Position numbers and translations under genes: made by a program
Part shown: positions 1-64,000 of the stretch, piece after piece
Layout of the letters: each line of letters starts with the position of its first letter
How positions within the stretch are numbered: the stretch's first letter is position 1
Source: a virus
Lineage: Duplodnaviria > Caudoviricetes
Direction: 5' to 3' (one strand)
DNA length: 64,000 nucleotides
IMG/VR virus record: IMGVR_UViG_3300028832_000097
Span: 64,001-128,000 of that record
Notes under the pieces: generated by a model
Database searches by the model: none
Seen by the model: only the letters and a program-made list of their open reading frames with translations
Told to the model about the DNA's origin: nothing

Positions 1-1847
1 CAGAAATTCTCAGACCATTGATAATAGCTTTTGAAATTGTGCCCACCAACTAATCGGAGTGGTAGAAATACATCAGTAGGTCGATTTACTATAGGTGTGC
101 CTGTCATTGGTATCCAAGTTATTGTTTTAGTTTGACTTTTGTATATTCTAAGTAGCTGTTTACCTTGTTGAGAAGTATGTGAAGTGTTTTTGTGCACCTC
201 ATCTACAGCAATCATACCAATCTCACCATTATTGATTAACTTGATGATTTGATCCGCAATGGGGAAAGTTTTGCCTACTTTGTATCTAAGAGATTCTATA
301 TTAGTAATTAGGAAGAATGGAGCATCTTCATCTTCACCATATTTCTTCAGAGTTTGCAAATCTTCAAGTTTCTTAGCAGTTTCAGTATCATATCTAATCG
401 TTCCATTTCGCTTGTATCGGCTGCCTAAAATATATCCTTCATACTCTCCTCGAGTATGCTCTTCAATATCTTCCTTCCAATTATACTTTGAAGAATTAAC
501 GCAACATAATATGAGGCAATGTTTGATATGATATTGCTTTTTGTTGTAGATAGCCAAATTCATTACTTCTAGCGTTTTTCCGCAATTATGCACAATCATG
601 TTGTTACAAATAAAATTATGTATGGTAGGATGATCAATACTAATGTCCCAAACATGCTGCAAATTACAAGCTTCAATGGATACAATAGGTGATAACTTTG
701 GCACTAAATAAGTACGCTTACCTTTACGCTCAATGTAATCCAAATTGGTGTTGTACTGCGGAAGATTCTGTGTATAAGTGTCTTGATGCAACATAGCATG
801 TTCATGATGTGTTACCAGCTCTAGATTTTCAATGCGATTATCTGTTTTTATCCCGTTCTTATGATGAATAGCTTCAACTTTAATATCAACAACGTGTCCT
901 GTATGCTCATACCACACTTGATGGTGTTCATACACACCCATACCAGAAGTTTTTCTATATGTAGGCATATCACGCGTAGCTTCACCAAATAATCTAACAT
1001 ATCCGTCTTCATCAATTTTCTTAATTAACCCATTGTATTTAGTACCGTTGCGAGATTCATACATACAAGACCTGCAGTATCCATAAAATTTAGCATGAGG
1101 ATAAGATATTAGATTATCCGTAGCACCGCACAAGGGACAAGCTGCTTGTCCATTTGTGAATACTTTATCGCCAACAGTTAACTCTCCTGCAGCTATCCAC
1201 CCCCTATCAGTATAAATAAGATGATCTGCAGTACATTCCAAGGATGTGTCAGCAGTAGTTAACTTGATAGTAGATTTATATCCTTGATCTAAAACCCGGT
1301 TAATAGGTAAATATAAGAATTGCCCATTGGCCATGCATTTTATCTGAATAGTAGGATCTGCAGATAACAGACGATTAAGTGTAACAATTGTAACACGTCG
1401 CGTTGCAGGTTTCCCTTGTTCCTTTATGCATACTTCGCTATTGCCTGCAACACACCCTTGCTCATCCGCAAGGATAAATCCTCGCATGTTGCCTCTGAGC
1501 TGTCGATCAATTGCGAATTTCATGAAGTCTATCTGATGTGAATAGAGCTCACTACCTTCCTTGACATACATAGGTATCCTAGATATGTCAATATCAGGAA
1601 TTTTCAAAGTAGAATCTACTGTGCTGTTTATGTTGATTTCTTCATCAGAATGAATATCAAGTGAATTTTCATAGTTAGTCCCTCTAACCTGGTTCACTAG
1701 AAATCCTAATCTATCCTTTGGAATTGTCCAAACCTTCTTATCCGGTACCCAAGTACGTCCTGGTACCTGTTTAAGAATTTCGATAAATTGTACATCATAT
1801 CGAAATTTTAATTCGTATACATCATCATTTTGTACTACTGCAATCAT
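1..1847 (-). CDS. SNF2-family helicase with N-terminal HARP-like segment and an intein; runs off the left edge (absent from ORF track)
   Basis: Manual translation from ATG 1847 (ATGA overlap with the upstream gene): MIAVVQNDDVYELKFRYD...GRTWVPDKKVWTIP, LYSHQ, FILADEQG|intein|CGKT (motif I), AVDEVHK (motif II), MTGTPIVNRP (motif III). No stop down to position 1. Confidence 0.93.
   Translation of the reverse strand, partial: MIAVVQNDDVYELKFRYDVQFIEILKQVPGRTWVPDKKVWTIPKDRLGFLVNQVRGTNYENSLDIHSDEEININSTVDSTLKIPDIDISRIPMYVKEGSELYSHQIDFMKFAIDRQLRGNMRGFILADEQGCVAGNSEVCIKEQGKPATRRVTIVTLNRLLSADPTIQIKCMANGQFLYLPINRVLDQGYKSTIKLTTADTSLECTADHLIYTDRGWIAAGELTVGDKVFTNGQAACPLCGATDNLISYPHAKFYGYCRSCMYESRNGTKYNGLIKKIDEDGYVRLFGEATRDMPTYRKTSGMGVYEHHQVWYEHTGHVVDIKVEAIHHKNGIKTDNRIENLELVTHHEHAMLHQDTYTQNLPQYNTNLDYIERKGKRTYLVPKLSPIVSIEACNLQHVWDISIDHPTIHNFICNNMIVHNCGKTLEVMNLAIYNKKQYHIKHCLILCCVNSSKYNWKEDIEEHTRGEYEGYILGSRYKRNGTIRYDTETAKKLEDLQTLKKYGEDEDAPFFLITNIESLRYKVGKTFPIADQIIKLINNGEIGMIAVDEVHKNTSHTSQQGKQLLRIYKSQTKTITWIPMTGTPIVNRPTDVFLPLRLVGGHNFKSYYQWSENF
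585..1454 (-). mobile_element. Intein (290 aa) with Zn-finger and HNH homing endonuclease, inserted in helicase motif I
   Basis: Starts CVAGNSEV; block B LECTADHLIYTDRGW; CPLC..CRSC; IHHKNGIKTDNRIENL (HNH); ends HNFICNNMIVHN followed by Cys+1. Excision restores ADEQG-CGKT. Confidence 0.95.
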
Positions 1848-2149
1848 ATACGCACAAATGTATATCCGCTACGCTTCTTGCCGGTCTTCAAACTATCACT
1901 GACCTGTGCAGGGTCAATGCTATATGCTTTAGCAGCATCTGATTGTTTTTGGAAAATTTCACCAGTCTCGACACACTGTATTTGAGGTAACCGTCTATTC
2001 ATTGCCGCAGCAAGACTAATTATCTTGCCGTCTAACCTAAATTTGTATCCATTCTCTGACATCTGTTTCATATATGAATACGGAATATACTCCTCATAGA
2101 TAGTTGACATCTTGCACTGACCATCTGGACCAATAACCTCAAATTTCAT
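1844..2149 (-). CDS. Small protein with C-terminal NUMOD1-like DNA-binding helix-turn-helix
   Basis: IQCVETGEIFQKQSDAAKAY...SGYTF resembles the NUMOD1/IENR1 motif. Confidence 0.6.
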   Translation of the reverse strand: MKFEVIGPDGQCKMSTIYEEYIPYSYMKQMSENGYKFRLDGKIISLAAAMNRRLPQIQCVETGEIFQKQSDAAKAYSIDPAQVSDSLKTGKKRSGYTFVRI

Positions 2150-2293
2150 GTTAACATTCTCCTAAATAAACTATAATTAACGCGAAAAGTAACACTAAGA
2201 TCACCAATTGAAGTTTGATTACATACTTAGGTAACTTGTGCATACAATAACGATCCACCTTCTATACATTTCGCAACAACAATAACGATGCAC

Positions 2294-2323
2294 AAAAAAG
2301 CTGCAAGGTGTTACCCTTGCAGC
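2294..2323 (-). terminator. Rho-independent terminator
   Basis: Minus strand GCTGCAAGG-GTAACA-CCTTGCAGC-TTTTTT after the gene ending at 2353. Confidence 0.85.
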
Positions 2324-2352
2324 AGTGGAGGTACTTATCACGAAAGATGATA

Positions 2353-2787
2353 TCAGATATCAGAAGTTCTTGCAAAACCAAATGCAAATCCATCTTGACC
2401 TGCAACTTTAAAAGCGACCTTTGTAAAGTCACTGCTTGATGCAGACTCAATTATGATTACTGCACCGGAAATAGTTGTAAGATAGAAATCTACATTAGGT
2501 ACTTTATAGAGCTTTAGGTTGTCTACAACTTTAGAACTAGAAGCTTTCTCAGACTTCTTCTCCTCTACAGGTGCTGCAACCTCTTCTACCTTTTCTGCTT
2601 TCTTGGATTTCTTAGCCGGTTTAGGCTCTTCTACAGGTGCTTCGTCAGCTACCTCTGCAACTTCAGGCTCTGCGACAGGTGCTTCTGCAACAGCTTCCTC
2701 TGCAGGTGCTTCAGCTGCTAAAACTTCCTCTGCAGGAGATTCAACGATCTGCTCAGATTCATCAACAGTCTTTTTTGCTCTTGCCAT
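2353..2787 (-). CDS. Glu/Ala/Pro/Lys low-complexity protein with small C-terminal beta domain (possibly SH3-like)
   Basis: ORF with AGGAGG RBS; EAPAEEAVAEAP repeats. Confidence 0.7.
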   Translation of the reverse strand: MARAKKTVDESEQIVESPAEEVLAAEAPAEEAVAEAPVAEPEVAEVADEAPVEEPKPAKKSKKAEKVEEVAAPVEEKKSEKASSSKVVDNLKLYKVPNVDFYLTTISGAVIIIESASSSDFTKVAFKVAGQDGFAFGFARTSDI

Positions 2788-2802
2788 TGTTAATATTCCT
2801 CC

Positions 2803-3231
2803 TTAATGAATATAATCCCAGAGCAACTTTGTTAATATGCGTACTCGGGAATACTTATGTGAGTCTAATTGTGAATTGTATATGTATGTAAGGTTGTGTA
2901 CGTGCATACTGCTATTTATACTGGCGAGTACGCTGTTTCTCACATCAATGTCATAGATATCATTTAACCATAACCGTATACGCTCATCACGTTTTTCGGA
3001 TTCTGATTTATAATTTATTATAGATCGTGGTTTATCACCAGTTAACAACCACGAGAGCGCCTCCGCATGAGATATATTACCGCAATACAGATTAGATAGT
3101 GCACGGGCCTGAGCGCCAATGATACTAACTGCACCATATTTACCTACAGCTTCGCATACTTGTGTATAATATTCGTTGTTTGTCCAATAATCCATATTTC
3201 CGCGCACATAGTAATTAAAGGAATGTATCAA
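2803..3231 (-). CDS. Hypothetical protein
   Basis: ORF in minus-strand operon, overlapping the upstream gene end. Confidence 0.6.
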   Translation of the reverse strand: MIHSFNYYVRGNMDYWTNNEYYTQVCEAVGKYGAVSIIGAQARALSNLYCGNISHAEALSWLLTGDKPRSIINYKSESEKRDERIRLWLNDIYDIDVRNSVLASINSSMHVHNLTYIYNSQLDSHKYSRVRILTKLLWDYIH

Positions 3232-3592
3232 TGTTATCAGTTACTTCTGGAAAATGATCTTTAGTAAATTTAACGAGTCGCTTATGAAATTCGTCTACGT
3301 TAGTAATGTGTTTTTCCGGTTCAATTCCGCGATTTCCTTCACCGGGTAAAAGAAATGTAATATCAGAATACCCACCATCGGCATCTTCTAGATATCGAAC
3401 CTTGAACAAGACCTTAGACTTATCTATAGGTACACCGGCTCGATTACACGGCATGACCTTTGCAACAATATGACCATCTGAAGTTATCTCAGGAGTATCC
3501 AACAAGAATCCGCCCTTCTTTAGTTGATATGAAAGTTTATTGAATCCTTGTCTAAGTTGCTTGATAGTTTTGGTTAGTGCAGTTAATGACAT
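3215..3592 (-). CDS. Hypothetical protein
   Basis: ORF with AGGAG RBS. Confidence 0.7.
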   Translation of the reverse strand: MSLTALTKTIKQLRQGFNKLSYQLKKGGFLLDTPEITSDGHIVAKVMPCNRAGVPIDKSKVLFKVRYLEDADGGYSDITFLLPGEGNRGIEPEKHITNVDEFHKRLVKFTKDHFPEVTDNIDTFL

Positions 3593-3612
3593 CTTTATGC
3601 TCCTATAATAGA

Positions 3613-3653
3613 GTAACAGCCGGGCCCTGAAACATCCAGAACTCGGCTGTTAC
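3613..3653 (-). terminator. Terminator-like hairpin
   Basis: GTAACAGCCGAG...CCCGGCTGTTAC inverted repeat after the gene ending at 3678. Confidence 0.7.
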
Positions 3654-3677
3654 AATTATTCAAAAGGCAGATAAAAA

Positions 3678-4082
3678 TTACTTTCTAATAGCCCTTCTAG
3701 CAGCTCTACGAGCAGCTGTTGAAGCTTTAACAGCTCTGCGAGCAGTTCCCTTTGTAGAAGCCTTGATAGCCTTCTTACCAAGAACCTTTGTAGAAGCTTC
3801 GAGGAGCTCCTCATCACCTTCAGGTGATACTGTGAACTCGTCCTCGCCTACTGCGAATGTAACAGTGCCGTCATCCTCAACTGTAACGTCAACAGGCTCA
3901 CCAGCGATCTCAGCTACGAGCTCAGCAACATCCTCAGTCTCGAAAAGAAGCTCTGTAGCAGCTTCGTCAACTGTGATTTCGTCCTCTTCGATGTCTACGT
4001 CTACATCCTCAACAGGTGCATCAACATTAACATCAATCTCTTCATCTGCAACGATACGCTTACGATTCTTTGAAATGAACAT
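3678..4082 (-). CDS. Acidic prohead core/scaffold-like protein
   Basis: Acidic body, basic tail and repeated IVAD/LEAS/IKAS/VKAS motifs like those in the capsid propeptide; adjacent to the neck gene. Confidence 0.55.
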   Translation of the reverse strand: MFISKNRKRIVADEEIDVNVDAPVEDVDVDIEEDEITVDEAATELLFETEDVAELVAEIAGEPVDVTVEDDGTVTFAVGEDEFTVSPEGDEELLEASTKVLGKKAIKASTKGTARRAVKASTAARRAARRAIRK

Positions 4083-4128
4083 TGTAGTAATCTCCTTATA
4101 CTTATTTTTTTTATAGTTGTATACTTAT

Positions 4129-4839
4129 TTAGTTAAGAACAACAAGCTTCTGCTTATGTGTTTCTAACTCTTGTCTAATAGCTTCAAGTTCCGCATTAGC
4201 TTCGGCTAATAATGCTTCGCCATCTAAAGATACATTAGACCCTTCTACTGTATATTTAGATCTTGCTCGACCTAAAGCTTTTTTCAAATTTGCTTCGCTC
4301 ATCCTGACTAGATAGTTTATCCAAGTTTCATTCTGTATTTCAGATACATCTTGATAATCGGGTACATATCTAATTGTGACAGAAGCAGGCCTAGGATCTC
4401 TGTGAGTAATATAAACCACATCATTATGTGGATCATATTTCCATTGAAAGTCTGTGCTTAATGTATTTCTAACTTGTGCCATCGCCATCTCGGTCATAAT
4501 TGGGTCGATATTCAACGACGATGTATTTCCTATAGCACTATAGACGTTGACTGATGCAGCAACTTGAAATACATTGCCGCTATCAATAGAGCTCATTGTC
4601 AGACCTAATCTTGGAATTGCAGCTTGTACGTACAGTACTTGTTTAGTTACAATTCCTGCATCTTTAAGAACAATTCTGGTACTAAAAGGTACTGTCTTTT
4701 CTACAGGATCTCTCATGTACCGTTTGAGTTCTCTAAACGCAATTAAAACTGCTTTCTCAGGATCTAAGCATTCTACATTATCTACAGCAGGTTGCCCTAA
4801 CATGAATGTAACTTGATCTACGATCTCTGCCATATCCAT
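4129..4839 (-). CDS. Neck/head-completion protein (T4 gp13-like)
   Basis: C-terminal ANLKKALGRARSKY...VSLDGEALLAEANAELEAI pattern typical of gp13-type neck proteins. Confidence 0.7.
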   Translation of the reverse strand: MDMAEIVDQVTFMLGQPAVDNVECLDPEKAVLIAFRELKRYMRDPVEKTVPFSTRIVLKDAGIVTKQVLYVQAAIPRLGLTMSSIDSGNVFQVAASVNVYSAIGNTSSLNIDPIMTEMAMAQVRNTLSTDFQWKYDPHNDVVYITHRDPRPASVTIRYVPDYQDVSEIQNETWINYLVRMSEANLKKALGRARSKYTVEGSNVSLDGEALLAEANAELEAIRQELETHKQKLVVLN

Positions 4840-4880
4840 ATCAAGGTCAACCTCCTAGAAGATAAATGTGTTTTAGATTA

Positions 4881-5633
4881 TCAGGCCTCAGGTGCAAGAA
4901 CTAACTGACTCAAATCAATTGTTTGAGTTGTTTCTTTACCTTCAAAAGTTGTAATGATTTTGAAAGTAAACTCATCAGTAACGATCCATACACCATTGAG
5001 ATCCTCATCTAGCTCAGTCGGATTTTTGATCCCTGCTTTAACAGTAACACCTTCAGGTACATTACCAAACTGTAACGCGATGAAGTTGCCAGGCATTCCA
5101 AATGCATCTACTACGTCACCTTCAGATACATAATTAAGTGTTCCAGTTGCTACACCATCTTTGATCGTGATTGACTGCAGGTCTGCAGGATTGATATTAT
5201 AACTATCAACATGCAATATAGATGTTGCAGGTTGCGCGGAGATATTGATAACCAATTCCCCATACTCTTTATCACCAATCTTTGTGTAGTAGCCTTGATC
5301 AGCTAAATTAGTAGCCATCTGTGACCAATAAAGCTCTTCTTCATATCCACTGATTTCAAATGCAACGCCTTTATTGTAGCCACCTACTAATTGTGTATTA
5401 GCATAACTGATTACAGCGCGTTCAAATTGAGCAAATTTAGCATTAGTTGATGCCATAGGCAATAACCCTGCAAGCTTTCCCCAACCTTCTACATTAGTAT
5501 CATAGATAGTACCTGCATAAATAGCAGAATCTACATATGAATCATCAGGGAGAAAAATCCTAGCGATATTGGAACCAACCCGGATAATTTGTTTGATAGG
5601 TCCGTTGTATATGATTTTTACGTCGGTTGCCAT
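4881..5633 (-). CDS. Virion protein, paralog of 5645-6055 with an extra C-terminal beta-rich domain
   Basis: N-terminal ~125 aa aligns with 5645-6055 (VKIIY.G, RIF.P..SYVDSA, IY.TNVEG.G.LAGL.PMAST, FEQA/FERA, GYE.ELYW.Q). Confidence 0.65.
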   Translation of the reverse strand: MATDVKIIYNGPIKQIIRVGSNIARIFLPDDSYVDSAIYAGTIYDTNVEGWGKLAGLLPMASTNAKFAQFERAVISYANTQLVGGYNKGVAFEISGYEEELYWSQMATNLADQGYYTKIGDKEYGELVINISAQPATSILHVDSYNINPADLQSITIKDGVATGTLNYVSEGDVVDAFGMPGNFIALQFGNVPEGVTVKAGIKNPTELDEDLNGVWIVTDEFTFKIITTFEGKETTQTIDLSQLVLAPEA

Positions 5634-5644
5634 ATCATGTTACC

Positions 5645-6055
5645 TCACGCGGGCTCAATGCCGTACTTATTGCTACCAACTTCGATGTAGAAGCCCTGCT
5701 GCCACATATTAGCAGCAATCTGATTCCAATAGAGCTCATCCTCATATCCGTCGATGCTGAATGTGATTCCATCATCGCCTGCAAGAATAGCCTGCTCGAA
5801 CTCAGCAAACTTAACTGTTGTAGATGCCATAGGTGCAAGACCTGCAAGAGCGCCAAGACCCTCTACGTTTGTAGCGTAGATGGACTTACCGTATGTACCC
5901 TCATCACCTACTGCGTCTGCGTTAGCGTAGCCCTCAACAAATACTGCAGAATCAACATAAGAATTGTTAGGAACAAAAATTCTTGAGATGCTGGAACCTG
6001 CACGTACAATGTCAACAACTGTGCCTGTGTAAATAATCTTTACAGTAGTAGCCAT
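5645..6055 (-). CDS. Probable abundant virion (head decoration-like) protein
   Basis: Strong AGGAGGAG RBS, putative late promoter upstream, paralog downstream. Confidence 0.55.
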   Translation of the reverse strand: MATTVKIIYTGTVVDIVRAGSSISRIFVPNNSYVDSAVFVEGYANADAVGDEGTYGKSIYATNVEGLGALAGLAPMASTTVKFAEFEQAILAGDDGITFSIDGYEDELYWNQIAANMWQQGFYIEVGSNKYGIEPA

Positions 6056-6113
6056 GTAATAGCTCCTCCTTCTTGTAATAATATAGATATCTCACCCTCT
6101 ATTTATTACAATT

Positions 6114-6284
6114 TCATATAAGGTTAGGTAACTTAAGTGGGATTCCACATATGAAACATCTATCAGGTTCACCAGAAACAATTTTAGTTCTATTTTTACA
6201 GATAGGGCACTGTAATTCTTTATAAGACACGCCTGATGTAGTCTTATTGATACTCAAAATCACCCATTGGTATGGTACATCCAT
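6114..6284 (-). CDS. 56-aa Zn-ribbon protein (not in ORF track)
   Basis: MDVPYQW...CPICKN...CFICGIP; GAGGAG RBS at 6290-6295. Confidence 0.7.
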   Translation of the reverse strand: MDVPYQWVILSINKTTSGVSYKELQCPICKNRTKIVSGEPDRCFICGIPLKLPNLI

Positions 6285-6424
6285 CTATGCTCCTCATTTA
6301 TGTGTTGTTGTATTGTATATACTAGTTCATACGGATCAGATTCTGAAAGGATGACCATACCAATAGATGCTGCAAAGAACAATATTAGTAACCATATTAT
6401 TACAGCATCTTGGATCAATTTCAT
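6260..6424 (-). CDS. Small membrane protein
   Basis: MKLIQDAVIIWLLILFFAASIGMVIL hydrophobic helix; start re-assigned to follow the upstream stop. Confidence 0.55.
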   Translation of the reverse strand: MKLIQDAVIIWLLILFFAASIGMVILSESDPYELVYTIQQHINEEHRWMYHTNG

Positions 6425-6425
6425 A

Positions 6426-6599
6426 TTAGATAGATTCAGTCTCAGGCATCGCAATAGGAACTCGATATTCAATATCTGCACCACAATTAGCACAATGGCA
6501 TACATGCACAATACCAGCACCATCATATCCATAATCTTCAAAATCAAAATCGTTGTCCCATATTACAGATTTATTTCCGCAATGAAAACATTCATACAT
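6426..6599 (-). CDS. 57-aa Zn-ribbon protein (not in ORF track)
   Basis: MYECFHCGNKSVIWDND...CHCANCGADIEY; GAGG RBS. Confidence 0.75.
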   Translation of the reverse strand: MYECFHCGNKSVIWDNDFDFEDYGYDGAGIVHVCHCANCGADIEYRVPIAMPETESI

Positions 6600-6617
6600 A
6601 GTTAATTTACCTCACTG

Positions 6618-6866
6618 TTAATTTTCCGGTGTAACGGGATCAGATGTAGAACCAGGATCGTCTGTTGTAAATTGTGTATCCATGTGCTCAGCGAGCTCTA
6701 GTATACTTATTGCAAATATTCTCAACATCTTTATAGGATCTCGATGTTTAGCAACTGCAATACCGGTGATAGTTTGTACACAAGATAATTCAAGGTCCTC
6801 TATAGTTTTAGCTAAACTTATTCGGTCTAAATTATCTAGTATGTCCCTAAATTCATCGTCAGTCAT
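6618..6866 (-). CDS. Hypothetical protein
   Basis: ORF in operon. Confidence 0.6.
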   Translation of the reverse strand: MTDDEFRDILDNLDRISLAKTIEDLELSCVQTITGIAVAKHRDPIKMLRIFAISILELAEHMDTQFTTDDPGSTSDPVTPEN

Positions 6867-6883
6867 AATAGATTACCTTATAA

Positions 6884-7162
6884 TTATGTTATAATCTTAG
6901 GTTTTGTAACTTCTGGATGTACTAACTTTATTTTAGCTATCATCTTCTCAAGCATATCAATAGAATCCGCAGGATTATTAACAAGTACATCTACATCATC
7001 TGCAAGACCTATTACAAGATTATCTGGAAAACTAGCTTGTAGCGTCTGAAAGGTATATTGTACATTATCTGGCAACATGGTTTCCTTGAATCGAAATAGG
7101 ATCACATCATCATTGGCAACTTTGATTGTACTTATGGCCTGTTTTAATTCATCGTGGGTCAT
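6884..7162 (-). CDS. Hypothetical protein
   Basis: Start re-assigned to ATG 7162 (GGAGG at 7171-7175); class-A promoter motif at 7185-7193. Confidence 0.65.
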   Translation of the reverse strand: MTHDELKQAISTIKVANDDVILFRFKETMLPDNVQYTFQTLQASFPDNLVIGLADDVDVLVNNPADSIDMLEKMIAKIKLVHPEVTKPKIIT

Positions 7163-7203
7163 AGTTAACACCTCCTCGTCATCTATAACGATTCCATAGA
7201 TGT

Positions 7204-7233
7204 AAAATAGCTTGATACAAAAGTACCAAGCTG
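7204..7233 (-). terminator. Rho-independent terminator closing the leader-peptide gene cluster
   Basis: CAGCTTGGTAC-TTTT-GTATCAAGCT-ATTTT. Confidence 0.7.
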
Positions 7234-7279
7234 TGTAAGTATGTGATTTAGCAACACATTACCAACAACCAATTAGCTG

Positions 7280-7579
7280 TTAATCTTTACGATACAGCCC
7301 GTGTGTATGCTCCGGCAGGTAGTACACAATATCCTGATACATTGCTTGCCAATCAATGCTACTATACGCATTAGACAGTGCACGTCCAATAACAGTACGA
7401 AGTTCATAATCCGGAATGTTTTTCAACAATTTAGAAAATACGAATTCTCGAATTTCTTTATCAGTGTACTGCGGAATGTCCTTGGGTGCATCAGAATCTA
7501 CATACATACTAGGGTTGTTAGAAGAATCTGAAGATATGATTATACAACTATTAGGGTGTTTTGTAAATGTACGTTTCAT
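7280..7579 (-). CDS. Leader-tagged small protein (putative capsid cargo)
   Basis: N-terminus MKRTFTKHPNSCIIISS. Confidence 0.7.
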   Translation of the reverse strand: MKRTFTKHPNSCIIISSDSSNNPSMYVDSDAPKDIPQYTDKEIREFVFSKLLKNIPDYELRTVIGRALSNAYSSIDWQAMYQDIVYYLPEHTHGLYRKD

Positions 7580-7587
7580 AGCTCCTC

Positions 7588-7905
7588 TTAGTCCTCTATT
7601 CTAGTATAATCACCTGCTTGAATACCTTTAACTTGTCTTTCATAAGTACTCATAGCAACATGCACAGCTTCGTTAAGTTGTTTAGAAGCTTGTAAGAGTT
7701 GATGGGCTTTATCGGAATCTCCGGCATTATGTGCTTCTACGTAAGTATCCCATACAATATCAGAATCTGAATACTGTACAAAATTATATAATGTCATCTC
7801 AGCATCTTTTAGATTCTGCCAAATATCGTCCCAGGTCACTCCGTCAATACTAGAAGCTGCAATAACTTTTTGGTTTGCAGGTCGAGTAGTAAATTGTCGT
7901 TTCAT
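7588..7905 (-). CDS. Leader-tagged small protein (putative capsid cargo)
   Basis: N-terminus MKRQFTTRPANQKVIAASS. Confidence 0.7.
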   Translation of the reverse strand: MKRQFTTRPANQKVIAASSIDGVTWDDIWQNLKDAEMTLYNFVQYSDSDIVWDTYVEAHNAGDSDKAHQLLQASKQLNEAVHVAMSTYERQVKGIQAGDYTRIED

Positions 7906-7928
7906 TTTTTATGTCCTCCGGTTACAAG

Positions 7929-8378
7929 TTATCTAGATTGAAGTTCCTTCTTTGCAAGTGCCCTAACTCCACGATACTTACTAGCTTCTGCTTCGGTTTC
8001 TAATATTGAATATGGAGTATTAGGGTTTGTTATCACAGCTCGAACTATGAGTTCATTTGAATCTTTGTATTCGTCCCAAATATCAATAAGTATATCTGCA
8101 GGTGTATTTATATTTCCAGCAATACTTTCGTTTAATTTAAAAGAATCAAATTCAGTCTGCGTAGCTAAGTAAGTTAAAAATTCTGGATCCTTTGAATAAG
8201 CTGCAGAGTACAGAATTGCGTTGACAACAGCTGTACGAGGACCTGTAGTAGAATCCTGCAAGATGTACCCAAAACCTTGTTCCTCAAGTCTACGGATCAA
8301 TTCACTAGAAAATGTGGTAGGATTCAATATAGATGCTTCAATGTTGTTATTGGGATACGTAGTAAATGTTCGTTTCAT
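7929..8378 (-). CDS. Leader-tagged protein with leucine-rich-variant/HEAT-like repeats
   Basis: N-terminus MKRTFTTYPNNNIEAS; repeats IAGNINTPADIL and VITNPNTPYSIL. Confidence 0.7.
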   Translation of the reverse strand: MKRTFTTYPNNNIEASILNPTTFSSELIRRLEEQGFGYILQDSTTGPRTAVVNAILYSAAYSKDPEFLTYLATQTEFDSFKLNESIAGNINTPADILIDIWDEYKDSNELIVRAVITNPNTPYSILETEAEASKYRGVRALAKKELQSR

Positions 8379-8381
8379 GTA

Positions 8382-8864
8382 TTATTCCTCGTCTTCATTC
8401 TCATCTTCGTCAGGTATTCTTATCTGTATTGACCAATTCCATACATATGATCCCGCAAGATCTTTAGACATTTTCCACTCTTCTGCAACATCTTCAACTT
8501 TTTGATTGTAATCGCTGTAACCGCCACATTCATCAAGAAATTCGAATATTTCAGGCTCAAGACTCGTATCGTATTCAAAGACCTGAAGATAATTAGTAAA
8601 TTTAGCAAAGTCGTTGAAGCATCCTAACCCAGTTAATTCTGCTTCATAGTCACGGGCCCATTCATCACCTCGAAGATCCTCTAAATCATGAAGTAGATCT
8701 TGATAATCGTCATAACTAAGATCTAGCTCACTTGCTAAATAGTATGCCCAATCATCTGCATCGTATTCGTTAAGAGACTTAGAATCAAATCCATATGGCT
8801 GTACATCTTCCTGCCAAGACGCCTTTACATAAGATGAGGGGAGTTTCGTGAATTGTTTTTTCAT
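8382..8864 (-). CDS. Leader-tagged highly acidic protein
   Basis: N-terminus MKKQFTKLPSSYVKAS; Asp/Glu-rich body. Confidence 0.7.
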   Translation of the reverse strand: MKKQFTKLPSSYVKASWQEDVQPYGFDSKSLNEYDADDWAYYLASELDLSYDDYQDLLHDLEDLRGDEWARDYEAELTGLGCFNDFAKFTNYLQVFEYDTSLEPEIFEFLDECGGYSDYNQKVEDVAEEWKMSKDLAGSYVWNWSIQIRIPDEDENEDEE

Positions 8865-9502
8865 ACTTCTTGCCTCTTCACAAAATAATTCAGTTGCTTA
8901 TTCCAATATCTTAACCATTCATCTAATGTACTCTGAACATCAGATGTCTGATTAGGATATGCAAATGTTATTGCATCTATGTATGATTGAATATAGCGAG
9001 TTATGATATCCAAACTCTCCTGAAATTCGTAAGACTGTACCTTGATATATTCGTTACACCATTCAGGTTCCGGTACTGCACCGCACTTTTCTACCAGTAG
9101 CTCACCCAAAGTATCAATCTCCTTGATAAGCTCCTCATACATCTCTTCTGAAAGTAGATGGAGCTTCATCATATCATTGCCCTTCGCCATCCAATGTAAA
9201 ATGTATAAGTTACGATACATTGTGATTCCGGACTTGAATGCTTGATCTAAGCTTTCACACGGATCAATAGGGCAATCTGCACATTTCTTAATATCAAAAC
9301 CTTCATCGTCTACAACTACAGCAAAGGTCTGTGGAGAAGTAGTTAAAGCATTACAAAATTCAGGGCTTTCAACTAAGCACTCTACATCGTCTAAAGTATC
9401 TGAAGGACTATAATTGGAATTTAGGCCTAATATGCTAACCTCATTTGAACATTCTATTTTATGAAGTTTGATTAGGAATTTATTAGAATATAATTTATCC
9501 AT
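8861..9502 (-). CDS. Dps/ferritin-like protein with N-terminal extension
   Basis: LHWMAKGNDMMKLHLLSEEMYEELIKEIDTLGE matches the Dps signature HW..G....LH...EE.Y.......D...E. Confidence 0.8.
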   Translation of the reverse strand: MDKLYSNKFLIKLHKIECSNEVSILGLNSNYSPSDTLDDVECLVESPEFCNALTTSPQTFAVVVDDEGFDIKKCADCPIDPCESLDQAFKSGITMYRNLYILHWMAKGNDMMKLHLLSEEMYEELIKEIDTLGELLVEKCGAVPEPEWCNEYIKVQSYEFQESLDIITRYIQSYIDAITFAYPNQTSDVQSTLDEWLRYWNKQLNYFVKRQEV

Positions 9503-9556
9503 ATGTTGTGCCTCTCCTATTCATTGTATTTTTTAACACTGTATAAATGTATCTTT

Positions 9557-9796
9557 TTATTCAAACACCTCATATAATTCATATGCATCTTCTGTATGAT
9601 CAGTAACTTTAGCTTGTCGTATCCAGTCATAATATTTCTTAGGTAAGGTTATTCCATCGTATGTTCGTTTCTTCCACCCTGCACCATTAGTATAATTTAC
9701 TGTATACATATCATATCCCTGAGATTTATCTACAGAGTGTACTATGTAAGATACTTCATAAGGGATTGCTTCTGATGATCTAATGTATCTTTTCAT
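9557..9796 (-). CDS. Leader-tagged small protein
   Basis: N-terminus MKRYIRSS. Confidence 0.7.
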   Translation of the reverse strand: MKRYIRSSEAIPYEVSYIVHSVDKSQGYDMYTVNYTNGAGWKKRTYDGITLPKKYYDWIRQAKVTDHTEDAYELYEVFE

Positions 9797-9799
9797 AAA

Positions 9800-10246
9800 T
9801 TAATCTCCAAAATCAAAATTATCTAATACATGATTACCTGTCAAATTAGGAACATAATAATGTGAACTAGGTATTACATCATATCTTTGATTTGCAATAC
9901 TGAATTCCTCTGCAATCAGCTTTATTGCATTTTTATCTTCCGCAATTTCTTGACTACAGATTATTTCAAACACTTGTGACCTAATATCATAAACTACTCG
10001 ACCTCTTTCTATTGATCGGTACCCTTTTGGTATCATATCAATAGCTCCAGGTAACTGCTTTTTAATAATAGATTCCCATTCAGTTATATGATTTTTTGTT
10101 TTGCTGAATTGTAGATAACCTCGGTCATCAACAGCATCTTCAATAGGGCAATATTCACCAACAACAGTATTGTCATAAAACCACCAGATACCTACATTAC
10201 CCTCGTGTTGAGGCTTTTCTTCTACTGTTCTGATGTATCTTTTCAT
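9800..10246 (-). CDS. Leader-tagged hypothetical protein
   Basis: Start re-assigned to ATG 10246: MKRYIRTVEE; body GIWW...H...W...RGRVVYD. Confidence 0.7.
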   Translation of the reverse strand: MKRYIRTVEEKPQHEGNVGIWWFYDNTVVGEYCPIEDAVDDRGYLQFSKTKNHITEWESIIKKQLPGAIDMIPKGYRSIERGRVVYDIRSQVFEIICSQEIAEDKNAIKLIAEEFSIANQRYDVIPSSHYYVPNLTGNHVLDNFDFGD

Positions 10247-10254
10247 GCTGACCC

Positions 10255-10485
10255 TCACAAAGTGACTAATTGAGAACCGTCTCCGAAACTTTCGTAAGTC
10301 TCTTCAGCAGTCCCATCTTTCCAGTAGTAGTTGATACGCACACGATCATTTGATTGAAGTGTTTCTGTTTTGATATAATCACTGGACGCATCTAGGGTGA
10401 TTACGACATCCTCGCCGTCTTGATTAGTACCTGTAACTACTGAGTTTCCGTTAAGTAAGTCTAATAAATACTCATAAGTTATCAT
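10255..10485 (-). CDS. Hypothetical protein
   Basis: ORF with GAGG RBS. Confidence 0.65.
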   Translation of the reverse strand: MITYEYLLDLLNGNSVVTGTNQDGEDVVITLDASSDYIKTETLQSNDRVRINYYWKDGTAEETYESFGDGSQLVTL

Positions 10486-10502
10486 AGTAAACCCTCATGT
10501 AT

Positions 10503-10871
10503 CTATAAACATATGTAAGGTTGGCTTCCGTGAGGTCTAACACCAAAAATATCCTTATGCCAATCAGAGTAATAGTCCCAAGTATGTGGGTCAATCTCTC
10601 CGTAAGATTTTCCAGAAATATGCTCGTTGACCCATGCGTTAAACTTATCAATATTCTCGTTGTAGTATTCCTCATCAGAAATAGCAGTGAGATTAGAGTA
10701 TGTTGCATAAGCTGCATCCCATATGTTATACTCATCAATGTACCCATTGCAGTCTAACACTGCGGTAACTTTCTGCATGAGAACCTTGCGATCCTGACAA
10801 GACATCTTCATGATATCCTCATAGCTAACTGTGTACTCTTTAATGAGCTGATCTAATATGATGTTATTCAT
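10503..10871 (-). CDS. Hypothetical (probably early) protein
   Basis: ATG 10871 with GAGGAGG RBS; C-terminal YYSDWHKDIFGVRPH; early-type promoter upstream. Confidence 0.7.
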   Translation of the reverse strand: MNNIILDQLIKEYTVSYEDIMKMSCQDRKVLMQKVTAVLDCNGYIDEYNIWDAAYATYSNLTAISDEEYYNENIDKFNAWVNEHISGKSYGEIDPHTWDYYSDWHKDIFGVRPHGSQPYICL

Positions 10872-10910
10872 AGTAACAACCTCCTCTTGGAACATTGATG
10901 TATATTGTTA

Positions 10911-10952
10911 ATTATAGACGGATGGTCCAGGAATTAAAAGAGAGAATTTTGG
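10911..10952 (-). promoter_or_regulatory. Putative early promoter, copy 1
   Basis: CCAAAATT-ctc-TCTTTTAATT-N11-CGTCTATAAT; same conserved blocks at 61623-61663. Confidence 0.7.
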
Positions 10953-10961
10953 AAAATAATA

Positions 10962-10999
10962 AAATTCAAATAATTCCTGTCGAAAGATTGGTCTATTTT
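10962..10999 (+). repeat. Left copy of ~40 bp imperfect inverted repeat flanking the 636-aa gene
   Basis: AAATTCAAATAATTCCTGTCGAAAGATTGGTCTATTTT versus the reverse complement of 13003-13042; 14-bp exact core TCCTGTCGAAAGAT. Confidence 0.8.
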
Positions 11000-12908
11000 A
11001 TTTTGTTACATGAATCACATATTCGTTGTTCACGCCTAAATGACTTTTGTTTTGAATAGTTTCAACAACGTATTTTTCCCAACCCGGATCAACTACCTTA
11101 CAAACCATAGTAGCATCTACGAAGTTAGGCGCATTTTTCATTGCGATTTCAAGCCATTGACATTGTGTTAAGGATTGTGCAGATTCGTCAAATCCTTCGA
11201 AATTGTAATCTTCAAAACACCTACCAGTATTTGGATCAGAATATGGTGGGCAAATAAATATAGAACATGATTTGTCTGTTTTGAATTCACGACCGTCACA
11301 CCATTCAATATGTGTTTTACCTACTTCATCATACCATTGTACCAGGTCTTTATTGTAGTCACAAGCAATATATTCTCTGTTGAGTTCTTTACAAGCATCG
11401 GCTCTAGCGCCCCAACCTGCAGCTAGGTCGTATATGTTGTCACTGCTACAGTAGTTTGTTATGAGTGATTTTGCACGCTCTTTGCTAAACCATGAAGGCT
11501 GTTTACATGTTCGTGTTACATTCATCGCAGTTAGTATTTGTTTGCTATCTATGAACCCACCAGAATAGTTAATACGATTGAGTATCATTTTCCAACGAAT
11601 TTCAGGATCATAAAACGCTTCATGTGAACTTAATTTTCCATCTACTCTTACATCGTAGAAGCATTTTGGGCGATCTTTAGCATACGGAAACTTTGGACTT
11701 TCTTTGAATAATTCAAAATCTACGCCTATTAAAGGATTAGGGCATTTATCTGAATATTTTAACCCATTGGATTCACTACTATTCGGCTGACCAAATATCG
11801 AATTCACCTTATCAGTTTTATCTGTGATAACAATGACATGATTCTGCCTATATACATCTAATTTTGCAGATATTGGTACTGTCTGTGCATAATCATACAC
11901 TCCATCTAATAAATGTGGACCTTTGACTTCAAGTAGTATATTATCTACTTTGAAATCAATAAGTGTAATGTGTTGTTTACCTGCATATTCAAATGTTAAG
12001 GGCACTTGTGTCTCAATATTGTCGTAGCCTAGATTCAACAAGAAATTATAGAACTGTAATTCGTAATTACTATCAAACCGCTTACCGTCCTTTGCAATAT
12101 TATTTTCTTTATTCAACATCATTCTCTTATGAATCTCTGGAGATTGTGACACATACTCTACCCCAAATTTCTCTCTGTTAGTGTCCTTAGATTTCTGCTT
12201 GACTTCATCTAATTGAAATACATTATCTACACCCTTGTTTTTGAGTGTTTCCGCCCGCTTGTTTTTAACTACTTCAGAAGATAAAAAATGTCTAGTCCCA
12301 TAGTTTTCTAATGAAGTTGCCTTAACTCTTTGTTTATACTCGTCTGTTTGCGTGTACCAATCAACTCCATGCTTCTTTCGATTAGTTTCCTTGATTTTTT
12401 CTACAGAACTATGAAGTTGCATAGGATTATCAACCCCGTGTTTTGATTGCATAGTGTTCCGAAGTGTAGATACCATAGCTTCAATATCCTTATTTTCAGA
12501 AGCTAACTTATACCTACATGTCTTACTACAAGTTTTAACACTAGAATCTCGCCTTACATCTATTTCAAATTGATTACCGCACACTGCGCAAGTTTGATAA
12601 TGCGGATTCTTGCAATAAACATCTCTAACAGAGGATGGCTCAAATTCTTCACCACACCACTTACATATCTTTTTAGAAAGTTTTGCAGAAGTCTCACGCT
12701 TGGATTTTATAAACGCAACTTGGCATTTTTCACTACAAGTTTGCTTTGTATCGGAAGTAGTACAATGTGTTTCAAATTCATTTCCGCAATAAGCACATTT
12801 CCGCAAAATGATAGAATTACAACACTTCTGTCTAGTGGAATTTGGATGGAATCGCTTACCGCACAATATACATGTATACAGCAAATCTGGATCAACTATC
12901 TTTCCCAT
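10998..12908 (-). CDS. Fusion: CxxC Zn-finger repeats + (K)xGV repeats + PD-(D/E)XK endonuclease + amino-DNA-methyltransferase-like domain
   Basis: Multiple CxxCGxxF/CSxxC; KHGVDNP, NYGTRH, KFGVEY repeats; FDSNYE...IDFKVDNILLEVKG; YDLAAGWGAR (SAM-binding motif I) and FICPPY (motif IV-like). Confidence 0.75.
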   Translation of the reverse strand: MGKIVDPDLLYTCILCGKRFHPNSTRQKCCNSIILRKCAYCGNEFETHCTTSDTKQTCSEKCQVAFIKSKRETSAKLSKKICKWCGEEFEPSSVRDVYCKNPHYQTCAVCGNQFEIDVRRDSSVKTCSKTCRYKLASENKDIEAMVSTLRNTMQSKHGVDNPMQLHSSVEKIKETNRKKHGVDWYTQTDEYKQRVKATSLENYGTRHFLSSEVVKNKRAETLKNKGVDNVFQLDEVKQKSKDTNREKFGVEYVSQSPEIHKRMMLNKENNIAKDGKRFDSNYELQFYNFLLNLGYDNIETQVPLTFEYAGKQHITLIDFKVDNILLEVKGPHLLDGVYDYAQTVPISAKLDVYRQNHVIVITDKTDKVNSIFGQPNSSESNGLKYSDKCPNPLIGVDFELFKESPKFPYAKDRPKCFYDVRVDGKLSSHEAFYDPEIRWKMILNRINYSGGFIDSKQILTAMNVTRTCKQPSWFSKERAKSLITNYCSSDNIYDLAAGWGARADACKELNREYIACDYNKDLVQWYDEVGKTHIEWCDGREFKTDKSCSIFICPPYSDPNTGRCFEDYNFEGFDESAQSLTQCQWLEIAMKNAPNFVDATMVCKVVDPGWEKYVVETIQNKSHLGVNNEYVIHVTK

Positions 12909-12997
12909 AATGCAAGGACCTCCTGTTATATGTATAATAACGATTTTATAGAAGGTTTTGAATAGAGGTGATATTCAGCGGTACTCTGTTTTATTAC

Positions 12998-13042
12998 AAA
13001 AAAAAATAGGTCCCATCTTTCGACAGGACCTACTTTGAATTT
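12998..13042 (-). terminator. Major capsid gene terminator, overlapping the right copy of the inverted repeat
   Basis: TAGGTCCTGTC-GAAA-GATGGGACCTA-T9. Confidence 0.9.
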
Positions 13043-13097
13043 CAGATTCTATATAATAAACGAGGGTGAGAAAAGTTTAACTTAGAATCTTTCCTTA

Positions 13098-14570
13098 TCA
13101 GAATACGCCGAGGATCTTACCGCTGACGATTGTATCAGGGTTGACAATCTTTGTGCCGTACATCGTACAATATCCTTGTTGTACAGAGCTATTAGCAAGA
13201 CCAATTGCATCCGTATTTGTCAGAGGCATATATTCTCCGAAGAGAGCACTGTTTCTTCTGATGTCTGCGGACTTGCAGCACATTACCCAAGTATCAGGCT
13301 GATAGTTAGGATCAACGATGATATCGAAGTTGTCAAGTCTACCGGACTTGTAAGGACCAACGTTCTCAGAAGCGCCTTCTGCTACGAAACCGTTCACCAT
13401 ACCAAGGTATGTGTTAACGTTTGTACCAACGATGAGCTTGTTAGGCTGAGCAAGTCTTGTTGATTGATAGATAGAAGCAGCTGCCTGGTTCAGCTTAAGC
13501 TTGAACATGTTGAGGTAATCAGAAGGTACTACAGAACCTGAAAGTACAGGAGAAGCATCGAAGTTGAACTGAGGCTTCAATGTAGCAGCATCTGCGAGTT
13601 CCTTGAAGCAAGCAGAGTTGATCTCAGCTGTGAGCTCTGAGAAAGCAGCTTCCTTAGCGATGTCGCCGATGTTTGCACCGTATTCCTGCTGAGCAGCAAA
13701 TGCGGAGAAGACAGACCAATAGCAAGCAAGCTGATGAGCTTCTGCTACCATGTTGATCTCATCAAGCTGGAGGTAGCCCTTACCCATCTGTGCGCCATAC
13801 TCATAACCGTAACCACCGTTACCAGGTACACGAGGACCAACGTTCTCGTTGTCGTACTGATATGTACCGGATACTACGTTACCAGCAGCAGCGGCGATAA
13901 CACCAGAAGAGAAGCTAATAGCGCCTGTTGAATAATTGATGTAACCTACAGGTGTTGTAGAACCGCTCTGGCAAAGATTTCCGTTACCGTCATCAACGAA
14001 GAGTGTTGTTGCACCAGATGCTGTGTACTTGATTGTAACAGAATTAGGAAGTACAGGAGTATAAACGAGAACCTGTGAGTCTGTGATAGCTGTACCCTCA
14101 GACATGATTTCGTTCTTTACAACCCTACCTGTGAAGTTAGGATCAATACCCTGTCTGTTTGCGAAAGGACTAGAGAATACATCTCCTGCCTTTGTTTCGC
14201 CCTTTGTATTCTCAGCGATGAACTTGAAGTAAGGAATGAGCTGCTGACGAGACTTCATTGCAACTGAACCAAATACGTCAAGAACGAGGAGCTTCTGTAC
14301 GAAGAGAGGAAGCAGCTCAAGGAAATCAGGACGAGCCATGATGTTTGTTGTGTTAGTAGCAGCTGTAACGGGCTGGAGCTGTCTAGCGTTAGCCTTTAAC
14401 TGCATAGCAAACTTTCTCTGCTCGGGAGAAAGGCTTGCCATAATAGAAGATGAAGGTGTTGTAACCTTGCGAGGAGCTGCAGCAGAAGTAACACTTCTAG
14501 AAGCCATGATAGGTCTTCTTGCATAGCTAGCAGGAGCAGCAGCTCTACGTGTAACTTTAGTAATAGCCAT
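13098..14570 (-). CDS. Major capsid protein (T4 gp23-like) with basic N-terminal propeptide
   Basis: VAMKSRQQLIPYFKF, L.CYWS.FS..AAQQEYG, ELTAEIN, GEYMPL, YCTMYG pattern of the gp23 family; follows the protease gene; strong terminator. Confidence 0.88.
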   Translation of the reverse strand: MAITKVTRRAAAPASYARRPIMASRSVTSAAAPRKVTTPSSSIMASLSPEQRKFAMQLKANARQLQPVTAATNTTNIMARPDFLELLPLFVQKLLVLDVFGSVAMKSRQQLIPYFKFIAENTKGETKAGDVFSSPFANRQGIDPNFTGRVVKNEIMSEGTAITDSQVLVYTPVLPNSVTIKYTASGATTLFVDDGNGNLCQSGSTTPVGYINYSTGAISFSSGVIAAAAGNVVSGTYQYDNENVGPRVPGNGGYGYEYGAQMGKGYLQLDEINMVAEAHQLACYWSVFSAFAAQQEYGANIGDIAKEAAFSELTAEINSACFKELADAATLKPQFNFDASPVLSGSVVPSDYLNMFKLKLNQAAASIYQSTRLAQPNKLIVGTNVNTYLGMVNGFVAEGASENVGPYKSGRLDNFDIIVDPNYQPDTWVMCCKSADIRRNSALFGEYMPLTNTDAIGLANSSVQQGYCTMYGTKIVNPDTIVSGKILGVF

Positions 14571-14595
14571 GTTGATTCTCCTTTAAAGAATTATA

Positions 14596-16080
14596 TTATA
14601 GTGTAACAAGTCCGTCGTCTGTATCACCTAATGAGGAAATCTCCTGCATAGCAGTTTCTTCAATAGCTGTTGTCGACTTAATCATCTGCTTCAATTGCGA
14701 AACAGAAGTCGAACCTGTTACAGCGACGTTGTTTAGAGATACTCCAACTGCGCTTGCGTAGAGATTAGCATAAGCATCTTGGTACTCCGCAATGATCTTA
14801 TGTGCAGACTCTAATTCAGATCTAAGGTGTGAAAGCTCTGCATCTCGGTTTGATGAGGCAGTTTGGATACTACGTGCAGCAGTGACAGTTTCATTGAGCT
14901 TCGTTTCCAGATCTGCAATGTTATCTTCCTTAGCCTGAATGGCTTGCGTAGAGGATTGGATCTTCTGTTTATATTTAAGGTTATCAGCCTTTAATATATC
15001 GATTTCTTTCTGCAACGCTTCTATTTTATTAGCATATTTTGAAGATTGCGTGTCCATTGTAGCTTGTATATCTTGAGATGCTGTAATAGATCTCTTCAAC
15101 TCTTGATTATTCTTAGCGATTTGAGATTCTAAAACAGAAACTTTATCACGGAGTTTTGTAGATGCTTGAATTGCTTTAGCCCGGTCACTAGAAATAGATG
15201 CTAACTGCATGTCCATATCATGTAACTGTGCGGACATTATCCTTTCCATTGTCTTCTGTTTACGCTTATGAGCCTTAGATTCATCGGCAAGTGACTTCTT
15301 AAGAGATGCAATAACTACATCTTTTTCTTTACATGCTTGCGAAGCTTCTACATAAAGTTCTGTAAGTGCTTCAATCTTATTACCTTCGACATCAACTACA
15401 TCTTCTAGTTCTTCAGAAGTAATTGCTGCCTTCTTTGCTTCAAGTTTTCTAAATGTATCAGACTGCCTAGCAAAACATGACTGAATAACTTCAATGGACT
15501 CCTTTGTATTAAGACCATCTATGTTATTATCAACTGCTGCACAAATCTTCTTATATTTCTGCCTACTTTCGGTATCAGTAGCTGCAGCAATTTCAGTAAA
15601 TGTTGGAATTGATTCAGGGAATGCAGGGAATGTTACAATATCAAACCCGCGGAATACAAATGTTTCAGGATCAACGGAATTACCTACAATATCTCCTGCA
15701 CCTCTAACAGAGATTCCAAATGTTACTCCTGCATCAATGAATGTTTTTACTATTCTACCAACAGGAGTGTCAACAAGGTCAAATTTTCCATATATTTTAC
15801 CACTATCATCAATATGACCTTCAGTCATAACGATACAAGCATCTTGGAAGTTCATACAATTAGGATCTTCCGGATGTCCGAGATAGCCAATATACCATTT
15901 TTTCTCAATTGCCTCTTTGTAATCATCCGATTTAAATACGTTCTCCCATACCTCACGAGTAATGTCTAATCCATTTTTATTCGTGATGTTTGCATCAGCG
16001 CATTCGCCTTCAAATGTCCCTAAGATTGCTTTGTCCTTTACATCTGCAACAATTGGAGATTTAACTGCCATATTACTCAC
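14596..16080 (-). CDS. Prohead core protease (T4 gp21-like) fused to a coiled-coil scaffold
   Basis: ITNKNG, GYLGHP (His), TPVGRIVK, FGISVRGAG (Ser), FDIVTFPA; ~300-aa helical C-terminus. Confidence 0.88.
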   Translation of the reverse strand: MSNMAVKSPIVADVKDKAILGTFEGECADANITNKNGLDITREVWENVFKSDDYKEAIEKKWYIGYLGHPEDPNCMNFQDACIVMTEGHIDDSGKIYGKFDLVDTPVGRIVKTFIDAGVTFGISVRGAGDIVGNSVDPETFVFRGFDIVTFPAFPESIPTFTEIAAATDTESRQKYKKICAAVDNNIDGLNTKESIEVIQSCFARQSDTFRKLEAKKAAITSEELEDVVDVEGNKIEALTELYVEASQACKEKDVVIASLKKSLADESKAHKRKQKTMERIMSAQLHDMDMQLASISSDRAKAIQASTKLRDKVSVLESQIAKNNQELKRSITASQDIQATMDTQSSKYANKIEALQKEIDILKADNLKYKQKIQSSTQAIQAKEDNIADLETKLNETVTAARSIQTASSNRDAELSHLRSELESAHKIIAEYQDAYANLYASAVGVSLNNVAVTGSTSVSQLKQMIKSTTAIEETAMQEISSLGDTDDGLVTL

Positions 16081-16084
16081 CTCT

Positions 16085-16429
16085 TTATTTTAGTAGTTTA
16101 CTTGATAGTCTAATCATACCACCAAGTAATAATGTTTTGATTGCTTCTTTAATTATACCAGATTCAATGTATTCATCACCGGATGCATCTTCAGAATCTT
16201 CAACTAAATCTTCATATACTTCGTCGTTGATATCTGCAATAGTATTAAGTGCAGTTTCATCTACAACTACTTCTGCCTGTGCAGTCTTCAATATATAATA
16301 TGAATCATCTACTTGTAGCTGTATATTGCCATCAAGTGTTTCTGAAATTGCGAGAGAATGCTCGTCAAATTCTGGTATCTGCGAAAGAAGTTCAAGTAAT
16401 GCAGATGATGTGAAAACTAGTTCTTCCAT
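16085..16429 (-). CDS. Acidic hypothetical head-module protein
   Basis: ORF with GGAGG RBS next to the protease. Confidence 0.65.
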   Translation of the reverse strand: MEELVFTSSALLELLSQIPEFDEHSLAISETLDGNIQLQVDDSYYILKTAQAEVVVDETALNTIADINDEVYEDLVEDSEDASGDEYIESGIIKEAIKTLLLGGMIRLSSKLLK

Positions 16430-16444
16430 ATCAATAATGCCTCC

Positions 16445-17320
16445 TTATGTATCTAACGGGTAGTATATATTATCACCGTCTTCTTCAGGAAGCCCGGCAA
16501 GCTGAGAAACACTACCAATCTGTATCTTCCATATAACTTGTACAACCTGGTTAACACCAACACGTAATATGTTTTGCTTAAGTAACTGACGATTAGCTTC
16601 AACAGTCATGTCCCAATCGCTAACATTAGGAGGTACAATTCTATAAGCTGCAAGTAATCCGTTATCTCCACTATCTACCCAAGTTTTTCTCGACCACATA
16701 CCTACTTCAGAAATGAATACATAGTCCTTACCGTCTTCCCTAAATTGCTTCAGAGCACCGGTTGATATCATTGTACTAAAAACAACATCGATTGTTTCAG
16801 GTAATTCGGATTGTGACTCAGGAAGTGTATCTCTATAAGAAATCAACGACCTAGGGAATGATTCAGAAATGAGTTCACATTTAACTGTGTGAGATGGATC
16901 AGGACGATTTTCAAATGTAGGTCCTAATCCTAAATATTCTCTTCCATTGTTTTCATTTGGATCATATCCATCTGCTCCATACCCTGGGACGTGTCGCATG
17001 TATTCAGCGAAACGAACTTCCTCAGCACCTTCCCCATCACCAACACCTTCCGGCAATCCAGATGCATCCTCATCTTGATTGAATAATCCCATTGTACCTA
17101 AAGATATGTAGCGTGGTACATAGTTTTTCAGCATCTCGTATCCTTGGTTAAGGACACCATCACCTGAAAGGTAATGCGCAATACCTAATAACATAGAGTT
17201 TGTTGCACAATTATGACCTTCGTGCGATTGTAGTATCTTACCAGTCCTTTGATCTAATACATTGATCGAAAGATTGTGAGATATTCCTAAATTTTTACCT
17301 GCTTCTAATATGCTATTCAT
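16445..17320 (-). CDS. Putative virion structural protein
   Basis: EGHN.AT...YISLGT...ISEVGMW pattern seen in baseplate/tail-collar-type proteins; structural context. Confidence 0.55.
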   Translation of the reverse strand: MNSILEAGKNLGISHNLSINVLDQRTGKILQSHEGHNCATNSMLLGIAHYLSGDGVLNQGYEMLKNYVPRYISLGTMGLFNQDEDASGLPEGVGDGEGAEEVRFAEYMRHVPGYGADGYDPNENNGREYLGLGPTFENRPDPSHTVKCELISESFPRSLISYRDTLPESQSELPETIDVVFSTMISTGALKQFREDGKDYVFISEVGMWSRKTWVDSGDNGLLAAYRIVPPNVSDWDMTVEANRQLLKQNILRVGVNQVVQVIWKIQIGSVSQLAGLPEEDGDNIYYPLDT

Positions 17321-17595
17321 GGTACCTCAGTATCCGTAGACGACTCATCATGTAAGTTTATTTTTGCATACCTATAAGAATTTACACCGCCTACAATCAG
17401 CTCATGATATCTAGGAGATAATTCAGGTAACTCCCTATCTGTTGCTTGTATTCTACGATGTAAATTTGGATGAGTATACCCTAAAGCATCTTTAGCAAGG
17501 GCTTCTGCATCAGCAGGAACCGCAAGTCCTTGTGCCATAGGCTCAATAACATGTACGTTACCTTCGGCATCTGTAAATGTAATTGCATCAGCCAT
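17317..17595 (-). CDS. Hypothetical protein
   Basis: ATG 17595 with GAGG RBS; putative late promoter at 17628-17633. Confidence 0.6.
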   Translation of the reverse strand: MADAITFTDAEGNVHVIEPMAQGLAVPADAEALAKDALGYTHPNLHRRIQATDRELPELSPRYHELIVGGVNSYRYAKINLHDESSTDTEVP

Positions 17596-17627
17596 ACTCA
17601 ACCTCATTATTATAGATACTATGATAC

Positions 17628-17633
17628 AAGGTT
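17628..17633 (-). promoter_or_regulatory. Class-B motif AACCTTnnnT (representative copy, before the head operon)
   Basis: Copies also at 2890, 6120, 10517, 12952, 22766, 26850, 40845 and 44422; variant CACCTT at 36584. Confidence 0.55.
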
Positions 17634-17662
17634 GTAGAATGCGTATAATTATAATTACATTA

Positions 17663-18664
17663 TTAAGTTATGCCCATATCGGCAAGTGTGCAGTTTGCTT
17701 CTAACAATACGTTACCATTCTGGTCTTTGATATCCATTGTATTGAACAAAATAACAACAGGAAGCTGTTCGAGTTGGTAACTAAGACCATCCCAACCAGA
17801 ACCTGTATCATTATATACACCATACTCTGGAATAGTATATGTGCTACCTCTTCCGGAAAACTGTACTGCATATGCCGTATTCACTCGAGAAGTATTTCTA
17901 TATAATTTAGAATTTGATGTATTGTAATAAGGGTTATCTACAGTATTTGTTGTCATACAGATATAGTATCTATTATCTGCCCATAACATGTATGCATCAA
18001 CAACATTTGCATATCCTGTTGGTTTTATGAAATCTTTAGGTTTAGAATTATACATGGCTTGTTCCATGCTAATTATTTGACCATTTCCCCAGTTATCTGT
18101 AAAGAATGGATGACAGCCAGATCCCAAACTAGTAAATTGACTCGGCATACTAAACAAAGTCCCTGAAATATTATCATTGCTAGCATTAGATAACCCACTT
18201 ACAACCCAACCTTCTACACTATCAATAGGATAAAAAATTTCACGCCCATATTGTCCAACTTCGGTATTAAAATTAGATCCGTTCCAGCCAGCAACCCAAG
18301 TAGCGCCGTCACTAAATAAATGCATGTGCTTCAAATGCCCATGCTCAGAAGCAATAGCAGACACAGGATGCATAGCGAAATTATATTCAGATTTTATGAT
18401 GCCTATATACATCATAGCATACCCAGGCTCTACTGGAGGGTAACGAAACCAGCATGCTAACTTGTAATTAGTATTCAAACTTTTCGCAACGCCTAACGTG
18501 TGATACCAATTGTCTAAAAATTGCTCAGGGCGCAATCCTGTATCTATTGCTTGAATCGCTGCGGGCATCTCAGAAATTCTATACTTATCTGAAGTACCTG
18601 TTTTAGCTTGTATAGCAAGTGCGATGTTATTTACATATTCTTCTGTATATAGCTTCTTTGTCAT
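17663..18664 (-). CDS. Tail fibre/receptor-binding-like protein
   Basis: N-terminal IALAIQAKTGTSDKYRISEMPAAIQAI anchor motif followed by an aromatic beta-rich domain. Confidence 0.6.
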   Translation of the reverse strand: MTKKLYTEEYVNNIALAIQAKTGTSDKYRISEMPAAIQAIDTGLRPEQFLDNWYHTLGVAKSLNTNYKLACWFRYPPVEPGYAMMYIGIIKSEYNFAMHPVSAIASEHGHLKHMHLFSDGATWVAGWNGSNFNTEVGQYGREIFYPIDSVEGWVVSGLSNASNDNISGTLFSMPSQFTSLGSGCHPFFTDNWGNGQIISMEQAMYNSKPKDFIKPTGYANVVDAYMLWADNRYYICMTTNTVDNPYYNTSNSKLYRNTSRVNTAYAVQFSGRGSTYTIPEYGVYNDTGSGWDGLSYQLEQLPVVILFNTMDIKDQNGNVLLEANCTLADMGIT

Positions 18665-18677
18665 CTAAATTCCTCCA

Positions 18678-19370
18678 TTAGGTTGACGGAATAGCATCAG
18701 TTACAACTAAATCATTCCCTACAAATATTTTCTTACTAACAGTATCATAAATACAAGGAAAATCTGTGCCATCTTGCACTGTGATAGTTGCACCTACGTA
18801 ATTAGCAATGAGCTGTGAAGTAGCTGCATTAGATATCTTTAAATATTCTATATAAGCCTGTGAAGGAGTTGTACTTAGTCCGCCAATATATCCTACTGTA
18901 TAATTAGTACCACCTGTTGGTCCTGTGTAACTTGCAATTGCAACTTGATCATCTAGCATAATAGCAGTTCCTTCGCCTTCGTAATGTATAGTATGCTCTC
19001 CGGGAGTAAATGCAATTCCGGATCCTTGATTACAGAACCAAAATTGATCTGCATACGTCAACCATGTGAATGCCAGGCGTGAATCCCAACTACCATCAGA
19101 TGATCCAAGTACCACTCCATTGGAATAATAATTTGACACATAGGCCTTGCAGTCAACTGCATGGATGCGGGATTGCTCTGTAGGAGTAGTAAAGGTGCTC
19201 ACCTTAAAATATTTATGCTGCACAATTTCAATAGCACTACCACCTGATGGTATATTATCTATAGCATCGGCCATCTGAGATACTTTGTAAGTAGTAGATT
19301 CTCCATTCTTACCTCGTATTGCGTTTGCAATCGCTTGTATATCTGACTCATTATATAACTTTAATGCCAT
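18678..19370 (-). CDS. Tail fibre/receptor-binding-like protein
   Basis: Same anchor motif IANAIRGKNGESTTYKVSQMADAIDNI; lectin-like C-terminus ending CIYDTVSKKIF. Confidence 0.6.
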   Translation of the reverse strand: MALKLYNESDIQAIANAIRGKNGESTTYKVSQMADAIDNIPSGGSAIEIVQHKYFKVSTFTTPTEQSRIHAVDCKAYVSNYYSNGVVLGSSDGSWDSRLAFTWLTYADQFWFCNQGSGIAFTPGEHTIHYEGEGTAIMLDDQVAIASYTGPTGGTNYTVGYIGGLSTTPSQAYIEYLKISNAATSQLIANYVGATITVQDGTDFPCIYDTVSKKIFVGNDLVVTDAIPST

Positions 19371-19380
19371 CTACTTCACC

Positions 19381-19617
19381 TCAGTAAGATATATTTGTCC
19401 CGTTTACATCAACTGCGACCCAGTTGCCGGATGCATCTACAATGAGCATCTTACCTTGATCTGCAGAAGTAACTGCAGGCAATGTTCCAAATAAGTTGCC
19501 TAGATGCTGTCCGGTTATCTTGTAAGACGCTTCGTCGAGTTCTGCTAAGAACAAACAGCTATTCACAGAAGAACCTTGTGGTATTTCAGTTAGTTGGTCT
19601 AGTTTTAATCTACTCAT
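19381..19617 (-). CDS. Small fibre-associated protein
   Basis: LPAVTSADQGKMLIVDASGNW fibre-type motif. Confidence 0.55.
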   Translation of the reverse strand: MSRLKLDQLTEIPQGSSVNSCLFLAELDEASYKITGQHLGNLFGTLPAVTSADQGKMLIVDASGNWVAVDVNGTNISY

Positions 19618-19620
19618 AAG

Positions 19621-20832
19621 TTATTCTCCATTATTTACAATGTCTATTGAATGATCGTTTGTTAAATCAATATTATTATCATTTGTAGTTACAATATCAT
19701 TATCATTCTCTTCTACAAGTATATCAGGTTCAGCTGTTTTAGTATATTGGGTATTTGTAGAATCCATAACCATTGCATCTCCGACAGAGAACATGATAGG
19801 ATTGATTTGTGGTTTAGGATGTGTATAATCACCAGGGACAGTTCTATCTGGATCAAGTGTATATACATCTGTGGTGTCATCATTACCTTTATCATATCGA
19901 AGATTCCATGCATAAGGTCTATCTGCATCAGGCTTGAGCGGAATATCTCCGTAGAATACTTCAACATCTGTAGGTGTGTAGCCTAATCCAAATATAGGAG
20001 GACGTTCTGAACTTGGGTCATCAGGATCAAGTAGGGCTTTAACAATATGTTCATTGTTACATAACTGAAGCGAAGATAGCGCTCTATATCCTGCGTTAAT
20101 TGTAGGAGTTACTTCGTATTCAGAATTTCTATACCAAGCAGGATCACGCCCATCTGCAGAATTAAGTGTCATTGTATCTTCATCAGTCATTTTCTGAAGT
20201 CTTGCATAATCATCTCTAGTATAGTGGCCAACACGTGTAGGTCCCATAGTTGTTCCAATATCCTTTGTATTAGTTAATCTTGCATCAATCGATATCTTAG
20301 TTCTAGCATCAAATCGTACGCCGGGAGTAGCAAACAAATACATTCCTACAGGTCTAACATATTCAATACAGGCATCTACAGGCTCTTTTGAACTAAAATA
20401 TACTACATCAATATATCCTTCAGCAGTATGAGGTGTAACATATGCAGCATTTACAGGAATAGATGTATCTTCTAAGCGATTATACAGTATATCTTTTTCT
20501 TTTCCATATTCCAGCACGTTAAATTGTGCTAAATTAACTTCCGCTGCAAGCGTTACTCCATCCTTGCTACCACGATTTCGTATCATTGACATGAAATATA
20601 CAAGTACTAATCGGTTGAATGCAGTAGGTAGTCTGTCATCATATTTGAATCCCATAGTGTCGCACAACATCCAAAGTAACCAATCTGGACATTTCAGCGG
20701 ATCGTAGATGTCAGGTAGATTTTCAGTATCATGCTGTATCTTAGATAACGCAGTACTGAACCACCTAATAAATAGGCGAAAATCACTACTTGTTTCATAT
20801 ATCTCAGGTACTGAAACTTCAGATATGTTCAT
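19621..20832 (-). CDS. Baseplate wedge protein (P2 gpI-like)
   Basis: DPLKCPDWLLWMLCDTMGF...IRNRGSKDG...IEYVRPVG. Confidence 0.75.
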   Translation of the reverse strand: MNISEVSVPEIYETSSDFRLFIRWFSTALSKIQHDTENLPDIYDPLKCPDWLLWMLCDTMGFKYDDRLPTAFNRLVLVYFMSMIRNRGSKDGVTLAAEVNLAQFNVLEYGKEKDILYNRLEDTSIPVNAAYVTPHTAEGYIDVVYFSSKEPVDACIEYVRPVGMYLFATPGVRFDARTKISIDARLTNTKDIGTTMGPTRVGHYTRDDYARLQKMTDEDTMTLNSADGRDPAWYRNSEYEVTPTINAGYRALSSLQLCNNEHIVKALLDPDDPSSERPPIFGLGYTPTDVEVFYGDIPLKPDADRPYAWNLRYDKGNDDTTDVYTLDPDRTVPGDYTHPKPQINPIMFSVGDAMVMDSTNTQYTKTAEPDILVEENDNDIVTTNDNNIDLTNDHSIDIVNNGE

Positions 20833-20837
20833 CTATG

Positions 20838-22733
20838 TTATGCTCCTACTATATATTCTTCTGCAATGCGTATGTTATTAGATCCTAACACATCTAAGTA
20901 TCTTGCGAAACTTATTGGGTTGAAGTACTCCGGATCACAATTGTCCCAGACGATTACCGGGTTAGTTAAACTCCCTGCATCAAAATAATCAATTCTATCA
21001 TCCGCTTTTCTTATTATGTTCACGACTTCCATAAGTGTAGGCTTATCACCTATATTGCGATTGGAAGGTGCATAATATAGGGCTAGTGCTTCTTTCACTC
21101 TAGCAACGATATTATTTGCTACGTCCCGACTAACAGGTTTCTTAGGATATATTTGTCCTACTACATGAAATGTAAATAATCTAAGATATCCAAATGCTAA
21201 TTCAACGGACATGGCCTGTAAAGGTCTGTAATCTCTTATTACATTTTCAACAAACTGAATAGGTGGCTTGTATTGCGTAAATACAATCCTATCAGAAAAC
21301 CTTTGAGATACTTTACTTTGAGAAATCTGACTGTTTCCCCAAGAACTATTCTGAAAATCATTGTGAATTGCGAAACACATTGCTGTGTAAGTTTTAAAAT
21401 TGGAGATGAATTTCTTAGAATCTTCGACATTGTATTTCGCATTCAACATCGGAGTCCAATCTCGATTAGGATCACCTTGTGGAAAATCTTGATTGGTGAT
21501 ATACATTTTAGCCTTCTGTATATCGCTTAAGGTAGTATCATCAAATATTGCTTCATTTATTTCTAATGCCTTTTGACAATCAATAACTACGCCACAATCT
21601 ACACCAGGTTCACGATTCAGAAATCTTGTGAAGTCTGGCAAAGTAATTAAGCTGTCCCATGTGTTTATGTAGTTACGGCTAGATACATATGCTTCTTTTG
21701 CAGTTTCAGGGCTCTTACCGGTTACTGTGTAGGTATGAGGTAATTCGACTGTGTTAGAAAGGTTCGATATCAGCAGATCCCCGGACTGCTCCAATCCAGT
21801 ATCAGGATTCTTTGCTGATAGGAAATTACTAAGTACGTTAGTACCTACACACCCAATAACACCTGAACAATCAATCCAATAAACGGTAAGATAGTTATTC
21901 TCATAATTCTCAAGCTGATTCAAGTAGTTACTAACTTGTATTTGTGCATTTGAATAAGAATCATATGTAACTGCGAACCTAGGTTCGGGTACTACAAACT
22001 CTGCAGGGCTCTTACATTGTACCCATTGCGTAGCTAAGAAGCTATCTGCGTTCTGCGAAGCTTTAGCTTTTATCCATATTGCAGTAGTATCAATGTGCTG
22101 AGATGGTACATTTATAATGTAGTTATTTTGTTTGACCTGCTGAACAGATACACTGTAACTACGTAATTCACCTTCGACTGCTACACGAGTAACACTTTCG
22201 CCAGGTGATAATGTAACTTCGTCAGTATCTGCAAATATATTTATTGCTTCTGTAGTAGTTACACGTTTACTGCGGGTATCTTGTGTACCGTATGTATTTG
22301 TCATAGGAAGTATGTTGTAAGTAATTACACGAGATTGATCTGTTATATCTGTATAAGCATTCAATGTTGCGAAGTTAGCGCCATTGAATCCAAAATCAAG
22401 TCGGAAAGTGTAATCAGAATTATTAGTAAATGTAACTTCCGTTCTAGCTGCTGTAAACCATCCAAGATCATATCCAATCAAGCCAAAAAGCTTCTCAGCG
22501 TTTTTCCTCTGAGATACCGAAGGTGCAAATAACTCATTGGCTAACCAATCTAAGTTAACACCTAAAACATCTGCTACACTTGCAAGGAATTTACCAAGTA
22601 CTACACCAGGATCTGCATCGGCTTCAGGCTTCCATAATTCAGTCATAGTAGGAACTATTGCCCAAAAATCCTCCATTATGGATTGATAATCTCGGGATGT
22701 ATACTTAACAACGCCGCGTGTATAATCGTCCAT
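20838..22733 (-). CDS. Baseplate wedge protein (T4 gp6/P2 gpJ-like)
   Basis: YTSRDYQSI, DPGVVL, LIGY, GKSPET, LITLPDF motifs. Confidence 0.85.
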   Translation of the reverse strand: MDDYTRGVVKYTSRDYQSIMEDFWAIVPTMTELWKPEADADPGVVLGKFLASVADVLGVNLDWLANELFAPSVSQRKNAEKLFGLIGYDLGWFTAARTEVTFTNNSDYTFRLDFGFNGANFATLNAYTDITDQSRVITYNILPMTNTYGTQDTRSKRVTTTEAINIFADTDEVTLSPGESVTRVAVEGELRSYSVSVQQVKQNNYIINVPSQHIDTTAIWIKAKASQNADSFLATQWVQCKSPAEFVVPEPRFAVTYDSYSNAQIQVSNYLNQLENYENNYLTVYWIDCSGVIGCVGTNVLSNFLSAKNPDTGLEQSGDLLISNLSNTVELPHTYTVTGKSPETAKEAYVSSRNYINTWDSLITLPDFTRFLNREPGVDCGVVIDCQKALEINEAIFDDTTLSDIQKAKMYITNQDFPQGDPNRDWTPMLNAKYNVEDSKKFISNFKTYTAMCFAIHNDFQNSSWGNSQISQSKVSQRFSDRIVFTQYKPPIQFVENVIRDYRPLQAMSVELAFGYLRLFTFHVVGQIYPKKPVSRDVANNIVARVKEALALYYAPSNRNIGDKPTLMEVVNIIRKADDRIDYFDAGSLTNPVIVWDNCDPEYFNPISFARYLDVLGSNNIRIAEEYIVGA

Positions 22734-22769
22734 CTATAACCTCCAGTAACATTATAATTTAATAGAAGG

Positions 22770-23465
22770 TTATTTACTGTACTTAATAGTATTTCCTTCT
22801 ATTGTGCGAGTGATGTATGTAGAAGATAGTACCACCTTGTCCGCTTCTAATATCTCTGCCTTTGTAGCTCCTAAGAAATATTCTTGATATCCATTTGCAG
22901 ATTCTCGAAGTATTGTATATCTGATAGTAGACGGTCCTTTATCATACTTCAATATGAAATCATCAATAATTACTTTGTTCCAATCAAATGAATCATCTGA
23001 AGTTATTCTAAATTCTACGGCATTACCAAATATAGATATTTTAACATAATTGTCCTTACAATAGGTGTACCACATTTCGTTTAGATCTTCAAAATCCTCA
23101 ATGAGATATTCTAACTCATTGGCAGTGTAAGGGCATTTACTGCCGAGCCCTACATATTGTTTCAAAATGTTCGTGTATTTAAGCTCGCAATAAATATCAA
23201 ATCGCGTTCTATCAGCAATTGTAGGAGTTAATGTGTGTAAGTATTCATACAAACAGTACCAATAAACAACTACACCATCCTCTTTATCTGCTCCAGCGTT
23301 TTCTATAAGAAAATCAATGTCAGTAGGGCAAAGATGCTGTATTCCTCGTGACATATAAGTAGTAGAAGGAACATGTAAATCTACTGAATATAAATTTCCT
23401 GAACGGTCTAACAAATAAGAACCCTTTTGTAATGATATGTTAGCTGTGATATATCGCTTCATCAT
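22770..23465 (-). CDS. Leader-tagged hypothetical protein
   Basis: N-terminus (M)MKRYITAN. Confidence 0.7.
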   Translation of the reverse strand: MMKRYITANISLQKGSYLLDRSGNLYSVDLHVPSTTYMSRGIQHLCPTDIDFLIENAGADKEDGVVVYWYCLYEYLHTLTPTIADRTRFDIYCELKYTNILKQYVGLGSKCPYTANELEYLIEDFEDLNEMWYTYCKDNYVKISIFGNAVEFRITSDDSFDWNKVIIDDFILKYDKGPSTIRYTILRESANGYQEYFLGATKAEILEADKVVLSSTYITRTIEGNTIKYSK

Positions 23466-23980
23466 GTTTGTCCTCCGACTTTATTTATTACATTCAAGAT
23501 ACCTAGGTTTTCATACTGAGCGTACATACTAAGAAATTCCCTTATTATCCTAGATAAATCGTAGTCCATACTATCAATGCATGCAACCATGTTTTCATAT
23601 TCTAATAGTTTTGTTATCTGCGCTTCATAATTTTTATCTGCATCTATCCAAGCATGATAATCGTCGTAGGATCTAGAATCATGATATCTTGATTCAAGTT
23701 TCTTGACCCATTGTGATTCTAATTCAAGCGAAGGACATATTAGCAATACAACTTCCGTGGAATTTACTAGTGCATCGCAAACAGGTTCTAATGCATCAAG
23801 AAAAACGATGTATCCTTGTGCAGATAAACGTGTTGCTACCATTACGTAAGTTTTGACCCAAAGTGAAACGTCAGATCTATCTGCACGGAATGGCCAACTA
23901 TCAAGATCAACATACTTGAATCCGGGATGTTGTTCACAAAGTGTAGTTCTACCAATTCCAGAATATCCTAATACAATCAT
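23462..23980 (-). CDS. P-loop nucleotide-kinase-like protein (variant Walker A)
   Basis: MIVLGYSGIGRTT, YVDLDS. Confidence 0.6.
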   Translation of the reverse strand: MIVLGYSGIGRTTLCEQHPGFKYVDLDSWPFRADRSDVSLWVKTYVMVATRLSAQGYIVFLDALEPVCDALVNSTEVVLLICPSLELESQWVKKLESRYHDSRSYDDYHAWIDADKNYEAQITKLLEYENMVACIDSMDYDLSRIIREFLSMYAQYENLGILNVINKVGGQT

Positions 23981-24010
23981 CGTTTCACCTCGTTGATTCT
24001 AAATGCATGT

Positions 24011-24817
24011 TTAACCCATCTTTGTAAAGTATACACCATCTATGCAAACATATGGAGTACCAAAATTATGATAATGTCCATTTCTAAATGCAAGTACGTT
24101 TCTAGGTAGCGTAGGGCCGTCATTTATAACAGATATTACAGCATTCATACAAGACTGACTTGGTGTTGTATATCGCACCCGACTTGCCGGACTAAATACT
24201 CCAGGTTCATATATTACACTTAGTGCAGATTTGTTGTATTTCAGCATTCGGTTTATAATTACGCTTGCAATTGCTTGTTGACATGAATAACTTTGTGATC
24301 CTGCTTCTAGATATACAAGTGCTGCAATGTCACGAATTTCTGAATCTGTAACCGATACTATAGGTGCAGGCGTAGGTGTTGGAGTTGGAATATATTCATT
24401 CAATCTTTCAATGTCGGACTGCATCTGTTGCATCTGGTTGAAATTATCATTCAATCTATCAACTTGTGTCTCAGCATATTCTTGAATATCACTCATGGCC
24501 TCGGCGTGTTCAACTTGTGTGTCAGCTAACTGCGAAATTTCACAGGCCATGGACGCATAGGTCACAGATGCAGCTTCTGTATCTAATTTTCTCTGCAATT
24601 CAGAATCTTCTAATTTAAAATATAAATTAGTGCAAGTAACTGCGAGTATTATCAATGCACTTGTAAATACAACGTCTTTGAAAGGTATATTTATGTTTGC
24701 TGCAAATCTTCGAAAACTAATTAATGCTAATTCGCATCGTAGGCACATTAAATGTAATTCAGAACGAATATAATTGATGATGAATGTACTTAAACTTGTC
24801 TTAACTATAAATTTCAT
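24011..24817 (-). CDS. Membrane-anchored SleB-like cell wall hydrolase (Hydrolase_2)
   Basis: TM helix, coiled coil, PTPTP linker, IAALVYLEAG...AIASVIINR...VIYEPGVFS. Confidence 0.85.
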   Translation of the reverse strand: MKFIVKTSLSTFIINYIRSELHLMCLRCELALISFRRFAANINIPFKDVVFTSALIILAVTCTNLYFKLEDSELQRKLDTEAASVTYASMACEISQLADTQVEHAEAMSDIQEYAETQVDRLNDNFNQMQQMQSDIERLNEYIPTPTPTPAPIVSVTDSEIRDIAALVYLEAGSQSYSCQQAIASVIINRMLKYNKSALSVIYEPGVFSPASRVRYTTPSQSCMNAVISVINDGPTLPRNVLAFRNGHYHNFGTPYVCIDGVYFTKMG

Positions 24818-24864
24818 ATAAATTTGTTACATTACCTCACATAAAATATAAGAAATATATAATT

Positions 24865-26232
24865 CTAATTAATGCTATATAAAAGTACCATAGATTTTAT
24901 ATTTTTCTTACTATAAACAGCCTTAAGTATAGAATCTTCTAGCTGAACTCGGTATTTCAATCCCGAGTTTTTAATTTGTATATATAACGATTTTATATCA
25001 TCAAAAGCACCAGAATAGTTCAATTCTTCCAATGACTGGACTATTTTAGTTTTTGCTTCTGCAGATATATCAAACATTATATTTTTATTAATAGGTTTAT
25101 CTTTCTTAGAATATTGATGGTGGAATTCGTAAGCTCTGCGACCTAATTCTATAGAAGCTAAACACATGTCAGGTAATCCAGTATCTCGATAGATTAGATT
25201 GCCCTCAAATGAAGAGTAGTTAGCTACTACTTTATATAATCTAATCCCACATCTATCACAATATTTTTCAATCAAAGAATAGAAAATATTTCTATTCCAT
25301 TGGTTATTGACTAATCTATTAAATCGACGACCTCTTCCAGTATCATTAGATATAATTTCTAACTTCTCAATTGCAAATAGTTCACATTTATAATGCTTAG
25401 CTATCTCTACTAGAAATTTAGCAGAATCTATATTTTCATATGTTCTTTTATTATTTAGGTATATACGTTCTATGTCATATGAAGAAATATGAAGAGCACT
25501 ATCAGCAGCGTTAATCTGTCTATTAGATATAACACCGGCATCTATTACTGTCTTCTGAGTAGAAGATACCCAATCTACTACTGACCACCCAATATAATTA
25601 GGATTTAGATCTATAGCAAATACTCTATCAACTTTATGTGACGGGCTAACTTCAGAGAGTTCATTAAATGTGATATAGATGTACTTCAAATCTAGCTTAT
25701 ATGTAATAGGTATACTACAACTGTTCTGTGATGCTATTAACTTCTGTATATCATGTCTATAGTTCTTCCTAAGTTTGGGTAGTTGTAATGTAATATGCGT
25801 GTGTCTGTCCGGCTTAAATAATATCGCACTCTCAGATTTAATTTCAAACTTACGATTACCTAATTTACAAGCTTCTCCAATGGATAATAGTGGTTGCAAT
25901 CTATTTGAATGGTATTCTTGCTTCGATATGTTACCCTTACATCTTTGAATATAGTTGTATCTCCCTCCAAATATTACTTTTGTTCTTCCCCTGAGTTGTT
26001 TAGCTTCATATTGAGCCGAGTTTAAAAAATGAGAATCTATAAACACATTATTCATAGATTTTTGCATTTCAGTAAGTTGTTTAGTAGATAATTTAAAATT
26101 ATTATCGCATAGTCTATTATATGTAAATCGAAGTACATTATTATAGTTAGCAATATACTTACTAATTATATCAAGTGACTCTGAGCTATAAGGTAACTTA
26201 ATTGTTCGTATTGACACTACTATCTTCCTCAA
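24865..26232 (-). CDS. tnpB: TnpB-like RNA-guided RuvC nuclease lacking the Zn ribbon
   Basis: VLRFTYNRL, FAIDLNP (RuvC-I), FAIEKL (RuvC-II), NYSS, LPDMCLASIELGRR (RuvC-III). Confidence 0.8.
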   Translation of the reverse strand: MRKIVVSIRTIKLPYSSESLDIISKYIANYNNVLRFTYNRLCDNNFKLSTKQLTEMQKSMNNVFIDSHFLNSAQYEAKQLRGRTKVIFGGRYNYIQRCKGNISKQEYHSNRLQPLLSIGEACKLGNRKFEIKSESAILFKPDRHTHITLQLPKLRKNYRHDIQKLIASQNSCSIPITYKLDLKYIYITFNELSEVSPSHKVDRVFAIDLNPNYIGWSVVDWVSSTQKTVIDAGVISNRQINAADSALHISSYDIERIYLNNKRTYENIDSAKFLVEIAKHYKCELFAIEKLEIISNDTGRGRRFNRLVNNQWNRNIFYSLIEKYCDRCGIRLYKVVANYSSFEGNLIYRDTGLPDMCLASIELGRRAYEFHHQYSKKDKPINKNIMFDISAEAKTKIVQSLEELNYSGAFDDIKSLYIQIKNSGLKYRVQLEDSILKAVYSKKNIKSMVLLYSIN

Positions 26233-26821
26233 GTTCTTTTCTAATCTTATTAAGTTTTCGCCTATGTGAATATGACTTCATAGTAAAATAATGAATAATT
26301 GAGATTAAATCTTCAGTTAATTCCTGTTCGTATGTTCTATTATCTAAGGCATCATTTAGAACCATAATTTGTGTGCCATAATACTTAAAAATCAGCTGAA
26401 GTGTATCAAAATTAAATCGGGTTAATCTGTCCTTATTTTCAATTACCAACAAGCCAATTTCTCCTTTAACCACTCTTTCAATGAGTTTTTGAAATCCTTT
26501 TCGATCAGCATCCATACCAGACTTTATATCTTCTATCTGCTCATCTAATTCGATGCCTTTACTTATACAGTAATTATATATTCGTAAAGTCTGTTCTTTA
26601 AGTTGATCTTTTTGAGCTTGCGTAGATACCCTAGAATAAGAAATATTAACTTTGTGATTACGATTAAATTTCTGACCCAAGAATTCATATACAGATTCTT
26701 CATCATAATTATATTGACCATTCTTTAATCTATCTACTTTAATAATGCCCGATTTGACATACTTGCATAATGTCACTCTTGAAATACCTAATCTATCTAA
26801 TACTTCATTAGCTTTCATCAT
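26198..26821 (-). CDS. tnpA: IS607 serine recombinase (MerR-like HTH + resolvase)
   Basis: LGISRVTLCKYVKSG; YSRVST..QK.QL..Q; EDIKSG; ENKDRLTRF; QELTEDLISII. Confidence 0.95.
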   Translation of the reverse strand: MMKANEVLDRLGISRVTLCKYVKSGIIKVDRLKNGQYNYDEESVYEFLGQKFNRNHKVNISYSRVSTQAQKDQLKEQTLRIYNYCISKGIELDEQIEDIKSGMDADRKGFQKLIERVVKGEIGLLVIENKDRLTRFNFDTLQLIFKYYGTQIMVLNDALDNRTYEQELTEDLISIIHYFTMKSYSHRRKLNKIRKELEEDSSVNTNN

Positions 26822-26960
26822 GTCACCTCTAATCGTTATACTCTAATATAAGGTTATAATAATTTAGAGATTATTAAAGTTTACTTTATGATTTATATAA
26901 TATATAATATAATTTAATATAAGCTAATTAATATTTGTTTACACAACAATACATTAACGA

Positions 26961-27359
26961 TCATGTGTCGTTTAATTCTACAGATAGATCATCCCCAAAT
27001 ACAGTTCTAAGTCCTACAGTCATCTTGAAGTGATTTGGATGTTCATAAGTGTCACCATCTCCTGTGAATATCAAACCATCAGCAAATGTTGTATCATCGG
27101 CAACTACGCAAGGTTCAAACAATCGAAGTTCTTCGCGTATATTATCTTGCATACGTGCCTTAGTATTCTCATTGTTATATTGAAACATGTACTTTTTGAG
27201 ACCTACACCAAATGTTGGATTATTATATAATTCTGTAGGATCAGAGAGCATGAGCAATCGAGAACGATTCACAATCGACTTATCATCTTCTACAATACTT
27301 ACACAGTTTCGTGTAGGATCAATCAAATTTGGAAAACTCCATGAATTAGTTCTGGACAT
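26961..27359 (-). CDS. Baseplate gp25/gpW-like protein
   Basis: LLMLSDPTELYNNPTFGVGLKKYMF...LRLFEP. Confidence 0.8.
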   Translation of the reverse strand: MSRTNSWSFPNLIDPTRNCVSIVEDDKSIVNRSRLLMLSDPTELYNNPTFGVGLKKYMFQYNNENTKARMQDNIREELRLFEPCVVADDTTFADGLIFTGDGDTYEHPNHFKMTVGLRTVFGDDLSVELNDT

Positions 27360-27360
27360 A

Positions 27361-27660
27361 TCAACCTCCTATGTTGGTAGCACCTGTATAGTATGAACCA
27401 CCGGTTAGACCTATTATTATGAAATCTGTACTCTTTTCATTTGTAGTCATCAATGCAACTACTTCACCTTCTACTGGAGTATGTGGCAATATTACAGAAG
27501 GGAAGAAAGGCAGATCGGCATCTTGAACATAGCCACGAGGGAGTTTACCTCGATAATCATCTTGTCTGAATGGGCCATGAATAGCAGGTATTCGGGTCTG
27601 TACTAAAAATGTACCATCTCCGGTATATCGATAATCTTTTACATATCCATATGTTAACAT
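27361..27660 (-). CDS. Short baseplate spike OB-fold protein (gp5/gpV N-terminal-like)
   Basis: VQTRIPAIHG...DLP...P.EGEVV...IIG. Confidence 0.6.
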   Translation of the reverse strand: MLTYGYVKDYRYTGDGTFLVQTRIPAIHGPFRQDDYRGKLPRGYVQDADLPFFPSVILPHTPVEGEVVALMTTNEKSTDFIIIGLTGGSYYTGATNIGG

Positions 27661-27669
27661 GTTATCTCC

Positions 27670-29412
27670 TTAAGTGAAATATGTTCCCCAATTTATTACG
27701 TAATCAATTTTCTTGCCTTTTAACCCTGTGAGGTCTAATTTTCTGTTGTTTGTTTGCACTCCGTCAAAATCAGGGCTCCACTTGTTCCATTCAACCATAT
27801 TAACATATGGTTTCTTAGGATGGTAATGTCCCCACTTATTTGTAGAAGATCCATTACCTTTACCTTTTGAATCTGCAAGAATTGCATTGAACGATGTCCC
27901 GTCTTTCAGAACAACTGTCACGATTTCTCCAATATTAGCAAAGGTTGTGGTCATAGCAATTAGATAGTATCCCTTTATTTTGGCTATGTTGCGTTCTCCT
28001 TGTTTGCCAAGTTTGACCCACTCTTCTGCTACTTTCCTGCCAGCAAATCCTTTATTCTGTCGCATCATTACACTGCCTACCCAACCATAACTTTCATATG
28101 TTTCATCAATTCCATAATCATATGCATCATCTGGAACTACTACCTTTTTCTTAGCAGAAGTTAATACCTTGCCGGATTGTGTAACAATCGACATATTGCT
28201 AGAAGTAGACGAATAACTACCAGATGCTATAGGTATAATAACGATTTGAGGCCACATATCACGTATATTTATGGATCTTATTTTCATTGCATCTTCAAGC
28301 CCATTGAGTTGCTCGTAGTTTTTGAAGAATAATTCTGCACTAGCAATTGCGCCTTGAATAGATATATCTGTTACAAGATACAGTGAATCAATTAAATTTT
28401 TGTGTTTAGAACACATATCCTCCCATAAGAAATCACATTGTCCTGTGAGATTAGTAGGCCAATTAGGTACTTTGTCTAATAGACGTTTACGACGTTCTCC
28501 TGACCACTGAAGAATTCCTAATTCAGATCCGCTGTTACTTGCTTTATTTGTAGTAAAGCTACTGCGAGCTTGAATACATCCTAATATACCTACTACATTA
28601 GCAATATTAAGTCCTTTGTCTAACAGATACTTTGCAATTACACGTGCATTCTGGTCACGTATATTAGATACATCTATTTTATATTGAGTTGTTAGACCCT
28701 TACTTCCAAAATAATTAAATAGCGATGCAAGCCCCACTGTATAGTTTATAGCAGATACCGCAATATCTGTTGAAGATAAAGTTACAGAACCTTTACCGGA
28801 AATGTAACCGACCTCTCGCATATCTGCATCTTCTGCAGTGTTATATGTGTTATACAGTGGCTCAAATGTACCTCCTCCAGAAGCAGCTGAACCGTCATCG
28901 GGTATGCCTATTAAAGTCCAATTTGGATGATAATATCCGTTCACAGAAGTAGTTGAAGGTTTTAACGTACGGCTACCGCAAGCATTGCTCTTATTACCTT
29001 CAATGGTAGTTATAGTATCTCCTGAAACATATGCAACTATGCCTATATGGTCGCTGAAGTATTCGTAATTGTATTTACTAGCACCGGAAGTTCCTCGGGC
29101 CTTCCATCTAAAAGAGATTAAATCTCCAGGAGCAGGAGTATAGGATACACCGTGCCAACCTGCCCTATGCCATGTTCCTAGTTTCTTTTCGGTACCATAT
29201 TTGAACCAGCTACCTGCACCACCCCAAGAGTTAGCACCCATAACTTTACCATACAGCCCGCCTACTGACTTACAACATGCATATACAAAAGCTGCACACC
29301 ATGCCGAAGTATCTGCAGGATATCCTGTCATTTTCTTGACCCAGTTTCGAGCAGCAGAACTTTCGCCCTTATGACTCAATGCTGTATTGATAAAATCATC
29401 GCGTTTAGACAT
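27670..29412 (-). CDS. Tail-associated lysin: CHAP + degenerate phage tail lysozyme + C-terminal DPBB-like domain
   Basis: AWCAAFV...DHIGIV...TIEGN; GILGCIQARS..GILQW..QCDFL; YLIAM...GEIVTVVLKDGT.FNAILADSKG. Confidence 0.8.
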   Translation of the reverse strand: MSKRDDFINTALSHKGESSAARNWVKKMTGYPADTSAWCAAFVYACCKSVGGLYGKVMGANSWGGAGSWFKYGTEKKLGTWHRAGWHGVSYTPAPGDLISFRWKARGTSGASKYNYEYFSDHIGIVAYVSGDTITTIEGNKSNACGSRTLKPSTTSVNGYYHPNWTLIGIPDDGSAASGGGTFEPLYNTYNTAEDADMREVGYISGKGSVTLSSTDIAVSAINYTVGLASLFNYFGSKGLTTQYKIDVSNIRDQNARVIAKYLLDKGLNIANVVGILGCIQARSSFTTNKASNSGSELGILQWSGERRKRLLDKVPNWPTNLTGQCDFLWEDMCSKHKNLIDSLYLVTDISIQGAIASAELFFKNYEQLNGLEDAMKIRSINIRDMWPQIVIIPIASGSYSSTSSNMSIVTQSGKVLTSAKKKVVVPDDAYDYGIDETYESYGWVGSVMMRQNKGFAGRKVAEEWVKLGKQGERNIAKIKGYYLIAMTTTFANIGEIVTVVLKDGTSFNAILADSKGKGNGSSTNKWGHYHPKKPYVNMVEWNKWSPDFDGVQTNNRKLDLTGLKGKKIDYVINWGTYFT

Positions 29413-29983
29413 ATTTTTCCTCTATATCAAAGAATGCTGGGTCTAACAATCTTTCTAGGTCAGATAATTTAGTTACATGCTTTATTGTCCAAAGCAACCA
29501 ATCTTTTTGATGAGCTGACCAGGTTATGTTACTTAGAAACGATTCTTTACATTGAATACCTATTTTACCTTTGAGACCTAATCTTGTAAGTTCAGTTTTA
29601 TATGTGTTTAAAATATTATCATTATTTTGTATGCTTCCACCATTTATTTGCATAACTATCCAAACACCTAACGTAGGAGAGTATTTTCGTATCAAGAAAG
29701 ATAATTGATATATTTCATCTTGTGCTTCTTTAGTTGTTTTTGCACGCCCATACATCAGCCAACCTATAGGTAACTTATTAGTAAGTGCCTCATCTACTTG
29801 TTTATATGCAAGAGGATTTCTAAAAATTGTAACACGTTTATGTGGTAACTCAAATAAATATCCGCCTTCAACAACAACTCCGGATACTCCAGATTTTTTC
29901 ATTGCAACATAATCTACTTTAGAATGAGTATCTCGAGTTAATGTTATAACATAGGGTTTAAGCTTTGTATAATCAATTGCCAT
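29405..29983 (-). CDS. GH25 muramidase-like protein, catalytically degenerate
   Basis: VDYVAMKKSGVSGVVV, LPIGW..Y.RA.T..EA.DE; DxE site replaced by GVWIVMQ. Confidence 0.6.
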   Translation of the reverse strand: MAIDYTKLKPYVITLTRDTHSKVDYVAMKKSGVSGVVVEGGYLFELPHKRVTIFRNPLAYKQVDEALTNKLPIGWLMYGRAKTTKEAQDEIYQLSFLIRKYSPTLGVWIVMQINGGSIQNNDNILNTYKTELTRLGLKGKIGIQCKESFLSNITWSAHQKDWLLWTIKHVTKLSDLERLLDPAFFDIEEKYV

Positions 29984-30473
29984 CGTCTACCTCATCAAAC
30001 GTTACATTCTGAAGTAAACTCTGTGTCATTGAAACTTCTGAACCATAATCTAGCCAAGATTCATATCCATTCAATAGTAAATCAATAGGATCATGTTTAT
30101 AAAATGTTTGCCCTGTTAGCATAACTTTAAACCTGTTAGGGTCTTCTGTAGATAAATACTCAACATGCACAAATTCATCAGGGACTCCGACTTCATGATA
30201 CGAATCAACCAGCTCACCGGACTTTACAACAAGCGACTTCATATTTTGAAATGCAACCGCATGTGTTTGATTATACTGAATAATGACTGTATAGTGTTTC
30301 TGCATATCTTTGCCAATGTATACAACAGTTCCAGGAAATGGACTATAAACTTTATCACAAAGAATATCTACACCCGTATGCCATCCGACTGTACCTTTAT
30401 GATACGGAAGTTTTTCAGAAATATTAAAATACTTTAATATTTTTACATTGCCTTGTGTCACAGTTGTTTCCAT
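29973..30473 (-). CDS. M23 peptidase-like protein, degenerate
   Basis: HTGVDI, VYSPFPGTV, VKSGELV, FVHVE, HDPI. Confidence 0.65.
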   Translation of the reverse strand: METTVTQGNVKILKYFNISEKLPYHKGTVGWHTGVDILCDKVYSPFPGTVVYIGKDMQKHYTVIIQYNQTHAVAFQNMKSLVVKSGELVDSYHEVGVPDEFVHVEYLSTEDPNRFKVMLTGQTFYKHDPIDLLLNGYESWLDYGSEVSMTQSLLQNVTFDEVDDGN

Positions 30474-30474
30474 G

Positions 30475-31929
30475 TTACACTCCTATTGATATCATATCAG
30501 TGAAATTAGGATACAACGCCCCAAAATCTACTTTGTATGGTGTTTTAATATTAGATGTAACTGTGTATGCACTACTAGGATATCTGTTAGTTCCTTGGAT
30601 GTATATACCTTGCCCTGCAGCTACCTGATTTGCAGAACTTATTGTTAATCTCTGAACCTTCAAAGTAGTTATGAATGAAGAAGATATTGTATGAGATACA
30701 GACATTATGCTGTAAACTCCGGATACAGGTGAAACGGTATTACCGGTCATAACTAATAACGATATTGGTTGTGCTACGGAATACATTTTTAAACTACCAG
30801 GAATCTGTATTGTAAAATCTCCGCTAAATTGCGTTGCAATCGCACTAACATCATTTATGATGTTTGCAGTTTGGAATACATCGGCTAACCTAGAACTCCA
30901 ACTATTTACTACAGAAGCATCCTGTACAACTGTATTACCACTACAATCTACAGAAAATCCTACTTCCTGGAATCGCATGTCCGTCATGTTATATGCTACA
31001 CCATTGTAAGAACCATTTAAAGAAAGTATATTGGTATTAGAAGTACCATACTGTAGAACATCTGATAACTGAGAAGTTGCTAGTCCTGCTTGGCTTTTGT
31101 AATGTATTACACCTGGTTTAGTCATGGTGGGTTCGTCTACCCAATACACAAATGAAGCACATTGAGGGGTAGTATCTGTATTAGATTTCTTCAAGTAGTT
31201 CTGTAGCGGAGTTACAGACAAATTATTTATCAGTGTATTCAGTTTCTTCGCGCCTAATATACCTGCAGCATCTCTAGAACTGCTGTACGATTTAGATAAC
31301 TTAAGCAGTCCTGGAAATGTATCATAATCATCTTGACCAGAAAATGTACCTCTAACATATTGATTGAAGCTAGTGTTAAGTGCACCATGATAGACCATTG
31401 TAGGTGCGTCATTGTGGTCAATATCTAATTCATAATAATTAGTAGCTTTCACCGCTTTTGCTAATGCTTCTACAATAGCAGAGGGTTGCACAACTCCGCT
31501 AACTTCTGGAATTCGTAATACAGGCATACTGGTTTGTATAGCGAGTGTTGCAAATCCGGTTATGTTATACGTCATGTATAATCCGGATGTACTTACAGAA
31601 AATTTAAGTGTGAATCCTTGATAAGAAAGATAAGTACTTACATTCCCGTGAGAATCTAACCACCCAAATGCAAAAGAAACTGGTATTCCACTAGCGTCAG
31701 GATATGCACTAGCGGCTTGCGCTGCAGAATACAATAATGCTTCAAATGCAGCTACATTGATCTTTCTAGACGCATCACCACCTACAGTGCAACGAAGTGT
31801 CCAGGAGGTGCAACTAGTAATTTCACTATTAGACAATTCTAGAGAAACAAACGGCGAAGGTACTTTAAGACCAAACTCACTTAAGTTGACTCCAGCTAAT
31901 ACAAAACTGCACCATGGTTGTTTCTTCAT
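30475..31929 (-). CDS. Baseplate hub protein (gp27/gpD-like)
   Basis: Position between LysM and lysin genes; SFAFGW; C-terminal IPG...SGVYSIMSVSHTISSSFITTLKVQR. Confidence 0.65.
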   Translation of the reverse strand: MKKQPWCSFVLAGVNLSEFGLKVPSPFVSLELSNSEITSCTSWTLRCTVGGDASRKINVAAFEALLYSAAQAASAYPDASGIPVSFAFGWLDSHGNVSTYLSYQGFTLKFSVSTSGLYMTYNITGFATLAIQTSMPVLRIPEVSGVVQPSAIVEALAKAVKATNYYELDIDHNDAPTMVYHGALNTSFNQYVRGTFSGQDDYDTFPGLLKLSKSYSSSRDAAGILGAKKLNTLINNLSVTPLQNYLKKSNTDTTPQCASFVYWVDEPTMTKPGVIHYKSQAGLATSQLSDVLQYGTSNTNILSLNGSYNGVAYNMTDMRFQEVGFSVDCSGNTVVQDASVVNSWSSRLADVFQTANIINDVSAIATQFSGDFTIQIPGSLKMYSVAQPISLLVMTGNTVSPVSGVYSIMSVSHTISSSFITTLKVQRLTISSANQVAAGQGIYIQGTNRYPSSAYTVTSNIKTPYKVDFGALYPNFTDMISIGV

Positions 31930-31931
31930 TA

Positions 31932-32354
31932 TTATTCACTTCCTAAATTTAAAGTAGTAGGATTTACAGATTGTAGTATTTCACCCTTGTTAAACAGGAC
32001 TGTAATAGATTTTGGAATCATCAACCGTGTACCTTCAGGACAACTGTAACCATCCGATATTCTGTTGAAGTATGCAATGACCCAACCATAGGTAGCATCT
32101 CCAAGTGTCTTGTAGGCTATGATATCTAATCGATTTTCTTCATGAGCAGGTACATCATAAAAATCTACATTAGCGGTAGTAGTAAAGGGATTAGGTGTTT
32201 CAAGTGCAACAAATCGTTCTTCACTACTCGGGCAATGAACAATCTGACGCAATCCTCTATAACGTGATATATGATTGAAATCACGACAAACGCCATAATC
32301 AATTCCTTCGTAATCTAGAACTTTGTATGGTGTAGTAGTATTAAGTATTTTCAT
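31932..32354 (-). CDS. LysM/gp53-like baseplate wedge protein
   Basis: ENRLDIIAYKTLGDATYGWVIAYFN...GTRLMIP. Confidence 0.8.
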   Translation of the reverse strand: MKILNTTTPYKVLDYEGIDYGVCRDFNHISRYRGLRQIVHCPSSEERFVALETPNPFTTTANVDFYDVPAHEENRLDIIAYKTLGDATYGWVIAYFNRISDGYSCPEGTRLMIPKSITVLFNKGEILQSVNPTTLNLGSE

Positions 32355-33361
32355 CCAATAACCCCCATTTGCATAACTGTATCATGACTAAGTGCTTGCG
32401 GAGCTACTTCTGTTATGCTTAACGTCAATTTGCAATGTAAGTACCAACCATCATGGCCTAAAGGGCCATCCCAATCTACAGAAACATCATTCATTATTCC
32501 GGAAATAAGTATTTTACCTTTTACATACAGTGTTACAATAGCTGTATTTACAGCAGCGCCTACATATCTCGGATAGCATTGAGCTTGGCAGAATCGTATT
32601 AGACGGTTTGCTCCGCCTCTGTTATGATCTCCATTCCACATATCTCTATGAAAATCAAATACATAACTATTAGTACGAGGCCCGGAACTCTGATAAAGTT
32701 GCCAAGGCTCATATTGATAAAGTAATTCAGGCATCTCTGTATAATTGGCCTTCCTAGTATCACTTACGGATTCCGGATACACAGGAAAATCAACATGTTC
32801 ATTGTCTAAGGAAGAATACAGAGAAATATCTCCCCATGGTATTTTGAAGAATTCAAACACTTTAGCATCTGGGCGCGTATAGTCAGAAAATCTTGAAGGC
32901 ACTATTGAACTATATTCATTAAATATATTAGGGTCTACACTATGGGGTATTTCTGACAAAGAATTCATTGTACGATTGTATACATTAGCCGATACACCCT
33001 GTTTATTACCTAATACACGTGCGCTATCAGGGATAACAAGACCTATTGGTATCTTTATACAAGTAGGAAATGAGCCTTTTGCAGATATAAATTTCCAAGC
33101 AGAAGCGCCAGATAAAGCTGCGGTCTCAAATACATCAGAATCACCTGCAAATGAATTAAGTACTGAAGATTTTCTTTGCCAATCAACATCTTCCGTTATG
33201 GATTCAATAACAGATTGTGCGTTAGATAAGTATGTTTCACCAATATTAGGAACTCGTGGCAGTTCGTTTACATGCAAAACTTGATCTACATTTCGACTAC
33301 CTACAAGATTAGACAGTTCAGATAACTTTGTATCTTTAGTAACTTCCCAAAACTGCATCAT
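32351..33361 (-). CDS. LysM-containing tail tube initiator-like protein
   Basis: N-terminal LysM-like segment; FPVYPESVSD.RKANY, YQSSGPRT, QCYP, LTLSITE. Confidence 0.6.
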   Translation of the reverse strand: MMQFWEVTKDTKLSELSNLVGSRNVDQVLHVNELPRVPNIGETYLSNAQSVIESITEDVDWQRKSSVLNSFAGDSDVFETAALSGASAWKFISAKGSFPTCIKIPIGLVIPDSARVLGNKQGVSANVYNRTMNSLSEIPHSVDPNIFNEYSSIVPSRFSDYTRPDAKVFEFFKIPWGDISLYSSLDNEHVDFPVYPESVSDTRKANYTEMPELLYQYEPWQLYQSSGPRTNSYVFDFHRDMWNGDHNRGGANRLIRFCQAQCYPRYVGAAVNTAIVTLYVKGKILISGIMNDVSVDWDGPLGHDGWYLHCKLTLSITEVAPQALSHDTVMQMGVIG

Positions 33362-33936
33362 CTACCTCCCTGTACCATGCTCAATGAATCTAGACGTAAT
33401 GACTTAAGTACATGTGGTTCGCCAAAAAGTGCAGGAGAACGATGGTCGCGTTCTGCAGGTAGCATCTTTCTTAGCCACATAGAGCTTATTTCATAACATT
33501 TTGCTTGAGCTTCTGGAGTGAAAATATCATCAATATTATCCACATCCATGAGTACTAACATATCATGTATATCTAATTTAGAACTATCTGTACTAATTAC
33601 AGCATTGAGCATATAAGAATATATCCAATCAGGTAACCTGCGGTTAGGATTATCAGACGATTTAAACGCATTTAAATGATATCCTAAGTTTTCAATGAAT
33701 TCTCTATATGCGCCTTCTAACCCAGGATTTACTAACGGATAATACCATTTAAACCATGACATAGAATCATCATCAAGAAACTGTTCCCACAACTCATCAC
33801 TAGTTTTAGTATCATCTGTAGGATACTTCAGAAATGCATCACACATTTCATCATCGGAAATAAGGTGAGGAGGATAATTGGGTAAGAAACCTTCCTTAAC
33901 CATGTTTATCTTGATGATATCATGTATAAATGTCAT
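33358..33936 (-). CDS. Hypothetical tail-module protein
   Basis: Start re-assigned to ATG 33936 (ATGA overlap with the upstream gene). Confidence 0.6.
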   Translation of the reverse strand: MTFIHDIIKINMVKEGFLPNYPPHLISDDEMCDAFLKYPTDDTKTSDELWEQFLDDDSMSWFKWYYPLVNPGLEGAYREFIENLGYHLNAFKSSDNPNRRLPDWIYSYMLNAVISTDSSKLDIHDMLVLMDVDNIDDIFTPEAQAKCYEISSMWLRKMLPAERDHRSPALFGEPHVLKSLRLDSLSMVQGGR

Positions 33937-36551
33937 GATACTGTGCCTCCTACAAATTGATTGAATACACCGCTTTGCCATGCATCAATTGAAGATGTTG
34001 ATACTATGCCGGATATAGAAGTTACATCAGAAATAGTGGTCTTAAATGCAATCTGACCGTCATACAATGTGTTGTTTCTATAATTCTGACTCAATGCAGA
34101 GAATGTAGTTTCTTTAACTTTGTAACCTTCTTCCGCAATTGAACTAATAGGATATGCAGTTATGAATGTTCCAGTAACTTTAAGTGGACTAGTTAGTTTA
34201 CTTGCAGGATAAGGTAGTTCTGAACTCTGAGGTAATGTGAACTTAAATACTGACATGTATGTTCCATTTGCTACGTTACCTGTTATATTGTCAGTTACTA
34301 ATAATTTACAACCTAGTATGCTACCATTGTCTGCGAATGTAATAGATTTAAGTGCATAACTATAATGATTATCATTAGGTGCAGTGCTATCCCAGTATTC
34401 ATCGGAATGTGGTGTAGTAGTGCCTGCAAACTCCACTGTCATATCATTTACAACTAGGTCAGAATCATTTGCACTGAATCTTTCATACCACAAGGTTAAT
34501 TCTGTAATGTTTGTGAGTTCATCAAGAATCGCAGCGTCGTAATAAAGATTACATCTATAAGAATTCAATATGTAATCACCACTTAGTTGATTATCTATTC
34601 TAAGCTTCTGACAATCTACAAAATTAATTGTTGAACCTGCGGACACACTACCTAATAGATGAACATATACGCTAGTATTGAATCTACTATCAATATTCAT
34701 TATATTAAGTATGCCTGCCGTATCATCCTCAGTTAGATTAACATATACATGAATTACATCTGGATCAGAAGTAGAGGTTAACTGAGATGCATTGGGGAAT
34801 GCAACGCGATTATTAACATATTCATCTAATTCTTCTTGTATACTTGCCATATCCATTCCAGAAGCTGTTGTGTAGTTCTGCCCTAACTGATATGCAAGCG
34901 TACCAGAAGCTAATAACTCATAATCAAGTAATCGTAAGTGACCATCGGATGTTAAATATATATAACCATTTCCGTAAGCAGTTTCTGGGACATTCAAGAA
35001 TCCACCAATAGCTGTTTCTGTAGCAAATGGTATCTGACCTGTAACCCAAACAGGTTCTGAATACTCGTATTCACCAGCAATAGATACTGCATAATAGTAA
35101 TACAGCGGATCGCTTCCAGATGCATCTACAACAGTAAAGAAGTCTTTATTTACGATACCTCTATATCCTGTAGATAAATCAAACAAACTATTGATAAATG
35201 TCATGTCCGTAGGGTCAAAAGTAGTTTCCGACTCGTAGTATCCTAACTGTACACCACCTGCTAGCGATGCAGGAATTACAGAAGACGGAGGTACCTGCTC
35301 GACCTTTGCGATAGCGTTGACATAGCCAGGAAGTACCACATACATTGTTGCAGGTAATCTTGCAGTTTCGTCGTCAATATCAAGTGTTCCATCCTGGTTT
35401 ACTAATACGTAATCACCAACATCCCAACCAGTTATTTTAGGTAGCTCACTTCTCTCAAGCATGATTCCTGAAATATAATATTTGAGCTTACCTTGCGGCA
35501 AATAATACAGGTTATCAATCTTGCGTTCAATAGCCCGGATGCTCTCAGTATATGCAGGTGTAACAGTACCACCGGTTTTTGTACCAAAATTAGCTGCAGG
35601 TAAATCAATTACTTTATCTGCATAATATTGTGAATCACCGCTACTGTTAGACATACCATCTGGTTGTTTGTGCGGCATATGTAACTGTGTGTATCCGGTA
35701 ACTGGATTGTAGATAAACTGTGCAGAATTCAATCCAGGATTTTCACCATCCATGAGTACAGGATGTGCATCCCAAACAATCAAACTATCGAGTGAATCAC
35801 ACCAAGTATCATAACCTGTTTGAGGGTCTGTACCTTTACCTGCAAACGTGTAAATCTTCTTTGGATCTAACCCACGCTTACTTACATAAGTACTATCTAC
35901 TAAAGATCCTGTATTAGAAATTCTATCAGGAGATAATACTGCGGTCTTATCAGGATTTATTACTATTCCAGAAATAACTCCACTTCTATAAGTAAACTCA
36001 CCTAATTTAAGATGCGCATTTACTTTAGATTCATCAGTCGGTGAATCAGATGGCAGTGTAAATTTAGTGCCTACTTCTCCATACTTTGGGAGAATGACAA
36101 TTTGTACACCTTCATAAAGATTTGCAGCGTTTTCTACAAGCATTGAACCTGCCATTGTAGTTTCTGTGCTATACATTATCCTAAGACCTACGCAGAGCTC
36201 ACCCTTCAAAGGCTCTTCACCTTCTTGTTGTGCAGATATGTTAGCTTCTGCGATATCAATAACAATAGGAGCCAAAGATTCTACAAAGTGTCCGTTGACA
36301 AGTGCACGTCCTTCGCTGATTTGGAGTGAAGTTGAACTAATAGGGACACCTGTACTATCAAGCTGTTGCGAAATTGCAAAATCTTCTGCAGAATGTGCGT
36401 ATGATGGGCCTATGTGATATCTAACAGACGGATCTGTTCCTACACTTTCACGAGATCTGAGATTCCATTCTGTAGCGTATTGGCCTCCAGCATGTGAATT
36501 AACAATAGGAAATATATTTGTGCTTCCTACAGGAAATAATACAAAATTCAT
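33933..36551 (-). CDS. Large virion structural protein (baseplate/fibre-associated)
   Basis: 872 aa, beta-rich, ISEGRALVNGHFVE motif, directly after the tape measure gene. Confidence 0.6.
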   Translation of the reverse strand: MNFVLFPVGSTNIFPIVNSHAGGQYATEWNLRSRESVGTDPSVRYHIGPSYAHSAEDFAISQQLDSTGVPISSTSLQISEGRALVNGHFVESLAPIVIDIAEANISAQQEGEEPLKGELCVGLRIMYSTETTMAGSMLVENAANLYEGVQIVILPKYGEVGTKFTLPSDSPTDESKVNAHLKLGEFTYRSGVISGIVINPDKTAVLSPDRISNTGSLVDSTYVSKRGLDPKKIYTFAGKGTDPQTGYDTWCDSLDSLIVWDAHPVLMDGENPGLNSAQFIYNPVTGYTQLHMPHKQPDGMSNSSGDSQYYADKVIDLPAANFGTKTGGTVTPAYTESIRAIERKIDNLYYLPQGKLKYYISGIMLERSELPKITGWDVGDYVLVNQDGTLDIDDETARLPATMYVVLPGYVNAIAKVEQVPPSSVIPASLAGGVQLGYYESETTFDPTDMTFINSLFDLSTGYRGIVNKDFFTVVDASGSDPLYYYYAVSIAGEYEYSEPVWVTGQIPFATETAIGGFLNVPETAYGNGYIYLTSDGHLRLLDYELLASGTLAYQLGQNYTTASGMDMASIQEELDEYVNNRVAFPNASQLTSTSDPDVIHVYVNLTEDDTAGILNIMNIDSRFNTSVYVHLLGSVSAGSTINFVDCQKLRIDNQLSGDYILNSYRCNLYYDAAILDELTNITELTLWYERFSANDSDLVVNDMTVEFAGTTTPHSDEYWDSTAPNDNHYSYALKSITFADNGSILGCKLLVTDNITGNVANGTYMSVFKFTLPQSSELPYPASKLTSPLKVTGTFITAYPISSIAEEGYKVKETTFSALSQNYRNNTLYDGQIAFKTTISDVTSISGIVSTSSIDAWQSGVFNQFVGGTVS

Positions 36552-36594
36552 TAGTGCCTCCTATATTATATTTATTGATATTTAAGGTGTTTAT

Positions 36595-39500
36595 TTATAC
36601 TTTATATGTACCGCCCATTGCAAGTGCAGCTAATGTATCCGCAAGTCCAGATGACGCCCCTGCATTGTTTGTTTGGTTCTGGATAGCATTGATTACTACA
36701 AGGATCTGCGATAACAATGCATTTGTTTGTAAGGTTGGATCTTTCAAATCAGCAGTGTTAGCAGTTAATGCTTCTGCTAATGCATATATAGCATCACCCT
36801 TCTGTGTTTGCTCCTGCCTCTGTATTTCTGCAACTTTCTTGTAATAACTTTCACCACCTAATGCTTGATCATAGTATACATGATTTATGTAATAGTTTGA
36901 CCAATCTGTGACATATTTTTTCATTGTAGACTGATGCTTGTCCCAATTCTCCCGCCATTCATCCCATCGCTCTACCATTGAATTTAACGTATCAAACAAA
37001 GGTGTTTGGAAATTTTCAGGGAATTGTAATTTGTAGAAATCTACACCTAATGAATAAAATTCTCGCTCTACCTGCCGATACTGCTCTGCTTCTTGTGCAG
37101 CTACTTGCGCTTGTTTTGATTCAAAATATCTACCTAATGCAGATTCGTCATATCCTGCAGATTCTAATGCATCCGACAAATTAACTATGCCGTGCTTCCG
37201 TGCTTTTGAAGCAAAATCTGTGTAGGACTTACTACTAGAAATAAGATCATACAATAAACTGCTAGTGCGATTTGAAGATGATGTACTATGTGTAGCTACT
37301 TGTGCAAAATTATAATCTGAACCTCCAAGTAATGACGATATTACGCTTTGGCTTGATTTTCCTAATATGTTCCAGCTGTATCCGGAAGACACGTTAGTAG
37401 AACGAGACCTACCTAACATACTGGATACAGCACCACTTATGCTACCAATCACTGCAGCATCTACATAATCGTCTAAATCTCCTATACGACTTAATAGTGA
37501 TATGCCAGTATTAATGTTACCGCCTGATAAGTATCGTCTTCCAAATTGCATTATTCCATAATTTGATCTGCCTCCAAGCTGACTAACTAGTGAACTCGTC
37601 AGATTAAGATTTGCATCACGAGTAAGGAGATTACTCAAAGTAGTCCTATTTGCAGAACCTACATTTCCTAATTCTAATACTTGACGTATATCACTCTTCC
37701 ATGCCTCAGCTTCTGCAAAAGTAGATAACTGCTCTATACTTTCTGTGATACCTTCCATACCTGGTATCAACCATATTATAATATTCTGTATTGCAGAGAG
37801 TATTCCTAACAATGCATCTAATGCAGCGCCTTGCAGATTAACACCATATTCGGCTTCCATCATCTCACGAGCAAGCTGCTCATCCCACATATGTTTTTGG
37901 ATTTCTCTAGCTGCTTCATTATCAAGTACATAAGATAATCCGTTTTCAATCATGTATTGGTTAATCTGTCGATTTTTAAGTTGCTCTGCAGTGAGTGTAG
38001 TTTCTCCCGAAACCATGAGTTCCATGTTTTCGTTGAGTGCATCGCTATTTGTGTTCATCTGTGAAATTGCCTGCGCAAGATAGTTGAAATCTATTCTAGC
38101 AAATGCATCAGAAGATAATCCAAACAGCTCTGCGTAACCTTCCGCCTTCTCCATGTAGGCTGCAGAAGAGTCATTGTACATACTTGCAAGGTTTGTAAAC
38201 AAAGTAGAAAATACTTTCTGCGGATCACTTGCAAGTGCTTGTAAGAATTCTGTGTTAGATGCGTTTATACCTGCAAGCGATCTCAAGGCAACGGTACTAC
38301 TAGCGTTACCTCCTGTCGCAGCACTATATACTGCATCAGTTATAGCATTTGCAAGATCAGGAGCAACTGCACCTACAATTGCAGCTACAGACGTCATAAC
38401 GCCGGATATTCCTGAAATATTACCGGACCGTGCAGCTTGTGCAATTCTTACAGATTGTTCATATATGCTCTGTGCATTAGTAAGTCCAGTTGAATAACCA
38501 CCCGCAAGTTGTCTACCAGCGTATAGCAAATTATTTGCAAAGGTTAATAAACTATCATTTGCTTCTTGAATTGCTTCATCTTGCGATTTACCTAAACGTA
38601 TTGCATTTGCTGCAATAGACGAATATGTAGAAGCATACCCGAAGAAATCTTGTGTGGGAATTGCATTTCCAAGTATAGTTGCCTGGTATGCAAATTCTTC
38701 TGCAACTCTACCGCTCAATCCAGACGAAATAACTTTAGACAGATTGTCTACTAAGCTGCTACCACTGATTATATCAGTAAGACCTTCATCTCGTAATCTC
38801 TGTGCGTATGCAGACATCAGATCTTGTACATCTGATTTAGTGTATCCTTGTGTGGCAGAAATTATTCTGAGGTTACTGTCGAAAGCTTGCGTAAGTGAAT
38901 TTGCAGATTCTTCTAGTATCTTGAAAGGCTCGCTTACAAGTGTTCTAACATCTGCAAGTAATCGATCTTTTGCAAGTTTTGAATTTTCTCTTGCAGAATT
39001 CTGTTGACGCTTAGAAGCAGCATCTAATGCCTTGTTATACTCTTGAAATCCTTCAATTGCAGGTTGTATTGCTTCTTCTAATTCGTTTAGTTTATATATT
39101 ACAGCAGCGCCTGCGAGCGCAAGTGGGCCTAACTTTGTAACTACTTCTCCTAAACCAGATGCAAGCTGTCCTGCATTATTTCCTACAATTTGTGCGCCTC
39201 GAGATAGCGCCTGGGTTAAAGACCCACTAGCATCTAATGTAGCATTAAACCCAGTGAGTGCCTTATCAAATACAGCACCTACTTCGCCTAATCCGCTCTC
39301 AACACCAGAAGATCTGAGAATTCGTTGACCAATCTCTTTACCTATTCTGCCAGGAATATCTTTTAAATTGAGATTCTCACCAAAGGCCTTTACAACAGCA
39401 TCCTGTATTTTCTTACTAGTTGCATCATTAAATACATTCTTGAGCAGCCCGTCTTTTATGGCCTTTGTGAATTCATCTTCAAATGAACCATAACTGCGAG

Positions 39501-39723
39501 ACTGCCCTGACCCACTGCGAGACGAAGAATAATCATTATAATTATTACGCATCCTGTTAGACGTAGCATTACGTATTGCATCGCTAACAGATGACTGAGA
39601 ACCATTTTGTATAAAACCTTGAAGTTCTTTGAGGCTCTTATCAATAGACTCAAGGTGTCCCTGTGTTGGACCTAAACTTTCTTGTACTAATCTAGCTAAT
39701 ACATCTGAATCTACTGATGCCAT
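36595..39723 (-). CDS. Tape measure protein
   Basis: 1042 aa Ala/Ser/Gly-rich helical protein downstream of the chaperone pair. Confidence 0.7.
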   Translation of the reverse strand: MASVDSDVLARLVQESLGPTQGHLESIDKSLKELQGFIQNGSQSSVSDAIRNATSNRMRNNYNDYSSSRSGSGQSRSYGSFEDEFTKAIKDGLLKNVFNDATSKKIQDAVVKAFGENLNLKDIPGRIGKEIGQRILRSSGVESGLGEVGAVFDKALTGFNATLDASGSLTQALSRGAQIVGNNAGQLASGLGEVVTKLGPLALAGAAVIYKLNELEEAIQPAIEGFQEYNKALDAASKRQQNSARENSKLAKDRLLADVRTLVSEPFKILEESANSLTQAFDSNLRIISATQGYTKSDVQDLMSAYAQRLRDEGLTDIISGSSLVDNLSKVISSGLSGRVAEEFAYQATILGNAIPTQDFFGYASTYSSIAANAIRLGKSQDEAIQEANDSLLTFANNLLYAGRQLAGGYSTGLTNAQSIYEQSVRIAQAARSGNISGISGVMTSVAAIVGAVAPDLANAITDAVYSAATGGNASSTVALRSLAGINASNTEFLQALASDPQKVFSTLFTNLASMYNDSSAAYMEKAEGYAELFGLSSDAFARIDFNYLAQAISQMNTNSDALNENMELMVSGETTLTAEQLKNRQINQYMIENGLSYVLDNEAAREIQKHMWDEQLAREMMEAEYGVNLQGAALDALLGILSAIQNIIIWLIPGMEGITESIEQLSTFAEAEAWKSDIRQVLELGNVGSANRTTLSNLLTRDANLNLTSSLVSQLGGRSNYGIMQFGRRYLSGGNINTGISLLSRIGDLDDYVDAAVIGSISGAVSSMLGRSRSTNVSSGYSWNILGKSSQSVISSLLGGSDYNFAQVATHSTSSSNRTSSLLYDLISSSKSYTDFASKARKHGIVNLSDALESAGYDESALGRYFESKQAQVAAQEAEQYRQVEREFYSLGVDFYKLQFPENFQTPLFDTLNSMVERWDEWRENWDKHQSTMKKYVTDWSNYYINHVYYDQALGGESYYKKVAEIQRQEQTQKGDAIYALAEALTANTADLKDPTLQTNALLSQILVVINAIQNQTNNAGASSGLADTLAALAMGGTYKV

Positions 39724-39792
39724 TGTGTTCTCCTTTGTAACAATTATGAGGTAGTGATTACAATGATTGTAATCCTACCCCACGCTTAATAG

Positions 39793-40032
39793 TTATTTCT
39801 TACTTGTACGTGCGTTTCTACTCGACTGAAGGGCTTCTTCGCGTTCTTTAACCTCTTTAGTGAATAGCTTCACGTATTTCTTACGTATGAATATTGGTTG
39901 TGTCATTATCCATTCGGCAGAAACTGCACCTTCGGATGCTCTGGATATGAATAATGCTTCATCAACTATTTGTTCATATAGTTCTTGCCGCACCTCATGA
40001 CGACTTTTCATCTCCCCCTGCACGTCTATCAT
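39793..40032 (-). CDS. Tail assembly chaperone, second ORF (possible frameshift extension)
   Basis: Overlaps the upstream gene in the +1 frame; WIMTQPIFIRKKY...EREE pattern; precedes the tape measure gene. Confidence 0.6.
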   Translation of the reverse strand: MIDVQGEMKSRHEVRQELYEQIVDEALFISRASEGAVSAEWIMTQPIFIRKKYVKLFTKEVKEREEALQSSRNARTSKK

Positions 40033-40792
40033 CTCTCCACTTTCGTAGATCTCCCATGGTCGGACGAAAAAACTTATCGTTCACCAATGCAAGGAAAGCA
40101 GCGTCATTCTTACCACATTTAGGGCATTTCGCAACACCTGCGGCACGCAGACCGTAATCTGTAAGTTCTTGGATCTTATTTTTCAAGATTATATAATCAG
40201 CAGAATTGAATCGCTGTGTTACAAGCATTTTTGCTTCAACAGGGTTAAGATTCTTTTTTGTTCCTACTTCTGAAATCATGTAGCAGATACGAGCAAGCTG
40301 TGTATTGGATTTATCACCTACCTTGAACGAATTATCATTCTCAGCATTCAGCATATCCTGAATTGTAGGTAATTTAACATGTACGTCTTCGTTGAAGTCA
40401 AGGAACTCGTCTTTAGATATTACAATATCATTAGTAAACTTGGGCGGAAGTACTTTACAATCTACAGTACGCAGATCTACAGTGTATTCACCGTGTGAAG
40501 ATTCCCCGCAATTACTGCAGAACAATACATTAGTTGTAAAATAAGGTCCATAATTGAGAATTCGAAGTGCCCTACAAATCCAATGAAAATCGATTTCAAG
40601 TAACTGTCGGAAATCAATCTTTTCTTGAACAGCTTGTGGTAATATGCTATCAAGCATAGTTTGTTCAAAATCCTCTGAACTTACAAATTCGAGTTCACTA
40701 GCAGTAGGTATGCTCTGTAATGTCAATACATCCGGTATTGAATTATACAGTCCTTTGCCCAGTAACTCGATTTTTTCAGAATTAGCAGCCAT
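39995..40792 (-). CDS. Tail/baseplate hub assembly chaperone (T4 gp26-like)
   Basis: LLEIDFHWICRALRILNYG, CSNCG, VDL, KLPT, CPKCG, KFFRP. Confidence 0.75.
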   Translation of the reverse strand: MAANSEKIELLGKGLYNSIPDVLTLQSIPTASELEFVSSEDFEQTMLDSILPQAVQEKIDFRQLLEIDFHWICRALRILNYGPYFTTNVLFCSNCGESSHGEYTVDLRTVDCKVLPPKFTNDIVISKDEFLDFNEDVHVKLPTIQDMLNAENDNSFKVGDKSNTQLARICYMISEVGTKKNLNPVEAKMLVTQRFNSADYIILKNKIQELTDYGLRAAGVAKCPKCGKNDAAFLALVNDKFFRPTMGDLRKWRDDRRAGGDEKSS

Positions 40793-40870
40793 GTTGTGTC
40801 CTCCTAAAGGTTTTAGAATTTTGTGTGGCTTTATAAAATTATTAAAGGTTCAAACTGTGAATTTTCAACC

Positions 40871-41263
40871 CTATGAAGCAATGAGTGAATTCCAGCCCTC
40901 AATAGCAGCCCGCCAAGTCTTACCAGGTAATGACGCAGAAGTAAGTCCGCATTTCTTGCATTCAATATATTTGAAGTTAACATCCGAAATGTGTGTACGT
41001 TTATTGAATCTTGTGCTACCACACGATGGGCAAGCAGATAGTTTTGGAAGCGGTGTCCTAGGTTTAGATCCAGGGACAGGTTGCAGTGGACAGCTTGCAC
41101 ACTTACAATCTACATTAACCGGTTTCCGAGTGATTAAACAAAAATTCTTACCTTCACATGTTTTCATACAGAGTTTGCATTCGCCACAGTGGGAAGGCAT
41201 TTTCATATTCAATATTACTTTATCTTGCGAATTAACTTTCCGAGTCGTCATCGTCATCCTCAT
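40871..41263 (-). CDS. Cys-rich protein with Lar (restriction alleviation)-like Zn-ribbon C-terminus
   Basis: LSACPSCGS...YIECKKCG...AAIEGWN. Confidence 0.6.
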   Translation of the reverse strand: MRMTMTTRKVNSQDKVILNMKMPSHCGECKLCMKTCEGKNFCLITRKPVNVDCKCASCPLQPVPGSKPRTPLPKLSACPSCGSTRFNKRTHISDVNFKYIECKKCGLTSASLPGKTWRAAIEGWNSLIAS

Positions 41264-41435
41264 TCTTTAAGCTGATTCGACATTTAGCAAGCACAGTACC
41301 TAATTTGAATCCTTGTTGAAATCCTGCATTCTTGCCGCAGAAATATCCTGCCATCAAACACAGCCCACATTCAATAATGTATTTTATACAAAATAAAATC
41401 AAAGCTGATCTGTTGATATCAAGCATATCTATCAA
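41232..41435 (-). CDS. Small membrane protein
   Basis: Hydrophobic helix followed by GYFCGKNAGFQQG. Confidence 0.45.
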   Translation of the reverse strand: MIDMLDINRSALILFCIKYIIECGLCLMAGYFCGKNAGFQQGFKLGTVLAKCRISLKNEDDDDDSES

Positions 41436-41766
41436 TGATGGTACGCAACATATCTACAATTGCTTCTGCAGCAGCTCCAGACTCCTCAAGCAGCTTAACT
41501 GCACTACGCTCATTCTCCCATGCATCATAAAATGCTTCAACTTCGTCATCCGGAATATCATCAAAGAAAGAAGTATCTTCAATATTGACGAAACCTTTAC
41601 CCTCGTCATCATCAAAATACTTCCAGTTATCAGTATACTTATCTACAAAGGGTTCAATTGCTTTGATAATGTCATCAATGAAGTTATCAATAGCATCGCC
41701 CTTATCTGATGCTAGTTTTGCTAACTCTTCTCCGGTCTGTATGTAGTTGTCACGTGTAATAGCCAT
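41419..41766 (-). CDS. Acidic hypothetical protein
   Basis: AGGAGG RBS; class-A motif at 41802-41810. Confidence 0.7.
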   Translation of the reverse strand: MAITRDNYIQTGEELAKLASDKGDAIDNFIDDIIKAIEPFVDKYTDNWKYFDDDEGKGFVNIEDTSFFDDIPDDEVEAFYDAWENERSAVKLLEESGAAAEAIVDMLRTIIDRYA

Positions 41767-41787
41767 TGTGCGCCTCCTATAATGTAT

Positions 41788-41979
41788 TCATAATGTACTT
41801 AATAACGATTGTAATTGTTTAATTTGGAACAACTCCGGTTGATGATGGATGTTCTTGTAAGATGTTGAAACTTCTGCATCTATCAGGGCATCTTGGATCG
41901 AACATATATACGCTTGATAGTATATATTGAATGGATCCACTGACGCTTCAAGTAACTTAGTGACATCGTCTAACATCAT
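41788..41979 (-). CDS. Hypothetical protein
   Basis: Overlapping start/stop with the upstream gene; AGGAG RBS. Confidence 0.5.
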   Translation of the reverse strand: MMLDDVTKLLEASVDPFNIYYQAYICSIQDALIDAEVSTSYKNIHHQPELFQIKQLQSLLSTL

Positions 41980-42689
41980 TTCTCCTGCTTTGCCATAGAA
42001 TAATTATTAATATTAGTTACTACGATCTCAAACACTACTGCGTTTGCAGACCTTGCAAGTCGATTAAATACTAGATTGTCGTAGCATAAATCGCGAAGTA
42101 GCATTATTACATTCTCCATGACGTTATTCAAATTTACACTGTCGTTGTAATGGATCCAGAGTTCGTCATCTTTCTGAAGTATATAACTTACACCTGCAGT
42201 ATCTTCTCGAGCATTAAGTGTGCCTTGTAATGCTTCTAAATCAAGTTTATTTTGAATCATAACAGAACTTTCTACAGAATTTTCAGAAGCAACTTCTTCT
42301 ACATCCGTTTTGCTTTCTGCCGATTGCGCAGGTTCTTCATTCATATTATTCTCAAATTCTTTTAGGTCATTCATATGATCTGATTTAGAAGTAAACGTTG
42401 CGGGCTTAGATGTCGATTTAGTGCTAGGAGTTTCTGCAACAGCTTCAGGTTCAGCAGTTTCTTCATTATCACTAGAAGTATCATCTAACTGTTGATCAAC
42501 CTCGGTAATATTTTCAGTATCTTCAACTTCTTCAGGTACAGCTGTAAGTTCCTCTACTACTTCGTCGTCGAGATAAGAACGCAACTGCTGCACTAACTCA
42601 GCATTAACAGGACTCTGCAATGCGCTTCTAATTGCTGCTTTATTCTTAGAAGCTTTAAACAATGTACTTGCGTAAATTTTATCTAACAT
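41976..42689 (-). CDS. Acidic protein with [IV]xAS motifs (possible head internal protein)
   Basis: MLDKIYAST, FKAS, VESS; disordered acidic middle. Confidence 0.65.
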   Translation of the reverse strand: MLDKIYASTLFKASKNKAAIRSALQSPVNAELVQQLRSYLDDEVVEELTAVPEEVEDTENITEVDQQLDDTSSDNEETAEPEAVAETPSTKSTSKPATFTSKSDHMNDLKEFENNMNEEPAQSAESKTDVEEVASENSVESSVMIQNKLDLEALQGTLNAREDTAGVSYILQKDDELWIHYNDSVNLNNVMENVIMLLRDLCYDNLVFNRLARSANAVVFEIVVTNINNYSMAKQEK

Positions 42690-42701
42690 ATATCTGCCTC
42701 C

Positions 42702-43733
42702 TCAAAATTCAGTCCGTGTGAAATCTTTAAGATATTGATTGATTGCATCCTTTGCGTCCCTCAAACTCCAAGTTTCTACATAATACTTCCAAGTATTATC
42801 ATCTCCGGGTATTGGTTTGATTGCAAATTCATATTTGTTCTTCTGTTCATAAGAATCATAATAAGTATCTGCGGAAGTAACATAAGGACGAATTGCTTCC
42901 GGTAAGCTCAACAGAAGTTTTCTATCTCCATAGAAACGTTCATTCACCTGTATCTTAGACGCTTGGACATGTCGATTCAATTCATAAGCAGTATCGTACA
43001 TCTTCTGCTTAGCACGCTTATAGTTCACTTCTGCATTCTTATCAAAATCAGCTGCAGGATTTATCTTGATTATAGTTTTGCAAATCTTCCATACCGAACG
43101 CCCGCTGTTATCTACATACAAGAATTTATAACTATGATAGTATGTGAATTTATCATATTTCGCTGTATACGAATCGGATATCTGTAAATTTATGTCGCTA
43201 TATTTATCAATCAACTGAAGCTTATAGTCGTCCAATTTCTTGTCTACAAATGTAGCAAGCTCAGTTACATCAACATCATCATGTAAATCAGAACCTGCAC
43301 CACCTCGAACATCTACACATAACGCAACAAATTGTTTAGAAGAATCCCAAGAATCATAGATAGTACCATTTATGATTGGCAGTATATGATTTGTTCTTCC
43401 GCGTTTTGCACGATCTTCAGTAGGTGAAGTAATTACTAACCAAGTACCGTTGGGGTGTGCATTTGCAAACTCCTCTACCGTACTAATAACCCCACCTGGA
43501 GGTGTTGTAATCTTATCACCACGACGCTGTATGAATTTGAAATATACGTCATGCTCGTTGTAAGCATAGCCACCGACATCTCGCTTAATTTTATTTAACT
43601 CAGAAGCTACTTCATCATAATCCATGCGGTATGCAAGACTTAGACCACGCTTAACACAATCGCCTACAGACTTTCCTCGAGTGTTTGCATTATAATAAAC
43701 TAAATCGGAACCTAAGATAACTACTTTAGCCAT
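42702..43733 (-). CDS. Protein with N-terminal putative Cys-His-Asp (papain-like) domain
   Basis: YYNAN.RGKSVGDCVKRG...NHILPIINGTIYDSWDS; start re-assigned to ATG 43733 (AAGGAG RBS). Confidence 0.6.
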   Translation of the reverse strand: MAKVVILGSDLVYYNANTRGKSVGDCVKRGLSLAYRMDYDEVASELNKIKRDVGGYAYNEHDVYFKFIQRRGDKITTPPGGVISTVEEFANAHPNGTWLVITSPTEDRAKRGRTNHILPIINGTIYDSWDSSKQFVALCVDVRGGAGSDLHDDVDVTELATFVDKKLDDYKLQLIDKYSDINLQISDSYTAKYDKFTYYHSYKFLYVDNSGRSVWKICKTIIKINPAADFDKNAEVNYKRAKQKMYDTAYELNRHVQASKIQVNERFYGDRKLLLSLPEAIRPYVTSADTYYDSYEQKNKYEFAIKPIPGDDNTWKYYVETWSLRDAKDAINQYLKDFTRTEF

Positions 43734-44118
43734 TGCATGCACACTCCTTGTGATCCATATATACATATGGCTTTTCAGGTTTGTTACACTGTAGTGTATA
43801 ATCGAAATAAAGGGTTACCACAATTTCATCGTTTGTTAGTCTCACCCGATACTTGTGATATCCTGCAGATAGATTCAAAGAGTCTTTAGGAATATCTGCC
43901 CAAATATTGTGCGGTTCACGCTTAGTAGTTTCTAATATGTTTTCCGGTTCATCAATGTTACTACCTACTTCAAAGATATCTACAATATCAAAAGGTCTAG
44001 CCCAAGTAGGAAGTTCAAGATACACTGTATCTGAAATTTCATAACATGAAATTACTTCACTGTTTCCATATAATTCTGAAGATTTACGGGCAATGAATTT
44101 GATTACCGGATATTCCAT
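43726..44118 (-). CDS. Hypothetical protein
   Basis: ATG 44118 with GGAGG RBS. Confidence 0.65.
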   Translation of the reverse strand: MEYPVIKFIARKSSELYGNSEVISCYEISDTVYLELPTWARPFDIVDIFEVGSNIDEPENILETTKREPHNIWADIPKDSLNLSAGYHKYRVRLTNDEIVVTLYFDYTLQCNKPEKPYVYMDHKECACNG

Positions 44119-44120
44119 AA

Positions 44121-44387
44121 TCAGAAACCTCCAATTATCCAACGTTTGTTAGGATCTGCTGCACGATTATCTGAAAGAACTTGATAGCCGTTGGCTTCAA
44201 GTGCATCTTTTAAAGTATCAGGCATCTCTTTAGACCAGACTACAGTATGTGCACCAGTGTTTGCTGCTGTGTTGATCAAATAAGCAGCTTCCATCTCATA
44301 TTGATCTTCAATTGCACCATCAGCAACAGTCTTGACAGCACTAGCAAGTTTGAGTTCATGTAATTCATCTTTTGGAATAAGGCTCAT
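44121..44387 (-). CDS. Hypothetical protein
   Basis: ATG 44387 with GGAGG RBS; putative late promoter at 44422-44427. Confidence 0.65.
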   Translation of the reverse strand: MSLIPKDELHELKLASAVKTVADGAIEDQYEMEAAYLINTAANTGAHTVVWSKEMPDTLKDALEANGYQVLSDNRAADPNKRWIIGGF

Positions 44388-44451
44388 AAATAACCTCCAA
44401 TTAGAGTTGATATAATTAGTAAAGGTTAAAATTGGAGTTTTCAAATATAAG

Positions 44452-44522
44452 AAAAGCAAGTGTGCTGGAAGCAGCTTTCACCAATAAGGAGTGCTTCCAG
44501 CGGAATACTCAATCGCACTTGC
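44452..44522 (-). terminator. Structured 3' end/terminator of the tRNA operon
   Basis: GCAAGTG...GCTGGAAGCA...TGCTTCCAGC.CACTTGC-TTTT. Confidence 0.55.
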
Positions 44523-44610
44523 AACGACCGGCTTTCATTTGCAGTTAGCTCGCACCTTACCACTCGACGTTAGTATTTCATTCCGCCTTTGCGCTACGTG
44601 GTATAGGACT

Positions 44611-44695
44611 TGGTGCGGATGACAGGACTTGAACCTGCACGCCTTGCGGCACGAGAACCTAAATCTCGCATGTCTGCGAATTCCATCACATCCGC
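44611..44695 (-). tRNA. tRNA-Leu(UAG)
   Basis: Cloverleaf GCGGATG/CATCCGC-ACCA, anticodon arm CGAGA-TTTAGGT-TCTCG, long variable arm. Confidence 0.95.
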
Positions 44696-44704
44696 GTTTA
44701 AATC

Positions 44705-44950
44705 TGCCTACTCCCCACCGGGTTTGCGACAATGCGTAACCTCCGGTGGCTTTCGGCAAGGGCTCAACCCTTTTTGTCAGAGTTATCAGTCATGTCTCTG
44801 AGTTCCCGATAGCTCTAGACTGTATTTCGCAAGCACGGTGTTGACGATGAAGAGCCCAACCTCTTCTGGCAGGATATCTCACCCTGGAGTTCCCTTTGTC
44901 TCATTTATATACCGCAAGTATAAGGTGGGTGGACTGTTGCAACAGTCCAG
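44705..44950 (-). ncRNA. Unidentified structured RNA
   Basis: GC-rich intergenic stretch with TGCC-GAAAG-CCACCGG...CCGGTGG-GGAGTA-GGCA hairpin and a 20-bp palindrome at 44930-44949. Confidence 0.45.
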
Positions 44951-44957
44951 TGCGGAT

Positions 44958-45052
44958 TGGTACAGGACTACCCTCCCGTTGCAACGATTAACTCCACACG
45001 AACTTGTCTATCGGATTACTCCTGTATCGCTAAGAGTAGAGGTTTGTCCTGT
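44958..45052 (-). ncRNA. Non-canonical CCA-ended tRNA-like RNA
   Basis: ACAGGAC/GTCCTGT-ACCA acceptor stem with three internal hairpins and no D- or T-loop consensus. Confidence 0.6.
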
Positions 45053-45149
45053 TGGTGAAGTAGGCAGGAGTTGAACCTGCAATTCTACAATATGTTTTGA
45101 TCACATATAACGAGACACATCCGGCGTTTCCCTATTTCGCCACTACTTC
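45053..45149 (-). tRNA. Atypical tRNA (Leu-like, probable CAA anticodon) with an insertion before the anticodon arm
   Basis: GAAGTAG/CTACTTC-ACCA, Leu-type D arm, GCAGG-TTCAACT-CCTGC T arm; ATGTG-ATCAAAA-CATAT arm. Confidence 0.65.
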
Positions 45150-45184
45150 ATGTTGATAATAGTACTTAGGTACATAACCAAGGT

Positions 45185-45682
45185 TTACTTCAACCCTAGA
45201 AATATAGGTTCAACCAATTTTCTATATTCGTCTACTCCATGATCTATTTTATCTAAGAGCAACGGCATTGTAGCGTCCTCAATCGCACAACAAATTCTCA
45301 TGAGCAATTTTGCTGCTTCAGGTGTTACCTCAAATTCTGGATAATTACCTTTACCGTCATGATTGAATTTACCTGAACGATTATCCGCTAAGAAGCCATA
45401 CAACTCTTTCACATAATCGCTATTTGTATCACCCATGAAACAAAATAGGTTGTTGTGTAACATCTCCTTACTAGGTTTTTTAGTCTTTGGCTTGAGCGTG
45501 AAATCGTCTGCTGCTTGAATCCACTTTGCTACAGAAGTTATCCACCCATTGACATCATCTGGTCGAATATCTGAATACATGAGAAGTTTGATAATATGTT
45601 CAATGATAACACTAGAGTAAGATCTCATAAGAGATCCTGCTCTGTCTTTGTCGGTAGACATAGCTAATATGTATCGTTTCAT
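45185..45682 (-). CDS. Leader-tagged DUF29-like protein inside the tRNA island
   Basis: MKRYILAMS; IIEHIIKLLMY...NGWITSV. Confidence 0.7.
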   Translation of the reverse strand: MKRYILAMSTDKDRAGSLMRSYSSVIIEHIIKLLMYSDIRPDDVNGWITSVAKWIQAADDFTLKPKTKKPSKEMLHNNLFCFMGDTNSDYVKELYGFLADNRSGKFNHDGKGNYPEFEVTPEAAKLLMRICCAIEDATMPLLLDKIDHGVDEYRKLVEPIFLGLK

Positions 45683-45854
45683 TTTTACATGCCCTCCTTA
45701 TTGGTACTAGATTTTTAAGAGAGAACCTAGCAAACTCCTGCAAGTTATGAAGCAACTACCACCTTGCTACGGCCCATATTATTTATATAGCACTCCAAAC
45801 CTCTTAATGAAGAGTAATCCCGTCAGATTGGTTGCATGGCCATCCGAGTGCTTA

Positions 45855-45930
45855 TGGTGTTCCAGAGGCGACTCGAACGCCCGACCCATTGATTAAAAGT
45901 CAATTGCTCTACCGACTGAGCTACTGGAGC
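45855..45930 (-). tRNA. tRNA-Lys(UUU)
   Basis: ATTGA-CTTTTAA-TCAAT anticodon arm, TTCGAGT T loop, ACCA end; one acceptor-stem mismatch. Confidence 0.93.
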
Positions 45931-46029
45931 ATAAATGCCATTTGTTTTCTTTTCAAAAACTACTGCCGATGGCTCGACGGAGAGTAGGTTTTCATCTCTC
46001 GTGATCTCCGCAAAGATCACCCGCTATCC

Positions 46030-46106
46030 TGGTCTCCTGGACGGGAGTCGAACCCGTAAAACTCGGATTTTAAATCCGATACCTATGCCAATTCGGTTAC
46101 CAGGAG
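46030..46106 (-). tRNA. tRNA with UAA anticodon (Leu) and a short variable loop
   Basis: CTCCTGG/CCAGGAG-ACCA, TCGGA-TTTAAAA-TCCGA, 5-nt variable loop. Confidence 0.9.
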
Positions 46107-46215
46107 ATGTAACTGGCTGTAACAGTAAGGGAGAAAGTAGTCCAGAGAACCCTTGCTACGAATTTCACGCAGATCTTAAGAAAGAAGACACCGTTCATCT
46201 ACAGGAAGAACGATG

Positions 46216-46289
46216 TGGTCGGAGTGACAGGATTTAAACCTGCGCCCTCATGCTCCCAAAGCACGCGCTATCAGCTGCGCCACACCCCG
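46216..46289 (-). tRNA. tRNA-Pro(UGG), degenerate
   Basis: CGGGGTG/CACTCCG-ACCA, TTTGGGA loop; D loop lacks GG, T loop is TTTAAAT, ~2 nt missing between D and anticodon arms. Confidence 0.75.
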
Positions 46290-46293
46290 ATGA

Positions 46294-46447
46294 TTACTAC
46301 CAAATGACTTTGGCCATTTGTAAACTAATTACTCAATCCTGGTTAGGCTCAGTTCAAGGCAGAGCTTCCAATAACGGCCTCACTTGTAATCCTTTAATTG
46401 AGTGATTACCTAACAGTTCACAAATAACCAGAGTCATCTGGTAGTAA
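46294..46447 (-). ncRNA. Long-stem structured RNA with potential pseudoknot
   Basis: 33-bp terminal stem with G-U pairs on the minus strand, an 11-bp inner stem, and bulge GTTAGGT complementary to loop GCCTAAC. Confidence 0.7.
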
Positions 46448-46552
46448 AAATGTCAGCAAACTTTAGAGAACTTTGTACTAGTATTATCATACAAGAGAAA
46501 TGTAAATCTGACATCCAAGTGCTGTTGCTTACTTGGTTTTCTTCTCTTTATG

Positions 46553-46627
46553 TGGTTGACGATGCAGGACTCGAACCTACAATAGTTGAGTCAAAGTCAA
46601 CTGTGATAACCGTTTCACTAATCGTCA
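46553..46627 (-). tRNA. tRNA-Gln(UUG)
   Basis: TGACGAT/ATCGTCA-ACCA, GTTGA-CTTTGAC-TCAAC. Confidence 0.95.
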
Positions 46628-46648
46628 GTACATGATGCCTTTCTAAAC

Positions 46649-46743
46649 ATGTATTGAAGATGTACACAATGCAATGAGATGTGTGGTGTAGGTATCTCTT
46701 CTTAGGAGCGTGAATCGCGTTGTCATATCTTCGACTAATACAT
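46649..46743 (-). ncRNA. Irregular long hairpin RNA
   Basis: ATGTATT..GAAGAT..ACAACGC / GCATTGT..ATCTTC.AATACAT inverted repeat. Confidence 0.45.
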
Positions 46744-46913
46744 AAGCTTTCACCGGCAGTTTACGACAGATTAACGTATGAACCTGTGTTGCTATATATT
46801 TACGGATGAATATTTGAATCGACAGTACGTAAACTTCGGAGGGCAAATAATTAACAATAGAATATTAAATTGTCAAGTTACTGTGTTATACACACTATAA
46901 CGATTCGTAAAAG

Positions 46914-47198
46914 TTAACTATCATTTGATCTACTAAGCATATCTTTTATAGTAGCATTTAAGGTTTCAAACGCCTTATTAGTGCCATCATTCCAACCACG
47001 TGCATACGCATGGCTTAAAGTTTCTTCCGGATCCATTTCAATGTTGTGAGACATATCAGAATACGCAGTTAATTTTTGCAAACCGTGCTCGTCAAACACT
47101 AAGGAATTAAATCCCTTTACTTTATACAATTTATTCCCATTGTAGTCTAAATACATTTTATCAATTTCAATTATAAACTTTTTACCAACGTAACTCAT
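46914..47198 (-). CDS. Hypothetical protein
   Basis: AGGAGG RBS; LYKVKGFNSLVFDEHGL.KL. Confidence 0.7.
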   Translation of the reverse strand: MSYVGKKFIIEIDKMYLDYNGNKLYKVKGFNSLVFDEHGLQKLTAYSDMSHNIEMDPEETLSHAYARGWNDGTNKAFETLNATIKDMLSRSNDS

Positions 47199-47214
47199 TC
47201 AATGTACCTCCTGC

Positions 47215-48330
47215 TTAAAATAGCTTCTTAACTCTTTTTATCTGTGTATCAGGGTTTAGCCCTTTAACACGATTTACTCTATTATGAACACGCAACCTCA
47301 ATGATTCTGAATCTACATGTAGTAGTTTTGCTGCTGACTCAATGCTTTCATACCTAACACCATCAATCTCGATAGGAATTACTCTAGGATTATTTTCTGA
47401 TCTATTACTATTGAGACCAGTTGCCCATGCATGATTTACATTTTCTTGATTAGTGACCCATTCAAGATTTTCTACTCGATTATCTGTTTTAACTCCATTT
47501 TTATGATTAACCTGAGGTTTATTTTCGGGATTAGGTAGGAATGCCATCGCAACTAACCGATGTAAGAATGCATCAAATCTTGATTGGCTATCACCAGTTA
47601 GTGTTATTCTATGATAACCATCTTGGTCATAATCGGGTTCAAGTACCCTGCCATGAATAGTTATTAAATGATCTCCACGTTGTTCCTTTCGAGGACATGT
47701 GTAAAATCGACCTAGCGAAGATATCATGTACCTACCTTCGTACCCTTCAACGTATTTCCACTCTTCAGTATCTAATGTAGGAGGATGTATACCAAGTTTC
47801 AGGTTATCTGCTTCATCGTTTGACATATCTCCATCAATATGTGTGATAGGCTCATCTATCCACCCTAAAAATGTGCTTGCTACTAGCTCCTCAACCCGGT
47901 ATTCTTTATTATCAAGCATGATCTTGTTACTACAATTTATATTACCTTGCGCAATCTTAAGCAAGCTGTCTTCGGCACAAGATTTGATTCTTCCTAAATT
48001 AGATACGCTATAATGTTTGAAAATCGGTAACCAAACTTCTCCAGGTAATGATTGTATTTGAGATTCACAGGTTAAATTAGATACAGCACAATTGAACCTA
48101 TCACCATCAACATGATGTAGTTTAATCAATTTTGGATCATATGTTGGATCTACAAATAATTGATATATCAGTACATCAAGTGTAAATTCTCTGTTACTAC
48201 CATCTTTACGCAAACTAACTTTACCTGAAGAAGAGACTTTCAGCGGTGTATTCTTTCGCAGATTAATTATCTGCCCACAATCTTGAGCAAGATACAATCC
48301 TTCATATCCTAGTACAGGTAACTCAATCAT
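47215..48330 (-). CDS. HNH homing endonuclease with three tandem NUMOD4-HNH units
   Basis: GYEGLY..HVDGDRFN; YSVSNLGRI..HIDGDMSN; GYEGRYMISSLGR..HRLVA..VNHKNGVKTDNRVENLEW. Confidence 0.9.
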   Translation of the reverse strand: MIELPVLGYEGLYLAQDCGQIINLRKNTPLKVSSSGKVSLRKDGSNREFTLDVLIYQLFVDPTYDPKLIKLHHVDGDRFNCAVSNLTCESQIQSLPGEVWLPIFKHYSVSNLGRIKSCAEDSLLKIAQGNINCSNKIMLDNKEYRVEELVASTFLGWIDEPITHIDGDMSNDEADNLKLGIHPPTLDTEEWKYVEGYEGRYMISSLGRFYTCPRKEQRGDHLITIHGRVLEPDYDQDGYHRITLTGDSQSRFDAFLHRLVAMAFLPNPENKPQVNHKNGVKTDNRVENLEWVTNQENVNHAWATGLNSNRSENNPRVIPIEIDGVRYESIESAAKLLHVDSESLRLRVHNRVNRVKGLNPDTQIKRVKKLF

Positions 48331-48336
48331 ACTAGA

Positions 48337-49329
48337 TTAAAACAACCTCTTAGTACGCCTTATCTTATTAGGATCATATGCATATTTTGTGCCAATCAGC
48401 TTCTGAATACTGTGTATATTGAAAGCAACTCGTGCTGAAGAATCATTTCTAATCTGATCCATTGTTAAATTACACGCTGCAACTTCTTGCTCAAGAATCT
48501 TAACATTATGCTCATCTGCAAGTGAAAAGAAACTCATACTTGACTTATTCCTAGTTGTCCTATCACGATCTGTCACAGAAATTACACCAAATGTAGGTGA
48601 AAGAATTTTACAGTATGCAGCAATGTGTCTGTGACTTATTGAATCCGCGGAATAACAAGGAAGCTTGCTTAACCCTTCTAACGAAGTATATCCATACAAA
48701 TGTGTTTTTACATTAGGATTAGACGAAGCATGGATCAAATCTGCACATTCTTTTAGGTAGATGTCCTTCATCGCTACGCTGGCGTCATTCGCCGGCGACA
48801 ACCCTATGTAATCTAAGGGTTCCCCATTTTCATCTGTCCATTCTAACATATCTTTCAACACCTGCATAGACTCTCCATAATGGAATACAGGCATAACTTT
48901 ATGTGGACTCTTAACTTTTGTACGCATATACAAAAAGTTTTCCCAAGATTTCTTTGCAGATTCTACATAATCTTCTGCAGATTTGGGCTGTCCAAACTTA
49001 CCTGGAATAGTATCAAGTTGTGCGCACACATCAATATCATCGTCAATACTGTTTATATAATCAATGTATGCATCTTCCCAGTCTCTGAAGGTTGGCTGTT
49101 CAGTGCTCTTCCATCCGGGTAGTTTAGCGTTACCAGTATGTATACTAAACGCACCAGAATCAATAAACAACCATCTGCAAAATCCTTCATGTTTCCACTT
49201 AATAGTTTTAGTAATTGCACTGCGATCTAACTGAGTTATGAGTATATCTAGAGGTTCAAAATCTGGGATACCTACTAAATAATCATGCATTTGCTGTGTT
49301 AATGACCCTGACATTACATATTTTTCCAA
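48337..49329 (-). CDS. TGT-fold (DpdA-like) guanine transglycosylase
   Basis: FIDSGAFS, QLDTIPG, MPVFHYGE, YIGL, THLYG, YSADS motifs. Confidence 0.65.
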   Translation of the reverse strand: MEKYVMSGSLTQQMHDYLVGIPDFEPLDILITQLDRSAITKTIKWKHEGFCRWLFIDSGAFSIHTGNAKLPGWKSTEQPTFRDWEDAYIDYINSIDDDIDVCAQLDTIPGKFGQPKSAEDYVESAKKSWENFLYMRTKVKSPHKVMPVFHYGESMQVLKDMLEWTDENGEPLDYIGLSPANDASVAMKDIYLKECADLIHASSNPNVKTHLYGYTSLEGLSKLPCYSADSISHRHIAAYCKILSPTFGVISVTDRDRTTRNKSSMSFFSLADEHNVKILEQEVAACNLTMDQIRNDSSARVAFNIHSIQKLIGTKYAYDPNKIRRTKRLF

Positions 49330-49378
49330 AATCCGCTACCTCCTAATTACTTATATGTAACATAACGATTTTGATGTA

Positions 49379-49672
49379 TCAAGAATTGTAGCCCCATTCA
49401 CCCGTTACAGGGTCTAGTCCAATTGTGGAAGATCCGTCATTTCCGGATTCATTGGATGTATCATTAGTGTCAATTTGTATGGCATCAAATTTTATATTAT
49501 CGCTTAGCATAGGGCAAGTTACTAAAGACCTATGGATCTGCTTAGCATTGTTTCCACCGGCAAGATTAATCACATTGTCTTCTCTACAAACAACAAGAAA
49601 AACTTCTTCAGTATCCGCATCTTCATATAGTATTACGTCCAATCTATCTTTGATTTTTCCACCAATCTTCAT
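49379..49672 (-). CDS. Hypothetical protein
   Basis: ORF in operon. Confidence 0.6.
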   Translation of the reverse strand: MKIGGKIKDRLDVILYEDADTEEVFLVVCREDNVINLAGGNNAKQIHRSLVTCPMLSDNIKFDAIQIDTNDTSNESGNDGSSTIGLDPVTGEWGYNS

Positions 49673-49675
49673 AGT

Positions 49676-50452
49676 TCATACCCCATACTTGAAATCAAAT
49701 GCAAACTTCGCAAGTACCGCATGCGAAGACATTCGTCTATATTCTAACTCATTCAATGTAGATATGCATAACTTTTTAATTTCTGGATTAGTTGTTGTAT
49801 TAAGAATACAACGGAATACAAATCGCAGATTACTTTCTTCATTGTTATCATAATGCCCAAGTTTCCATGACAAATTAGAAACACTATCGTTACGTGACAA
49901 ATTAGTTATACTTTGATAATATGATAGGTGTTCTGAGGAAAGTTTAACAATATCATCTATGTCCTTAAATGACATTAATGCGCCATATATGGACATAGTT
50001 GTTAAATTTACCTTATCAGGATATTTTACAGTAAGATAATCTGTCAACTCCTGACGCGTAGGATGACCTACTGTAACTACCACAGAACGACTTACAATTG
50101 TATTAGGTATTCTGTATCTGTTAGAACATGTGATAACAATATATATGTTACTTCTAGGTTCTTCTAAGAACTTAAGCATAACATATGAAGAAGATAACTG
50201 ACCAGAATCTAGCCCTTCAATACAGACAACTACAGGAGTATCTACATTGTAGCAATTTTCAAGCATTGTGCGGAGATCAGCTACAGTAGAATTTATAGAT
50301 ACTATATCATTGATATCAAGTAACTTTCCATAATATGCAGCAAGATAGCTCTTACCACAGCCTGCAGGCCCTTCTATCAATATACTGTGGCGCTTTGAAT
50401 CTGCGCACTGCTTAAGTTCTAATATTGCAGCATCTTGACATCGTAGTATCAT
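49676..50452 (-). CDS. holB: Clamp loader delta-prime-like subunit
   Basis: HSILIEGPAGCGKS, MLKFLEEP, IPNTIVSRS. Confidence 0.75.
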   Translation of the reverse strand: MILRCQDAAILELKQCADSKRHSILIEGPAGCGKSYLAAYYGKLLDINDIVSINSTVADLRTMLENCYNVDTPVVVCIEGLDSGQLSSSYVMLKFLEEPRSNIYIVITCSNRYRIPNTIVSRSVVVTVGHPTRQELTDYLTVKYPDKVNLTTMSIYGALMSFKDIDDIVKLSSEHLSYYQSITNLSRNDSVSNLSWKLGHYDNNEESNLRFVFRCILNTTTNPEIKKLCISTLNELEYRRMSSHAVLAKFAFDFKYGV

Positions 50453-51363
50453 TGTAACACCTCTACTGATGGTACTTGCGAAAATTGCATCAAGCTCAAT
50501 AAGTATATTGACAAATCATATGTGTTAGCGGATATTGTGCGAGTTTTCAATACACATTCATATGCTTGCATAAACATGTTATATGTATCCTCACGACTCC
50601 AGCGTTTTGCATATTGTGTTAGTATAGATTGTGTATATGGCTGTACCTGTATTTTCTCCAATTCGATCATAGTAGACATTATGATATATAAAATATCATC
50701 ATTAGATTTCAAGTACTCATCTAGCAAACTCAGAACATATTCTAAATTTCTAGAAGCAATTCCAATTTTCAAAGACCGCTCATCGGAACCATTTGCCCCG
50801 CCAAATAGATGTTTAAGTTGAGTATCATTAAAAGTATAGAGCACTTCCGGTGCAACTTGTGACATCGCACGACATATACTAGATGCTTGAAAATAGTCGC
50901 TACTTATATCTATAGCCAGATTTATGAACCTATCTGGAAAATTAGGAAAATCAGAATGCAGATATTTAAATATGAAATTATCATTTACTTTATCAATAGA
51001 TACTGTGTAATTTGGCAGATACTTAGCTAGTTTAGCTGAAGATTTTTCATCTTGATAAATACATACAATACAACCACGTATCTTACATTTAGCAATTCTA
51101 TTAACGGAATTAACATCTAATGATTTTATAAAATCTTGATCATATCGTACTATATACACTGCAGGGTCAGGTTCAATGATATGTTTAGTTTCGAACAACT
51201 TCAATACCGCATCTACGGACGCATGCTCAATCTTGTTACCATAGACATTCACTAGCATATCTATATAACGCAACTTTATCCCATACTCTTCTCCGCAAAA
51301 TACATAGAATGATTTAGGAGTTTTATTCATTATCTCTAAACCTACTTCTTGTATTGTTCTCAT
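50449..51363 (-). CDS. holA: Clamp loader delta-like subunit
   Basis: KSFYVFCGEEYGI N-terminus typical of HolA; adjacent to the HolB-like gene. Confidence 0.6.
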   Translation of the reverse strand: MRTIQEVGLEIMNKTPKSFYVFCGEEYGIKLRYIDMLVNVYGNKIEHASVDAVLKLFETKHIIEPDPAVYIVRYDQDFIKSLDVNSVNRIAKCKIRGCIVCIYQDEKSSAKLAKYLPNYTVSIDKVNDNFIFKYLHSDFPNFPDRFINLAIDISSDYFQASSICRAMSQVAPEVLYTFNDTQLKHLFGGANGSDERSLKIGIASRNLEYVLSLLDEYLKSNDDILYIIMSTMIELEKIQVQPYTQSILTQYAKRWSREDTYNMFMQAYECVLKTRTISANTYDLSIYLLSLMQFSQVPSVEVLQ

Positions 51364-51842
51364 CGCTGAAACAACTCCTGAAACATGTTAAAATGCATTA
51401 TGTACATGGTGCATTCATCTGCGACACCATAATATACTACTGACTCATTCAATAACGATTGTCGAAATGTTGCGGTAGATTTTATTAATTTTGGATATTT
51501 CTGAATGGTTATATTAGGGTAAAGCTCAGCAATGTCGATAGTTTCAGGTATCATACACCAAGTGTTAGATAACAACTGACTACCGTCATCTACAAACAAA
51601 ACAGGATACCGCTGACGGGCTGCAGCTTCTTCAGAAATCTTATGCCATACTTTCAAATTAAACACAATTGCGCAATTAGGTGTAATATGTGTTTTACATT
51701 CACCTAACCAATCAATTCCGCACACATCTCCAGGATACAGATGCCTAGCACCGCTTCCAGGGACAACGTTCCAGCCTAATGCTTGTGCAATCTGATGTTC
51801 TTGTTTATCACTGAAATAGCGTTTGCCCTTACTGTTAGACAC
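51360..51842 (-). CDS. PD-(D/E)XK Holliday junction resolvase-like nuclease
   Basis: QE.QIA..LG...PGSGA...GDV....LGECKT. Confidence 0.75.
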   Translation of the reverse strand: MSNSKGKRYFSDKQEHQIAQALGWNVVPGSGARHLYPGDVCGIDWLGECKTHITPNCAIVFNLKVWHKISEEAAARQRYPVLFVDDGSQLLSNTWCMIPETIDIAELYPNITIQKYPKLIKSTATFRQSLLNESVVYYGVADECTMYIMHFNMFQELFQR

Positions 51843-52995
51843 TTATACCCTCCGAAATTCCGTTTGCTTCAATATCTTCCATTATAACCTGCTTCAATGT
51901 CTCAAAATAATCCGGATGTTGCTGGACATATTCTAGAACTTTAGCGAATCCATTGAGCTTGACAGGCTTATTTTCAGCATCTATAAGAGGTTCGCGAGTT
52001 CTTGGGTCTAGCATAGTCATCCAAGCTCCGCCCTTCTTAATTATACCATATTTTTTCATAGCTAACTGACAAAAATCAATATCAACACGAATTCCAGACT
52101 GTGACATCAAGTAGTATTCGCCATTCCTTCTATCGTTAGGTGCTGATTTTTGTTTAACTAACTTAGCTGTTATCTTATAGCCTGCAGGATTTTCTGCAGA
52201 TGCAGGCAAATCATTACCAAGAAAATCTACAGGAGTACCAATCTTAAATAGTATTCGCAATGCAGAATAGAATTTAATTGCTTGTCCTCCAGGAGTTGAA
52301 ACAACATAAGGATTGTCCATGTTGTCCCTGACCTGGTTGATCAATAACATAGTGCATTCGTATCGAGCAAGTAAGGGCACTATTTTTCTGAGGAATATTG
52401 TCATCAGCCCAGCAAGTGCGGATACAGTTCGTTCACCATATTTCTTTTCAAGTTCAGATTTAGTTACAAGTGAAGGTATTGAATCAAGCACTAGGAGCCC
52501 AACTTGCCCAGATTCAATAAGTTCTTGAACCTTCTGAAGAATATCCTCAGCTGCAATGTTAGGTGGTTGCATAACTTCAATTTCAGTATTATCAATACCT
52601 AATGTGTGGGCCCACTTAGAATCAAAAGAATGCTCTAGATCAATATATAATACTTTTTTGGGTCCAATCTCTTGTAATTCCTCAATAGAAACAAGTGCAG
52701 ATTTATCCCCTGCAGATGCCTTTTCCTGCAATGAAATTATCCTATCCTCAAATTCTTTCTGAAAAATTTCAATAGAATTTTTACAGATATCAACAGCTGT
52801 AGTAGATTTACCACCCTGCGGATTACCGAAAAATTCTGTTATCATGTTTCTAGGAATGCCACCATAAGTTGAGTAATTTAGTTGAGGACTAGAAAATGGT
52901 AATCTAGGTTTCTGTGCAGATGCAGCTGCATCCATCAATTCTGGGCAGTCCCAATCCTTCTTACATTTATTTATTATGTCATCGAAACTCGACAT
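51835..52995 (-). CDS. recA: RecA/UvsX recombinase
   Basis: GGIPRNMITEFFGNPQGGKST, YIDLEH, LVLDSIPSL, INQVR, TPGGQAIKFYS. Confidence 0.95.
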   Translation of the reverse strand: MSSFDDIINKCKKDWDCPELMDAAASAQKPRLPFSSPQLNYSTYGGIPRNMITEFFGNPQGGKSTTAVDICKNSIEIFQKEFEDRIISLQEKASAGDKSALVSIEELQEIGPKKVLYIDLEHSFDSKWAHTLGIDNTEIEVMQPPNIAAEDILQKVQELIESGQVGLLVLDSIPSLVTKSELEKKYGERTVSALAGLMTIFLRKIVPLLARYECTMLLINQVRDNMDNPYVVSTPGGQAIKFYSALRILFKIGTPVDFLGNDLPASAENPAGYKITAKLVKQKSAPNDRRNGEYYLMSQSGIRVDIDFCQLAMKKYGIIKKGGAWMTMLDPRTREPLIDAENKPVKLNGFAKVLEYVQQHPDYFETLKQVIMEDIEANGISEGISV

Positions 52996-53010
52996 ATAGT
53001 ATATCCTCCT

Positions 53011-53562
53011 TTACAATTGATATGGGGGTAGATCCTGTGTGCTCATAGGATTTATAGGATTAGATGATTCCGCAGCACGTCTTGAATCCCATATCTTCTT
53101 AGCACCCATGATTAATTCTCTAGAATATGTTAATTGATTTTCTACTCGAGTAATGATAGACGTGTAGCAAACTTCCATTATTCGATATTCAGCCATCGAC
53201 TGAACCAACTCATCTTTAATGATTTGCGAAAGTATGCTAGATTTCTCTCCAGTTTTAAGTAATTCAGCATTAAATGTTTTCTTCTGCTCAATCTCACGTT
53301 TGTTGTTTTCTAACTTTGTAACTTCTAGCTTTAAACGCAATTTATTTAAAGATTCGGAAACACTAAATAAATCCAGTGGGAGCTCGGTGAGAATGTATGT
53401 TAATTCTGCGTCAGTTATAGGAACTTGTTCAGACTTCATCCTAGCATGCAGCTTCTGTACTTCTGCAAATGTCGGAGCAAACACAGATTCGTAGATACTA
53501 TCACAGAACTGCTCCGCAGGTGCACATTGATTATCAAGTTCCTGTTGTATTTTTTCAAACAT
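53011..53562 (-). CDS. Helical hypothetical protein (possible recombination mediator)
   Basis: Coiled-coil ORF directly upstream of recA. Confidence 0.6.
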   Translation of the reverse strand: MFEKIQQELDNQCAPAEQFCDSIYESVFAPTFAEVQKLHARMKSEQVPITDAELTYILTELPLDLFSVSESLNKLRLKLEVTKLENNKREIEQKKTFNAELLKTGEKSSILSQIIKDELVQSMAEYRIMEVCYTSIITRVENQLTYSRELIMGAKKIWDSRRAAESSNPINPMSTQDLPPYQL

Positions 53563-53564
53563 AT

Positions 53565-54596
53565 TTATTGATGCTCCTTCTTAGGTAATTGACATAAATA
53601 AGTTAAAGCGACCTCTTGTAAATACTGTGTCGATTTCAATTCGTTGTTCATACTCAAGAGCTTATTTGCAAGTTTAAGGCACACGATAGAATGTGCTGTC
53701 CCATACTTAGAGATCTTATCATTGTACTGTGAGGGTATCAAAGTTTTTTCAATGTCCTGCAAAAAGATGTATTTAACTACATTGATTATAAAACTATGAA
53801 ACCCTTCAAACCACTTAACAAAGTTAACACCGGAATTATAGACTTCTGAAACAATACGTGTTACTTCAGAATTATCTTTGCTTGCATACGCTTGCAACAA
53901 TGCGAAATAATCATCATAGTTAGGTAGATTCAATGCAATTTCTAAGTTCGACAAAGTTACATCATCACTATAAGTAAGAGCCTTGTCTAATAAAGTTAAC
54001 GCATCTCTCATACCACCATTGGCCAATTTTGCAATAAAATTGATAGCCGACTCTTCATAAGTAATGTTGCGACCTTCTGCAATCTCGCAATCTAAAACAT
54101 ACTTTAACCTGGCAGTTATGCCCGCTAGACTAATTTTAGATAACTGAAACGTTTGTACTCTGGAAAGTATTGTCGCAGGTATTTTCTCAGGATTAGTAGT
54201 GCAAAACAGAAAAATACTTTTTGCTACACCAGATTCAATAGGTATGAGCAAACTTTGGAAAGCACTTTGGCTCAATGCATGGACCTCATCTATAATGAAT
54301 ACTTTATATCGGCCTACAATTGGATACTGCTGTGCTTCTTTCATGAGATTTCGCATATGCTCAACACCGCTGTTAGACGCCGCGTCAATCTCAATAGGCT
54401 CACCTTGACCCTCATTGAGTACGTTTGCAATACAACGTGCTATGGAAGTCTTTCCACAGCCCGCAGGTCCAATAAACAAGAAATTGCGATTGATATGATC
54501 TTTGTCCTCACACATCTTTCGAACAATATCTACAACAAGGGACTGCTCTGTGAAATCATCGAAAGTTTTTGGCCTATATTTCGTAGCTAAACTCAT
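53565..54596 (-). CDS. dnaX: Clamp loader gamma/tau subunit
   Basis: LATKYRPKTF, GPAGCGKTS, EIDAASNSGV, IIDEVHAL, TILSR, GGMRDALTLLD. Confidence 0.95.
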   Translation of the reverse strand: MSLATKYRPKTFDDFTEQSLVVDIVRKMCEDKDHINRNFLFIGPAGCGKTSIARCIANVLNEGQGEPIEIDAASNSGVEHMRNLMKEAQQYPIVGRYKVFIIDEVHALSQSAFQSLLIPIESGVAKSIFLFCTTNPEKIPATILSRVQTFQLSKISLAGITARLKYVLDCEIAEGRNITYEESAINFIAKLANGGMRDALTLLDKALTYSDDVTLSNLEIALNLPNYDDYFALLQAYASKDNSEVTRIVSEVYNSGVNFVKWFEGFHSFIINVVKYIFLQDIEKTLIPSQYNDKISKYGTAHSIVCLKLANKLLSMNNELKSTQYLQEVALTYLCQLPKKEHQ

Positions 54597-54632
54597 GTAT
54601 AACCTCCAAAATTATATCACAATTCACCAATA

Positions 54633-54641
54633 ATAACGATT
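54633..54641 (-). promoter_or_regulatory. Class-A motif AATCGTTAT (representative copy, before dnaX)
   Basis: Exact copies also at 7185, 12937, 41802, 46897, 49362, 56565 and 59951, mostly 20-45 nt upstream of starts. Confidence 0.75.
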
Positions 54642-55430
54642 TTATCGCCCATATTCCTTACACTTCTTATAGTAAGGGCAGAAATTAGGTGTACACCATT
54701 TATCACCGGCAGGAAGACCTTCAGGAGCTATGTTTTTATCAACCATGTCCATAACATAATTAAATTTATCCCAAGTTTGAGATAATACGTAATCTGGGAC
54801 AGATAATTCGTAACATTTGATGTTCCCATATTGACGATCTACATACAGCATGATAACATGTTTTAATTTAAGCAGTGCACAATAAGCATACACTTGATCA
54901 ATATGTTCTTGCTTAGGACCTGTAAGGTTGTTCCATACACTGAATTCACATGATTTTATTTCAAATAAGTGATATTCACCATTCACACGAATAATTCCAT
55001 CAACTGCGCATCTTACTGGAGGGTTCACAATATCTAAGAAACTTTCAAGCGAATCTTCAGAAGGTGTACAGGTATAGGTGTAGTCAGGTGATAGTTCGTT
55101 TAAGTAATCCTCTAAAGAAATCCAATCGCCTTTTAAAAGTTCTGCAAGATTTGATTGTATTACACGATGGATAGCTGTGCCGATATCTGCAGTAAATTGA
55201 AGACCTCGGTCCGGATTAGGCATTGTATCAGGATCTACTCCTCTAATCCGAAACCAAGACCTCCTATTGCATCTAAGTTGTGAAGGTGCAAAGGTCTTAT
55301 GAGGTGCCCTTGCACGGTCTGCAACAATCTTAGAATCTACAAATTTCTCATAGTTATCCAGAAATTTTGCGCTAGTTATAGAATTAAATCTAGAAACTGC
55401 AGCAGAATTGATAGATCTAAAGGACATCAT
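54642..55430 (-). CDS. cas4: Cas4-like PD-(D/E)XK exonuclease
   Basis: PSQLRCNR, GTAIH, VDGII, FEIKS, QVYAY, C-terminal WC...FCPY...C. Confidence 0.75.
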   Translation of the reverse strand: MMSFRSINSAAVSRFNSITSAKFLDNYEKFVDSKIVADRARAPHKTFAPSQLRCNRRSWFRIRGVDPDTMPNPDRGLQFTADIGTAIHRVIQSNLAELLKGDWISLEDYLNELSPDYTYTCTPSEDSLESFLDIVNPPVRCAVDGIIRVNGEYHLFEIKSCEFSVWNNLTGPKQEHIDQVYAYCALLKLKHVIMLYVDRQYGNIKCYELSVPDYVLSQTWDKFNYVMDMVDKNIAPEGLPAGDKWCTPNFCPYYKKCKEYGR

Positions 55431-56533
55431 TCTACTCCAGCAAGTATAGTAGTAAGTGTGCCATCGTTGACGATGATCCCCTGTATCTCACCTTCTGATT
55501 TGAATGGACTTATTGATACATCGGATTCTCCGTAGTTACTGATGATTTTCTTCAGTGCTGCAAGCTTGAATTCTGAAGTATAAGCTTCAGAAGTTCCTGC
55601 AACATCAATAGCGCAGTTTACATTTTTATCATGTAATGAAACCTTACCAGATTCTACTGTAAAATTAATAGTATCTTCGGAAGTCGTTGAAAGCAACTCA
55701 GCCTGTGACAGAAACTTGCTGAGTTGAGAAGCTTTGCATTGAATTCCAGAATCATCTGTTTTCAGTATGTTGAGTATCATTTCGGAATTGTAACTTCCTA
55801 CACCTTCGTCAGACTCGTAGTATGGAGTGAATTCAGAAAGATATGTATAACTATCTGTAGTAGCAGAAATCAGATAGTTTCGTCCGTCAGCTGCCTTAGA
55901 AATCTTGCTATCATCCGGCAAAGAAGTAAACAAGTTAATTACAGTATCAGATAATAGACAAGTGTTGCCAAGCTTACCAAGTTTAGAATGTGTAAAAAGT
56001 GAATTATCAATATCACCTACTAATACATCACCATCACTGCCGACCCATACACGTGTATACACAGGATGTATGAAGGAAATTGCTAGTGCAAACAGCTGAT
56101 TATCTTTGATATACTTCCAACTAGACTTATCAATAGCAATGCGTGTACCATCGGAAGTTAACGGAGCCGGTGTATCTAGTTCGAGTTCATCTCCATCAAT
56201 CATCTTTGGCAATGTAAATTTAGACTTTCCAGAAGTGATGACTAACCCTGAGTCATTGATATCTAGCGTAACTGTATTAGACTCAATAGAAGACACAAGC
56301 TGCTTGAGAAGTAAACTTCCTACAAATATCCTAGAATCTCCTGAACCTTCTGAACTACCTTTAACCGATATTTCTGTTTTGATCGACGCAGTTTCAACGT
56401 TGATTTTAAGGATATTTTCTCCGATTGTCAGCTGAACTATGTTGCTCTTCTTATGATAGTTAGAAACATTAGAATTAATGATTCCAATATCAAGTGCGTT
56501 TGAAAGTGGTGTTGTGTTACAAGTAAATTTCAT
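55427..56533 (-). CDS. dnaN: DNA sliding clamp (beta subunit-like)
   Basis: 368 aa, MKFTCN, ITSGKSKFTLP; located between the polymerase and the clamp loader. Confidence 0.75.
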   Translation of the reverse strand: MKFTCNTTPLSNALDIGIINSNVSNYHKKSNIVQLTIGENILKINVETASIKTEISVKGSSEGSGDSRIFVGSLLLKQLVSSIESNTVTLDINDSGLVITSGKSKFTLPKMIDGDELELDTPAPLTSDGTRIAIDKSSWKYIKDNQLFALAISFIHPVYTRVWVGSDGDVLVGDIDNSLFTHSKLGKLGNTCLLSDTVINLFTSLPDDSKISKAADGRNYLISATTDSYTYLSEFTPYYESDEGVGSYNSEMILNILKTDDSGIQCKASQLSKFLSQAELLSTTSEDTINFTVESGKVSLHDKNVNCAIDVAGTSEAYTSEFKLAALKKIISNYGESDVSISPFKSEGEIQGIIVNDGTLTTILAGVE

Positions 56534-56576
56534 GTATTGACCTCCTTATGATTATACATATACTATAACGATTTTA

Positions 56577-59141
56577 CTATTTCCCGTAAGTCACTCTTCG
56601 CTCAATATCGTCAAGAAATTCTTCCTGTGTTACGTGAAATCTACCTAAATAATGTGTAATACCTTCATTGTATTCATCACTTATGATTCCATTAACACCT
56701 AAAGCAGCATCACCTCTAGGTTTACTGCCGTCTTCATTTTTAAAAACTGGTAATTTATATTCCATTTCAAATAAATGATACTGTATCCATTTCACTTCTT
56801 CCGGATCTTTAGTTAGAATACTAGTAGGTTTAGGGTACTTGCAAGGATATTCCATGCCGTACCACCGAAGTGTAGTTGTTACGTCGCATTTACTTGGAAA
56901 TGGCAAGTATTCTGCAGCTTTACACATCATTTCACTGAGAAGTTCACCGCCACGTTTATAATTTTCAATCTTAACTTCTGCAAGCAACTCATCATGTATA
57001 GGGGTTAATAACCTACCTCCTATGTCTTTCCACTCCTGATTATTTTCTAGCATCAAGATAGCAAGTTTGGTTTGGTCTGCAGCACTGCCTTGTATTACAC
57101 TATTAACAGTCTGTCTTGTAGCATCATTGATCTTACTAGAATTATTAGTTACTTTAATACCTTCCTCGTATAGCTCACGAGTTCTTCTCGCAATCTGACC
57201 AAAATATTTGTAACTATTGAATTCATCAGTAAGTAGTTTAACAATTCTTTCTGGAATGTCAGATTTATGCTGAAGCGTTGTAGGATCTAACGGATCTATA
57301 TCAGGGTTCACATAATTCTTCATTGCGGAGAATTGAAATCTAGGTAACTGCATGTCTGGAAGATGCCTACGCCTTCCAAGAATTGTTTCAGTGTATCCTA
57401 ATTTTCGAGCAGATGCTTGAGTATTAACCATAAGCCGCTGAAGTCCCGGAAATGCTTTCATAACAGAGTCATATACTCGTTGTGCAGCTTTTACTTTAGC
57501 TTCATCTGACATATCATCTCTATGACCATAAAGCTGCTCCGCAATAGACGGAATAGCACGGCCATAACAAATACCTAACAATACTGTTTTGGCCTCACCT
57601 CTTCGAGCTTTACCATCAGGCTGATATTCATGAGTTTCAGGATGGAATTCCAAACAGTTTTCATAAGGTACACCAAATGCTAAACTAGCGATACTTGCAT
57701 AAATATCTCTATCTTGAATAAATGAATCAATCATTCCTTTATCTTGAGATACAAATGCTGTTATTCTAGGTTCCTGGGCCGAGTAATCGCTGGACAACAT
57801 AACATATCCAGGAGTAGCTCTAAACATATGGCGAATATCTGTTGCATGCGAAGGAATGTTCATCATGTTTGGCTCCGAAGAACTCAGACGTCCTGTGGAT
57901 GCGCCGATCTGATTGAACCTAGCATGAATTCTACTATCAGAAGTAGTTGCTTTAGGCATCTTCTCTACAAACGTACTTATGAGTACCCCAAAACTTCTGA
58001 CCTTCAGTATCTGATTTGTGATAGGAAGATTCATTTCTTTGAGTACTTCTTTATCAGTAGACTGTCCTTTGCCTGCAGGCAATTCCATTATGTTATACAA
58101 TAGATGTTTTACATGCAAAGTAGATTTAGGGTTGAAATTAGCCCCGCTAGTAAACGGTTGAGTTGTACCAAATGATTTTGTATATGGATGATCCGCTAAC
58201 TGTTGATCTACCATTTCTGCAAGTTTTGCTTTCTCTTTAGCCTCCTCTTCCTTGTATCGAGGTACAAGCATACTTGCAGTTTCTTTATCAAGATAGATAC
58301 CTAATCTATGCATGTTTTGACAGATAGGTGCAAGTGGAAATTCTACATTCCAAACCAAATCAGCAATACTTTCTAAATGTGCCTTTTTACACTTCTCATG
58401 AGTTTTTGTTACATAAGGTAACTGCCATTTGAAAAGTTCATAAGTAATCTTAGCGTCGTTGGCTGCATATAACTTAGCAACATCTGGCTTACAATATGGA
58501 AATAGTTTTGGAGAGAAGAAATCGTTGAACTTCATTGGATCTCCGTGGCCTTTAAGCACATACTTATTATAAAGTACTTTCAAGGCATTGTCAGGCTCAT
58601 TCTCCTTCAAACATCTCCATGCTAAAATTACATCATAGTAGAATGCAGGATTTAAATCTACTTTTAGATCCTTATACACCATTGCAGAGTCGAAATCAAA
58701 GTTAGCAAAAATCAGCTTAGTATCTGCATCTACTAATCTTTGAAATTCTAACCCTACATCCTCATATGAAAGTTGATTTTTGTACGGTGTATCAAATATA
58801 GGGACTAGATGCTTCATAGGGATGTAACATTCATCACCCCCGGGATAATACAAAGAAGCCCCTACAATAGTATCTCGTATTCTATCAAGACCTGTAGTCT
58901 CTGTATCTAGGCCAGCATATCCTGCATCAATACATTCATCTATGTAATCATGTAACTGGAACTTGTCTGTAATAAGTATGGCAGGCGAATCCTTAAAGTA
59001 CTCAATTACTTTTTGAGATGTCGCCTGCAGCTCATCATTTATTCCTTTAGATGCAACGGATTTAGGAGGCTCTAGTAATTCTTTGCTTTTGGCAGCAACT
59101 TGATTTATTTGTTCAAGTTGCGATGCACTAAACAGCCCCAT
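56577..59141 (-). CDS. polA: Family A DNA polymerase with 3'-5' exonuclease
   Basis: LDTETTGL, YAANDA, TGRLSSSEPN, DYSAQEPR, AKTVLLGICYG, IQGSAAD, IHDEL. Confidence 0.97.
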   Translation of the reverse strand: MGLFSASQLEQINQVAAKSKELLEPPKSVASKGINDELQATSQKVIEYFKDSPAILITDKFQLHDYIDECIDAGYAGLDTETTGLDRIRDTIVGASLYYPGGDECYIPMKHLVPIFDTPYKNQLSYEDVGLEFQRLVDADTKLIFANFDFDSAMVYKDLKVDLNPAFYYDVILAWRCLKENEPDNALKVLYNKYVLKGHGDPMKFNDFFSPKLFPYCKPDVAKLYAANDAKITYELFKWQLPYVTKTHEKCKKAHLESIADLVWNVEFPLAPICQNMHRLGIYLDKETASMLVPRYKEEEAKEKAKLAEMVDQQLADHPYTKSFGTTQPFTSGANFNPKSTLHVKHLLYNIMELPAGKGQSTDKEVLKEMNLPITNQILKVRSFGVLISTFVEKMPKATTSDSRIHARFNQIGASTGRLSSSEPNMMNIPSHATDIRHMFRATPGYVMLSSDYSAQEPRITAFVSQDKGMIDSFIQDRDIYASIASLAFGVPYENCLEFHPETHEYQPDGKARRGEAKTVLLGICYGRAIPSIAEQLYGHRDDMSDEAKVKAAQRVYDSVMKAFPGLQRLMVNTQASARKLGYTETILGRRRHLPDMQLPRFQFSAMKNYVNPDIDPLDPTTLQHKSDIPERIVKLLTDEFNSYKYFGQIARRTRELYEEGIKVTNNSSKINDATRQTVNSVIQGSAADQTKLAILMLENNQEWKDIGGRLLTPIHDELLAEVKIENYKRGGELLSEMMCKAAEYLPFPSKCDVTTTLRWYGMEYPCKYPKPTSILTKDPEEVKWIQYHLFEMEYKLPVFKNEDGSKPRGDAALGVNGIISDEYNEGITHYLGRFHVTQEEFLDDIERRVTYGK

Positions 59142-59156
59142 CTAGCACCTCCGAAC

Positions 59157-59909
59157 TTAGAAACTTACATCATCGTCATCCAGTGTCTCAACACCCTCAG
59201 CAGTAACATCAACATCTGCAGATGCAGTGTTGTCAATTACAGTAGTTACTGGGGGCATAACAGAATCTACGCGATTGATAGCAGCCGGAACAGATACCCT
59301 AGGAGTTGCTACGTACTCACCAAGATTTGCTGTAGAAGCTGTATTATCACCTGTATTCATGAGTAATTCCGACAACTTGAATGTAGGATATTCGACAACT
59401 ACCTGTTCATAATCTTTAGGCATAGAAGTATTGAACTTGACAAGAATATCATCATAAGTTGCAATGGTATTGAGGCCAATGGCTCGAATTTCATACCTAG
59501 TATCTCGGCTCTGTGCCTCTCCATGACGTGTAATCCTAAATACACACTCGCTTGGATTGGGATACTTGTTAAAAACATCTGCCATCAACTGCGGTTCAAA
59601 ATAAGTTGTACGATCAAAATATCTGATCTCTGGATTCTCCAGCGTCTCTCCGTTCTTTGCAATGACATACAATGGTATGAATATCTTGTTTTGAATTCGG
59701 ATACCCTTTTCGCATGCAGGACAGCCTGCGCCACAACAATGCACATACCCAGAATAATCCGAAGATTTAATGTAATGAACGTCGGCAATCATAACATCTC
59801 CGACGCTCTTATACATAAAGATTACGTCTGCGTATTCTCCGTCGTTCTGGAGTGTAAAAAATCCTTTGTTCTTTTCAGCATTGTACTGATTGAGTGATTT
59901 GAAAGCCAT
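59157..59909 (-). CDS. Single-stranded DNA-binding protein
   Basis: FFTLQNDGE, H..CC...CPAC Zn site, RITRHG...DTRY, acidic tail DDDDVSF. Confidence 0.75.
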   Translation of the reverse strand: MAFKSLNQYNAEKNKGFFTLQNDGEYADVIFMYKSVGDVMIADVHYIKSSDYSGYVHCCGAGCPACEKGIRIQNKIFIPLYVIAKNGETLENPEIRYFDRTTYFEPQLMADVFNKYPNPSECVFRITRHGEAQSRDTRYEIRAIGLNTIATYDDILVKFNTSMPKDYEQVVVEYPTFKLSELLMNTGDNTASTANLGEYVATPRVSVPAAINRVDSVMPPVTTVIDNTASADVDVTAEGVETLDDDDVSF

Positions 59910-59945
59910 AAATGGTTCCTCCTGTTTTGATCTTTATTGATATAG

Positions 59946-60368
59946 TTACAATAACGATTCTTTATTCCAACTTACATAAGAATCGTTTGTTTCACGAAGT
60001 TTGAGCTCTTTGAGTATTACTCCGGGTTCTTTGAGATTAAGTAATCCTTGTAATAAAACTGCAATGTTGTTGCATATTGCTTCCGCGCAGAGTGGGTACT
60101 CTACTTCCTTGCTCTGAACGCCACTGCGAGTCATCGCTCGAGCAATGTCCGCTCCGAAAGAATCACCAGCGGAATACAAGAAAGTGTTATCAAAAGAAGC
60201 CTGTTTCATGTATTTTTGCAATCTAGAAAACTCAATTATCATCTTATCATCTTCAGCACGCTGAGGGCATTCCACAGTAGCTTCTAACTTATACTGATAT
60301 GCATTGAGCATTCCATCTCTAACATATGCAGCACTGAATGTAGTTCGTGTAGTTACGTCTAAATTCAT
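59946..60368 (-). CDS. QueD/PTPS-like T-fold protein lacking Zn-binding histidines
   Basis: TFSAAY, YKLEATV, MIIEFSRLQ, FDNTFL, CAEAIC, LRETNDSY match the QueD layout. Confidence 0.65.
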   Translation of the reverse strand: MNLDVTTRTTFSAAYVRDGMLNAYQYKLEATVECPQRAEDDKMIIEFSRLQKYMKQASFDNTFLYSAGDSFGADIARAMTRSGVQSKEVEYPLCAEAICNNIAVLLQGLLNLKEPGVILKELKLRETNDSYVSWNKESLL

Positions 60369-60580
60369 AAACTAACCTCCATAACTCCAGAAATATAATC
60401 TCTACAATGTGTATCATTAACTTCGTAAGATATGCATACGCTATGTTCAAACACACCCGGTACGGTACTACTAGGTACAATACTGTACTGGATATCAAGA
60501 ACACGCTTATCTGCAATGAATGCATTTACTGAATCTTCTACAACTAATGCAGACTCATTGTGAAATATTTTGATTTTCAT
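60365..60580 (-). CDS. Cse60/DUF2758-like small protein
   Basis: KIKIF......VEDSVNAFI...VLDIQYS. Confidence 0.55.
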   Translation of the reverse strand: MKIKIFHNESALVVEDSVNAFIADKRVLDIQYSIVPSSTVPGVFEHSVCISYEVNDTHCRDYISGVMEVSL

Positions 60581-60896
60581 TAGTATTTAACCCCTTTCTG
60601 ATATCCCAAGCTGCTAAGAAATAGAATATCCAAGATTTATCAGATGTTTTGTATCCGTATGCAATTGCATTGACCATGAAGTATGTCAATTGAGAATAAC
60701 ATTCTTCTAAATCGCAAGACATTGTTACCTCATAGTAGATGTCCTGCACCGCAAGATATTCCTCCATATCTCTGATAGCAAAGAGATTATTGCGAGCAGC
60801 TAGTGTAGTGTAATAGCTTTTCAGATCCAGATATCCAATTTTCTTAGAAGAAAGATAAGAAGTATAGTCAGTCTTAACAAATTCATAAGGTGTCAT
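60555..60896 (-). CDS. Hypothetical protein
   Basis: ATG 60896 with AGGAGG RBS. Confidence 0.6.
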   Translation of the reverse strand: MTPYEFVKTDYTSYLSSKKIGYLDLKSYYTTLAARNNLFAIRDMEEYLAVQDIYYEVTMSCDLEECYSQLTYFMVNAIAYGYKTSDKSWIFYFLAAWDIRKGLNTNENQNISQ

Positions 60897-60919
60897 GGTC
60901 ACAACCTCCTTACAAACAA

Positions 60920-61549
60920 TCACTGAAATGCGGGTGCAAACTTAGCAAGCTTGATTCGAAGATCAGAAATGATGCTCGCACGCTTCTCGTCAGAAATACG
61001 TTTAGCAGCAGGCTTCTCACCGATGAGTTCATCTACTATCGCAAGAGTGTTCTTATCGTCACCAACAACGTTCCAGAAATCAATACGCTCAAGATCGGAC
61101 AAACAAGAATCTTCGCATACAGCTTCTAAAAAATCGAAGAGATTCATAGGACCATCAGGGCCTTCTACGATATTACTAGTTTCCTTCTCACCGCGTTCCT
61201 TTGCACTCTTTATATCATGGCAGATACAATACAGGCAGTTATAACTAACTCGGTAGATGTAAGCAGCTGTATATTTCTTCGGATCCTTTTCAAGAACTGC
61301 AACATTCTTCTGGAGATACTGCAATACAGTAGAAACACCATCCTCATCAGTAGAATATCTCAAGAAAGTATCCTGCTTGTACCATGCGTAGATAATCTGA
61401 TCAAAAAACTGCACAAATAAAGCCGCCGCCTTATCTTCAGCAGGGAGTGCATTCCATGCGTTGTAAGACAGCGGATCTGTATATCCAAGATAGTTTATAA
61501 ACAATGAACGAGTTTCATAAAAAGGTGTTTTTACAGTTGAATTAGACAT
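60920..61549 (-). CDS. Sigma-factor-like protein
   Basis: DEDGVSTVLQYL...AAYIYRVSYNCL resembles ECF sigma region 2; early-type promoter upstream. Confidence 0.5.
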   Translation of the reverse strand: MSNSTVKTPFYETRSLFINYLGYTDPLSYNAWNALPAEDKAAALFVQFFDQIIYAWYKQDTFLRYSTDEDGVSTVLQYLQKNVAVLEKDPKKYTAAYIYRVSYNCLYCICHDIKSAKERGEKETSNIVEGPDGPMNLFDFLEAVCEDSCLSDLERIDFWNVVGDDKNTLAIVDELIGEKPAAKRISDEKRASIISDLRIKLAKFAPAFQ

Positions 61550-61622
61550 TGATTTAATCTCCTAACTTAAATGATGTTTGATGTGCTGATAAGTATTGAT
61601 GTTAGCCTCATCCTACAATTAT

Positions 61623-61663
61623 ATTATAGACGTTTATTGCAAAATTAAAAGACAAAATTTTGG
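61623..61663 (-). promoter_or_regulatory. Putative early promoter, copy 2
   Basis: CCAAAATT-ttg-TCTTTTAATT-N10-CGTCTATAAT. Confidence 0.7.
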
Positions 61664-61668
61664 TTTAT

Positions 61669-61902
61669 TTAAAATTCTTTGTGTGGAATCCGAACAACTA
61701 ACTCATCCACACCTAATGCATCTAAGTACGCTACTAACGTATTCATTCGAGGATACTGTTTACCTTGTTCCACCATACTGATAGTAGAAATACTTACACC
61801 GGAAAGGTTTTCAACTTCAAGTATTTTTAACCCCTTAGATGTTCGCAACTTACGCAACTCTGAACCTAACTCTGATGCACTAGAAATTGTAACTCGGTTC
61901 AT
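61669..61902 (-). CDS. XRE-family HTH regulator
   Basis: LRKLRTSKGL....V..LSGVSISTISMVEQGKQYP. Confidence 0.9.
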   Translation of the reverse strand: MNRVTISSASELGSELRKLRTSKGLKILEVENLSGVSISTISMVEQGKQYPRMNTLVAYLDALGVDELVVRIPHKEF

Positions 61903-62129
61903 TTCTTCTTACCCTCCTTCAGTATCTGATATATTTTCCAAATGTTTAACAATAAACAAGCCCCATTCAGCAACCATACACTGAATGCACCAATGATTAG
62001 TCCATATATTACAAACAATATTGATCCTATAGAATTATAAATGCGGATCTTCAACTCACCTTTGTTTAGAAATCCTATGAATATTACACATGTTGCAGAA
62101 ATACCTATTACTTCAATCCAACTCATCAT
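61899..62129 (-). CDS. Small three-helix inner-membrane protein (YgjV-like)
   Basis: IEVIGISAT..., IRIYNSIGSILFVIYG, VWLLN. Confidence 0.65.
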   Translation of the reverse strand: MMSWIEVIGISATCVIFIGFLNKGELKIRIYNSIGSILFVIYGLIIGAFSVWLLNGACLLLNIWKIYQILKEGKKK

Positions 62130-63119
62130 TCAGTCCCTCTCTGCGTATAGCGTATCAAATTCTTGCTTAGTTATATCATTCACGTCCTTACCATCAAACA
62201 TATGCATAGCCCATACTATTGCAGCAGAGCTGAGGGCTTTTTTAAGTTTAGCCGTTGCACGTCTGCCAGCTTCATCTCCATCCATACAGAGCACAAACTC
62301 TTGAACACCTAGTTCTTTAAGTTGTTGCATCTGATAAGATGTACCTGTACCTAACAATGCAACTGCGTAATATCCAAATGTTCTGCAGGTAAGTGCATTT
62401 ATGATACTTTCACATATAACAACTGATCTACACCCTGAAGGTATTCTATCTACACCATACACAGGTTTCTGCGCACCTGACGGTACATGATAGAGCTTAG
62501 TTGCAATTGCTCTACGAATAATACATAACGTCCTACCATATTTATCATGTACAGGAAATGTGATGCAAGGGACAGGCTTCTTTCGACCTTCTGGAATCCA
62601 ATTTGCATCATACCCTACATCATACTCCGCAATCACTTCATCTGTTAAATGACGTTCATACATGTAAGGTACAGTAAATCTATACTTAGCGAGTTCTTCT
62701 TCTGAAACATATTGTGTTGTTTGGTTGAGTTGCTCTAATATATTATTTACCGCAAGTTTGCTGGCTATGGCATCAGATAGTCCCTGTGGAATCAGTCTCT
62801 CTATTTCATCTGGTTGATATCCTGGAACATTCTCCGCAAGCCATTCGCTAGCAGATGTTGTGATGCTATGAGTTTTAAGCATCTCAGCAACAGCCTGTTC
62901 CATTGTATATGCACAACTGCACGAAAAACAATGCCACAACCCGGCAGGATACTGTTGGCCATTTCTATATTCAGAATTAAGTAACACGCCGCAAGAAGGT
63001 TTTCGCTCTTGACCCCCATTATGAAATGGGCAATATACACTTAAGTAATTCCCAATTCTTCGATTCTTTCGGACTAATCCGAATTCAGATAGTTTATCTA
63101 CAATAAGTTCAACATCCAT
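62130..63119 (-). CDS. dnaG: DNA primase (CHC2 Zn finger + TOPRIM)
   Basis: CPFHN..E..PS, HCFSC, ITFPV, VICESIINA, VALLGT, CMDGDEAG, KDVND. Confidence 0.9.
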   Translation of the reverse strand: MDVELIVDKLSEFGLVRKNRRIGNYLSVYCPFHNGGQERKPSCGVLLNSEYRNGQQYPAGLWHCFSCSCAYTMEQAVAEMLKTHSITTSASEWLAENVPGYQPDEIERLIPQGLSDAIASKLAVNNILEQLNQTTQYVSEEELAKYRFTVPYMYERHLTDEVIAEYDVGYDANWIPEGRKKPVPCITFPVHDKYGRTLCIIRRAIATKLYHVPSGAQKPVYGVDRIPSGCRSVVICESIINALTCRTFGYYAVALLGTGTSYQMQQLKELGVQEFVLCMDGDEAGRRATAKLKKALSSAAIVWAMHMFDGKDVNDITKQEFDTLYAERD

Positions 63120-63972
63120 GTGAATCTTCCTCGGTTACGTATTCAAACATGAGCCCTTTGCGACATCTGTTCAGCTGTATAGATTCTTTCACAGATTCAA
63201 AGTCCATGTTGTAAGTTCGTGCAGCTTCTGAAATGCTTCTGTAAGTTTTCCCGTCAGTAATACACCTAACAGGTTTGCCATGTTTTATCATCTCAATATT
63301 ACCGCACTTTTGTGGATCCCATAGCCCCATAGCTTTTGCGTGATTCATATTCTCCTCACGAGTGACCCACTCTAAGTTAGCTACACTGTTATTTAATTTA
63401 TCTCCATCAATGTGATTAACTTGCGGTTTATTTTCAGGATTCGGTATGTGCGCAGATGCTACCAGACGATGTACTGAATGTAATTTTGAAACACCGTGAG
63501 CCGAAAGCATACAATGCACATAACCATCGTCACCCACATGTAACTTAAGCTCATTACCATAACGAGCTGCCTTGCTTTTCTCATTGTATCGAGTGCAGCT
63601 TCTAATCTTACCATCTGTAGATGCTTGATAAAATCCTTCATACCCTGGTATATCTTTCCAATCACTGTTAGTATCTTCTACAGGTAAAGTTAACGACAAG
63701 TTAGATAATGCATCAGAATCTCCTGAAATATGATAGACCTTTTGACCTGCAGAATACTCAGGAATGAAAGCATTTGCAACAATGTTACACACTCTTATAG
63801 TAGCAACCTTACCACCCTTCGATAAGTAAACCTGACCTTGATAAGGTTTTAACACATTACCTCCAATTCGTGCAACTTGCCCCTGATCATTTACTTGATA
63901 CAGCCCCTCATATCCTACTACATCGTGCCAAATTGTATCATCAATAAAATTCAATAAAGACTTGGATTTCAT
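63109..63972 (-). CDS. HNH homing endonuclease with two NUMOD4-HNH units and a NUMOD1 tail
   Basis: WHDVVGYEGLYQV; WKDIPGYEGFYQAS..VHRLVA..VNHIDGDKLNNSVANLEW; PVRCITDGKTYRSISEAAR. Confidence 0.9.
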   Translation of the reverse strand: MKSKSLLNFIDDTIWHDVVGYEGLYQVNDQGQVARIGGNVLKPYQGQVYLSKGGKVATIRVCNIVANAFIPEYSAGQKVYHISGDSDALSNLSLTLPVEDTNSDWKDIPGYEGFYQASTDGKIRSCTRYNEKSKAARYGNELKLHVGDDGYVHCMLSAHGVSKLHSVHRLVASAHIPNPENKPQVNHIDGDKLNNSVANLEWVTREENMNHAKAMGLWDPQKCGNIEMIKHGKPVRCITDGKTYRSISEAARTYNMDFESVKESIQLNRCRKGLMFEYVTEEDSHGC

Positions 63973-64000
63973 GACACACCTCCATCAGAATTCCACATTC

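Follow-up and report, generated by a model that had tools for sequence, protein, structure and literature searches.

About 45 to 50 of the roughly 239 proteins of a T4-like phage, close to a fifth of the proteome by genome-wide count, share a short N-terminal peptide, and we put the probability that this peptide is a T4-style capsid-targeting propeptide on a swappable set of cargo proteins at roughly 60%. We infer cleavage at the motif, targeting, packaging and ejection from the sequence. In this model the protein would be tethered to the assembling scaffold core by a stretch that is basic and contains an aromatic residue (M-K-R-Y... or M-K-x-F-T-K-x-P...) and, once the shell has closed, a single gp21-type protease would cleave after the Ala or Ser of [IV]-x-[AS]. 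The mature protein would thereby be released within the head, from which it could exit together with the DNA. The preferred cut residue would have changed from Glu, as in T4, phiKZ, SPN3US and a sister clade, to Ala/Ser, as in the homologous herpesvirus assemblins, and the unit at 7280-10895 would be a hypervariable cargo locus directly behind the capsid gene, with six cargo genes (long form in four, short form in two), a head-module domain that has been relocated and a pair of ORFs lacking the tag.

A broader picture, to which we give somewhat less than even odds, is that an animal-gut clade of uncultured T4-superfamily phages has re-tuned its head protease from Glu to Ala/Ser and uses a 7-residue tag, or its longer variant, to load about 50 unrelated and mostly orphan proteins, up to a fifth of the proteome, for delivery along with the DNA, with the capsid-adjacent locus as a hot spot for new cargo. 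If true, the gp21 family would for the first time include a protease with a specificity other than Glu, and phage and herpesvirus maturation proteases would be linked by substrate motif besides fold. It would also mean that a capsid-targeting tag can be scaled from a handful of proteins, as in T4, to dozens, that some 50 orphan genes may encode the phage proteins that act first in the infected cell, for instance host take-over or counter-defence factors, and that such genes could be spotted in metagenomes by a simple sequence rule. For capsid loading, a tag of 7 residues that a defined protease removes would then be more compact than the T4 tag.

The source phage is uncultured and T4-like, with a 171-kb genome, and comes from the cattle gut. 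The window is a stretch of 64,000 nucleotides of it, positions 64,001 to 128,000 of IMG/VR record IMGVR_UViG_3300028832_000097.

A shared N-terminus on unrelated proteins

The short form of the tag spans 7-8 residues, MKRYI-[RK]-[SA]-[SA], and occurs about 29 times in the genome; the long form spans 13-20 residues, M-[KR]-x-[FY]-[TR]-x-x-P ... [IV]-x-A-[ST], and occurs about 20 times. A sequence-only reading of the window had described these leaders on six ORFs of one cluster and on two outliers. The tags it listed are real, all of them on the minus strand and with the N-termini it had given, but their extent across the genome was understated. The outliers are the following.

22770..23465, minus strand: tagged protein of 230/231 aa, adjoining baseplate genes
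45185..45682, minus strand: tagged protein of 165 aa, with Met at position 8

The ORF at 23465 begins Met-Met, and its tag possibly starts at 23462. The 165-aa protein matched no Pfam family; one body had been called DUF29-like, and Pfam detected no DUF29 in this protein.

An exact MKRYI start was present in 19 of the 239 called proteins, while K-R-Y-I was found nowhere internally in their 49,178 residues. Using a weight matrix of tag positions 2-8, we scanned all six frames of the 171-kb genome and obtained 29 matches, every one of them on the coding strand (29/29) and immediately behind a start codon (29/29), which agrees with the expectation that hits would always be N-terminal. Chance is ruled out as the source of the tag's frequency. 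Position 7 was Ser or Ala in 24 of the 29 matches, against a background of 14%; some tags carry Thr or Cys there, the 148-aa cluster gene among them. Conservation ended at position 8, and the bodies behind the tag had no mutual blastp similarity at E<1e-3 within the genome, bearing out the earlier claim that unrelated proteins share the leader only.

Tagged proteins range from 65 to 427 aa, with 35 of 40 at or below 175 aa, and the only recognisable domains in the set were LRR, LRV/HEAT and an ART-PolyVal ADP-ribosyltransferase. Few of them have homologs in four complete relatives, and the set looks like accessory cargo. A text search of the literature found no paper on the tag MKRYI.

The head protease and its predicted sites

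Three head-module genes of the window bear on how the tag may be processed.

13098..14570, minus strand: major capsid protein (Pfam Gp23, 57 bits), with a predicted propeptide of ~80 residues
14596..16071, minus strand: prohead protease and coiled-coil scaffold in one fusion (Pfam S77; gp21 fold), the protease domain lying at 15547-16071
3678..4082, minus strand: very acidic, conserved 134-aa head-module protein, with a basic N-terminal leader ending I-V-A

The motif at the end of the tag recurs in the capsid propeptide, which contains I-M-A-S twice and I-M-A-R at the junction with the predicted mature protein, which would begin after the I-M-A at residue 79. Homology of the capsid protein to its relatives begins at about residue 98-114, and a variable region of ~80 residues precedes the invariant junction. 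Four four-residue [IV]-x-[AS] sites were counted in these 80 residues, compared to 1.2 in shuffled sequences (P=0.02). Across 37 distinct capsid propeptides the average was 3.8 sites each versus 2.2 in shuffles, an excess of about 1.75-fold among sequences that are mutually related; the junction, I-[MA]-A followed by [RK]-P, was invariant, and [ILV]-x-E occurred in none of the 37. The 134-aa protein in turn has two I/V-K-A-S sites at its C-terminus.

The protease domain scored 34.3 bits against S77 (cut-off, 27) and is the sole S77 protease in the genome. Its AF2 model (pLDDT 85) superimposed on T4 gp21 (5JBL) with a TM of 0.64-0.69. In a fold search, the proteases of PrV, HCMV, HSV, KSHV, EBV and VZV ranked 4th and lower (probability, 0.75-0.99; TM, 0.40-0.49), and the modelled domain has the assemblin fold. 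A sequence search of the PDB with the whole protease-scaffold yielded only coiled-coil noise. In 32 protease domains a single His (H66) was invariant, together with S121, and since only one His is invariant there is no Ser-His-His triad. No second candidate was encoded in the phage genome among the two proteases looked for: Prp (PF04327) was absent, while control genomes scored, and no ClpP was found; the host may supply a Prp.

The protease-scaffold has conserved [IV]-x-[AS] motifs at its N-terminus, past the protease domain, within the scaffold and ahead of the acidic tail at the C-terminus. The scaffold part contained 20 such sites, compared to 9.9 ± 2.6 in shuffles (P<0.0005), so that the motif is enriched both here and in the capsid propeptide, as had been noticed in the first place. 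An excess of conserved residue pairs was tried as evidence for sites and given up: aligned protease-scaffolds had no more conserved [IV]/[AS] pairs at spacing +2 than at other spacings. We relied instead on the composition-corrected count in a single sequence and on the comparison of clades.

That comparison showed a clear change of motif. The junction after the protease domain read [IVL]-A-[AS]-[ST] in 68 of 77 close-clade representatives and in none of 48 second-tier representatives, whereas [LIVMT]-x-E-[SN] was found in 0 of 77 and 30 of 48, respectively. N-terminal extensions of the protease followed the same clade trend. At the homologous positions, protease-scaffold fusions of the sister clade, to which Listeria LIS04, Streptococcus GXN1 and Bacillus SP-15 belong, have [LIV]-x-E, a new finding from which the cut residue appears to have switched from Glu to Ala/Ser in the present clade; in the cultured second-tier phage HSE3, likewise, the capsid propeptide contains four [LIVM]-x-E. 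All gp21-family proteases characterised so far cut after Glu (PMC9026906, PMC10052503). A protease-profile scan of viral contigs for more distant clades returned the same clade only, and 41 kb of the genome of Bacillus phage HSE3 contained no comparable shared tag.

Relatives also show how the tag itself varies. In two ortholog families the leader ranges from 7 to ~45 residues, short and long leaders interchange on the same body, and some members have tandem sites, yet the [IV]-x-[AS] column stays in register before the conserved mature part. The ortholog of the 148-aa cluster protein in relative G003 has Y-V-K-A-S. Taken with the unrelated bodies, the match between the end of the tag and the putative head-protease and propeptide sites lends indirect support to the earlier proposal of a modular N-terminal tag.

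The variable slot behind the capsid gene

The cluster and the elements around it comprise the following features.

10911..10939, minus strand: promoter-like TTTTAATT-N12-GTCTATAAT, ahead of the unit's first ORF
10255..10895, minus strand: pair of small acidic ORFs without a tag (76 aa; 122 or 130 aa), first in the transcription unit
10502..10522, minus strand: promoter-like AACCTT-N9-TATAGA, 37 nt before the 76-aa ORF
9800..10246, minus strand: short-form tagged gene, 148 aa; Thr in place of Ala/Ser at position 7
9557..9796, minus strand: short-form tagged gene, 79 aa; MKRYI-R-S before Ser
8861..9502, minus strand: untagged 213-aa Dps/ferritin-like protein (DUF5856), with Pfam and PHROG matches
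8382..8864, minus strand: long-form tagged gene, 160 aa; 15-residue tag ending Y-V-K-A before Ser
7929..8378, minus strand: long-form tagged gene, 149 aa; 15-residue tag ending I-E-A before Ser
7588..7905, minus strand: long-form tagged gene, 105 aa; 17-residue tag ending V-I-A-A before Ser
7280..7579, minus strand: long-form tagged gene, 99 aa; 16-residue tag ending I-I-S before Ser
7209..7232, minus strand: 10-bp hairpin, then A-U-U-U-U, directly behind the last cargo gene

The six tagged proteins of this cluster are probably loaded into the capsid like T4 internal proteins, since their tag ends in the putative head-protease motif. A GGAG-type ribosome site precedes every one of the six ORFs and both outliers; for the 148-aa gene a GTG lies upstream at 10258, and only the ATG at 10246 has such a site. 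Neither Pfam nor PHROGs assigned a family to any of the six, the one weak PHROG match (105-aa protein) being to a family of unknown function. The cargo is acidic (pI 4.0-5.0): the predicted mature parts comprise 83 aa with a pI of 5.0 for the 99-aa protein, 88 aa with a pI of 4.35 for the 105-aa protein, and 145 aa with 42 Asp+Glu and a pI of 4.05 for the 160-aa protein, which had no usable ESM Atlas neighbour either. LRV repeats had been reported among the bodies, but Pfam found no LRV domain in the 149-aa protein, and what remains are two N-x-N-T-P motifs spaced 29 residues apart, LRV-like by eye only; a homology search of 5.8 billion proteins returned only this protein itself.

The cluster occupies a hypervariable slot behind the capsid gene. 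Among 52 relatives, the slot contains from none to ~14 inserted ORFs, some of them tagged, and a megablast search with the cluster DNA gave no match in 50,697 phage records. Tagged genes turn over fast between relatives in this slot adjoining the head genes, in keeping with the notion of a swappable set; those of the cluster are tightly packed. By blast, the DUF5856 domain of the untagged Dps/ferritin-like protein makes up two thirds of a longer head-module protein in relatives, at its C-terminal end; that protein, of ~350 aa, is conserved and carries the tag.

As the sequence-only reading had proposed, the cluster is flanked by a promoter-like element (the 10517 site, there labelled a putative late promoter) and a hairpin (~7204). 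The former comes close to a recurrent class of elements, [AC]ACCTT-N7-13-TATA[AT][AT], whose strict form has 12 sense matches and 1 antisense match in the genome, a count that leaves out the deviating site (TATAGA) at 10502..10522. Nine of the 12 sense sites lie within 80 nt of a start, including those of a baseplate-wedge gene and three tagged genes; Pfam searches on the genes behind the AACCTT-type motif found nothing. The element at 10911..10939 is one of three near-identical copies in the genome. The hairpin (dG, -13.8 kcal/mol; z = -5.8) is likely a terminator or an RNA-end stabiliser, and past it, at 7192, lies a promoter-like site of the ATCGTTAT class.

Rival readings and known systems

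Several observations count against loading into the capsid as the best reading. The gp21-family proteases characterised to date are all Glu-specific; the enrichment of the motif in the propeptides is modest, and pairs at spacing +2 show no excess; tagging a fifth of the proteome far exceeds what is seen in T4; the cluster cargo is acidic, unlike the basic internal proteins of T4; position 7 can be Thr or Cys, and the corresponding position is variable in relative G001; and the ATCGTTAT promoter class precedes several tagged genes and also replication genes.

Alternatively, the tag could be a head-protease substrate on proteins with no role after injection, either auxiliary core or scaffold parts that are degraded or retained, or pro-proteins trimmed for activation. 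The same leader and site are indeed found on conserved head-module proteins (the acidic 134-aa protein and, in relatives, the Dps-like one), and T4 core peptides are acidic like the cluster cargo. Tagged proteins, however, are mainly genome-specific orphans, a poor fit to structural core parts, and one of them belongs to the 'polyvalent protein' type of ADP-ribosyltransferase, which has been linked to injected proteins. We regard this explanation as improbable, though deserving some weight.

A tag serving a process outside the head, such as chaperone binding, localisation or recognition as an N-degron by a host protease, with a coincidental likeness to the head motif, is no more probable. It would draw on the promoter class shared with replication genes and on relative G001, in which 15 proteins begin M-S-I-Y-V-K with the Ala/Ser position variable; as Ala/Ser is missing from the cut position of this family, conservation can be confined to Y-[IV]-K. 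Yet the phage encodes no second protease of the Prp or ClpP type, the tag contains neither a hydrophobic segment nor a lipobox, its end motif varies by clade exactly as the protease's own junction does, and in orthologs it is aligned before the mature part.

The shared 5' end could also be a nucleic-acid feature, namely, a translation-initiation optimum or a recombination linker for gene shuffling, and the second codon is indeed AAA in 15 of 19 tagged genes, which are tightly packed with fast turnover. This is very unlikely given the synonymous variation within the tag, where Arg is encoded by AGA (8), CGA (9), CGC (1) and AGG (1), Ile by three codons and Ser by five; upstream regions of tagged genes are dissimilar, and orthologs retain the peptide motif despite changing tag length. 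The tag is under selection at the protein level. Descent of all tagged genes from one old paralogous family with bodies diverged beyond recognition, for which the true 9-member paralog group among the 28 tagged proteins of relative G004 offers a precedent, is scarcely credible, because the bodies within this genome share no similarity and differ in length and in domains (LRR, LRV/HEAT, ART), and a 7-residue N-terminus outlasting all other similarity would itself require selection on the tag.

The closest parallel to a capsid-targeting propeptide of this kind is T4 itself. Its capsid targeting sequence has 10 residues, MKTYQEFIAE (as printed in 10.1101/2021.01.19.427310), and gp21 removes it from IPI-III, as it removes the 7-residue propeptide of Alt (PMC9026906, PMC3012670), a packaged ART (PMC9026906); T-even internal proteins are described as diverse, with only a capsid targeting sequence in common (PMC3012670). 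Both phages combine a gp23-type capsid with a gp21-type protease and a tag on unrelated, fast-evolving proteins, a variable locus and an ADP-ribosyltransferase within the tagged set. Both tags start M-K-x-Y, residue 4 being a targeting residue in T4, and end in a protease motif, which is a putative one here. In contrast to T4, the tags here end in [IV]-x-[AS] rather than the gp21 motif [LI]-x-E, come in two lengths and are found on ~45-50 proteins instead of four, protease and scaffold form one fusion protein, the cargo of the cluster is acidic where that of T4 is basic, and the system is known from sequence alone. Use as a protein-delivery tag, which the sequence-only reading had put forward, has a precedent, as the T4 sequence already serves this purpose (PMC9026906).

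phiKZ, 201phi2-1 and SPN3US also have a gp21 homolog, propeptides on many head-internal or ejected proteins and redundant multiple sites, but they differ in cutting after Glu ([SA]-x-E), in propeptides of mostly 111-254 residues with no shared short tag, and in having been verified by mass spectrometry (PMC9026906, PMC10052503). In herpesviruses, PrV assemblin sites read Y-L-Q-A/T and V-Q-A/S (PMC4498786) within the UL26 protease-scaffold architecture (PMC8537868). The likeness extends to the fold, to a protease N-terminal to the scaffold, to sites, predicted ones here, between the two and before the C-terminal tail, and to a predicted site consisting of a hydrophobic residue, x and Ala followed by Ser/Thr, the P4 residue being Tyr in the R site and in the tags alike. 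The present protease, however, belongs to S77 and not to S21, shares 9% identity with assemblins and is devoid of their Ser-His-His triad. We know of no portable cargo tag based on this motif in herpesviruses.

In staphylococcal phage 80alpha, host Prp cleaves the N-termini of the capsid and scaffold proteins at an L27-type motif, F-F-A/S. Removal of a head-protein leader between Ala and Ser is also what we predict here, but 80alpha depends on the cysteine protease Prp, which the present phage does not encode, having its own S77 protease and another motif context. Encapsulin cargo-loading peptides, finally, are short and portable and direct unrelated cargo, often ferritin-like, into an HK97-fold shell; they are usually C-terminal and uncleaved, and encapsulins have no scaffold, protease or DNA. 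The likeness here is the Dps-like protein within the tagged head proteins of relatives.

The N-terminal tag and the proteins that carry it

The N-termini of the six open reading frames (ORFs) of the tagged cluster (window 7280-10895, - strand) and of the two outliers starting at window 23465 and 45682 proved to be as the sequence-only reading had given them, and each of these ORFs is preceded by a GGAG-type ribosome site. In a crude genome-wide gene call (239 proteins, 89% coding), an exact MKRYI N-terminus was found in 19 of the 239 proteins, while the core K-R-Y-I, the four residues after Met, had 0 internal occurrences in 49,178 residues. When a weight matrix of tag positions 2 to 8 was scanned over the six frames of the genome, the leader was strictly N-terminal, as had been expected: all 29 matches lay on the coding strand and all 29 directly after a start codon.

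The short form reads M, K, R, Y, I, [RK] at positions 1 to 6, followed by Ser (14), Ala (10), Thr (3) or Cys (2) at position 7 and a small residue at position 8, after which conservation ends. About 20 further proteins had the long form, in which 1 to 6 residues separate M-[KR]-x-[FY]-[TR]-x-x-P from [IV]-x-A-[ST]. A strict rule gave 42 tagged proteins and looser variants about 45 to 50, roughly one fifth of the genes. Since the tag codons differ synonymously (Arg, AGA 8 and CGA 9; Ile, ATT, ATC or ATA; Ser, five codons) and the DNA upstream of the tagged genes is dissimilar, selection acts on the tag peptide.

The bodies behind the leader, described as unrelated, showed no blastp similarity to one another, and 35 of 40 tagged proteins were no longer than 175 aa. 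Only three gave a Pfam domain, namely, BspA-type LRR, LRV/HEAT repeat and ART-PolyVal ADP-ribosyltransferase; a further three matched PHROGs of unknown function, and few had any homolog in four complete relatives. The 149-aa cluster protein, which contains two N-x-N-T-P motifs, had no relative among 5.8 billion proteins; Pfam bore out neither its earlier label "LRV" nor the label "DUF29" of the 165-aa protein. If cut, the six cluster proteins would have mature parts of 8 to 17 kDa with a pI of 4.0 to 5.0.

The head genes and the [IV]-x-[AS] motif

The IMG/VR record carrying the window (as its bases 64001-128000) is 170,977 bp long and rated complete, with nearly all genes on the - strand. The same DNA occurs in metagenome runs of bovine gut from two studies, which may be its source; among phage records there was no close DNA-level match to the cluster. 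The head genes belong to the T4 type:

13098-14570, - strand: 490-aa protein, Pfam Gp23 (57 bits), PHROG "major head protein"
14596-16080, - strand: 491/494-aa protein, Pfam Peptidase_S77 (34 bits, cut-off 27), PHROG "head maturation protease"

An AlphaFold model of the first 175 residues of the protease (32 relatives as input, pLDDT 85) best matched T4 gp21 (5JBL; TM 0.64-0.69, 24% identity), followed by herpesvirus assemblins; beyond the protease domain, the protein is a coiled-coil scaffold. It is the one S77 (gp21-type) protease of the genome, which encodes neither Prp nor ClpP. The nearest cultured relatives, namely, Bacillus HSE3 and SP-15, Listeria LIS04, Streptococcus GXN1, T4-like cyanophages and pelagiphages, share only 27% identity in the capsid protein and 31 to 38% in the protease.

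The case for [IV]-x-[AS] as the head-protease motif is comparative and made by sequence. The motif had been described as repeated in the capsid propeptide and the protease-scaffold, and both observations held. Among 37 distinct propeptides from relatives whose capsid proteins are 57 to 73% identical, the sequence is highly variable; the motif occurred 3.8 times per propeptide versus 2.2 in shuffles, Ile/Val had Ala/Ser at +2 in 51% of cases versus an Ala+Ser content of 26%, and [ILV]-x-E was found 0 times. The junction with the conserved part was invariant, I-[MA]-A and then [RK]-P. The phage's own scaffold part has 20 sites versus 9.9 ± 2.6 in shuffles, an excess absent from the protease domain by the same count. 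One conserved site immediately follows the protease domain ([IV]-A-A-S), and others stand within the scaffold and ahead of the acidic C-terminal tail (V-T-A-S), the same layout as that of the R and M sites of herpesvirus UL26 (PMC4498786, PMC8537868). Because conserved pairs in the protease-scaffold alignment were no commoner at spacing +2 than at other spacings, site position was weighted rather than site count.

Two ortholog families were compared, one of 74 to 88 aa (genome position 60555) and that of a conserved, acidic 134-aa head-module protein (window 3678-4082). In both, leader length ran between 7 and about 45 residues, the short and the long tag form interchanged on the same body, and the site column aligned directly ahead of the conserved, acidic mature part. 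In some members, basic segments stand in tandem pairs or triplets, every one of them closed by [IV]-x-A-S; redundant sites are known from phiKZ propeptides (PMC9026906).

The strongest test of the motif was a clade comparison. A protease-domain profile search of 1.84 billion representatives gave a close clade of 85 representatives (at least 215 bits) and a second tier of protease-scaffold fusions (110 to 132 bits) that includes the cultured HSE3, LIS04, GXN1 and SP-15 lineage.

Motif counts in the proteases of the close clade and the second tier
Junction after protease domain, [IVL]-A-[AS]-[ST]: close clade 68/77; second tier 0/48
Junction after protease domain, [LIVMT]-x-E-[SN]: close clade 0/77; second tier 30/48
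Protease N-terminal extension, [IV]-x-[AS]: close clade 39/77; second tier 14/48
Protease N-terminal extension, [LIVM]-x-E: close clade 6/77; second tier 35/48

From these counts, and from the four [LIVM]-x-E of the HSE3 capsid propeptide, we conclude that Ala/Ser replaces the T4-like Glu at homologous positions in the close clade, cleavage there being putative, and that the tags end in this clade's own motif. The homologous herpesvirus proteases have a general consensus of hydrophobic-x-Ala before Ser/Thr. Sites of the PrV protease are Y-L-Q-A/T and V-Q-A/S (PMC4498786). Characterised gp21 homologs all cut after Glu, at L/I-x-E in T4, S/A-x-E in phiKZ and A-x-E in SPN3US (PMC9026906, PMC10052503).

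Proposed capsid targeting and the tagged sets of relatives

T4 has a capsid targeting sequence that attaches to the core of the scaffold, is removed by gp21 and occurs on diverse proteins sharing nothing else (PMC9026906, PMC3012670); the features of the phage tag set match this internal-protein system. In the T4 tag, MKTYQEFIAE, targeting depends on residues 4 and 7, and processing on residues 8 and 10. The phage tags also start M-K-x-Y, and an ADP-ribosyltransferase is tagged here as is T4 Alt (an ADP-ribosyltransferase with a 7-residue propeptide), both being resemblances and not tests. We put at roughly 60% the probability that the tag directs proteins to the capsid and is cleaved by the head protease. 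The full picture, in which some fifty tagged proteins would be injected, is tentative and falls somewhat short of even odds.

In one relative (G001), 15 proteins of 101 to 151 aa start M-S-I-Y-V-K followed by a common x-x-G-A-x-x-L (loci L062-L070, e.g., 75123-78900 and 107547-109700). They are mostly not paralogs by blast, and they differ from one another at the tag's Ala/Ser position; the set may represent a tag variant that targets without cutting, or a diverged family. Another relative (G004) has about 28 MKRYI-K-[AS]-tagged genes in one 25-kb stretch (loci L080-L088, 69000-93000), including a 9-member paralog group. Between relatives of similar genome size, tagged genes number from about 6 (G001-G003) to about 30 to 50.

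The main doubts about the targeting and cleavage reading are that an Ala/Ser specificity would be unprecedented within S77, that Thr or Cys occupies the cut position in a number of tags, a position which also varies in the M-S-I-Y-V-K set, that the cargo is acidic and that tagged genes stand behind mixed promoter classes.

Mid-cluster lies an untagged, stand-alone 213-aa Dps/ferritin-like ORF (DUF5856; window 8861-9502, - strand). Its counterpart in relatives is the C-terminal domain of a longer protein, conserved, about 350 aa in length and part of the head module, which bears a leader and site at its N-terminus. At the syntenic position (window 3215-3592, - strand) is an ORF of 125 aa for which relatives gave no blast match. 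The arrangement points to the presence of a Dps-like protein within the capsid.

The cluster locus and its putative regulatory elements

Between 10895 and 7280 the genes follow one another closely (gaps, -4 to 54 nt), and two elements accompany them:

10911-10939, - strand: TTTTAATT-N12-GTCTATAAT element, upstream of the cluster
10502-10522, - strand: AACCTT-N9-TATAGA element, upstream in the cluster, the putative late promoter earlier placed at 10517

The first has three near-identical copies of about 40 nt in the genome (window 61629, window 10917 and genome position ~7527, all on the - strand). These may be repeats of a regulatory cassette and recall the mobile promoter cassettes found in T4-type phages (PMC2839356). 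Two of the three run on into ATAATTGTAGG. The second is a near-member of a recurrent class whose strict form (12 sense versus 1 antisense matches in the genome) has matches ahead of three tagged genes, the baseplate-wedge gene and further large ORFs.

Where a terminator had been proposed (~7204), a 10-bp hairpin at 7209-7232 (dG -13.8 kcal/mol, z = -5.8) stands ahead of a U-rich stretch. Next to it, downstream of the cluster, is a ATCGTTAT site (window 7192). (A)ATCGTTAT[AT] has about 35 copies genome-wide, on the - strand and typically about 40 nt ahead of starts (also at window 12944), and the genes behind them include replication genes (clamp, clamp-loader-like) and homing-endonuclease genes. 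The core 8-mer is intergenic in 25 of 36 copies, and the motif probably represents a promoter class specific to the phage. Directly 3' of the capsid gene (window 13003-13036, - strand), a strong hairpin of 15 bp with a U-run looks like a classic terminator behind a highly expressed gene, and the cluster thus probably depends on promoters of its own.

Directly after the capsid gene lies a 636-aa fusion (window 10998-12908, - strand) with zinc-finger, homing-endonuclease-like and methyltransferase-like parts; in many relatives this slot holds genes of about 600 aa that are homologous or related to it, sometimes in two copies. Across 52 relatives, 0 to about 14 ORFs separate the capsid gene from a conserved pair (135 and 236 aa). 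They are orphans and homing endonucleases, joined in several relatives by genes whose tags are variants, for example M-K-I-Y-V-K-[SAG]. For the six tagged proteins of the cluster, these post-capsid loci gave 0 homologs; the 148-aa cluster protein has an ortholog at another locus in the relative G003, with Y-V-K-A-S. Elsewhere in the window, a serine-recombinase-type "transposase" (phrog_6620, E 5e-49; 24865-26821, - strand) overlaps a 455-aa ORF in the structural region and looks like an IS607-like insertion in the phage genome.

Follow-up and report, generated by a model that had tools for sequence, protein, structure and literature searches.

A predicted nuclease-methyltransferase fusion with a homing-endonuclease-type arm, encoded directly after the capsid gene of an uncultured T4-like phage

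What is a gene that appears to encode both a DNA-cutting and a DNA-methylating domain doing directly after the capsid gene of a T4-like phage? The gene lies at 10998..12908 on the minus strand of the window, by which we mean the whole 64,000-nucleotide stretch of DNA that was analysed, and belongs to the genome of an uncultured phage of this type. The listed ORF begins with ATG and encodes a protein of 636 aa in which four parts can be recognized: zinc ribbons, DUF7487 repeats, a PD-(D/E)XK nuclease and a C-terminal CPPY methyltransferase. An earlier note on this DNA had described such a fusion and conceded that it might be an artefact of assembly. The fusion is real: there are 325 relatives, on contigs of up to 220 kb, and the best 120 of these 325 span 59-100% of the query, which rules out both an assembly artefact and a chance fusion. 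Both catalytic centres are kept in the same 120, and the two predicted active sites are judged to be under selection. A megablast search with the 7 kb around the gene found no match among GenBank phages. The AF2 model of the protein is confident along its entire length (mean pLDDT 92.8). The reading that we favour, with moderate confidence, is that of a homing-endonuclease-type gene, freestanding and equipped with a modification domain of its own.

The first two parts make up what is probably an extended DNA-binding arm. Residues 10-134 (12507..12881, minus strand) were read from the sequence as zinc ribbons of the form CxxC...CxxxH / CxxC...CSxxC. There are four CxxC pairs (C13/16, C38/41, C82/85 and C107/110), each followed by a second pair of ligands (CC29-30, CSEKC58-62, C99..H103 and CSKTC127-131), an arrangement that amounts to two tandem double zinc ribbons; the "~5 CxxC/CSxxC repeats" of the earlier note were therefore roughly right. 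The zinc ligands are conserved among relatives, the number of ribbons varies and Pfam zinc-finger matches to the region are weak. Residues 142-268 (12105..12485, minus strand) contain five helix-"YGV" repeats of ~23 aa (KHGVDN157, KHGVDW179, NYGTRH202, NKGVDN224 and KFGVEY247), the xGV helical repeats already picked out in that note. This region is helical in the AF2 model, and Pfam DUF7487 matches residues 149-265 with an E value of 1.7e-17. A likeness of the N-terminal half to phage homing endonucleases had also been proposed, and PHROG families 12131 and 3339, both annotated "homing endonuclease", do match residues 81-325 (E 1.8e-16 and 1.3e-14, respectively). An arm of this kind, defined by DUF7487 and PHROG 3339/12131, is common to the Hef-like phage homing endonucleases. 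That Hef-type enzymes of T4-like phages are homing endonucleases has experimental support (PMC2988022, PMC3239194); we found no paper in the literature that mentions DUF7487.

The arm is followed by a domain (residues 274-372; 11793..12089, minus strand) with the alpha-beta-beta-beta-alpha-beta topology of a PD-(D/E)XK core. The expected catalytic residues are in place, with E283 in helix 1, D318 at the end of strand 2 and E327-x-K329 in strand 3, so that the motif IDF(317-319)...LEVKG(326-330), on which the assignment had first been made, is present. In the best 120 of the 325 relatives D318, E327 and K329 are invariant, and E283 is invariant or nearly so. The fold matches are almost all to PD-(D/E)XK nucleases and are modest, with Z <= 6 and Foldseek E >= 0.01; the best in VIA are TnsA (Z 6.0, rmsd 3.3, 99 aligned), SfsA (5.9) and Bax1 (5.8). 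No Pfam model matches the nuclease region at E<=10, and a nuclease profile run against PDB sequences returned nothing meaningful. Judged by these conserved residues and the modelled topology, the domain is a member of the PD-(D/E)XK superfamily with a classical D...ExK core. It is not shared with the "homing endonuclease" of Lactococcus phage AM1, where similarity is confined to the DUF7487 repeats.

A linker of residues 373-409 (11682..11792, minus strand; FGxPNSxxSNGLKY...PLIGVD), which in alignments is conserved within the close family only and in which pLDDT drops in a sub-model, leads to the methyltransferase module, residues 410-636 (11001..11681, minus strand). The module consists of an N-terminal helical part, motifs in the order X-I-II-III-IV and a terminal hairpin that carries N620-x-S-H623...E629-Y630. 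Motif X is KQPSWF, motif I is D494..G498..G500 within DLAAGWGAR (residues 494-502), motifs II and III are marked by D517 and D538, and motif IV is C553-P-P-Y556 (11241..11252, minus strand), past which the protein runs for a further 80 aa. Among the best 120 of 325 relatives D494, G498, G500, D517 and C553-P-P-Y556 are invariant and D538 is nearly so. The earlier note had granted that the C-terminal domain might prove not to be a Rossmann methyltransferase at all. Foldseek matches it to such enzymes with probability 1.0, and VIA finds Trm11 (Z 12.9, rmsd 3.2, 157 aligned) and METTL5 (Z 12.3), with RsmD-like, TrmN and PrmC structures among the other Foldseek/VIA matches. On the strength of the model and the conserved motifs, the domain is a Rossmann methyltransferase of class I whose SAM pocket is intact.

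At the level of sequence the module is related to DNA methylases, not to RNA methylases. In a profile search its nearest relatives are of the beta class (PF01555): the N4C MTase 8s9n, M.MboIIA (1g60) and DpnA (5hek), which have SPPY or DPPY at the aligned position. Motifs X-I-II match the C-terminal half of these enzymes (E 1.4e-5), and the CPPY...W-I-D segment matches their N-terminal (S/D)PPY...W-I-D segment. The beta class has the order IV...X-I, whereas the CPPY module has X-I-II-III-IV, lacks an internal target-recognition domain and has Cys for D/S in motif IV; it thus looks like a circular permutation of the beta-class N6/N4 DNA methylases. The Pfam model PF01555 (N6_N4_Mtase) scores 22 bits on this ORF, below its cut-off of 26.7, and many members of the module family exceed that threshold.

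The cysteine is the most unusual feature of the module. The first residue of motif IV is Cys and not D/N/S, unlike in the (D/N/S)PP(Y/F) group of amino-methylases, and this much the earlier note had seen; that the change is a peculiarity of this gene does not stand, as it is the signature of a whole phage module. A library search at E<=1e-30 recovered 330 clusters with the C(P/S)PY module, and the motif is present in 137/142 representatives and in 40/40 IMG/VR loci with the module. With the motif invariant across the family, a point mutation of DPPY is excluded. The module is almost always the C terminus of proteins of 350-880 aa, apart from a few short forms; it was found on phage contigs or MAG contigs and not in cultured phages. 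A narrow alignment of the module, searched against representative genomes of 185,579 species, gave only 8 loci, all on MAG contigs. By these sequence searches, C(P/S)PY invariantly marks a large methylase module that is restricted to phages. In the literature, no characterised enzyme with Cys in place of D/N/S in motif IV was found.

This cysteine may weaken or alter amino-methyl transfer, and it raises an alternative in which the module is no protective amino-methylase. It could instead be a SAM-binding or base-flipping sensor that gates cleavage (compare SAM in Type IIG enzymes), or Cys could serve another kind of chemistry, for instance by covalent Cys-C6 catalysis on a pyrimidine or through transfer of a different group. 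The loss of a D/N/S hydrogen-bond acceptor throughout the family would agree with this, as would the low Pfam score, a set of further invariant residues outside the SAM pocket (the CDEW-type C583/W585, N620, S622, H623, E629 and Y630) and the fact that we found no paper joining CPPY with a methyltransferase. We nevertheless think it rather improbable, given that the SAM-pocket residues (motif I D..G.G, D517 and D538) are canonical and invariant, that P-P-Y is kept and that true N4C/N6A DNA methylases are its closest relatives in sequence. Moreover, Cys and the Ser found in SPPY N4-cytosine methylases are nearly isosteric.

The case for homing, which is the other half of the favoured reading, comes from the position of the gene. 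Of 52 related phages, about 28 have a DUF7487 gene in the slot after the capsid gene, and in many the slot is empty. Hef-like endonucleases that occupy it have a DNA-binding arm 44-53% identical to that of the 636-aa protein and a different effector; the Hef-like/EDxHD endonuclease of L068, for example, is 51% identical over residues 5-275 and has a non-homologous effector. A slot that is either empty or filled by a Hef-like endonuclease with a similar arm and another effector is what homing-endonuclease behaviour would lead one to expect. Orthologs are also found at other loci, near RNR/dUTPase or within clusters of DUF7487 genes, and single phage genomes may contain two to three copies. The arms of orthologs adjoining the capsid gene are 52-54% identical to the query versus 23-34% for those elsewhere, and the nuclease and methylase identity stays at 49-67% in orthologs located elsewhere. 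These identities show the predicted DNA-binding arm tracking the genomic slot while effectors swap. The earlier note's view of the gene as a homing element gains support from the presence and absence of a gene in the slot, the varied positions, the several copies per genome and the arm that follows the locus. Its other suggestion was an endonuclease fused in frame to a phage methyltransferase. A recent fusion to a resident methyltransferase is unsupported, since the search of this locus in relatives turned up no stand-alone methylase, the slot being either empty or occupied by a Hef-like endonuclease.

If the gene is a homing element with its own modification domain, a mechanism can be proposed. 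In related phages, the zinc ribbons and the five NUMOD3-like "YGV" helices would stretch along an extended DNA site close to the capsid gene, and the PD-(D/E)XK domain would cut DNA at the site bound by the arm. Recombinational repair from the gene-bearing genome would then copy the gene and neighbouring markers into the cut genome. The C-terminal SAM-dependent module, tethered by the arm to the same site, would methylate a base in the resident genome, and methylation of the target site would confer immunity. The protein would in effect be a mobile restriction-modification unit in a single chain, as specific as a homing endonuclease. The earlier note had proposed an element that puts a mark on its own genome and cuts competitor or host DNA without one; we likewise infer cleavage, methylation and self-protection.

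The same activities could also be put to use without homing. The gene might then be a single-chain restriction-modification weapon, comparable to T4 host-DNA breakdown or to P1-type phage-borne restriction-modification, that maintains methylation of the phage genome and breaks down host DNA that is unmethylated, or superinfecting phages, and that is retained for its benefit to the phage and not through selfishness. Such a role would be in keeping with the invariance of both catalytic centres and with the way in which the locus is held across deep divergence. In the closest clade, identities of 85% and 60% for the capsid protein compare with 68% and 59% for the nuclease-methylase protein; divergence is thus comparable in the two, with no sign of recent transfer, and within this clade the gene looks vertically inherited, which tells against the favoured reading. 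The methylase content of the genome is also in line with it, as with the favoured reading: the only methylase-like sequences are two CPPY modules, no members of the Dam, C5 methylase or dCMP-hydroxymethylase families were found and there is no other methylase or hypermodification enzyme, so the CPPY protein could be the self/non-self mark of the phage. We still regard a weapon of this sort as unlikely. The recognition arm is long, modular and of homing-endonuclease type, and such an arm would be expected to have rare sites, a poor fit to bulk degradation of host DNA. The presence/absence and effector replacement at the post-capsid slot, the fidelity of the arm to its locus and the clustering and nesting of these genes with other DUF7487 genes all speak against it too.

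The second CPPY module of the genome belongs to a paralog at G000:C1:~15.3-17.1 kb, where it is joined to a different nuclease of Vsr/EDxHD type that matches PDB 3r3p (E 0.0017) and Pfam Vsr (0.0025). It is this paralog, and not the 636-aa protein, that matches 3r3p, the structure of the Hef-like/EDxHD enzyme I-Bth0305I. Hef-like enzymes (Hef of phage U5, F-LimVIII and I-Bth0305I) share the zinc-ribbon and DUF7487 arm with the 636-aa protein, and in T4-like phages both are encoded by freestanding genes next to conserved structural ones (PMC3296691, PMC2988022). They differ in that the Hef-like catalytic domain is EDxHD/Vsr where ours is a classical D...ExK, and in that Hef-like proteins end in a Mom-like domain where ours ends in a methyltransferase.

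Two further groups of enzymes invite comparison. I-Ssp6803I, a member of the PD-(D/E)XK homing endonuclease family, is small, intron-encoded and devoid of a separate DNA-binding arm and of a methylase; it has in common with the 636-aa protein a PD-(D/E)XK catalytic core in a mobile endonuclease, and neither the nuclease profile against PDB nor the fold comparison matched it. This family is one of six families of homing endonuclease (PMC3384342). The Type IIG/IIC enzymes MmeI, Tth111II and TstI (PMC2582602, PMC3899748, PMC4027205) resemble the 636-aa protein in having a PD-(D/E)XK nuclease N-terminal to a SAM-dependent methylase in one chain. However, they are cellular defence genes with a gamma-class N6A methylase that has NPPY and a C-terminal target-recognition domain, whereas the 636-aa protein has an N-terminal arm of homing-endonuclease type and a small, permuted, beta-class-like CPPY module from a phage-restricted family. 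A literature search for fusions of homing endonuclease and methyltransferase found only papers on Type II restriction-modification. A homing-type nuclease with its own modification domain is undescribed so far as we found, and the fusion, which hundreds of phages carry, appears to be unstudied.

Homing endonucleases and restriction enzymes are believed to have a common ancestry. A broader proposal, which we consider possible and offer tentatively, is that many phage "homing endonucleases" are mobile single-chain restriction-modification units, with the C(P/S)PY module here and a Mom-like domain in the Hef-like proteins, whose carriers are immune through modification, and in addition that the invariant Cys marks a non-canonical methylase chemistry or product. 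If the methylase does give self-immunity, a selfish nuclease could attack immutable genes, such as that of the capsid, without killing its carrier, and natural modular binders of long DNA sites, coupled to a cutter and a methylase, would be at hand for genome and epigenome engineering. The CPPY family is large, phage-restricted and without a cultured member, and its invariant C(P/S)PY offers a clean test of the role of the first motif IV residue in amino-methyltransferases.

The gene has expression signals of its own. A promoter-like motif, TATAAAATCGTTATTATACATATAAC, together with an AGGAGG ribosome-binding site (12919-12924), occupies 12919..12950 on the minus strand. It includes a copy at 12945, 37 nt before the ATG, of the recurrent motif AATCGTTAT..TATA, and TATAAAAT at 12950; the earlier note had placed a class-A and a class-B promoter motif in this region (12937 and 12952). 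The AATCGTTAT..TATA motif has 15 copies on the coding strand versus 5 on the other and precedes at least 7 ORFs at a distance of 37-56 nt. The T4 late promoter TATAAATA is unsupported as the general promoter of this phage, with 1/4 copies before an ORF. An intrinsic terminator of the capsid gene at 12994..13036 (minus strand; 15-bp stem and T9, RNA fold -20.8 kcal/mol, z -5.1) sets the nuclease-methylase gene apart as its own transcription unit. These signals agree with the favoured reading and bear on a last alternative, that of a domesticated or decaying element in which the nuclease, the methylase or both are inactive and the DNA-binding protein is kept as a regulator or passenger. Remnants do exist, namely a 356-aa copy in L022 that is missing the arm as well as the N-terminal half of the nuclease, and two short forms, P0106 and P0107, both on small contigs. 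For the present gene, decay is very improbable: the ORF has a promoter-like motif and a ribosome-binding site of its own, confidence in the model is high over the whole chain and all catalytic residues of both domains are intact here and in 119 relatives.

The element is bracketed by an inverted repeat, established by exact-word search and alignment, though a general repeat search did not list it; the relatives L002 and L003 show no bracket of this kind. A degenerate inverted copy of the capsid terminator lies directly after the stop codon, at 10962..11000 on the plus strand, and does not fold stably. The alignment of the two copies covers about 40 nt, and the exact 14-mer TCCTGTCGAAAGAT occurs within the window only at 10975-10988(+) and 13015-13028(-).

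The studied ORF (10998-12908, minus strand) encodes 636 residues in which zinc ribbons, DUF7487 repeats, a PD-(D/E)XK nuclease and a CPPY methyltransferase are joined in one chain; all of the motifs named in the earlier note were found where it had placed them. In an AlphaFold2 model built on 120 relatives (mean pLDDT 92.8), zinc ribbons at about residues 10-134 are followed by seven helices linked by 'YGV' loops (142-268), an alpha-beta-beta-beta-alpha-beta unit (281-372) and a domain with the canonical strand order of class I methyltransferases (410-636). Ribbon and repeat number in the N-terminal arm is highly variable among relatives, and the two effectors, nuclease and methylase, are well conserved.

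Residues 262-412 have no Pfam match, even with the cut-off relaxed to E ≤ 10. A sub-model of the nuclease region (pLDDT 81) gave modest fold matches that are PD-(D/E)XK nucleases almost throughout, namely TnsA (Z 6.0), SfsA (5.9) and Bax1 (5.8) with VIA, and Cas4, McrC, Can2, XisH, I-Bth0305I and Vsr with Foldseek (E 0.01-0.2). The first helix carries E283, D318 closes strand 2 and E327-x-K329 is part of strand 3; all are invariant or nearly so across the 120 relatives. Weighing fold, residue placement and conservation jointly, we accept the domain as a predicted, catalytically intact restriction-endonuclease-like core.

The earlier suggestion that the C-terminal domain is a Rossmann SAM methyltransferase is upheld by Foldseek and VIA-align. 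The top fold matches of residues 410-636 are (D/N)PP(Y/F) amino-methylases, led by Trm11 (Z 12.9, rmsd 3.2, 157 aligned) and followed by METTL5, RsmD-like, TrmN and PrmC, with Erm/KsgA scoring almost as high. Judged by sequence, the relatives of this module are DNA enzymes: its profile matches an N4-cytosine DNA methylase (8s9n), M.MboIIA and DpnA (E 1.4e-5 to 5.7e-4), and a language-model search also retrieves PF01555-type clusters. These profile matches come in two pieces. Motifs X-I-II of the module align with the C-terminal half of such enzymes, and its 'ftCpPY...W-I-D' segment aligns weakly with their N-terminal (S/D)PPY...W-I-D; the module therefore resembles a circularly permuted beta-class enzyme, and an internal target-recognition domain is absent from it.

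The SAM-pocket residues D494, G498, G500, D517 and D538 are invariant or nearly so in the 120 relatives. The Cys of CPPY is invariant in the same 120 and in 27 modules down to 22% identity (the second position being P or S), and is present in 137 of the 142 top representatives from a library of 1.84 billion proteins. Searched with the module, that library yielded 330 clusters at E ≤ 1e-30, rising to 1612 at E ≤ 1e-10. Nearly always, the proteins have 350-880 residues and end in the module. One of the main rival readings, in which the methylase-like domain is a sensor and not a protector, or its Cys serves a different chemistry, strikes us as improbable.

The virus record is 170,977 bp long (CheckV, 100% complete), and the long ORFs of the window are all on the minus strand. 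Directly upstream of the studied ORF is the major head protein gene (13098-14570, minus; PHROG 138), itself preceded by a head maturation protease gene (14596-16080, minus; PHROG 207). Since the corresponding neighbours in close relatives match Pfam Gp23 and Peptidase_S77, the phage is, on these matches, a distant T4-like phage. The capsid gene ends in a strong intrinsic terminator (fold -20.8 kcal/mol, z -5.1), behind which a promoter-like motif at 37 nt and AGGAGG at about 10 nt precede the ATG, so that the studied gene would be its own transcription unit. The motif, AATCGTTAT-N(6-9)-TATA, is a candidate phage promoter class; it recurs 37-56 nt 5' of ORF starts with a strand bias (15 coding-strand copies against 5 on the opposite strand), minus-strand copies lying at 59959, 56573, 54641, 49370, 46905, 41810, 28246 and 12945. 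Ahead of ORFs in the window, the T4 late consensus TATAAATA shows no enrichment. The gene is bracketed by a ~40-nt inverted repeat (10962-11000, plus; 12994-13042, minus), one arm being the capsid-gene terminator and the other a degenerate, non-folding copy. The 14-mer common to both arms has no further copy in the window, and no such bracket was found in two relatives (L002 and L003).

The same genome encodes a paralog of 617 residues outside the window (contig G000:C1, ~15294-17147, or L007:358-2211; minus), with zinc ribbons, DUF7487 repeats, an EDxHD/Vsr-like nuclease and a second CPPY module. It is homologous to the studied protein from end to end (24% identity, E 2e-32); searches with its nuclease region matched the catalytic domain of I-Bth0305I (3r3p, E 0.0017) and the Pfam family Vsr (E 0.0025). 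This single phage therefore has one methylase module joined to two unrelated nuclease types. Beyond these two modules the genome has no methylase-like sequence: searches for PF02086 (Dam), PF01555 (N6_N4), PF00145 (C5) and PF00303 (thymidylate-synthase/dCMP-hydroxymethylase) returned nothing besides them.

Residues 81-325 are covered by DUF7487 and by PHROGs 3339 and 12131 ('homing endonuclease'), and GenBank phage matches include F-LimVIII of Dickeya phage LIMEstone1, classed by its authors as a Hef-like freestanding homing endonuclease (PMC3296691). The cleavage target of Hef from phage U5 is nrdB (PMC2988022), and proteins of the Hef type are members of the Vsr-like EDxHD family, as is I-Bth0305I (PMC3239194). 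Several Hef-like proteins of PHROG 3339 (L068:8456-10531, L079:8484-10352, L010:8017-9825) end in a domain that we call Mom-like from a PHROG 1384 match (E 1.3e-11 for the L068/L079 type) and sub-threshold Pfam Mom matches (E 7e-4 to 0.02); no Mom match was found in the Hef-like protein of the studied genome (L004:1231-2925). This suggests a second nuclease and DNA-modifier design on the same DNA-binding arm, and the parallel with nuclease and methylase here hints at a general design.

The position after the capsid gene was surveyed in 52 IMG/VR phages whose capsid proteins are 53-73% identical to that of the studied phage. A DUF7487 gene occupies this slot in about 28, and in many of the 52 no relative of the studied gene or its arm was found there. 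A complete nuclease-methylase ortholog fills the slot in one phage alone (L077); some twenty occupants are 44-53% identical to the first 270 residues and share nothing beyond, those of L068 and L079 running on into the Hef-like nuclease (PHROG 3339, 6e-123) and Mom-like domain. Effector orthologs lie elsewhere beside RNR/dUTPase or in DUF7487 gene clusters. At such loci nuclease and methylase are 49-67% identical and the arm only 23-34%, as against 52-54% for the arms of orthologs adjoining the capsid gene. Arms that go with the locus, combined with effectors that change, are the pattern to be expected of modular homing endonucleases whose targets lie close to where they are inserted.

The earlier note had read the gene as a self-protecting homing or restriction element, or as an endonuclease fused to a phage methyltransferase; this reading is partly supported. 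The architecture and the homing-type distribution of the gene are established here, and the mechanism is one that we infer. We give roughly even odds to a homing-type nuclease whose shared arm would bring the fused methylase to the same site, where methylation would protect the carrier genome. The protein would then be a variant joining features of homing endonucleases and single-chain R-M enzymes. In the closest clade the studied protein is 68% and 59% identical and the capsid protein 85% and 60%; such divergence in step counts against recent mobility. A non-mobile phage R-M weapon, the other main rival, seems to us unlikely, though less so than a sensing domain or a different Cys chemistry.

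Among GenBank phages the module is confined to Lak megaphages assembled from metagenomes and a single further uncultured phage; HCTV-2 and Bacillus phage G gave weak partial matches. Eight loci, all on MAG contigs, were found by a pattern search of limited sensitivity in representative genomes of 185,579 prokaryote species. Within the limits of our search, we found no literature on DUF7487, CPPY methylases or homing endonuclease-methylase fusions.

Also in keeping with homing-type behaviour, several copies per genome were observed, with tandem and nested arrangements in L021 and L022. At L022:4962-8780 three ORFs abut: one (338 aa) has an arm of the distant type and part of a nuclease, another (587 aa) is a DUF7487 gene in its own right, and the remaining one (356 aa) is a remnant bearing a close-type methylase module alone (63-67% identity). 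This looks like nesting or replacement among such elements. Tandem DUF7487 pairs occur at L021:6001-10116, where two full nuclease-methylase genes, 22% identical to each other's type, are consecutive, and at L002:6001-9840, where the gene next to the ortholog encodes a DUF7487 protein that has a Mom-like domain. In a 233-kb phage (L035:4744-6642), a CPPY-module protein of 632 residues directly follows a Gp23-like capsid gene (26% identical), a position that carriers of the module may have entered repeatedly; the protein has a different N terminus, with an HTH and matches to PHROGs named 'HNH endonuclease'.

Follow-up and report, generated by a model that had tools for sequence, protein, structure and literature searches.

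The minus-strand element at 44958..45052 of the window is a conserved phage RNA gene that copies the acceptor end of a tRNA and takes up tRNA positions in tRNA arrays without being a tRNA. It is probably an autonomous small RNA gene of ~92-95 nt whose product uses the tRNA maturation pathway. The window (64,000 nt) covers bases 64001-128000 of an IMG/VR phage record that is complete, 171 kb long and 37% G+C, and a single minus-strand cluster at 44611-46627 holds all six tRNA genes of that record. Homologues occur in seven distinct lineages: the window (to which contig L092 is identical), L093/L095, L101, L102, L106, L112 and L116. The placement is plainest in L112, where tRNA-Met directly precedes the element and tRNA-Thr follows after a 4-nt trailer. 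An earlier note on this DNA, which had read the element as a tRNA mimic that is not itself a tRNA, is borne out to that extent. The coordinates of the features are given in Table 1.

Table 1. Features of the element, the unit upstream of it and further candidate units. Locations refer to the window unless a contig is named; RNA position p of the element corresponds to window position 45053 - p.
Feature	RNA positions	Location	Strand	Remarks
Small-RNA gene (the element)		44958..45052	(-)	95 nt; from the sequence
Helix A, 5' strand, acceptor-like	1-7	45046..45052	(-)	Perfect 7 bp with 44962-44968
Helix A, 3' strand	85-91	44962..44968	(-)	Pairs with helix A 5' strand
Discriminator A and encoded CCA		44958..44961	(-)	A invariant in 7/7 lineages, CCA in 4/7; from the alignments
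Helix B, 5' strand	11-15	45038..45042	(-)	100% of cells paired; 3x3 purine-rich internal loop between A and B
Helix B, 3' strand	77-81	44972..44976	(-)	Pairs with 11-15
Helix C, 5' strand, base of long arm	16-20	45033..45037	(-)	MFE fold and RNAalifold consensus
Helix C, 3' strand	58-62	44991..44995	(-)	Pairs with 45033..45037
Helix D, 5' strand	23-26	45027..45030	(-)	Pairs with 44998-45001
Helix D, 3' strand	52-55	44998..45001	(-)	Pairs with 45027..45030
Hairpin E	29-41	45012..45024	(-)	GUAA (GNRA-type) tetraloop at 45016-45019, invariant in 7/7
Hairpin F	67-76	44977..44986	(-)	Invariant self-complementary UGCA loop at 44980-44983
Upstream unit, aberrant tRNA-like RNA		45053..45149	(-)	97 nt; ARAGORN 'tRNA-???', Rfam tRNA 38.3 bits; member of the 'tRNA-???' family
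'tRNA-???' family member		L087 2067-2184		
'tRNA-???' family member		L101 438-555		
'tRNA-???' family member		L106 1028-1143	(-)	
'tRNA-???' family member		L102 5055-5204		
'tRNA-???' family member		L093 1974-2060		
Candidate unit		46439-46533	(-)	95 nt, 6-bp stem, starts after CCA
Candidate unit		46311-46426	(-)	116 nt, 7-bp stem

Both ends of the element are laid out as in a tRNA gene. As the earlier note had seen, it begins at the first base after the CCA (45055..45053) of the aberrant tRNA-like unit upstream, with zero spacer and on the same strand, and its termini pair without mismatch over 7 bp, with A and CCA beyond the helix. It starts with A or U, where a tRNA usually has G. A lack of conserved stem and CCA in relatives would, according to the note, have counted against it, and the comparison does not refute it. 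The stem is conserved, with compensatory changes; the discriminator (A92) is invariant in the seven lineages, and four of them encode the CCA, which is replaced by CUA, AUA or AAA in the other three, and by their sequences these variants look like CCA-less tRNA genes. The phage genome has about one perfect 7-bp stem with NCCA, at a spacing of 60-140 nt, per 21 kb per strand, and ~16 of them lie outside tRNAs in 342 kb (both strands). Stem and NCCA alone are a far looser criterion than a start exactly behind a CCA: the 2.4-kb array holds two units that start in this way and close with stem + NCCA, versus 0.03 in shuffled sequences.

The likeness to tRNA stops at this end. The element has the 7-bp acceptor helix and discriminator (with CCA) of a tRNA, and none of the seven lineages has a T-arm or T-loop, a D-arm or a 7-nt anticodon loop with U33, in agreement with the missing T and D loops pointed out in the note. 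ARAGORN, which the note had predicted would miss the gene, called no tRNA in any of the seven homologues in standard, 70%-threshold, intron or mitochondrial mode. Rfam searches at gathering thresholds and to E = 10 (1-kb search) gave no tRNA match on the element and none on the homologues (membership of RF00005 takes at least 29 bits). Tests for tmRNA (RF00023 / RF04321), which call for a tRNA-like domain that has a T-arm and G3-U70 and for a tag reading frame, were likewise negative: ARAGORN found none, the best overlapping Rfam match was tmRNA_permuted at 11.2 bits versus a gathering threshold of 47, and the tmRNA-diagnostic pair 3-70 is A-U in the element, not G-U. No Rfam match to GOLLD or ROOL appeared at E up to 10, and the element measures 95 nt against 500-800 nt for those RNAs. 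Y RNA/YrlA gave no Rfam match, and no TROVE domain (Ro60) was found in the phage. The element has the anatomy of a minihelix-type RNase P substrate, with a terminal helix of at least 7 bp, a 3' NCCA and a 5' base that follows the upstream CCA. It also shows that tRNA detectors miss whole gene classes sitting in tRNA arrays.

The unit directly upstream, to which ARAGORN assigns a 4-nt anticodon (45149..45053), belongs to a conserved family of its own, with homologues in five other lineages. Members of this 'tRNA-???' family are 87-150 nt long and have an identical acceptor stem throughout, a class-II-like D-arm and a canonical T-arm whose stem sequence depends on the lineage. A hypervariable insert separates the D-arm from the T-arm, and they are without a usable anticodon arm.

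The minimum-free-energy (MFE) fold of the element has -29.1 kcal/mol, which by itself is weak evidence because the z-score (-1.8) is only modest. The structure rests on comparison. RNAalifold, applied to six lineages aligned with MAFFT only, and pair counts on a model-based alignment of seven gave the same structure. In this consensus, helix A is followed by a 3x3 purine-rich internal loop, helix B and a three-way junction with two branches. The long arm stacks C (16-20/58-62), D (23-26/52-55) and E (31-33/38-40), capped by the GUAA tetraloop, and the short branch is hairpin F (67-69/74-76) with its UGCA loop. Across the seven lineages, 97.4% of the cells are paired, and seven pairs have changed on both sides, at least one per helix (five helices), versus 0-2 such changes in partner-slid controls; the covariation that the note had suggested looking for is present. 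Compensatory changes from C-G to U-A are seen in helix A (2-90 and 7-85) and in helix B (12-80). Pair 20-58 of helix C occurs as U-G, U-A and C-G; pair 26-52 of helix D is A-U in four lineages and G-C in three; and pair 69-74 of hairpin F occurs as U-A, A-U and G-U. L116 has replaced three of the four pairs of helix D with pairing kept, and has G-C instead of A-U at 33-38, the pair that closes the GUAA loop. The U15-G77 pair of helix B is an invariant wobble, valid on the minus (tRNA) strand only. The conserved G-U wobbles as a whole are compatible with that strand alone.

About 40 interior positions are invariant, including both tetraloops. The variable parts are the inter-helix internal loop and the strand at 42-51, a single strand of 10-11 nt. 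Several invariant segments carry no covariation signal in the seven sequences, and the single-sequence MFE folds of four homologues disagree in the interior. The earlier note had drawn a cloverleaf with an extended stem and three hairpins. The extended stem exists as the 5-bp helix B and one of the hairpins as F; the other two (16-21/30-35 and 38-41/57-60) are possible pairings, and the seven lineages favour another interior. With the cloverleaf interior, 91% of interior cells are paired and L116 has a C-A mismatch, and a rod-like pairing of 22-27 with 65-70 is mismatched in two lineages. Repeated motifs leave alternative interior pairings possible. Nevertheless, the comparison makes the three-way junction the best-supported fold, and the element is better described by that term than as a cloverleaf. 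A hammerhead-like box was rejected, being present in one lineage only.

Protein searches that started from both ORFs beside the non-coding block, neither of which has a Pfam family, led to closer contigs, and among them nhmmer located the element in L092, L093/L095 and L101. An invariant 19-mer and a degenerate pattern added L102, L106 and L112, and the covariance model R1, which scores 113.7 bits on the element itself, added L116, the most divergent member. A pattern scan of IMG/VR with the exact stem returned 28 matches, all of them unrelated and due to chance. In the phage GenBank collection, only tRNA-Leu was matched within the 881-nt query region, and 18 related phages reached via the neighbouring TGT-like gene had no homologue by BLAST or covariance model. 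The ORF165 protein had no relatives in the IMG/VR or JGI metagenome scans; a word-index protein search with ORF165 did find relatives, and the closest contig, L087, has a different unit at the element's place. All seven lineages come from rumen/gut-type assemblies. A single "bacterial" match lies on a 17-kb contig of a Clostridia metagenome-assembled genome (MAG) that carries an endolysin, and the element is absent from 66 other genomes of that MAG's order. The distribution is phage-only, and the hosts of these rumen/gut phages are probably Clostridia.

In all seven lineages, the element's first base directly follows a CCA. The units in front of it are of six different kinds: an aberrant tRNA, tRNA-Met, another undetected tRNA-like RNA and three other structured units. 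Its downstream neighbours also vary, being a structured block, an ORF (L093) or a tRNA (L112 and L106). Differing neighbours together with constant abutment to a CCA indicate an autonomous, shuffled module that resembles a tRNA gene in array architecture.

Two non-coding blocks flanking tRNA-Leu(UAG), 44696-44957 (-) and 44440-44610 (-), are conserved modules too and stand in another order in other contigs; the latter directly follows the element in L101 and L102. A perfect hairpin at 44930-44949 keeps its UGCA loop in L087 with two compensatory pairs. The 12 nt after the CCA of tRNA-Leu(UAG) (44599-44610 (-)) equal the last 12 nt of the element (44958-44969 (-)) with one change, and the 3' acceptor strand of tRNA-Leu recurs in the 8 nt that follow the element. 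By their sequence, these repeats at the two CCA ends may have been left behind when modules were shuffled at CCA junctions. The stretch 47215-49329 (-), just upstream of the tRNA array, holds genes for an HNH homing endonuclease and a queuine tRNA-ribosyltransferase-like protein; the TGT-like gene and the tRNAs are ~43 kb apart in the nearest relative.

Several other explanations account for parts of these observations. The element might be pure punctuation, that is, a spacer that shows an acceptor-like helix so that RNase P frees the upstream RNA with an exact CCA, the excised piece being waste. Zero-nucleotide abutment to the upstream CCA is indeed its most constant feature (7/7 lineages), and the simple 22-nt hairpins of stem + NCCA found in L087 resemble minimal versions of such a spacer. 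However, a spacer needs helix A alone, yet helices C to F covary, and ~40 interior positions, the two tetraloops among them, are invariant though the neighbouring units differ, which makes this explanation unlikely. We give still less weight to the element being one domain of a larger ornate RNA of the GOLLD/ROOL type, ~600 nt long around tRNA-Leu(UAG). Large RNAs of this type are known beside phage tRNAs, the blocks next to it, 44696-44957 and 44440-44610, likewise show conservation and structure, and a hairpin with a UGCA loop is common to the element and the next block. This explanation is weakened by the modular contexts, since elsewhere the element stands apart from those blocks, next to an ORF or a tRNA and behind six different units, and by the negative Rfam searches, so we regard it as improbable.

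The position in a tRNA array beside an aberrant tRNA, and the resemblance of the last 8 nt of helix A to the 3' strand of the T-stem of the nearby tRNA-Leu(UAG), would suit a tRNA pseudogene in decay whose acceptor stem has survived by chance. Decay does not explain why all five helices are kept via compensatory changes in seven lineages, and a residual tRNA score is found in no lineage; the covariation refutes a pseudogene for practical purposes. Least credible of all is a functional, if bizarre, tRNA used for decoding on the ribosome. It would account for the acceptor helix, discriminator A, CCA and tRNA-slot position, but no lineage has a 7-nt anticodon loop, T-loop or D-loop, and the candidate loops are 4 nt long or variable in sequence and length.

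For the reading that we prefer, an autonomous small RNA gene, the path to the mature RNA would run as follows. We infer that the element is co-transcribed with the phage tRNA operon and that tRNA-processing enzymes could excise it because its ends pair like an acceptor stem. The terminal stem would offer RNase P a minihelix-type substrate, and a single cut after the upstream CCA would generate the 3' end of the upstream RNA and the 5' end of the element together. The 3' end would be given by the encoded CCA or by RNase Z-type cleavage after the discriminator followed by CCA addition. Genes for a CCA-adding enzyme and an RNA ligase were not found in the phage, nor were genes for a reverse transcriptase and Ro60. 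Forms lacking an encoded CCA would depend on a host enzyme to add it because the phage is without its own. The acceptor/T stack of a tRNA has 12 bp, and the element has 7 bp, a 3x3 loop and 5 bp, with no T-loop elbow. With this longer stem and no elbow, it is uncertain how efficiently RNase P, RNase Z and the CCA-adding enzyme would act on it.

The interior, with its ~40 invariant positions and both tetraloops, is too conserved for a spacer, which points to a specific partner; judging by this conservation, the three-way-junction body most likely binds a protein or another RNA. The family combines a well-supported fold with an invariant core that points to such a partner, and follows a clear construction rule: the unit opens at +1 behind a CCA, and an acceptor-like helix closes it. 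Most likely, the RNA would act as a stable mimic of a tRNA end and engage a factor that reads the acceptor helix or CCA end, and host toxins or enzymes acting on tRNA 3' ends would be candidates. Some defence toxins are known to examine the acceptor stem and to modify the CCA end (10.1101/2024.07.05.602228, PMC9712102, PMC10435456). Given such toxins, a role as acceptor-end mimic is plausible by analogy and, if true, would extend the conflict of phage and host over tRNAs by an RNA-based layer. The roles that the earlier note had offered as examples, a decoy for anticodon nucleases or a T-box or RelA ligand, do not fit because each needs an anticodon-like arm, and the element has the conserved loops GUAA and UGCA and the variable strand of 10-11 nt.

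The nearest precedent is the pair RNAC/RNAD (species 1 and 2 RNAs) of phage T4, which come from the T4 tRNA region and whose function is still unknown (PMC3014915, PMC9697503). Like these small stable non-tRNA RNAs at the end of a phage tRNA cluster, the element belongs to a phage tRNA operon, shares the strand of the tRNAs and abuts one of them. The genomic logic is the same without homology: model R1, run with filters off on the T4 tRNA region, scored at most 15 bits, inside a CDS elsewhere, and matched neither rnaC nor rnaD. In addition, T4 RNAC has a canonical T-arm and the element has none, there is no sequence or structure relation to either RNA, and the host range differs, the element being found in rumen/gut phages. 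The family is hence a second, unrelated example of a small non-tRNA RNA from a phage tRNA operon after RNAC/RNAD.

Other known RNAs share single traits with the element. Borrowing of the tRNA pathway is exemplified by mascRNA and menRNA, non-decoding RNAs that RNase P releases from MALAT1 and MEN-beta and that are completed via RNase Z and CCA addition (PMC11693755, PMC8457004). These are eukaryotic, true tRNA-like cloverleaves with an elbow, whereas the element is tRNA-like at the acceptor end only. The tRNA-like domain of tmRNA and the tRNA-like structures of plant viruses are also acceptor-end mimics with (N)CCA that are read by tRNA enzymes. However, tmRNA has a T-arm and G3-U70, and the element has neither; the plant-virus structures, unlike the element, have a pseudoknotted acceptor at the 3' end of a genome. 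GOLLD and ROOL are structured non-coding RNAs beside phage tRNAs as well, but at ~600-800 nt they have other architectures than this 95-nt autonomous module. YrlA, a bacterial Y RNA that is sometimes phage-borne, is a tRNA-mimicking non-coding RNA with a terminal stem (PMC4201824). It shares tRNA mimicry and terminal-stem closure with the element; in contrast, YrlA mimics the T/D elbow and binds Ro60 via its stem, and the element is without an elbow mimic in a phage without a Ro60 gene.

A wider reading, possible but doubtful in our judgement, is that phages carry an undescribed class of "tRNA-slot" RNAs, of which the element is the best-defined member. Such RNAs would be acceptor- or CCA-end mimics, modular and arranged head to tail, each closed by an acceptor-like helix with NCCA and excised by the tRNA machinery, and they would share arrays with scrambled-anticodon tRNAs and with a tmRNA reduced to its tRNA-like domain. 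These mimics could soak up host toxins that inspect and modify tRNA 3' ends (toxSAS/CapRel and MenT types); alternatively, they could sequester enzymes of tRNA maturation or decay, or carry an amino acid for non-ribosomal use.

Arrays of this kind hold further units, and those that begin behind a CCA and close with stem + NCCA are far more frequent than in shuffled sequences. In the window, the spacer between tRNA-Gln and tRNA-Pro contains two candidate units closing with stem + NCCA (Table 1). Head-to-tail chains of 3-5 units occur at L101 438-1028, at L093 713-1054 and in L106 (-) upstream of 1238. Each chain unit starts directly after the previous CCA and is closed by a terminal stem, and in one unit of 141-146 nt the terminal stem shows compensatory changes between L093 and L106. 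RNAs missed by ARAGORN were also seen in the tRNA clusters of relatives, at L081 3816-3919 (-), L083 4812-4942, L079 5386-5463 and L112 13337-13426; all have an acceptor stem and NCCA, and some combine a canonical T-arm with an odd body. An 81-nt RNA at L112 12917-12997 matches the Rfam tmRNA model end to end (71.9 bits) with the whole mRNA-like part absent, and by sequence it is a tmRNA cut down to its tRNA-like domain, with G3-U70 and CCA. Finally, L086 2486-2556 (-), from relative G009, encodes an ARAGORN tRNA with anticodon UUA, which reads the UAA stop codon and hints at stop-codon suppression or recoding in that lineage.
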